Below, piece after piece: positions 1 to 22,939 of a stretch of DNA of 22,939 bases. The stretch lies in the NCBI GenBank assembly GCA_964012805.1, contig CAXGUD010000055.1, forward strand, positions 1 to 22,939. Reading direction: 5' to 3'. The DNA comes from an uncultured Bacteriovoracaceae bacterium. GTDB taxonomy: Bacteria > Bdellovibrionota > Bacteriovoracia > Bacteriovoracales > Bacteriovoracaceae. The translations under genes were made by a program, and so were the position numbers. The notes below the pieces were generated by a model. The model worked only from the letters and a program-made list of their open reading frames with translations. It had not been told where the DNA came from and did not search any database. The stretch's first letter is position 1; each line of letters starts with the position of its first letter.

Positions 1-2
1 TT

Positions 3-1127
3 AGGAATTACCTCACTGATATTTTGCTGAGTTTTATCCAAAAACACTCCATTGTATTAACAGAATTAAACAAACAAAAACTCCTCTTTCCTTTAAGCTT
101 TGTTGTCTTTTTCGGAATCATTATTACGGGAATTGGAGTCCTAGATTTCTCTGAAAAGACAGAATCTATTCTCCTAAGAGGTTCTTATGTGGCCTTTACC
201 CTCGGTATAGTCACTTTTTTCTTTCATATTGTTGATGTTATTAGCCTTTACATGGAAAGATGGGCCCTAAAAACAGAAAATAAATTCGATGATATTCTCG
301 TTCCTCTTATAAGAAAAACAACTCGGTTCCTTGTTGTAGTCATTGGTATTGTTCTCATTGGAAACAGTCTTACCATTGATATGAAAAGCATTATTGCAGG
401 TCTTGGAATTGGTGGTATTGCTTTTGCTCTTGCCGCTAAAGACACGCTCTCTAATATTTTTGGTTCACTTACAGTTTTAGTCGATAGACCTTTTCACATC
501 GGAGATTGGGTCGTTATAGGTGGAGAAACAGAAGGTAATGTTGAAGACGTAGGCCTCCGCTCCACACGAATAAGAACTTTTTATGATTCAATCATTACAG
601 TCCCAAATGGGCAACTCACAAACGTTGTTATTGATAATTTCGGACAGAGAAAATACCGACGTTACAGGACAAAAGTTTCTGTTGAGTATTCAACTCCTCC
701 TGAAAAGCTTGAAGCATTCTGTGAAGGTATAAGGCAACTTATTATAAAGCACAAATGGACCAGAAAAGACTATTTTCATGTCTACTTAAATGAGTTAGGG
801 GCAAGTTCATTAGATATTCTTGTTTATGTTTTCTGGTTAGTTCCAGATTGGTCAACTGAGCTTCAAGAGAGGCACCGACTTTTACTTGATATCCTCCGTT
901 TAGGAAAAGAGATGGATATTGAATTTGCCTTCCCAACGCAAACCCTCCACCTTTTCAACGAAGAAAAAAAGGACACAAATATCGATGCTTCTCTAAAAGA
1001 AGACATCCCTCCCCACCTCTATGGACTCTCAAAGGCAAGTAATATTACCGCGAAACCTCTTACAACAAGTGGCCCAAGAAGCGGAAATATAAATGAAAAA
1101 GTTGAAAAAGAGGAAATATCTCTTTAA
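3..1127 (+). CDS. mscS: MscS-family small-conductance mechanosensitive channel (5'-truncated)
   Basis: TM3 motif GLGIGGIAFALAAKDTLSNIFG, then RPFHIGDWV..EGNVEDVGLRSTRIRT..ITVPN and a C-terminal IEFAFPTQ. The frame is open from position 3, so the TTG at 24 is probably not the true start. Confidence 0.95.
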   Translation, partial: RNYLTDILLSFIQKHSIVLTELNKQKLLFPLSFVVFFGIIITGIGVLDFSEKTESILLRGSYVAFTLGIVTFFFHIVDVISLYMERWALKTENKFDDILVPLIRKTTRFLVVVIGIVLIGNSLTIDMKSIIAGLGIGGIAFALAAKDTLSNIFGSLTVLVDRPFHIGDWVVIGGETEGNVEDVGLRSTRIRTFYDSIITVPNGQLTNVVIDNFGQRKYRRYRTKVSVEYSTPPEKLEAFCEGIRQLIIKHKWTRKDYFHVYLNELGASSLDILVYVFWLVPDWSTELQERHRLLLDILRLGKEMDIEFAFPTQTLHLFNEEKKDTNIDASLKEDIPPHLYGLSKASNITAKPLTTSGPRSGNINEKVEKEEISL

Positions 1128-1158
1128 AAAAGCTAAATAATTATTATTAAGCTTCATG

Positions 1159-1186
1159 AAAAAGGCTTCATCTTATTGATAAAGCC
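1159..1186 (-). terminator. Intrinsic terminator, minus-strand polarity
   Basis: The minus strand reads GGCTTTATC-AATAA-GATGAAGCC-TTTTT: a 9-bp stem with one G-U followed by a U-tract. On the plus strand the same stem has a C-A mismatch and no U-tract. Confidence 0.55.
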
Positions 1187-1371
1187 ACTTAAATAAAAAA
1201 CATTAAATGTTAAGAAAATGCCTATAATTTGTGGAGGCAAGTATTAAGAATTCTTCACTCTCCCAAAGCATTTCTTAAGTATAAATGCCTAACCTACCTT
1301 AAACACGTACTTTATATAAATTTTTTTTATTTATAGTGGAAAACCTCGATCATGATAATCGATTCCGTTTT

Positions 1372-1564
1372 AAAATTAAATCAAGGTTACGTAGGAGGAG
1401 TTCTAAAGCGGTTTTAAATAGTGAGAGAGTTAAGGTTTATGTGAGCGAAGTTAGAGCGATTGTTGGAATAAGTTGAAGTGAAGGTGAAGGTGAAAGCTAA
1501 AGCTAAATTTAACATAAAAGTAAAAGTTATTAAAATGCTCCTCACGTATCCTTAACTCAAACTT
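1372..1564 (-). ncRNA. Candidate structured RNA closed by long-range inverted repeats
   Basis: 1538-1560 pairs with 1376-1400 (minus strand TTGAGTTAAGGATACGTGAGGAG / CTCCTCCTACGTAACCTTGATTTAA, with three G-U pairs, one mismatch and a 2-nt bulge). There are also inner stems TTTTAATA/TATTTAAAA and TTTATGT/ACATAAA. Confidence 0.35.
1414..1545 (-). CDS. Possible 43-aa peptide (GTG start; 33 aa from ATG at 1515)
   Basis: Manual translation MRSILITFTFMLNLALAFTFTFTSTYSNNRSNFAHINLNSLTI. SD spacing is non-ideal for both starts and the sequence is low complexity. Confidence 0.2.
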   Translation of the reverse strand: MRSILITFTFMLNLALAFTFTFTSTYSNNRSNFAHINLNSLTI

Positions 1565-1773
1565 GTTCACCACAAAAAAATCCCTGAAACAAATTAAAAT
1601 AAAGGAAAGCTTAAATTTCAAAAAGTTCTCAACAAAGAGCTTGAAAAAAGTGTCTTAAAGCCAATTCACTTTCCAAAAAACCTGGTACACCTAGATCTAC
1701 ACTCTATAGCTGGCTATCCGGGTCTTATCCTGACTCAAGAACTATTTAATCCGTAAAAACACTTGCAGATTTT

Positions 1774-1791
1774 TTCAAGATAAGTCTTGAA
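1774..1791. promoter_or_regulatory. 7-4-7 inverted repeat, possible transcription-factor site
   Basis: TTCAAGA-taag-TCTTGAA in intergenic DNA ~200 bp upstream of the lipoprotein gene. Confidence 0.25.
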
Positions 1792-1991
1792 TACCTACTC
1801 TTTGAGGAAAGTGGGAAAAGTGTATCCTCTATACAGAGCAAAAGTCTCTGCTACTAAGAAAAACAATCTGGAAGATATAGTTCCTTCAAAATAGTTAATA
1901 TTTTTACCACAAAAATTTTTCTAGGTCCTAAGTCTCTCTTATAATGGAAAATAATGGATATGATAGAAGCATGATTTCAAAAGGGAAAAAA

Positions 1992-2561
1992 ATGTCCAAA
2001 ATTTCTATTAAGAGTTCTTTAATTTTAACCTTTCTTTGTCTTTTTCTTTTTTCGTGTTCAAGAGTTCCAAATAAGTCTCCAGAATCGATTATAGGAAAGC
2101 CTTTTCCTATTCTCAAAGGAAAATCTTTATCACAAAAAAAGTGGACCCTACCAAACGACTTAAAAGGACAAAATACTATTCTTCTAACGGGGTATGTTCA
2201 AGGAGCACAATTTGATATTGACCGATGGCTCATTGGTTTATCCATGGCAAAAGTCAAAACTCCTGTTTTCGAAGTTCCCGCTGTAAAAGGCTTTTTGATT
2301 GGCCTTTTCAAGGAAAGGCTCGATCAAAGCATGAGAAATGGTATTCCGAGTGAAATTTGGAAAGCAGTCGTGACAGTTTATGGAGACAGCGAAAAACTTA
2401 TTAATTTCACAGGCAGCCAGAAGCCAAGGAACAGCCGCGTCTTTGTACTTGATAAGAAAGGAGAAGTAATCTATTTTCATGACCGAGGGTTTTCAGTGAA
2501 TAACTTAGAGAGGTTATTAAAAGTTCTCCCTGCTAAGGACTATGGAGCTTGTTTTAGGTAG
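1992..2561 (+). CDS. Lipoprotein with thioredoxin-like fold lacking CxxC (ATP10/YtfJ-like)
   Basis: From ATG 1992 (AAGGGA upstream): basic N-terminus, hydrophobic stretch and lipobox FLFS-C. PFPILKGKSL..LPNDLKG and RVFVLDKKGEVIYFHD are redoxin-fold patterns. The track start at 1944 is probably too early. Confidence 0.7.
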   Translation: MSKISIKSSLILTFLCLFLFSCSRVPNKSPESIIGKPFPILKGKSLSQKKWTLPNDLKGQNTILLTGYVQGAQFDIDRWLIGLSMAKVKTPVFEVPAVKGFLIGLFKERLDQSMRNGIPSEIWKAVVTVYGDSEKLINFTGSQKPRNSRVFVLDKKGEVIYFHDRGFSVNNLERLLKVLPAKDYGACFR

Positions 2562-2982
2562 TCACATTTAGATCATTTGCATCAATGCCAAGAGTTTTAA
2601 TAACTTTTTCTCTAAATGATTCTTCATCAAAAGGCTTTACGAGGAAGTGCTTGGCGCCATATTGCATCGCTTTAGTAATAGACTTTTTCTCAAAAGCACC
2701 ACTTACCATGATAACATCCTTAATTTCATTTCCTTCGTGATCAGCAATATATTTAAGGACATCTAAACCGCTTCTTCTGGGAATATTAAGGTCAATGAGG
2801 ATAAGGGAAAATGTCTGGTTGGCCAGCTTATTAATTGCAGTCGTACCATCATAGGAATGAATGATATTTCTAAAACAATCCATATTGTTTAGATACATTT
2901 CTAATGTTTCCGAAACATCAGTCTCATCTTCAATAACCATGACATCTTTTATTTCTTCAAGAGGTCTTTTTTCTTCCGACAT
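2554..2982 (-). CDS. Single-domain response regulator (CheY-like receiver)
   Basis: VMVIEDE acidic pocket, LILIDLNIP phospho-acceptor Asp, GLDVL, VIMVS and FLVKPF. AAGGAG SD. Its 3' end overlaps the lipoprotein gene by 8 nt. Confidence 0.93.
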   Translation of the reverse strand: MSEEKRPLEEIKDVMVIEDETDVSETLEMYLNNMDCFRNIIHSYDGTTAINKLANQTFSLILIDLNIPRRSGLDVLKYIADHEGNEIKDVIMVSGAFEKKSITKAMQYGAKHFLVKPFDEESFREKVIKTLGIDANDLNVTT

Positions 2983-3044
2983 GATAAATCTCCTTCGTCC
3001 TTAATAGTAATTTATCACAAAATTTTTTCTCGCCCAAAAAAAAT

Positions 3045-4472
3045 TTAAGACTGAATTCCAAAAAGAGATTTCTCTTTCACAGTTTTTGCGACAATTTCCG
3101 GAACATCCTTTTCCCAACCTTCCTCACCATTTTGAATTTTTCTCAAAACAGTTCGAGACCAAATTCCTGTAACACCTTTTTTAAAGTCTTTGATGTCTTT
3201 GATCAGGTTATTTTTTTTAAAAAATTGCATTATTGGCTTAATTGATTCTTTTATTGCTATATTGCTGGAAGTTTTAAGGGACTCCATCTCCCCTTTTCCT
3301 TGATCTTCTTCAGAAGCCGGATACACATAAAGCCTCGTATTTTGGCCCATTAGAGAACCTAAAGCACCCAAGAGCCCTGTTTGATTTTTAGCATATTTAT
3401 TCGGATCAAGAATATCTTCTAAATTATAAACCCCAAGAACAATAGCAATTTTTTTCTTTGTATAACCTGAAAGGTAAGAGCTTAAATGATGAAATGATTC
3501 GTGATTTGTTATAAGAACTCCTTGATCCAAGGAAGCAAGAAGCTCTACTCTTGCAAGAAAATCTTCATTATTGAAACTTCCTCTCTCTAAAAATTTGGTC
3601 ATACTTATTTCAGGCAAGACAACAATAGAGTTCTTTTCACTATCAGGTAACTCTTGGGAGAAGTTCTTAAGACCTGTTTCAAGCATATCAATATTAACAA
3701 GAGTTGGCGGTCTATAGCTCCCCCTACAAATAAGAATATTCTTTTTATATAAAGTATCACTTACTTGAAGAACTTTCCCTTTGGAGTCAAACATAACTCC
3801 ATCAGTGAATCCTCGCTTAACAAGCTCCAAACTCCAAACACGACTATCTTCGCCCTTAAAAGCCGGTCCTTCTATGCGAATCATATCTATCTCAATACGG
3901 TCTCTTGAAAGACCCTCCATTAAGGCCTTAACAAAAGTTTCGTGATCATGACAAAAGTTAAAGCATGCGTGAATGAGGTTAACTCCCACCTGGCCCACAG
4001 TTTCTTGCTGTTGTAGGTTTTCTCTATCAAACATTTTAATATGGATAATAGCATCACTTGGTGGGGCTTTGGGATAAGCTTGAAAACGGACTCCAAGCCA
4101 TCCATGACCGTCGCTTGTTCCTTTAAAAGCTTTGGCAGCAACCGTATTTGAAAAAGCAAAAAAACAGGTATCATCAGGCCTTGTGCTCGCTAGCCTCTTA
4201 ACAATTAAATTGAATTCTCGAGTCAACATTTTGAGAAGTCTAGGCTCGCAAACATAGCGGTTTGACTCCTCCTTACCATAGATAGCATCACTCATGGCCA
4301 TGTCGTAAGCAGAAATAGTCTTTGCAATTGTTCCTGCAGCTCCTCCCGCTTGAAAGAAATGCCTTGCCGTTTCTTGTCCGGCTCCTATTTCCGCAAAAGC
4401 ACCGTAAATCCTGGGGTCAAGATTTATTTCGAGTGCCTTTTGCTTACTACTGAGTGTCTGGGAAAAAATCAT
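3045..4472 (-). CDS. Conserved protein often annotated nicotinate-nucleotide adenylyltransferase-like (CinA-like N-terminus plus nucleotidyltransferase-like C-terminus)
   Basis: Family signature IYGAFAEIGAGQETARHFFQAGGAAGTIAKTISAYD. GSYRPPTLVNIDM and IWSRTVL resemble degenerate GSFxPxHxGH and ISST motifs. GAGG lies 5 nt before ATG 4472. Confidence 0.7.
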   Translation of the reverse strand: MIFSQTLSSKQKALEINLDPRIYGAFAEIGAGQETARHFFQAGGAAGTIAKTISAYDMAMSDAIYGKEESNRYVCEPRLLKMLTREFNLIVKRLASTRPDDTCFFAFSNTVAAKAFKGTSDGHGWLGVRFQAYPKAPPSDAIIHIKMFDRENLQQQETVGQVGVNLIHACFNFCHDHETFVKALMEGLSRDRIEIDMIRIEGPAFKGEDSRVWSLELVKRGFTDGVMFDSKGKVLQVSDTLYKKNILICRGSYRPPTLVNIDMLETGLKNFSQELPDSEKNSIVVLPEISMTKFLERGSFNNEDFLARVELLASLDQGVLITNHESFHHLSSYLSGYTKKKIAIVLGVYNLEDILDPNKYAKNQTGLLGALGSLMGQNTRLYVYPASEEDQGKGEMESLKTSSNIAIKESIKPIMQFFKKNNLIKDIKDFKKGVTGIWSRTVLRKIQNGEEGWEKDVPEIVAKTVKEKSLFGIQS

Positions 4473-4701
4473 CAAAACCTCAAATCTATACTAAATAAAA
4501 TTTATGAACCCCACCCTTGCTTCGATTTTAGCTGTTGTAAGGAGTTCGGGAAACCGAGAAAAAAAAACTGCTCCTCTATACCCTTGAAATTTTTAGATCT
4601 TATAAAAATATCAAAAAAACCTCTAACAAAACTCAGGTTTTTAACGAAAAGTTGAGTATGAGTATATAGAACAAAAAACTAAAGATTCAAAGGGAGTTTT
4701 T

Positions 4702-4869
4702 ATGCTCTTACCCTGGCCATCTTACTTCTTTCTTTTCTTTTTCCTTCTTACGTTAGGACTAGGATTAAAAGGCCTCAATAAAGCCTACTCGGAAAGAAAA
4801 AAGGTATTGCTGAAGCACCCCATGAGAAGGAGAAGGCTCTCTCAAAGGGGTTTGATAAAAACAGTTTAA
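4702..4869 (+). CDS. Small membrane protein, 55 aa (not in the ORF track)
   Basis: AGGGAG SD 5 nt before ATG. Translation MLLPWPSYFFLFFFLLTLGLGLKGLNKAYSERKKVLLKHPMRRRRLSQRGLIKTV: a hydrophobic N-terminal segment then a very basic tail. It fills an otherwise empty gap. Confidence 0.6.
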   Translation: MLLPWPSYFFLFFFLLTLGLGLKGLNKAYSERKKVLLKHPMRRRRLSQRGLIKTV

Positions 4870-4940
4870 TTCTTGTGAAGGATGCTCCAAGGGAAAATAG
4901 CTTAGCATCAAGCATAATCAAGCCTAACCCTTGGAAAAGC

Positions 4941-5933
4941 CTACGAATTTAGTGAGTTTAAAAGCCTGGCCATATCTTTGGCAAAATAAGTAAGGATCAT
5001 GTCCGCACCGGCCCTCTTAAAAGCAGTTAAAGACTCAACCATTACCTTTTCACCCTCTAACCAACCCTTTTCAGAGGCAGCTTTAATCATAGAATACTCG
5101 CCACTCACATTGTAAGCAGCAATAGGCAGATGACTTACCTGCTTCAACTTTGCTATTACATCAAGATAGGGAAGACCTGGCTTAACCATTAAAATATCCG
5201 CTCCCTCTTCTTGATCAAAAAAGGCTTCTTTTTCAGCCTCTTTTGAGTTTGAGAAGTCCATTTGATAGGTCTTTTTATCACCAGATTTCGGAGCAGAATC
5301 CAAAGCCTCTCTGAAGGGTCCATAGAAACTTGAAGCGTATTTAGCCGTATAGGACATTATTGATGTTTGAGAGTAACCTTCTTCATCTAAGGCGTTCCTA
5401 ATCGCTCTTACACGACCATCCATCATATCGCTTGGGCCAACGATATCACTCCCTGCTTTTGCCTGGCTTACAGCCATCTTTGCTAAAATATCTAAACTTT
5501 CATCATTTAAAATCTCTCCAGTCTTGGGATCCACAAGTCCATCATGCCCATCACTAGAATATGGGTCTAAAGCTACATCGGTCATAACGAGCATCTCAGG
5601 AAGGGCCTCTTTAAGAGAACGTATCGTTTGTTGATAGAGGCCATCAGGATTCGTTGACTCGGTTCCTCTAGAGTCTTTTATATCATCGGAAAGAGCGGGA
5701 AAAAGAGAAACGCATGGAACACCTAACTTCCAAAGCTCTCGAGCTTCCTCTACTATGAGGTCTCGACTCAAGCGAGCGTAACCAGGCATTGAAGCTATTT
5801 CTTCACGCTGGCCCTTTCCCTCAATAACAAAGAGAGGGGCGATAAGATCATTAGGCTCTACAGTATGCTCCCTCACGAGTGAGCGCATAGCTTTATTTTT
5901 TCTATTCCTGCGGGGACGGTGGTAAAGTGTCAT
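4941..5933 (-). CDS. hemB: Porphobilinogen synthase (delta-aminolevulinate dehydratase), Asp-rich non-zinc type
   Basis: RPRRNR, DVALDPYSSDGHDG, PSDMMDGRV, SYTAKYASSFYGPFREA, GADILMVKPG and AYNVSGEY. Confidence 0.99.
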   Translation of the reverse strand: MTLYHRPRRNRKNKAMRSLVREHTVEPNDLIAPLFVIEGKGQREEIASMPGYARLSRDLIVEEARELWKLGVPCVSLFPALSDDIKDSRGTESTNPDGLYQQTIRSLKEALPEMLVMTDVALDPYSSDGHDGLVDPKTGEILNDESLDILAKMAVSQAKAGSDIVGPSDMMDGRVRAIRNALDEEGYSQTSIMSYTAKYASSFYGPFREALDSAPKSGDKKTYQMDFSNSKEAEKEAFFDQEEGADILMVKPGLPYLDVIAKLKQVSHLPIAAYNVSGEYSMIKAASEKGWLEGEKVMVESLTAFKRAGADMILTYFAKDMARLLNSLNS

Positions 5934-6003
5934 GAGCTCGTTTCCTTTTTTAAAATCTATTTTCTAAATCTACTTGATCAAAACAATCAAAAACTTCCGA
6001 TGA

Positions 6004-6423
6004 CTAAGACTGACTTTTAAAAACAATCGCGTAGAGAGAAATCTGCTTTAACATTTGAGAAAGGCCATTTGAGCGGCTCATTGAAAGGTGTTCTCTAAGC
6101 CCGATATCGTCTAAAAAGTCTGGTCTTGTGGCCAATATTTCGTCTGGAGTACTGTCAGAATATATATGTAAAAGTAAGGCAACAATCCCTTTAACAATTG
6201 CAGCGTCAGAGTCTCCTTGAAGAAAAACCTTACCTTCGCTTAACTCGGCATGAAACCAAACTTTTGATTGACACCCCTTGACAAGGTTTTTTTCTACTTT
6301 ATGGGACCCTTCCATCTCAGGGAGGACCTTTCCCTTTTGAATAATGTGCTTATAGCGGTCTTCCCAATCCGTTAATTTCTCAAACTCTTCAACAAGATTA
6401 TTTACGCGTTTTTTTATACTCAT
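6004..6423 (-). CDS. sufE: SufE-family Fe-S sulfur acceptor
   Basis: WEDRYKHIIQKG, VKGCQSKVW, DSDAAIVKG and LSMSRSNGL. Confidence 0.95.
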   Translation of the reverse strand: MSIKKRVNNLVEEFEKLTDWEDRYKHIIQKGKVLPEMEGSHKVEKNLVKGCQSKVWFHAELSEGKVFLQGDSDAAIVKGIVALLLHIYSDSTPDEILATRPDFLDDIGLREHLSMSRSNGLSQMLKQISLYAIVFKSQS

Positions 6424-6435
6424 AAAGAACTCTTC

Positions 6436-6460
6436 TAAATCGATTTAAAGGATCCTTTAA
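6436..6460. promoter_or_regulatory. Two overlapping perfect palindromes upstream of sufE
   Basis: TAAATCGATTTA (6436-6447) and TTAAAGGATCCTTTAA (6445-6460), 13-37 bp upstream of the sufE start. Confidence 0.35.
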
Positions 6461-6518
6461 TCCTTGTGATATTGCTATACTTAACTGGCCCTTGTAGTTA
6501 ACACACTATGCACATAAT

Positions 6519-6550
6519 GACCCCCCTTTTTTCAAAAAAAGGGTCTTTTT
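6519..6550. terminator. Probable terminator hairpin downstream of the coiled-coil gene
   Basis: GACCCCCCTTTTTT-C-AAAAAAAGGGTC followed by TTTTT. It pairs more fully on the minus strand via G-U. Confidence 0.5.
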
Positions 6551-6596
6551 AGGGTAAATGAAAGGTAGAATTAAGGGTTTTCAAGGAAAAAAAGAA

Positions 6597-7157
6597 TTAG
6601 TCGACCCTTTCTTTAAGACTTCGAATCTCCTCTTGATGGCCTTCTTTTAGCTTTGAAATTTTATTTTCGTAATATTTTTCTAAATTTTCCTTGTCTTCCT
6701 CTAGGCGAAGCTCAAGGTCGTTCATTTTCTCCCTAGTCCTTTCAATGAAGTCACTCATCTCACGCTCTCTAAGTTGGCTTTTTCGGAGGTAATTGTCTCT
6801 TAAAAGATCCATTTCATCCTTAAAGGCAAGTTTGGCCCTCCTCTTTTCTTCTGTAAATTTCTCCCTCTGCTCTTCCATATCCTTATTCTTGGAATCTCTC
6901 GTCTTCATTAGCTCGTCTCGTGTTTTTTGAGTCACGCTTTCTATTTTTGTCTCATAATTTTTCACCAATTCTTCCATTTGCCTGGTACTTTCTCGGTTCC
7001 TAATTTTTAAGATATCTTCACGGCTCTTTTTCATATCATCAATTTGTTGACTAAAACCCTTTTTCATTACCCTTATCTGATTTTGATTTTTTTTCCGCTG
7101 ATCACTTAGTTGCTTAATATATTCCCTTCTTACAGTTTCACTTCTTGAAAGCTTCAT
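6597..7157 (-). CDS. Hypothetical charged coiled-coil protein
   Basis: 186 aa, very rich in E/K/R/M, no Pro or Cys. GAGG upstream. Confidence 0.8.
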   Translation of the reverse strand: MKLSRSETVRREYIKQLSDQRKKNQNQIRVMKKGFSQQIDDMKKSREDILKIRNRESTRQMEELVKNYETKIESVTQKTRDELMKTRDSKNKDMEEQREKFTEEKRRAKLAFKDEMDLLRDNYLRKSQLREREMSDFIERTREKMNDLELRLEEDKENLEKYYENKISKLKEGHQEEIRSLKERVD

Positions 7158-7280
7158 CCTAAAACCCTCATTATTGTTTTAAGTCTTGGGGACCAAGCCC
7201 CTGTGCTTATAATAACCCATAGCACAATATAAATATTTGACTGGAGGACTTTTCCCCTCAAAAGAAGACTGGGAATCTCT

Positions 7281-7991
7281 TTATAAGAAAGGCCACCTGG
7301 CCAAATAAGCACAAACTCTTAGAATAGGTGATGTTATGGCCTTAAAGAAAAAGCCAAAAATTGGATACCTTTGGCAAAATGAAACAACCACAGGAGAAAC
7401 CACATAGTAAAAATCAACAAATTTTTGTCCGGTTGGATTGGACTTTAAAACCATCCGAAAACGTCGAAGGTCTATCGTCACGGGATGGAAATCACTGAAG
7501 CAGTAACTGGAAACATAACAAGCTCCAGACTTTTCCCGAATCTCCATATAAACTTTTTTAAAGGCATCCATGTTGTTACAGCCCTTACTTTTGATATATT
7601 TTCTCAACATTTCAGAGTTCACAAAGTGATACTTAAAACCTACCGTAAATTTGGCAAATTGGTTCAAACAGCGGACCGATTCTTTATAAAGGTTCGGGTT
7701 TTTGTCATAAATTTTCGCCATATCCCAATAAACCTGACTAATCAGAAGTAATTCGGTCGTTTCTTTTTTGTGATCAAAGTGCCTGGGTGACAGGCTTTTT
7801 TCAGGAATTTCGTGAAACTGGGACAAAATGTTGAGGTATTCAATATAGCTCTCCAAAGCCTCTTTTAACTTACCCTTCTTTGAGAGGTCCATTCCCTTCC
7901 TAAGAGAGCCAAGACGCTTTTTGTAAAGCTCTATGATAGCTTTCCTTCTTCTTTTCTTTTGTCTTGCTTCCTCTTCTTCTCTAGTAACCAT
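7281..7991 (-). CDS. TPR-like helical protein with C-terminal CFI-box-CTERM domain
   Basis: The C-terminal GACYVSSYCF..LRRFR..L..NPTGQKFVDFYYVVSP matches the CFI-box-CTERM pattern. The N-terminal part has TPR-like helices (KGKLKEALESY, YWDMAKIYD). Confidence 0.75.
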   Translation of the reverse strand: MVTREEEEARQKKRRRKAIIELYKKRLGSLRKGMDLSKKGKLKEALESYIEYLNILSQFHEIPEKSLSPRHFDHKKETTELLLISQVYWDMAKIYDKNPNLYKESVRCLNQFAKFTVGFKYHFVNSEMLRKYIKSKGCNNMDAFKKVYMEIREKSGACYVSSYCFSDFHPVTIDLRRFRMVLKSNPTGQKFVDFYYVVSPVVVSFCQRYPIFGFFFKAITSPILRVCAYLARWPFL

Positions 7992-8163
7992 GGCTTCCCC
8001 GTCGGCTTATTATAGAGAGACCTTAGAAAATTTTGAGGAACGTACAGGTCACTCAATCCATCAACAAAAAAATCACCCTTTAATTAAAAGTTTGCCAGTC
8101 GGCCAAATATCAAATAAAATCCATTTCAACTTTTTAAAAAACGCAAAGCACAAGGGATAAAAA

Positions 8164-9273
8164 ATGGACAATAAAAAGTTGCCTATCGCAGTCACCATTA
8201 CGCTTGTCATTGGACTCGCTCTTGGTTGGACAATCGGAAAATCAGGTTCTCCTTCAAAAGGAGGGCTCGCCAATTTAAAAAGTCCGGAAAAAATCGGCTC
8301 TTGCTCGGCAGACGGTTCAAACTCCCTAGAAGAAAAAGTTCTTAAAATAGACGATAGGGTTTATACTTTTCAAGAACTTCCAGATAACCTCAAGCACACT
8401 CTTTTTGATCTTAAAAACGATGGCCACCAAAAATCGCTCCGTTACTACGAAGAGTTTGCCTTAAGAGTGGCCCTCGCAAAAGATCTTAGTAAAACAGGAC
8501 CTCTACCTCCAATGAAAGACCTTATGCCTGAGATGCAAGTAAGCGATCAGGAAATAAAAGACTTCTTTGAAAAAAACAAAAATAGAATGCCACCAAATTC
8601 AAAACTCGAGACAATGAAAGCAAACCTTTCAAGATACCTCAAAAATCAAAAGCTTTTCTCTTGGTTTGAAAAAGAATTAAAGGGCCTAAAAGAATCAGGG
8701 AGACTTAAAATCCTTGCAAAAGGTCCCTCATCTCCAAAAATTAGCATGGACTTAAAGGGGCTTCCCACTGTTGGTCCTAAAGACGCAACATTTACACTTA
8801 TTGAAGCTTCTGACTATTTGTGTCCACACTGCCAAAAAGTACACAAAGAGGTTAAAAACGTTCTTAAAAAATACAAAGACAAGTTAAAATTCGTTCAAGT
8901 TAACTACGCTCTTAGACCTAATCAAGATAGTGGAACTTACATAAGAGGCGCTCACTGCGCTCAAAAGCAAAGCGAAGGCCTTTTTTGGAAATACCACCAC
9001 CTAACATTTGAAAGGCTTGCTCTACAAGAATCTAAAGATGTAAAAGAAAGTGCTTTTAATACGGCCCTCAAATTAGCAAAAGAAGTTGGAGCCGATGAAA
9101 GTAAGTTTAAAACCTGCCTGACAAGTGAAGACTCTAAGGCTGCAATCCTTGCAAACAATGATCGTCTTTCAAAAGTCGGAGTTCACTCAACACCAACTTT
9201 TTTCCTTAATAATAAAAGAGTTGTTATAGGTCCTGAAGGTCTAGAAAAGGCCCTTGAAAAACTTATTCAATAA
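8164..9273 (+). CDS. DsbA-family thiol-disulfide oxidoreductase with N-terminal anchor and SurA-like helical region
   Basis: N-terminal hydrophobic segment, VSDQEIKDFFEKNK helical region, GPKDATFTLIEASDYLCPHC active site, GVHSTPTFFLN cis-Pro loop and a second Cys pair in the helical insert. Confidence 0.9.
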   Translation: MDNKKLPIAVTITLVIGLALGWTIGKSGSPSKGGLANLKSPEKIGSCSADGSNSLEEKVLKIDDRVYTFQELPDNLKHTLFDLKNDGHQKSLRYYEEFALRVALAKDLSKTGPLPPMKDLMPEMQVSDQEIKDFFEKNKNRMPPNSKLETMKANLSRYLKNQKLFSWFEKELKGLKESGRLKILAKGPSSPKISMDLKGLPTVGPKDATFTLIEASDYLCPHCQKVHKEVKNVLKKYKDKLKFVQVNYALRPNQDSGTYIRGAHCAQKQSEGLFWKYHHLTFERLALQESKDVKESAFNTALKLAKEVGADESKFKTCLTSEDSKAAILANNDRLSKVGVHSTPTFFLNNKRVVIGPEGLEKALEKLIQ

Positions 9274-9291
9274 AACTTTCCCGTTATAATT

Positions 9292-9328
9292 TAAATAAGG
9301 CCCTCTATTTCTTAGAGGGCCTTATTTA
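9292..9328. terminator. Bidirectional terminator between convergent genes
   Basis: Perfect 16-bp inverted repeat TAAATAAGGCCCTCTA-tttct-TAGAGGGCCTTATTTA. It overlaps the stop codon of the giant gene. Confidence 0.85.
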
Positions 9329-12300
9329 TTTCCAATACCCCACTTCACTTTCATAAAATCAAAGAGGTCAGATTTTTGCTCATCTGTTAATAAGTTTTTA
9401 AAGATAATAACGTCCCCAATATGTCCTTTAAAAGACCTTGCCTTTGAGTTTGAGTAGCAAGTTACACATCTACCATTTTTCATTGACTTTAATTCTCCCC
9501 CTAAAAAGATGTGATGATTTGGTTCCTCGGTTGAAAATGATTTATCTTCAAGCTTTATCTTATTAGCTGGTACATCCTTAAGGATATTATTGGAGTAAAT
9601 TGAAATTGGTCTTAGGGAATTAGACTTATCAAACTCAATAAGAATAAAGGATGACTCACCTTTTTTAATAGCGCCTTTTTTAGTTATCGAATTGATAATA
9701 GAGCTTGAACCATTAGTTACTCTAAACCACAGCTGACCAGACTTAGGAGTTTTATGGCCTTCAAAGCCCAAAAGAAACCCTTTAGTTTCTGAAGAAGACT
9801 TGTGACTATTTCCTAAAAGAGCGCAAAAACGGTTTTGACAATCCGACTTCACAAAAAGAGCTATCGTATAATTTGTTGAGTTGTCATGAAGGAACTTGAA
9901 GTTCTCTTTAGAGCTTGAACTCCGTAGGCGCCTAAATTTAAGCTGGTCTCCACTATAAAGAGTATTTCTTCCATTGACTCCCGTTCCGTTAACCTTATAA
10001 ATAAGACCATCTTCATCTGCAATTTCAAAATGGTTTTCTTTTCCAGACCTATCGTTAAGAATAAGAACTTCACTATCTTCCCCAGTCACCTCAATATTTG
10101 AATCCAAAGATAAGGCCGGGTCGAGCCATAGGAAAAGGTCGGTCGGAGGGCCAGATGAAGATAATTCATCTGGAAAAGGTAACCTTGTGTAAGGCACACC
10201 AGAAGCCGAGCAGGTTGATAAATTCCCAGATTCACTCAAAGCTTTGGCAAAAAGGTTAAACTCACCTGGGGGCAAGTCTTCTTTGTAATCACTCCTTTCA
10301 ATTAAGACTTCATTTCCAATGCTCTCTGCTTCTGCCACCGCAAATTGGCATTCTTTATCTCTATAAAGCTTAACTTTTTGATTGGCCATAACTCCTTGAA
10401 CTCGAACTTGGGGTCTTTTAAATATATCAATTGAGGAAATATTATCTTCCAAAATAATTTTGGATGGTGCCGGCGGAGGAGTTAAATCAAGGTTGTAGGC
10501 AACCGATAAGTTAGAGCAAGCTGACTCATTCCCTGCAATATCTTTAACTTTAATATAATAGGTGTAGGCCCCCTCTTCTTTAAGCGCCTTATCTAAATTA
10601 GGCCTTACCTCAACTTGTCCTCCAATACTTCCCTGACTCTTTCCAACTTCTTTACTGGCCCCACAAGTCTCATCATCTTGGAAGAGGACCACTTTATCTC
10701 CCGCGGATAAACTTTTTACAATGATTCTTGGCCTTTTCTCATTAAAAGTTGGTTTAAGAGATGGATCTAAAGCAAAGTCAGATGGCATCTCTGGAGGTGT
10801 TTGATCAATAGAAAGGCTTGCAGTCGCTTTCTCTGACTCACCATCAGCATCTCTTATTGTATATTTAAAGGCCCCCGAACGATCCTCTCCTTTACCCATA
10901 ACCTCAAAGAAGCAAGTCCCTTCATTGTCACACTGACAGGCCTTTTCAAGAGTAAAGTAATCTTCTTCAATGTCAAAAATAGAACAGGATAAGGCCTTAT
11001 CTTTATTTTGATCTGTATATTTAACTTTAATGACACTTAAAACATTTGGTCTAATATGAGTGGGTTCAATTTCACCCAAGGCCTTAGGGGCCATTGGTAC
11101 TCCACCAGTTGATTCATTAAAAAGTGAGTTAATTTTTGAATCTGCTAAGGCCTTAGAATAAAACCTAAGATCGTCGAGGAGTCCTTTATAAGAAGACCCC
11201 TTAGTTCCCATCGCCGTCTCACCAAAAATTTGACCAAGCCCCCGCTCACCAGGGTGGTATTCAACAATATTGATAGAAGTCGTTTTCTCATCCTTTAATT
11301 TCCCATTAACAAATAGTTTTAACTTCTTCTCCTTACCATCAAAAGTAATCGCTACATGGTACCATTTATTAACCCCGTCACTTTCAAAAGACCACGAAAC
11401 TTTATCGTCTACTTTTGTAGAAGACTTGGAATAGTTATAAACGCCCGCAATGAATTGACCATTTTGGATGACGAGAGAAATTCCTTTTACATCCCCACCT
11501 TCATCATAAACCATTTGAAATGAATCTTTATTATGAATTTCTTTTGGTTTAACCCACATTGAAATCGTTCTCGCCTGAAATTCCTTGGTAAGAAAATTGT
11601 TACGGTCATTTTCTTTAAACTGAACAGAAGTTCCGTCAAAAGCCAGAACATGCCCCCGAACGTTATCTTTAAACCATTTGGTCGAATCATTTAACACGCC
11701 TTTACGCCCGGCTTTACCAGTGGAATCATTGACTGACGAGCCAGCTGATTCATCAAATTTATAATGGGCAAATAAAGAGTCATCCTTAAAGGCATATTGA
11801 TAAGTTTCTATAGTAGAAGCCGATGCATTGCCGGCTTTATCACACGCAATAATAGAAATAGTCTTTTTGCCAGGAGCTTTTATTGAAATTTTATTTCCAG
11901 TTCCTAGAACTATACCTTTACTACAATCAGCTGGTGGAGCTCCATTTAAAACGTATCTAAATTCTTTAAAGTTAGAATCTTTACCTCCCTTAATGGTAAC
12001 CTCGAAGTCTTCCGAAAATGTTTTTGACTCTGGCTCTAAAATAACTTTCTCAGGCTTCATTTTGTCATTTACCGTTACAGTAAAAAGTACATCGTCAAAT
12101 GCTCCAAGACTTGAATCCTGACCACGGACTCTAAATTCATATTTTCCAAAAGTTTTTAGTGGAGCATTCCATTCAAAAAGACCTTTGTTTTTATCAAAAC
12201 TAACTCCAGCCAATTCTTCACTTTTACAGGAATTAAATTCAGAAACCAGACCATCGATAACGCTATCAAAAAAGCAAGAGTAGACAACAGTTTCACCATC

Positions 12301-15300
12301 TCTATCTTTATCTTCTTTAGTATGTTTATCATTGACATCAATTTTGAGAGAAGTGCCAGAATCTATAGTAGCTGATTTAACTTTGGTAAGCTCAGGGGAA
12401 AGGTTAATATCATTCACCTCAATACTAAAAAAGATGTTATCACTATCCTTCCCATCAGTTCCCGTTATTTTAAAATACCAAGTGCCTGCCGAGTCTAGAG
12501 CTGGTTTCCATTTCATCAAACCAGTCAAGCTTCCAAAGTTTAGACCCGAAGCCTTAGAACAAGGATTGGCCGTAAACGCTGTCACAGCTTCTTCAGTCCT
12601 AGAAAATTGACAAGTATAATTAATCACTTCTCCATCTGCATCTTTATCGCTCCCATTTTCATCATTAATATCTAATAAGGCCATTTCCTCATTTTCATAG
12701 GCCGCAAGATCAGAAATTTCAGATAATTTGGGCGGCCTATTTTTATCTTCAACATTAATTTTAAAAATTTCAGAATCACTAAATCCTGAGGCAGTTCCTA
12801 TTATTTTAATTTCATAGGGGCCTGATTGATTAAAATTGGGAGACCAGTCTAAAACGCCTGTCATAGAGCTAAAACCGACACCAGAAAGTAAAGAACATTC
12901 AGTTAAATTTTGAACATTATTATCTGGCAATAAATCATAAAAGCATTCGTAGCTAATCATTTGCCCTATAGAGGTTTGATCTCCTCCACTTTTGTCGTTG
13001 GCATCTATTTGAGTCATAAGCTCATTTTCATTGACAAAGCTATCACTAATATCTTGAAGTTCTGGCGCTAAATTATAAGTAACATCCGCCATTTGTGAAG
13101 ATGATATGTTGCCAGCTTCATCCCGGCACCAACCATATAATTTATAATCACCAGCACCTCGAGTGAGTTCATAAGTATTAGGTTGAGATAAAAGCCAATT
13201 GACTGGAATTGTGGGATCATCTGTTATTTGCCATCCACTCACTTTTACACTATCCAAACAGTTAAAGGCCTTAATAGAAACTTTCTTATCTTTAGTACTT
13301 ATAGGTAGTTCAAATTGAACGACATTAGGTGGAGTGTTATCAATAACATAAGAAAGCGGACTTATAGTGCAAGCTGATTCTTCATCCTTTGAATTCATAC
13401 TTTTTGCGTAAAAGTTATAATATCCATCAGGAAGGTTCGTTAGCGAGACCTCAGCTGTCCCATCATTAGCAGTTGCTTCTCCTATTTTTTGAAAGCAACC
13501 CGGATCATTATAAAGGATAACTAAATCATCGAATCCAACACCACTTACTTTAACTTTTGGCGAGGTATTTTGAGAAGGAGAAGTTAAACCATTAGCAAGG
13601 GAAAGATCTGATGGAGTATTAGTTTCTTCCATTTCCCATTTTTTGTCCAAGTATTCCCTAATGACTTTTCTTTCATTGTCTGAAAGGACCCTATTATAAA
13701 TTATAAATTCGCCAATTTCTCCTTTCCAAGGATAGGTTATATCAGCATCAATATGCTTTCCTAAATAAATTCCTTCAAATTTAGAGTCACTTGATTGATG
13801 CGTGTATTGATTATTATTTACACCTGATTTTAGAGAAACTAATTCGTCTTGTTTAAATATTTTCATTGTTTTGGAGCTTTTACTAGAGGTAAAATTCCAT
13901 CTGTAAAAAAGGCCTTTCGATGCTTTTATACCACCAGTAACCCTTCCATTATTTATGAAGTTCCCAAAATCAAACATAGCTTTAGCATTACCTGAAGGAT
14001 CGGTTCCCCATGGGAAATGGATATTGAGCCTATTGTCAGGTCGAAGAGGATTGGCAGCTAAAATGGATGTTCTGGAATTTAGGCCATTTCGTGCGAATAT
14101 AAAAATATCCGCTTCTGTTGCCGTCTTAACGCCCATGATAGCTTTTTCCCCTACTAGTAAACTATCGTCGACACCATCAAATTTAACTACACTTTTATTA
14201 CCTATTTTTATAAGTTTTGGAAGTACGCTTCCTTTATGATCTAGAGGTGGATTGACTTTAGACGTAACCTCAATAGAAATAATCTTATCGTTCCATCCAC
14301 TACCTAAGGAATTACTATAACCGACGAATCTACTGTTATTATTGGTCTTCGTTTTACAAACGCCATCATCTCTACAAAACTTAATAGTCACATCCTTAGG
14401 GATTTGATAGGAGCTTATTTTATTTTTCCACTCATCTTGTGGGGTTTCTTCACCAACACAAAACTTCCATTTGGTTCCTTTATAATTACTATCAAGGTAC
14501 ATGGAAGCACATCTTGAACTTTCTGGATTATTTTTCCTAAATAAGGGATTTAAAAAATCGAGTGGATCTCTAGCATCGTTTTGATTTGAAGACCGGTCTT
14601 TCCATCTAGCAATTTTACTTTTGTCTTTTAATTCTATTGTTTCTTCTGCTGCAGCGTCCATCCACCATTGAACATCACCAAGAGAAAACAGAGATTTATT
14701 AAGTTGAACTTTCCTTTTCAAGTTGTTGATAACTTCTAAGTCGACTTTAACAACTTCATTAGGGTTTTCAGACTCTGGGATTTTACATCTAATCGCTTCA
14801 GTTGATTCCTCTAAAATTGAACAAACTTTTCCCGAAACCTTAACGATATTACCAGAAGAAGAAAAGTTTTTCCCTTGAATTGTTAAAACGTCTCCGCCTT
14901 TTCCATGGAAAGATTTAGGTTTAAAGGACGAAATTGTAGGACTATCATTTGTCATAACAATGTTCCATTTTTTAGCGAGGGAATTCCTAACCCCCATTCT
15001 TTCAGAAAAGGTTAGGGCCTTATCAAAAACTATGACTTCTCTAATTTTTCCTTTCCACCGACCGCTTCCATCATACCTCATCCCTAAATTCAAGCTTAAA
15101 CCAATATTAAGACCACCAGTTCCGTAGCTATCTGAGCTTGCATATTGAGAGCTTAGAGTATCGTATGAGTTAAATTCAGTTTCGTCACTTTGGGCACAGG
15201 AATTAGTGGCCTCAATTTCATTTCCAACGCTACACTTTTCACTGCAATTATTACCAATGGGGTTAAGACATTTTTGACCTATGAGGTCTTGAACCGACTG

Positions 15301-18300
15301 TACACATTTTTGGTTGTAGGCGGTACAAATTTGATTATAAACTGAGCACCTTTGATTATATTCAACGCATCTTTGATTGTAGGAAGTGCATCTTTGGTTA
15401 TAAGAAACACACTTTCTATTATATTCAACACATTTTTGAACATATTGATTACAATCACGTCTATATTCAAGACACCGGGTTCCCCACCAATTTTTCCTTA
15501 CACAGTAACTATTCCCATAGCGGGCACAGCGATTTGTGTTCCGACTTCTCCTACAAGTTGTATTTTCATATTTTTTACAAGTTGTATTTTCATAATTTCT
15601 ACAAGTTGTATTTTGATATTTTTTACAAGTAGTGTTTTCGTACGTTTTACAGGTTCCATTCTTGTAAGATTTACATGTTGTATCCTGGTACTTAGTACAA
15701 CGATCTTTAAAAACCATTGATTTTTTTGGGGTGAAAAGAAGATTATCGGTTCCATGAAGCTTAAAGCTCTGTTCACTTTTACCATTGCACGTTTGTAAAA
15801 TAACTTTTCCACTCTCAAAACTCCAGCATTTTCCTAATTCAGAAACGCTTTTCACATTATAAAATCCATCTCCTTGGTATTCTATTTTCCAACCTTGCTT
15901 CTCCCCCTCGTGACATTCTCTAAATTTTATAGTTCCATCACTACCATCCAAACACCTCTTTTTATCAGCACAGCATTTATTGGTAATAATTTTATACTTT
16001 CCTTGTTGAATCATTCTATTATTTTGAACTAGGGAAAATCCTTGTTTATCACTCATCACTTCAATAATATGCGGATCTTTAATAGGAAGTGATTCAATTT
16101 TGGTGGATGGCATTTGAGATCCAAAAAGCATCCATGATTCATTATCTGTTCTTTCCAATCGGTAACCATTAGTTGAAGCATTTCTTTGAAAAGCAATAGG
16201 GTTAGTCCAACTTCCTGAATCTGAAGCACTCTCTAATACAATAAAAAGACTGTGATCTTTTTGACCATCTTTTAAAATATTCTGCCCACCTTCATGGGTT
16301 AATGAGCCTCCACCGAACTCCATGAAATTACCTGATAGATCTCCTCTAAAAATAACAGAGCCCGCCAGTGGCAACATGTGATGATTATTTCCACTTTTAT
16401 CCCTCCATTCAGTGACTCTTTGATTATCAACGGAAATAGAACCAATATCAGAGGCGTCTAACCATAACTTGGATTGACCAATATAAGTAAAGCCATTTGG
16501 AAATTCAATTGGCTCACCTTCTGACTTTTTAACAACGACATTAAAGGTCGATACATTTTTAGTCCCTTTTGGGTTTTCAGGTACTTTACAAATAATTTCT
16601 TTTTGGTCCTCAGAAATAATAGGACAATTCACTCCTCCAATAGTCACTCTATTTCCAAAATCTGAGAAATTGGAGCCAGAAATTGTTATCTCATTGCCTC
16701 CCTTACTAAGCCCCATATTTGGTTGAATTGAAGTTAAAGTAGGATAGTCTTTAAAAGACCACTTTCTTTTGAGTATCTTTTGAATAAGATTTGTTTCTTT
16801 CTCTGTTAGAGATCTGTTGTAGATTAAAATTTCACCCATATCACCTTTGTATTTATTATTATATTGATCCCTACCCTTTCCAATATAAAGCTTATCACTT
16901 CCTCCATCCTGAGGAATTTTTCCAACAGTTCTTTTATCGAATCCCATAGGATTATTTAAACCGTCTACATTGAGTGAAAGTTCATCATTACCATGCTTAA
17001 GAGTTGCAAGGTAAAAAGAGTTAAGTGGAACACTAACCCTAGGAGCGGTCTTACAATTATCACACATCGTCCCATCAATACCTGCCCTAAAACCGAGGTC
17101 ATCAAAATAAAGACCAAACCAAGCCTCTTTATCTCCGACTATTCCAGAAGTATTATAACCTCTATCATATTCAGGCTTAGGACCATTTCCTGAAGGACGT
17201 CCAATAAAAAATAAAGTTGATTGACCATCTTTGACATTCGAGACATCGTTCCAGGTCGTTGGTTCTAATTTAAAGAAATCACCTTCATCATTATTTTTAA
17301 GACCATTAAACGAGATAATGGAACGACCATTAAAGCCTTGAGGTCTAAATGTAGGTTTATTAGTAAAAATTGAAGCTTTTCTTTGGGAAGAGCTTTTATC
17401 AATCCACGAATTAACGATTATTTTGGAGTTACTTTTTTCAAGATTTATTGACCTACCATCATCACCATCCATCCATAACTTGGGATCACCAATATAGGCC
17501 AGTCCATTCTTAACAACCTGCGTTGTTTTTGAAGAACTCACTATAATAACGTTTTCTTCTGCAATATTATCGATACCTTTTTTATTTTTAGGTATTGTAC
17601 AAACAATTTGTCCTTCGTCTTCGGTTATAATAGGGCAATTAAGACCTCCAATAGTTACCTGATTCCCGGACTTGCTAAAGTTTCCGTATAAATATAGAGG
17701 AGTTCCTCCTTGACTATTAACTAAACGAGGCCAAACTAAAGTCTTAATAGACTCTAATTTGTGTAGCCATTTCTTGGCCAAATAACTATCTATTGAGGCT
17801 CTTTCTCTTGCGGTAAGCGCCTTTTTAAAAACAAGAACTTCTTTAACGTCTATATTACCTTTGAATTCTTGGGGATCGTGACCAATGGATCCAATATCAA
17901 AAAAGCTATGCGAAGGATTTCCCTTGGATTCAGTAAAACCATTACCGCTTTGCCAACCATTAATATGAACAGTCGATTCATTTTCGACGTCTGCTCTCAT
18001 AGTAGTTATAAAAGATTTAAACTCTGAATTTTTTAAAGTTAAAATATCGACAAGACCATCTCTTCCGTTAGAAATGCCGCTTCTATTTCCATTTTCAGTA
18101 AAGTTGAGAAGCGCAAACCGGTCCCACCCCATATTATCTGTTCCCCAAATAGCATTTTTCTTAAAATTAGAATCATGAGGCCTAAAGACAATAATAACTG
18201 TTGCATTAGGAGAAACTTCCCGACTAATATTGACATTTTCTGATCTTAAAAAAGAATCTTTAAATTTAACAAATACTTCATCTTTTTTGCCGTCATCATT

Positions 18301-21300
18301 TAGTTTTGGTGATTGACCCAAAATAAACTTAGCATGATTATTATTACCACTTTGATCTTTCCAACACTTAACATTTTTGTTGGTGTCATTTTTTGCCAAA
18401 TTGATACAGTTAGGATCACTAAAAAGAGATTCTTTTTGTCCTGAATCAAGCCATAATAAAGGGGAACCTGTATAAGTAAAATGAAGGGGATAATTTAAAT
18501 TTATTCCAGAGGCCTTAACCAAAATGTCTTCCCTTGAAACCATATGAAGACCCAAAGGTGACATTGGAATGGTACAAATAATTTCAGATCTAGATTCACT
18601 TGTAATTGGGCAAGCCTTATTACCTATGAAAACTTCGTTACCATCTTTAGAAAACCCCCTACCTTTTATTGTAAGATCGGTTCCACCTTCTCCTTTACTA
18701 CTCCGATGGGAAAATGAAAAAATTTCAGGTTTAATGGAAAGGGTGTAATTAAGACCAAGATTGGTACAGGCCGATAAATTTTCGCCACTGTCTTTTAATT
18801 GCCCATAAAAATTTTTCTTACCATTATCTTCGCCATCTTCTTTAAAGAGAATATTTTTAATTTGAAATTTGCCTTCTTTGATAATCTGAGAACCTATAGG
18901 ATCTCCTTGACACATATTATTAAGGAAAACATTAACTGTTGTTCCTTCCTCACCTAATATTCCTTTTCCTTCAATCAAAGGATTAATTTCATTTGAAATT
19001 TCCCCATTTTGTGGCCTTATAAATACAAAGCCATCAGGATTTTGGGGTGGGACACCATCCAATACTTTAATATTAAAGTATTGAGTATCAATGAGACCTC
19101 CATCACTTGCTGAAATTTTAAATTCGTAATTACCTAGTTGACCTATTTTAGGAGTCCAATTAATAGTACCTTCCAAAGGATCAAAAATTATTCCTTGGAG
19201 GCTTTTACAAGCTTTTAGATTGGTTACAATATTGTCTATATTTTGATCGTAAAAGCATGTATAAATTATTTGATCATTATCTTGATCAAATGTTGAATTA
19301 GTATTCTTATCTTTAATATTTATTTCTTTAATCGCTAAACTTTCTTTGATTTTTTGGGATTGGCTTGCCAAATCAAAGATTTCAGGAGCTTTATTTATAT
19401 TTTCAGCCTTAATAGTAAAAATTTTAAAATCTATAGCTTCTAACTCTTTTCCGCCTCTCTCTATTTTTCCACCATCACTAGCAGTAATTTTAAATTCATA
19501 GTCGCCTTCTTGACCGAACTGAAGATCCCAAGAAAATGTACCATCCATAGAATCAAATTTAAGCGCCTTTAAATTTTTGCATTCATTTACTTCAAGTACA
19601 TTACCGTCTTTTAATTTATCGAAATAACATCTATATATTATTTTTTCTCCATCGATATCTATGTCTTCACTGGTATTTAAATCAATAGTATCAAAAGATA
19701 TATTGGTTTTATTAACATAACCCAAGTGATTTTCTAATTCTCCAATCTTTGGAGACCTATTAGAGTTGATAACGGTAATAGTAAATTCTTTTGAATCACT
19801 TTCATTGACGAAAGTATCTTTCTTGGCCCCTCCAACATTTCCTGCTGTAAACTGATCTTTGGCCTTGATTAGAAGTTTAATATCAATTTTATTATTTTTA
19901 ATACTTGCAAGATCAAAACCTGGTTTCCAAGAAAGTAATCCATTATCACTATTAAAATTAATGCCCAAAGCGGAACACAATTTGGTACTATCACCGTCTT
20001 TATAGAAACATTCATAGGTTACTTTTTCTCCATCTATATCTAAATCATTTCCAAGATCGGTATTAATGTCCAAATTTAAAGTATCATTTTCTTTAACGGT
20101 CTGAGATTTAATTTCTGCTAAAACAGGAGCCCTATTATTATTTCCAACATTAATTTGAAAAGAAATAGAATTGGTTAAAGTTTCAAACTTTTTATCTCCT
20201 AACTCTTTCACACCTAAATTATTAGAGTTGGAGTCGGAAGCGGAAATAATAAAATTATAGCTTCCTGCCTGATCAAAAGCTGGGGTCCACTCTATTTCGC
20301 CTGTTTTGTTATTAAATGATATTAAGAGGTTTTCACAAGGGTTATTATTTACTTCACAGCTGTAAATAAGAGATTCTTTATCTATATCCTGATCCCCAAT
20401 TTCTTCCCCCTCAATATTAATAGCCTTCATGGGACTGCCTTCTACGATTGATTGATCTGTAATTTTAGATAATTTAGGAGCTCTATTCACATTTCTTATT
20501 TTTATATCAAAAATAGTATCATCACGAGAAGTTATCTTTTTACCATTATCAAGGAGAATGTTCCCCCCATCACTACCAACAATTTTAAATTCATATTCTC
20601 CCGCTTGAAAAAAGCTTGGAGTCCAATTTAATTCCCCTTTAGTGGAATCAAATTTAGCTCCTCCTAATTTTAAGCAGTTATTACTATCACTTTCTTCAAC
20701 TTTTGAATCGACCGAAGAATCATAAAAACAATTATATTGAATTAAGTCATTGTCGATATCTTTATCTTGATTAGTATTTTCATCACTGGCGTTAATCGTA
20801 TCTAACGTTTTTCCTTCCATGTTAACAATGGATATAATTTTTTTAAGCTTAGGTGGCCTATTCACATTTTGAACTTCAATAGTAAATATTTTAAAATCAT
20901 TTTTTGGGTTAGGGTCTAAATCTGTACCTAAGATTTTAAATTCATAAGTTCCCGATTGTTCGAAATTAGGAATCCAATTCATAATACCTTTATTTTTATC
21001 AAAACTAATCCCTTTAAGATTTATGCATTCGTTTTTGTCATCAACCTTAGAGTCTTTAACTTGATCGTAAAAGCAGGCGTATTTAATATTTTGGATGTCT
21101 ATATCTTGATCTGAGAGCTTGATTTTGTTTGGAATTAAAATTTTTGAAATATCTGAAACATCAATAACTTTTATATTTTTATTTTCATCAATAGTCTGGT
21201 TATCTATTTCTCCAAGCTTTGGTGGTCTATTAACATTTTTAATCGTAACGTTAAATTCTTTAGTATCGGCCAATGGATTTAAAGGGTCATTATCTTCGGC

Positions 21301-22938
21301 AGATATTTTAAAATTATAAACTCCGGAAAGGAAGTAATCCGTTATCCAGTTCAATTCGCCCGTATTGTTGTCAAAAGTAAGACCTCTAAAAGAATCTTTA
21401 CATTCAACAAATTTATTATCTTTATCTTTAACGGGTGGTCCTCTAACTAAGCAAATAAATTTTAATCTTTGGAGGTCTATATCTTCGGCACCACTTTTAA
21501 TGGCATTATCAGGTCTGATTATTTTAATAATATTGGTTAAAACAGACTGATCTTTAGCTATTATATCCTCTATTTTTTCATTTTCATTTATTATCTTGTT
21601 GTCTATCTTCTCTAATGATGGGGCCCTATTGTTATTTTTAACTTTTACAAGAAAAGTCTTAGAGTCCATTGATTCAACTGTCGTTCCTTCTGAGTTTTTA
21701 ACTTGTCCACCATCACTTGCAGTTATGGTAAATTCATAATCCCCTGATTGAAAAAAGTCAGGCTTCCAATTTAATTTTCCAGTACTGGTATTAAAGGATA
21801 CTCCCCTTAATTTTAAACAATCTTTGGATCCGTCTATTTTTTTATTAATATTTTGATCTATAAAACAAGAATATTTCAAAGCTTCCTGATCTATATCTTT
21901 ATCACCAAGTGTTATTTTATCATTAGCGTCTACCTCCTTTATTTTTTGATCTTCTTTTATTTCCTGGTCTGAAATGTCAACTAAACTAGGTGGACGGTTT
22001 ACATTTTCAACATTAATAGTGAATACTTTTGAATTTTTCAGTGGTCTTGGGTCATCATCAACGGCCGTAATTTTAAATTCATATTGACCTGATTGAGTGA
22101 AGTCTGGCGTCCAATTTATTTTACCTGTTAATTTGTCAAAATTAATGCCTTTTAATGCTGAGCAATCATTAATACTTTTATCTTCAATTACAGATCCATC
22201 AATAACCTGATCAAAAAAACAGGTATAATTTAAAGCCTGTAAATCAATATCTTCATCTACTTTTTTAGGACCCATAATACCAGGAGTTCTGAGCCTAGCT
22301 TGGGCTATTGGGACAATAAGTTTTGAAATATCGTTTGGATCTATTTCTTTTAAGTCAGTCATCTCTTTTATACTTTGATTACCGATTTCAGATAATGATG
22401 GAGCTCTGTTTACATTTTTAACTTCTAGTTTGAACTCCTGGGAGCTCTCCTTAGGGTCTTCACTATCATTATCATTAGCTCTTATTTTCACTGTATATTT
22501 CCCTGATTGAAAATAATCAGTTTTCCACTTTAGAATGCCTTTATTACTATCGAAATTAATACCTCTTATTGGTTCCTTACACGGCTTAAAAGATTTTTCA
22601 TTTTCTTCTTTTAAGTCACAAAAATAGGTCAATTTCTGAAGGTCAATATCTTCATCCTCGCCCTTTTTAGGGTTATCTGGACGTACAATTTTTAAATCAA
22701 TTAAAAGTTTCGAGTTATCATTGCCATTTACATCTATAATAACTTCATTTTCTTTTATTATTTGATCTTCAATTTTTGAAAGTGAAGGGGATCTATTTGT
22801 ATTTTTGACTTTTATCATAAATGTCTTGGAATCTTTTGAATCTATCATTAAGCCATCAGTACTTTGAACTTTTCCTCCATCATTAGCTGTAATGGTGAAT
22901 TCATAATCTCCCGCTTGGAAAAAATCTGGTTTCCAGTT
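9322..22938 (-). CDS. Giant multidomain extracellular adhesin-like protein (>4538 aa, 5'-truncated)
   Basis: One uninterrupted frame. Upstream of the track's Met (22848) it continues NWKPDFFQAGDYEFTITANDGGKVQSTDGL to the window edge. It carries cadherin-like, Ig-like, IPT/TIG, LamG-like, ricin-like and crystallin-like motifs. Confidence 0.95.
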   Translation of the reverse strand, partial: NWKPDFFQAGDYEFTITANDGGKVQSTDGLMIDSKDSKTFMIKVKNTNRSPSLSKIEDQIIKENEVIIDVNGNDNSKLLIDLKIVRPDNPKKGEDEDIDLQKLTYFCDLKEENEKSFKPCKEPIRGINFDSNKGILKWKTDYFQSGKYTVKIRANDNDSEDPKESSQEFKLEVKNVNRAPSLSEIGNQSIKEMTDLKEIDPNDISKLIVPIAQARLRTPGIMGPKKVDEDIDLQALNYTCFFDQVIDGSVIEDKSINDCSALKGINFDKLTGKINWTPDFTQSGQYEFKITAVDDDPRPLKNSKVFTINVENVNRPPSLVDISDQEIKEDQKIKEVDANDKITLGDKDIDQEALKYSCFIDQNINKKIDGSKDCLKLRGVSFNTSTGKLNWKPDFFQSGDYEFTITASDGGQVKNSEGTTVESMDSKTFLVKVKNNNRAPSLEKIDNKIINENEKIEDIIAKDQSVLTNIIKIIRPDNAIKSGAEDIDLQRLKFICLVRGPPVKDKDNKFVECKDSFRGLTFDNNTGELNWITDYFLSGVYNFKISAEDNDPLNPLADTKEFNVTIKNVNRPPKLGEIDNQTIDENKNIKVIDVSDISKILIPNKIKLSDQDIDIQNIKYACFYDQVKDSKVDDKNECINLKGISFDKNKGIMNWIPNFEQSGTYEFKILGTDLDPNPKNDFKIFTIEVQNVNRPPKLKKIISIVNMEGKTLDTINASDENTNQDKDIDNDLIQYNCFYDSSVDSKVEESDSNNCLKLGGAKFDSTKGELNWTPSFFQAGEYEFKIVGSDGGNILLDNGKKITSRDDTIFDIKIRNVNRAPKLSKITDQSIVEGSPMKAINIEGEEIGDQDIDKESLIYSCEVNNNPCENLLISFNNKTGEIEWTPAFDQAGSYNFIISASDSNSNNLGVKELGDKKFETLTNSISFQINVGNNNRAPVLAEIKSQTVKENDTLNLDINTDLGNDLDIDGEKVTYECFYKDGDSTKLCSALGINFNSDNGLLSWKPGFDLASIKNNKIDIKLLIKAKDQFTAGNVGGAKKDTFVNESDSKEFTITVINSNRSPKIGELENHLGYVNKTNISFDTIDLNTSEDIDIDGEKIIYRCYFDKLKDGNVLEVNECKNLKALKFDSMDGTFSWDLQFGQEGDYEFKITASDGGKIERGGKELEAIDFKIFTIKAENINKAPEIFDLASQSQKIKESLAIKEINIKDKNTNSTFDQDNDQIIYTCFYDQNIDNIVTNLKACKSLQGIIFDPLEGTINWTPKIGQLGNYEFKISASDGGLIDTQYFNIKVLDGVPPQNPDGFVFIRPQNGEISNEINPLIEGKGILGEEGTTVNVFLNNMCQGDPIGSQIIKEGKFQIKNILFKEDGEDNGKKNFYGQLKDSGENLSACTNLGLNYTLSIKPEIFSFSHRSSKGEGGTDLTIKGRGFSKDGNEVFIGNKACPITSESRSEIICTIPMSPLGLHMVSREDILVKASGINLNYPLHFTYTGSPLLWLDSGQKESLFSDPNCINLAKNDTNKNVKCWKDQSGNNNHAKFILGQSPKLNDDGKKDEVFVKFKDSFLRSENVNISREVSPNATVIIVFRPHDSNFKKNAIWGTDNMGWDRFALLNFTENGNRSGISNGRDGLVDILTLKNSEFKSFITTMRADVENESTVHINGWQSGNGFTESKGNPSHSFFDIGSIGHDPQEFKGNIDVKEVLVFKKALTARERASIDSYLAKKWLHKLESIKTLVWPRLVNSQGGTPLYLYGNFSKSGNQVTIGGLNCPIITEDEGQIVCTIPKNKKGIDNIAEENVIIVSSSKTTQVVKNGLAYIGDPKLWMDGDDGRSINLEKSNSKIIVNSWIDKSSSQRKASIFTNKPTFRPQGFNGRSIISFNGLKNNDEGDFFKLEPTTWNDVSNVKDGQSTLFFIGRPSGNGPKPEYDRGYNTSGIVGDKEAWFGLYFDDLGFRAGIDGTMCDNCKTAPRVSVPLNSFYLATLKHGNDELSLNVDGLNNPMGFDKRTVGKIPQDGGSDKLYIGKGRDQYNNKYKGDMGEILIYNRSLTEKETNLIQKILKRKWSFKDYPTLTSIQPNMGLSKGGNEITISGSNFSDFGNRVTIGGVNCPIISEDQKEIICKVPENPKGTKNVSTFNVVVKKSEGEPIEFPNGFTYIGQSKLWLDASDIGSISVDNQRVTEWRDKSGNNHHMLPLAGSVIFRGDLSGNFMEFGGGSLTHEGGQNILKDGQKDHSLFIVLESASDSGSWTNPIAFQRNASTNGYRLERTDNESWMLFGSQMPSTKIESLPIKDPHIIEVMSDKQGFSLVQNNRMIQQGKYKIITNKCCADKKRCLDGSDGTIKFRECHEGEKQGWKIEYQGDGFYNVKSVSELGKCWSFESGKVILQTCNGKSEQSFKLHGTDNLLFTPKKSMVFKDRCTKYQDTTCKSYKNGTCKTYENTTCKKYQNTTCRNYENTTCKKYENTTCRRSRNTNRCARYGNSYCVRKNWWGTRCLEYRRDCNQYVQKCVEYNRKCVSYNQRCTSYNQRCVEYNQRCSVYNQICTAYNQKCVQSVQDLIGQKCLNPIGNNCSEKCSVGNEIEATNSCAQSDETEFNSYDTLSSQYASSDSYGTGGLNIGLSLNLGMRYDGSGRWKGKIREVIVFDKALTFSERMGVRNSLAKKWNIVMTNDSPTISSFKPKSFHGKGGDVLTIQGKNFSSSGNIVKVSGKVCSILEESTEAIRCKIPESENPNEVVKVDLEVINNLKRKVQLNKSLFSLGDVQWWMDAAAEETIELKDKSKIARWKDRSSNQNDARDPLDFLNPLFRKNNPESSRCASMYLDSNYKGTKWKFCVGEETPQDEWKNKISSYQIPKDVTIKFCRDDGVCKTKTNNNSRFVGYSNSLGSGWNDKIISIEVTSKVNPPLDHKGSVLPKLIKIGNKSVVKFDGVDDSLLVGEKAIMGVKTATEADIFIFARNGLNSRTSILAANPLRPDNRLNIHFPWGTDPSGNAKAMFDFGNFINNGRVTGGIKASKGLFYRWNFTSSKSSKTMKIFKQDELVSLKSGVNNNQYTHQSSDSKFEGIYLGKHIDADITYPWKGEIGEFIIYNRVLSDNERKVIREYLDKKWEMEETNTPSDLSLANGLTSPSQNTSPKVKVSGVGFDDLVILYNDPGCFQKIGEATANDGTAEVSLTNLPDGYYNFYAKSMNSKDEESACTISPLSYVIDNTPPNVVQFELPISTKDKKVSIKAFNCLDSVKVSGWQITDDPTIPVNWLLSQPNTYELTRGAGDYKLYGWCRDEAGNISSSQMADVTYNLAPELQDISDSFVNENELMTQIDANDKSGGDQTSIGQMISYECFYDLLPDNNVQNLTECSLLSGVGFSSMTGVLDWSPNFNQSGPYEIKIIGTASGFSDSEIFKINVEDKNRPPKLSEISDLAAYENEEMALLDINDENGSDKDADGEVINYTCQFSRTEEAVTAFTANPCSKASGLNFGSLTGLMKWKPALDSAGTWYFKITGTDGKDSDNIFFSIEVNDINLSPELTKVKSATIDSGTSLKIDVNDKHTKEDKDRDGETVVYSCFFDSVIDGLVSEFNSCKSEELAGVSFDKNKGLFEWNAPLKTFGKYEFRVRGQDSSLGAFDDVLFTVTVNDKMKPEKVILEPESKTFSEDFEVTIKGGKDSNFKEFRYVLNGAPPADCSKGIVLGTGNKISIKAPGKKTISIIACDKAGNASASTIETYQYAFKDDSLFAHYKFDESAGSSVNDSTGKAGRKGVLNDSTKWFKDNVRGHVLAFDGTSVQFKENDRNNFLTKEFQARTISMWVKPKEIHNKDSFQMVYDEGGDVKGISLVIQNGQFIAGVYNYSKSSTKVDDKVSWSFESDGVNKWYHVAITFDGKEKKLKLFVNGKLKDEKTTSINIVEYHPGERGLGQIFGETAMGTKGSSYKGLLDDLRFYSKALADSKINSLFNESTGGVPMAPKALGEIEPTHIRPNVLSVIKVKYTDQNKDKALSCSIFDIEEDYFTLEKACQCDNEGTCFFEVMGKGEDRSGAFKYTIRDADGESEKATASLSIDQTPPEMPSDFALDPSLKPTFNEKRPRIIVKSLSAGDKVVLFQDDETCGASKEVGKSQGSIGGQVEVRPNLDKALKEEGAYTYYIKVKDIAGNESACSNLSVAYNLDLTPPPAPSKIILEDNISSIDIFKRPQVRVQGVMANQKVKLYRDKECQFAVAEAESIGNEVLIERSDYKEDLPPGEFNLFAKALSESGNLSTCSASGVPYTRLPFPDELSSSGPPTDLFLWLDPALSLDSNIEVTGEDSEVLILNDRSGKENHFEIADEDGLIYKVNGTGVNGRNTLYSGDQLKFRRLRSSSSKENFKFLHDNSTNYTIALFVKSDCQNRFCALLGNSHKSSSETKGFLLGFEGHKTPKSGQLWFRVTNGSSSIINSITKKGAIKKGESSFILIEFDKSNSLRPISIYSNNILKDVPANKIKLEDKSFSTEEPNHHIFLGGELKSMKNGRCVTCYSNSKARSFKGHIGDVIIFKNLLTDEQKSDLFDFMKVKWGIGNK
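9325..10140 (-). other. C-terminal LamG/concanavalin A-like domain
   Basis: LFLWLDP..LNDRSGKENHF..FKGHIGDVIIFKNLLTDEQKSDLFDFMKVKW. Confidence 0.75.
10180..10810 (-). repeat. Two Ig-like (Big-type) domains; related copies at ~13325-13620 and ~18735-19059
   Basis: Shared pattern DxTPP..P..VxL(F/Y)xDxxC..G.Y..Y....D.xGNxSAC. Confidence 0.65.
11116..11775 (-). other. Classical LamG (Laminin_G_3-like) domain
   Basis: AHYKFDE..TISMWVKP..KWYHVAITFDG..KLFVNGKL..YKGLLDDLRFYSKAL. Confidence 0.85.
12068..13074 (-). repeat. Three cadherin/He_PIG-like repeats, followed by a chitobiase-C/Fn3-associated-like domain (~11790-12067)
   Basis: NLAPEL, NRPPKL and NLSPEL starts with YxC..C..GxxFxxxxGxxxW cores. 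Then FRYVLNGAPP..ISIIACDKAGNAS. Confidence 0.7.
13636..18729 (-). repeat. Four tandem IPT/TIG + LamG-like units
   Basis: Each unit has GG..(L/I)xIxGxxF..GN.V.(I/V)G...C.I..E....I.C.(I/V)P, then (L/W)W(L/M)D..W.D.S ending in E(V/I)xx(F/Y)..L...E......L.KKW. LamG-like spans are ~17767-18462, 16759-17484, 14965-16470 and 13636-14670. Confidence 0.8.
15304..15699 (-). repeat. Cys-rich tandem repeats: 24-nt (8-aa) array then 21-nt (7-aa) array
   Basis: Six 24-nt units at 15553-15696 (plus-strand ACAAGTTGTATTTTCATATTTTTT-like, peptide CKKYENTT). 21-nt units below ~15474 (peptide CVEYNQR). Confidence 0.95.
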
Positions 22939-22939
22939 C
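19060..22939 (-). repeat. Array of 10 complete plus 1 partial cadherin/He_PIG-like repeats (~110-140 aa)
   Basis: Ten N(R/K)xPx(L/I) linkers. Most are followed by DID..L.Y.C..C..G..F(D/N)...G.L.W.P.F.Q.G.YEF.I.A.D. Confidence 0.85.

Follow-up and report, generated by a model that had tools for sequence, protein, structure and literature searches.

Closest Described Systems

Theta-defensins and protegrins are cystine-ladder β-hairpin peptides with two or three rungs, the theta-defensin type being a short cyclic peptide with three disulfides. The stalk of bovine ultralong CDR H3 regions is not known to be disulfide-laddered. The window analysed here, i.e., the whole 22,939-nucleotide stretch of an uncultured Bacteriovoracaceae contig, encodes a Cys ladder which resembles the first two groups in its predicted cross-strand disulfides in ladder order, its cationic character and its aromatic tip. 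However, it would have 9–16 rungs, is built of repeats, varies in length and lies within a giant protein; as an internal 140-residue loop of an ORF of more than 4,500 aa, and not a cyclic peptide, it falls outside the theta-defensin type. The bovine 'stalk and knob' may be regarded as a works-like analogue. According to the available parts of the two papers describing it (PMC5994613, PMC8602281), it shares a long hairpin leaving a host domain and a binding tip or Cys-rich knob (here in P0007 and G001), but its stalk is short.

Judging by the accessible portions of the respective papers, the giant Ig-repeat surface proteins of predatory bacteria (10.1101/2023.11.21.568195) and the mosaic adhesive fibres of Bdellovibrio (PMC10769870) are likewise very large, modular, probably adhesive and found in predator lineages. 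The words "cysteine", "laminin" and "ricin" do not occur in the main text of the former, the part of that source available; the latter are trimers by name, whereas the diversity described here comes from inserts within inserts. With R-type lectins (ricin B/CBM13, PF00652), the locus shares two Cys per subdomain, the Q-x-W/F end and the trefoil fold, but a 140-residue Cys ladder follows the ninth strand, the galactose-site aromatic residue and Asn are missing and the trefoil is itself an insert. Similarly, a ConA-like/LamG sandwich (9vyh, 5hon, PF13385; Z 15–17) is formed, but from two halves interrupted by a 281-aa insert, and sister units bear other inserts in other loops.

Giant ORF and Its Genomic Context

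The minus strand of the window carries an ORF of 4538 aa (9322–22938), open at the 5′ end, which encodes He_PIG/cadherin-like Ig repeats, TIG domains and six LamG-like units. The protein (>4,500 aa) is of the Ig-repeat type and comes from a marine relative of predatory bacteria (order Bacteriovoracales); it is probably surface-exposed and may act as a secreted or surface adhesin. Another contig (C5) contains a 3013-aa ORF with the same repeats, and the giant ORF likely continues there. No exact overlap joins the two. All motifs quoted in an earlier sequence-only reading lie in frame in the ORF: KLWLDASD at 16470, FSLVQNNRMIQ ending at 16006, RCLDG at 15957, KCWSF at 15831, KCLNP at 15273, LNLGMRYDG at 15093 and LAKKW ending at 14965.

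The nested layout is not an assembly artefact, because a second assembly, which may share its source, contains the same 1506 bases of LamG-like unit 3 with no differences, and the LamG/trefoil/ladder junctions are spanned, with no indels or joints, by contigs from three further marine runs (X6, 15208–15797 and 15884–16536; X10, 14700–15346; X8, as overlapping pieces). Of 60 relatives, two carry the whole LamG/trefoil/ladder unit, and these belong to the same genus. One RNA run contained 243 bases of the region, too few to judge expression. A DsbA-like gene neighbours the giant gene, and this linkage is seen only inside the genus.

Split LamG-like Unit

LamG-like unit 3 is divided into an N-terminal half of 156 aa (16003–16470, minus strand; profile positions 2–128 of 228) and a C-terminal half of 65 aa (14965–15159; profile positions 176–228; Laminin_G_3 E 0.0025). 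With the insert 15160–16002 removed in silico, the spliced halves cover positions 2–228 of 228 with 88 bits in a profile built from 39 other LamG units, unit 3 being left out. Neither half reaches the Pfam Laminin_G_3 cut-off of 27.6 (18.4 bits for the C-terminal half, no match for the N-terminal half); the sister units 2 and 6 exceed it. In the AlphaFold2 model of the natural 502 aa, both halves fold as one ConA/LamG sandwich, with a pLDDT of 80–95 across most of the first 80 residues and 83–89 across the last 30; residues 95–129, in the middle of the N-terminal half, and 405–458 are below 50. The model matches the Pan3 tailspike (9vyh; Z 17.2, rmsd 2.8, 187 residues aligned over the range 1–502) and domain 4 of AbnA (5hon; Z 15.8, rmsd 2.5, 169 aligned), and a Foldseek search with it returned weak ConA-like rows only. 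The interruption of unit 3 proposed by the sequence-only reading is thus borne out by one profile and one modelled sandwich; that reading counted three other LamG-like units, and the ORF within the window has five.

Inserts are also found elsewhere. A β/γ-crystallin-like module (14266–14514, minus strand; Crystall_3 E 0.0025, below cut-off) lies inside unit 4. The orthologue G002 lacks it in its unit 4 and has the same kind of module within its ladder, and one G002 LamG-like unit carries an L-type-lectin-like insert.

Ricin-Type Trefoil within the LamG-like Unit

The insert in unit 3 (281 aa, 28 Cys) begins with the ricin-type subdomains alpha (15877–16002, minus strand) and beta (15754–15876), followed by the first strand of subdomain gamma (15712–15753; E89–92, pLDDT about 77–79), which leads into the ladder. 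PF00652 matches 15712–16002 with 32.2 bits against a cut-off of 29 (profile positions 13–94 of 126); RicinB_lectin_2 scored below its cut-off with the whole insert. Subdomains alpha and beta are modelled with a pLDDT of about 77–96, and model residues 1–97 form nine trefoil strands with trefoil matches of Z 10–11 and an rmsd of about 2, e.g., ThreeFoil 2–107 (Z 10.9, rmsd 1.9, 92 aligned). The model thereby shows 9 of the 12 trefoil strands preceding the Cys loop. Up to this point, profile and fold matches agree with the earlier proposal of a ricin-type trefoil. The remainder of gamma (15160–15291) likely comprises strands 2–4, with an extra C-x3-C loop.

Cysteine Ladder and Related Ladders

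In the reading direction of the minus strand, the loop consists of arm 1 (15502–15711; nine Cys in C-x-x-Y-x-N-[GT]-T repeats of 8 residues, one of 9), a tip with two Trp and one Gly (15475–15501), similar to tips of ladders from the phylum Nanoarchaeota, and arm 2 (15292–15474; nine Cys in 7-residue C-x-x-Y-N-Q-x repeats). The ladder Cys extend from 15699 to 15306 with spacings of 8,8,8,8,8,8,9,8, then 10, then 7 eight times, and the loop has a net charge of +19. The 9+9 Cys here and 16+16 in G002 support the paired arms of the Cys hairpin described earlier, as do mirror counts in other relatives. At the arm-1 bulge, G002 bears a crystallin-like domain, a fourth layer, and G001 bears a module of 49 aa that contains 6 Trp and 4 Cys; four Cys of G001 were set aside when the arms were counted. 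The tip of G001 is polar, with no aromatic residue.

A host family of the phylum Nanoarchaeota has 3+3 Cys in four proteins, 5+5 in two and 7+7 in one, with mirror spacings (e.g., 5,7,7,7 and 7,7,7,5), and also includes 2+2, 3+3 and ladder-less forms. P0078 has 6+6 Cys, P0138 has 9+9 with one extra Cys set aside, and the pilin-like P0007, in which the 7-mer arm precedes the 8-mer arm, has 14+14 by our pairing. Equal counts required judgement, since one extra Cys per protein of the archaeal family was set aside and read as part of a host-domain disulfide. In the Nanoarchaeota-phylum and pilin-like ladders, rungs rise on both arms together. In three sequences of the P0078 cluster, Arg replaces one ladder Cys, and in most related ladders the tip is aromatic or hydrophobic.

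Most of the 138 matches of an HMMER search among cluster representatives were low-complexity or off-frame repeats or plain ricin domains, and P0001–3 and P0006 (fragments of close relatives), P0007, P0038, P0078 and P0138 were kept. A ladder search in 400 genomes of the phylum gave two weak matches, in short frames. No match to the insert was found by a word-based search against giant proteins (207 candidates) or in PDB sequences at E 10; the Atlas structure search gave no usable ladder match, with weak Ig-like leads only for P0038 (TM under 0.36 by query). In viral contigs, a general DNA pattern of four C..Y units returned tandem-repeat noise only and the stricter ladder patterns returned nothing. 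Among the loci matched by the stricter patterns, 3 of 31 from genomes and 2 of 13 from metagenomes contained real ladders. The literature search found no paper describing a mirror-symmetric cysteine ladder.

Geometry of the Ladder

The most frequent Cys interval in the pooled ladders is 7 residues (92/152), followed by 8 (32/152) and 5 (19/152). The same mirror pairing with arm 2 as an α-helix, Cys in heptad position a and Tyr in d, and arm 1 winding back in short turns with one disulfide per heptad, would give a rod of about 8 nm. The predominance of the 7-residue interval fits such a rod, as do the weak matches of the G002 arm to coiled-coil families and AlphaFold2, which modelled arm 2 as helical (pLDDT about 42 in the first fold; H184–245 at 82–86 in the second). 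However, the modelled helix had no partner; with 2–3 alignment rows for the ladder, neither fold built a hairpin, and arm 1 was disordered. No structural match reached into the ladder, but its low modelling confidence makes this uninformative about its fold. A helix is disfavoured because intervals of 5 and 8 residues, which on an α-helix would be out of register by 140 and 80 degrees, occur (the former in the middle of arm 2 of G001), 13 of 94 heptads contain Pro or Gly, Leu is nearly absent (0.6%) and Val/Ile/Thr stand beside Cys. The arm of the archaeal family also passes, by eye, directly into strands of the host domain. The sequence thus favours β arms, and we consider the helical rod rather unlikely.

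Sugar Site and Probable Closure of the Trefoil

The galactose-site residues of ricin 1-alpha were taken from the part of PMC8705660 available. With Cys as anchors, the stacking aromatic residue or the Asn is kept in none of the nine subdomains of three orthologues, and no subdomain combines Asp, Gln, the aromatic residue and Asn. The Asp of subdomain alpha is conserved in each of the three orthologues, and Lys/Arg occupy the aromatic and Asn positions of this subdomain. The sequence-only reading envisaged a working lectin trefoil, joining glycan binding and a membrane-inserting spike in one unit. The ricin-type fold, the conserved Asp and the mostly aromatic or hydrophobic tips of related ladders are compatible with this, and, according to the same partial source, Trp37-to-Ser changes shift sugar binding of plant lectins and do not abolish it. 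However, the galactose residues are lost, the gamma site would be occupied by the stalk and the extra Cys loop and the G001 tip is polar; of that proposal, the fold stands, glycan binding by the trefoil looks doubtful and the combined unit appears quite improbable.

The third subdomain likely closes the trefoil around the loop in the window protein, with a clear signal in one orthologue, G001. Aligned to 21 reference trefoils, the gamma segment has its first and last Cys at the positions of their gamma Cys. In G001, the score is 34.6 bits without the segment and 43.4 bits with it, against at most 35.5 in 20 shuffled-gamma controls, and the gamma window ranks directly after those of alpha and beta. 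In G002, the segment is no higher than the shuffled controls; among the scored Cys windows, gamma ranks 46 of 92 there and 25 of 79 in the window protein. With the ladder spliced out, an excision suggested earlier as a check, the trefoil of the window protein scored 32 bits, below the mean of 34 of 20 shuffled-gamma controls. The second AlphaFold2 fold used ricin alignment rows without gamma; mixed LamG and ricin alignments were misaligned. Of 524 row subsets screened for the gamma register, none was used, so the model was not told the answer, and the gamma segment remained unplaced. A trefoil left open downstream (partial or domain-swapped), or Cys pairing locally or between molecules, would yield a string of small modules and agrees with the unplaced segment and the window-protein score, but is highly improbable, since the two LamG halves form one fold across the entire insert, so that its ends have to come back together, a barrel of nine strands lacking the final three would stay open, and the arm counts change together. 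The triple nesting claimed earlier holds for the trefoil inside LamG and likely for the Cys hairpin as a third layer; the ladder does not split KCLNP..NSCAQ, as had been stated, and lies between the first gamma strand and KCLNP.

Proposed Architecture and Its Significance

With moderate confidence, we propose a trefoil nested in LamG and closed around a disulfide-zipped β-ribbon stalk with an aromatic tip. LamG-like unit 3 would be interrupted by the ricin-type trefoil, itself likely closed around the 140-residue loop, with strands 10–12 supplied by the segment 3′ of the loop in the reading direction. Nine disulfides would join the two Cys-matched arms, antiparallel to each other, into a twisted two-stranded β-ribbon with one bulge per rung, about 16–18 nm long if a rung spans an assumed 2.0–2.3 nm. 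The arm-1 bulge (N-G/N-T position) could be a docking point for further modules. The results agree with the earlier notion of the trefoil as the pedestal of the spike; having presumably lost the canonical galactose site, it would serve in this role. Such a length-adjustable stalk would probably keep an adhesive tip at a distance from the cell, and its positive charge and Trp-Trp tip may touch an anionic or hydrophobic surface, e.g., a prey envelope or particle. Inserts leave and re-enter at turns between adjacent strands, so that modules can be added with the host fold intact.

More tentatively, the C-x-x-Y ladder of 7/8 residues is possibly an undescribed transferable disulfide-zipped stalk, grafted into trefoil, Ig-like and pilin turns, lengthened by rungs on both arms and decorated at bulges or tip. 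With up to four layers, it could form a branched, antibody-like antenna for prey or hosts in bacteria and archaea.

Three- and four-layer inserts would offer a route to surface-protein diversity without breaking domains. They pose a folding problem, as the host domain closes only after 280–480 inserted residues and many disulfides. The ladder resembles a natural ruler, with its reach changing by whole rungs, and occurs both in bacteria of predator lineages and in archaea with small genomes, which are often host-dwelling. It might serve to display domains at set distances and is a testable candidate for cell contact with prey or hosts.

The Nested Unit and Its LamG-Like Layer

The nested architecture, a Cys ladder within a ricin-type trefoil within a LamG-like domain, is real; contigs from three further runs bridge the LamG/trefoil/ladder junctions without indels. 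Each motif quoted in the sequence-only reading was found in its place. However, the ladder, which had been put inside the KCLNP..NSCAQ stretch, begins once the opening strand of the third trefoil subdomain is complete.

The outer layer, LamG-like unit 3, is interrupted by a 281 aa insert (15160-16002). A profile built from 39 LamG-like units other than unit 3 matched 16003-16470 at its positions 2-128 and the C-terminal part at 160-228. With the insert excised, the two halves gave one match to this profile over 2-228 (88 bits). AlphaFold2, applied to the natural 502 aa with 26 alignment rows, gave a mean pLDDT of 49.8 and was confident at the two ends only; these ends form one sandwich similar to the Pan3 tailspike (Z 17.2, rmsd 2.8, 187 aligned residues, range 1-502) and to AbnA domain 4 (Z 15.8). 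The joined profile match and the single modelled sandwich both bear out the proposed splitting of this domain. The botulinum and sialidase rows also present in the fold-match lists reflect a common ConA-like fold and have no bearing on toxicity.

Sister LamG-like units carry different inserts, at different loops. Unit 4 holds a crystallin-like module in the window and in the same-genus orthologue G001, and holds none in the second orthologue, G002. An upstream LamG-like unit of G002 is split by an L-type-lectin-like ConA domain (L008, 16030-17640, minus strand), a ConA-like fold within a ConA-like fold.

The Ricin-Type Trefoil

Subdomains alpha and beta together scored above the PF00652 cut-off. 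A second AlphaFold2 model, of the insert (25 rows, the ricin rows truncated before gamma), was confident at residues 1-97, where nine strands match many trefoils with Z 9-11; gamma was left unplaced. In G001, the spliced trefoil scored 43.4 bits versus 34.6 for alpha and beta alone and at most 35.5 in 20 shuffled controls, and matched the CDtoxinA trefoil with an E of 0.003. The ladder-excised trefoil of the window protein scored 32.2 bits against a control mean of 34. The proposed trefoil stands for alpha and beta, with gamma clear by sequence in G001 and not in the window protein or G002. In the latter two, an extra C-x3-C loop interrupts gamma. The first Cys, last Cys and final aromatic residue of gamma align with gamma of 21 reference trefoils. 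Because gamma is clear in an orthologue and the surrounding LamG-like domain is closed, we infer that gamma would close the trefoil.

According to PMC8705660, the ricin 1-alpha galactose site comprises Asp22, Gln35, Trp37 and Asn46, and changes at galactose-site residues can redirect specificity to different sugars. The trefoil had been proposed as a glycan-binding pedestal; since none of nine subdomains retains the aromatic residue or the Asn of this site, we read the domain as a putative pedestal.

The Cys Ladder and Its Geometry

The window ladder has 18 Cys, nine spaced by 8 residues (one by 9) and nine spaced by 7, around a 9-residue tip holding two Trp. That of G002 has 16 + 16 Cys, with a crystallin-like domain between arm-1 rungs 8 and 9 forming a fourth layer. 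This domain resembles copies carried by other genes in the same genome (43-46%) more than it does the unit-4 copy (37-40%), and was therefore probably acquired separately. The four-Cys crystallin-like module is mobile in the source genome, with copies in other genes on contigs C23 (~23081-23378), C28 (~45781-46077) and C15 (~86531-86824), one of them in a 2924 aa ORF. The G001 ladder has 7 + 7 Cys by our own pairing, a polar tip and, in the final arm-1 loop, a 49 aa Trp/Arg-rich module (L009, ~6500-6650, plus strand; 6 Trp, 12 Lys/Arg, 4 Cys). Its alternating Trp-Arg run resembles cationic membrane-active peptides.

The ladder is probably a bulged beta-ribbon. In the AlphaFold2 model, built with 2-3 ladder rows only, arm 1 is disordered and arm 2 forms a helix without a partner (pLDDT 82-86), a prediction that counts against a beta-hairpin and fits a helix-based rod. 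On a helix, however, the Cys intervals of 5 (19 of 152) and 8 residues (32 of 152) would make Cys face away; the heptads allow Pro and Gly and lack Leu, beta-branched residues flank the Cys, and entire domains are inserted at the N-G position, all of which makes the rod rather unlikely.

Related Ladders

The repeat of the window ladder recurs in an unnamed membrane-anchored family, mostly of the Nanoarchaeota phylum (L183, 5626-6528, and L210, 1562-2401, both minus strand; P0147-P0151; L263-L273). Of 401 genomes from the phylum to which a Nanoarchaeota record belongs, 12 encode this family; one of the 12, unpublished, was excluded from locus reading, and one record of the family is labelled Paceibacterota. 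These proteins belong to no Pfam family and likely consist of a two-stranded stalk built from the N- and C-terminal segments, an Ig-like domain and a ladder of 0-7 rungs ending in an aromatic tip. The tip is often near-identical, flanked by 3 + 3, 5 + 5 or 7 + 7 Cys in mirror spacing, and 2 + 2, 3 + 3 and ladder-less forms were also seen by eye (10 loci, two uninformative). In raw counts, arm 2 has one extra Cys, which we read as a putative host-domain disulfide, while P0138 has one extra Cys on arm 1 and P0144-P0146 are one Cys short. Equal arms throughout arose in 0.0004 of shuffles (seven length classes), a value overstated by non-independent kin and by exclusion of the extra Cys by judgement.

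P0007, a 465 aa pilin-like protein with a weak prepilin motif, has a reversed ladder at its C-terminus: a 7-mer arm, then an 8-mer arm, flanking a Cys-rich knob (12 Cys) at the tip. Pairing of the two repeats thus works whichever of them comes first.

The Giant Gene and Its Neighborhood

The nested unit lies on the minus strand within a 4538 aa ORF (9322-22938), open at the contig edge, with He_PIG, cadherin-like, TIG and Laminin_G_3 Pfam domains. Matching Ig repeats (~19) occur in a 3013 aa ORF at the end of contig C5 (9039-1, minus strand), which has a signal-like start (by eye) and a long charged coiled-coil-like stretch. This ORF probably represents the 5′ portion of that gene. Exact overlap between the two contigs is absent; since the repeats are confined to them in the genome, we infer a single gene of >7,500 aa. 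Among 60 related genomes, two contain the complete nested unit, and these belong to the same genus; most public runs containing the DNA are labelled marine. A 12,914 aa open frame in the same family (G415, contig C77; L027, L031, L032) has several LamG-like units of this type.

A DsbA/thioredoxin-4-like gene with an N-terminal hydrophobic stretch (8164-9273, plus strand) adjoins the giant gene 3′ end to 3′ end, as it does in each of the three genomes from this genus. It is an additional paralogue beside the family-wide copy; in the two other genera with the paralogue (G019, G009), no giant gene adjoins it. Two further conserved minus-strand genes, neither of which reaches the cut-off of any Pfam family, encode a 186 aa charged helical protein (6597-7157) and a 236 aa protein (7281-7991) with a C-terminal motif that we take to be CFI-box-CTERM.

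Functional Implications

The host domains are individually known; the stalk module is probably undescribed. No such ladder or nesting was found in the literature on prokaryotic surface proteins, covered mostly outside subscription papers, or in the main text of the giant-gene preprint, the supplements of which might list such proteins. Most related ladders have an aromatic or hydrophobic tip, and because such tips remain in ladder-less relatives, the comparison fits the tip being the working end and the ladder a spacer. The giant protein is a putative surface adhesin, in which the stalk may keep the hydrophobic tip, with a membrane, LPS or a protein as candidate targets, clear of the Ig chain.
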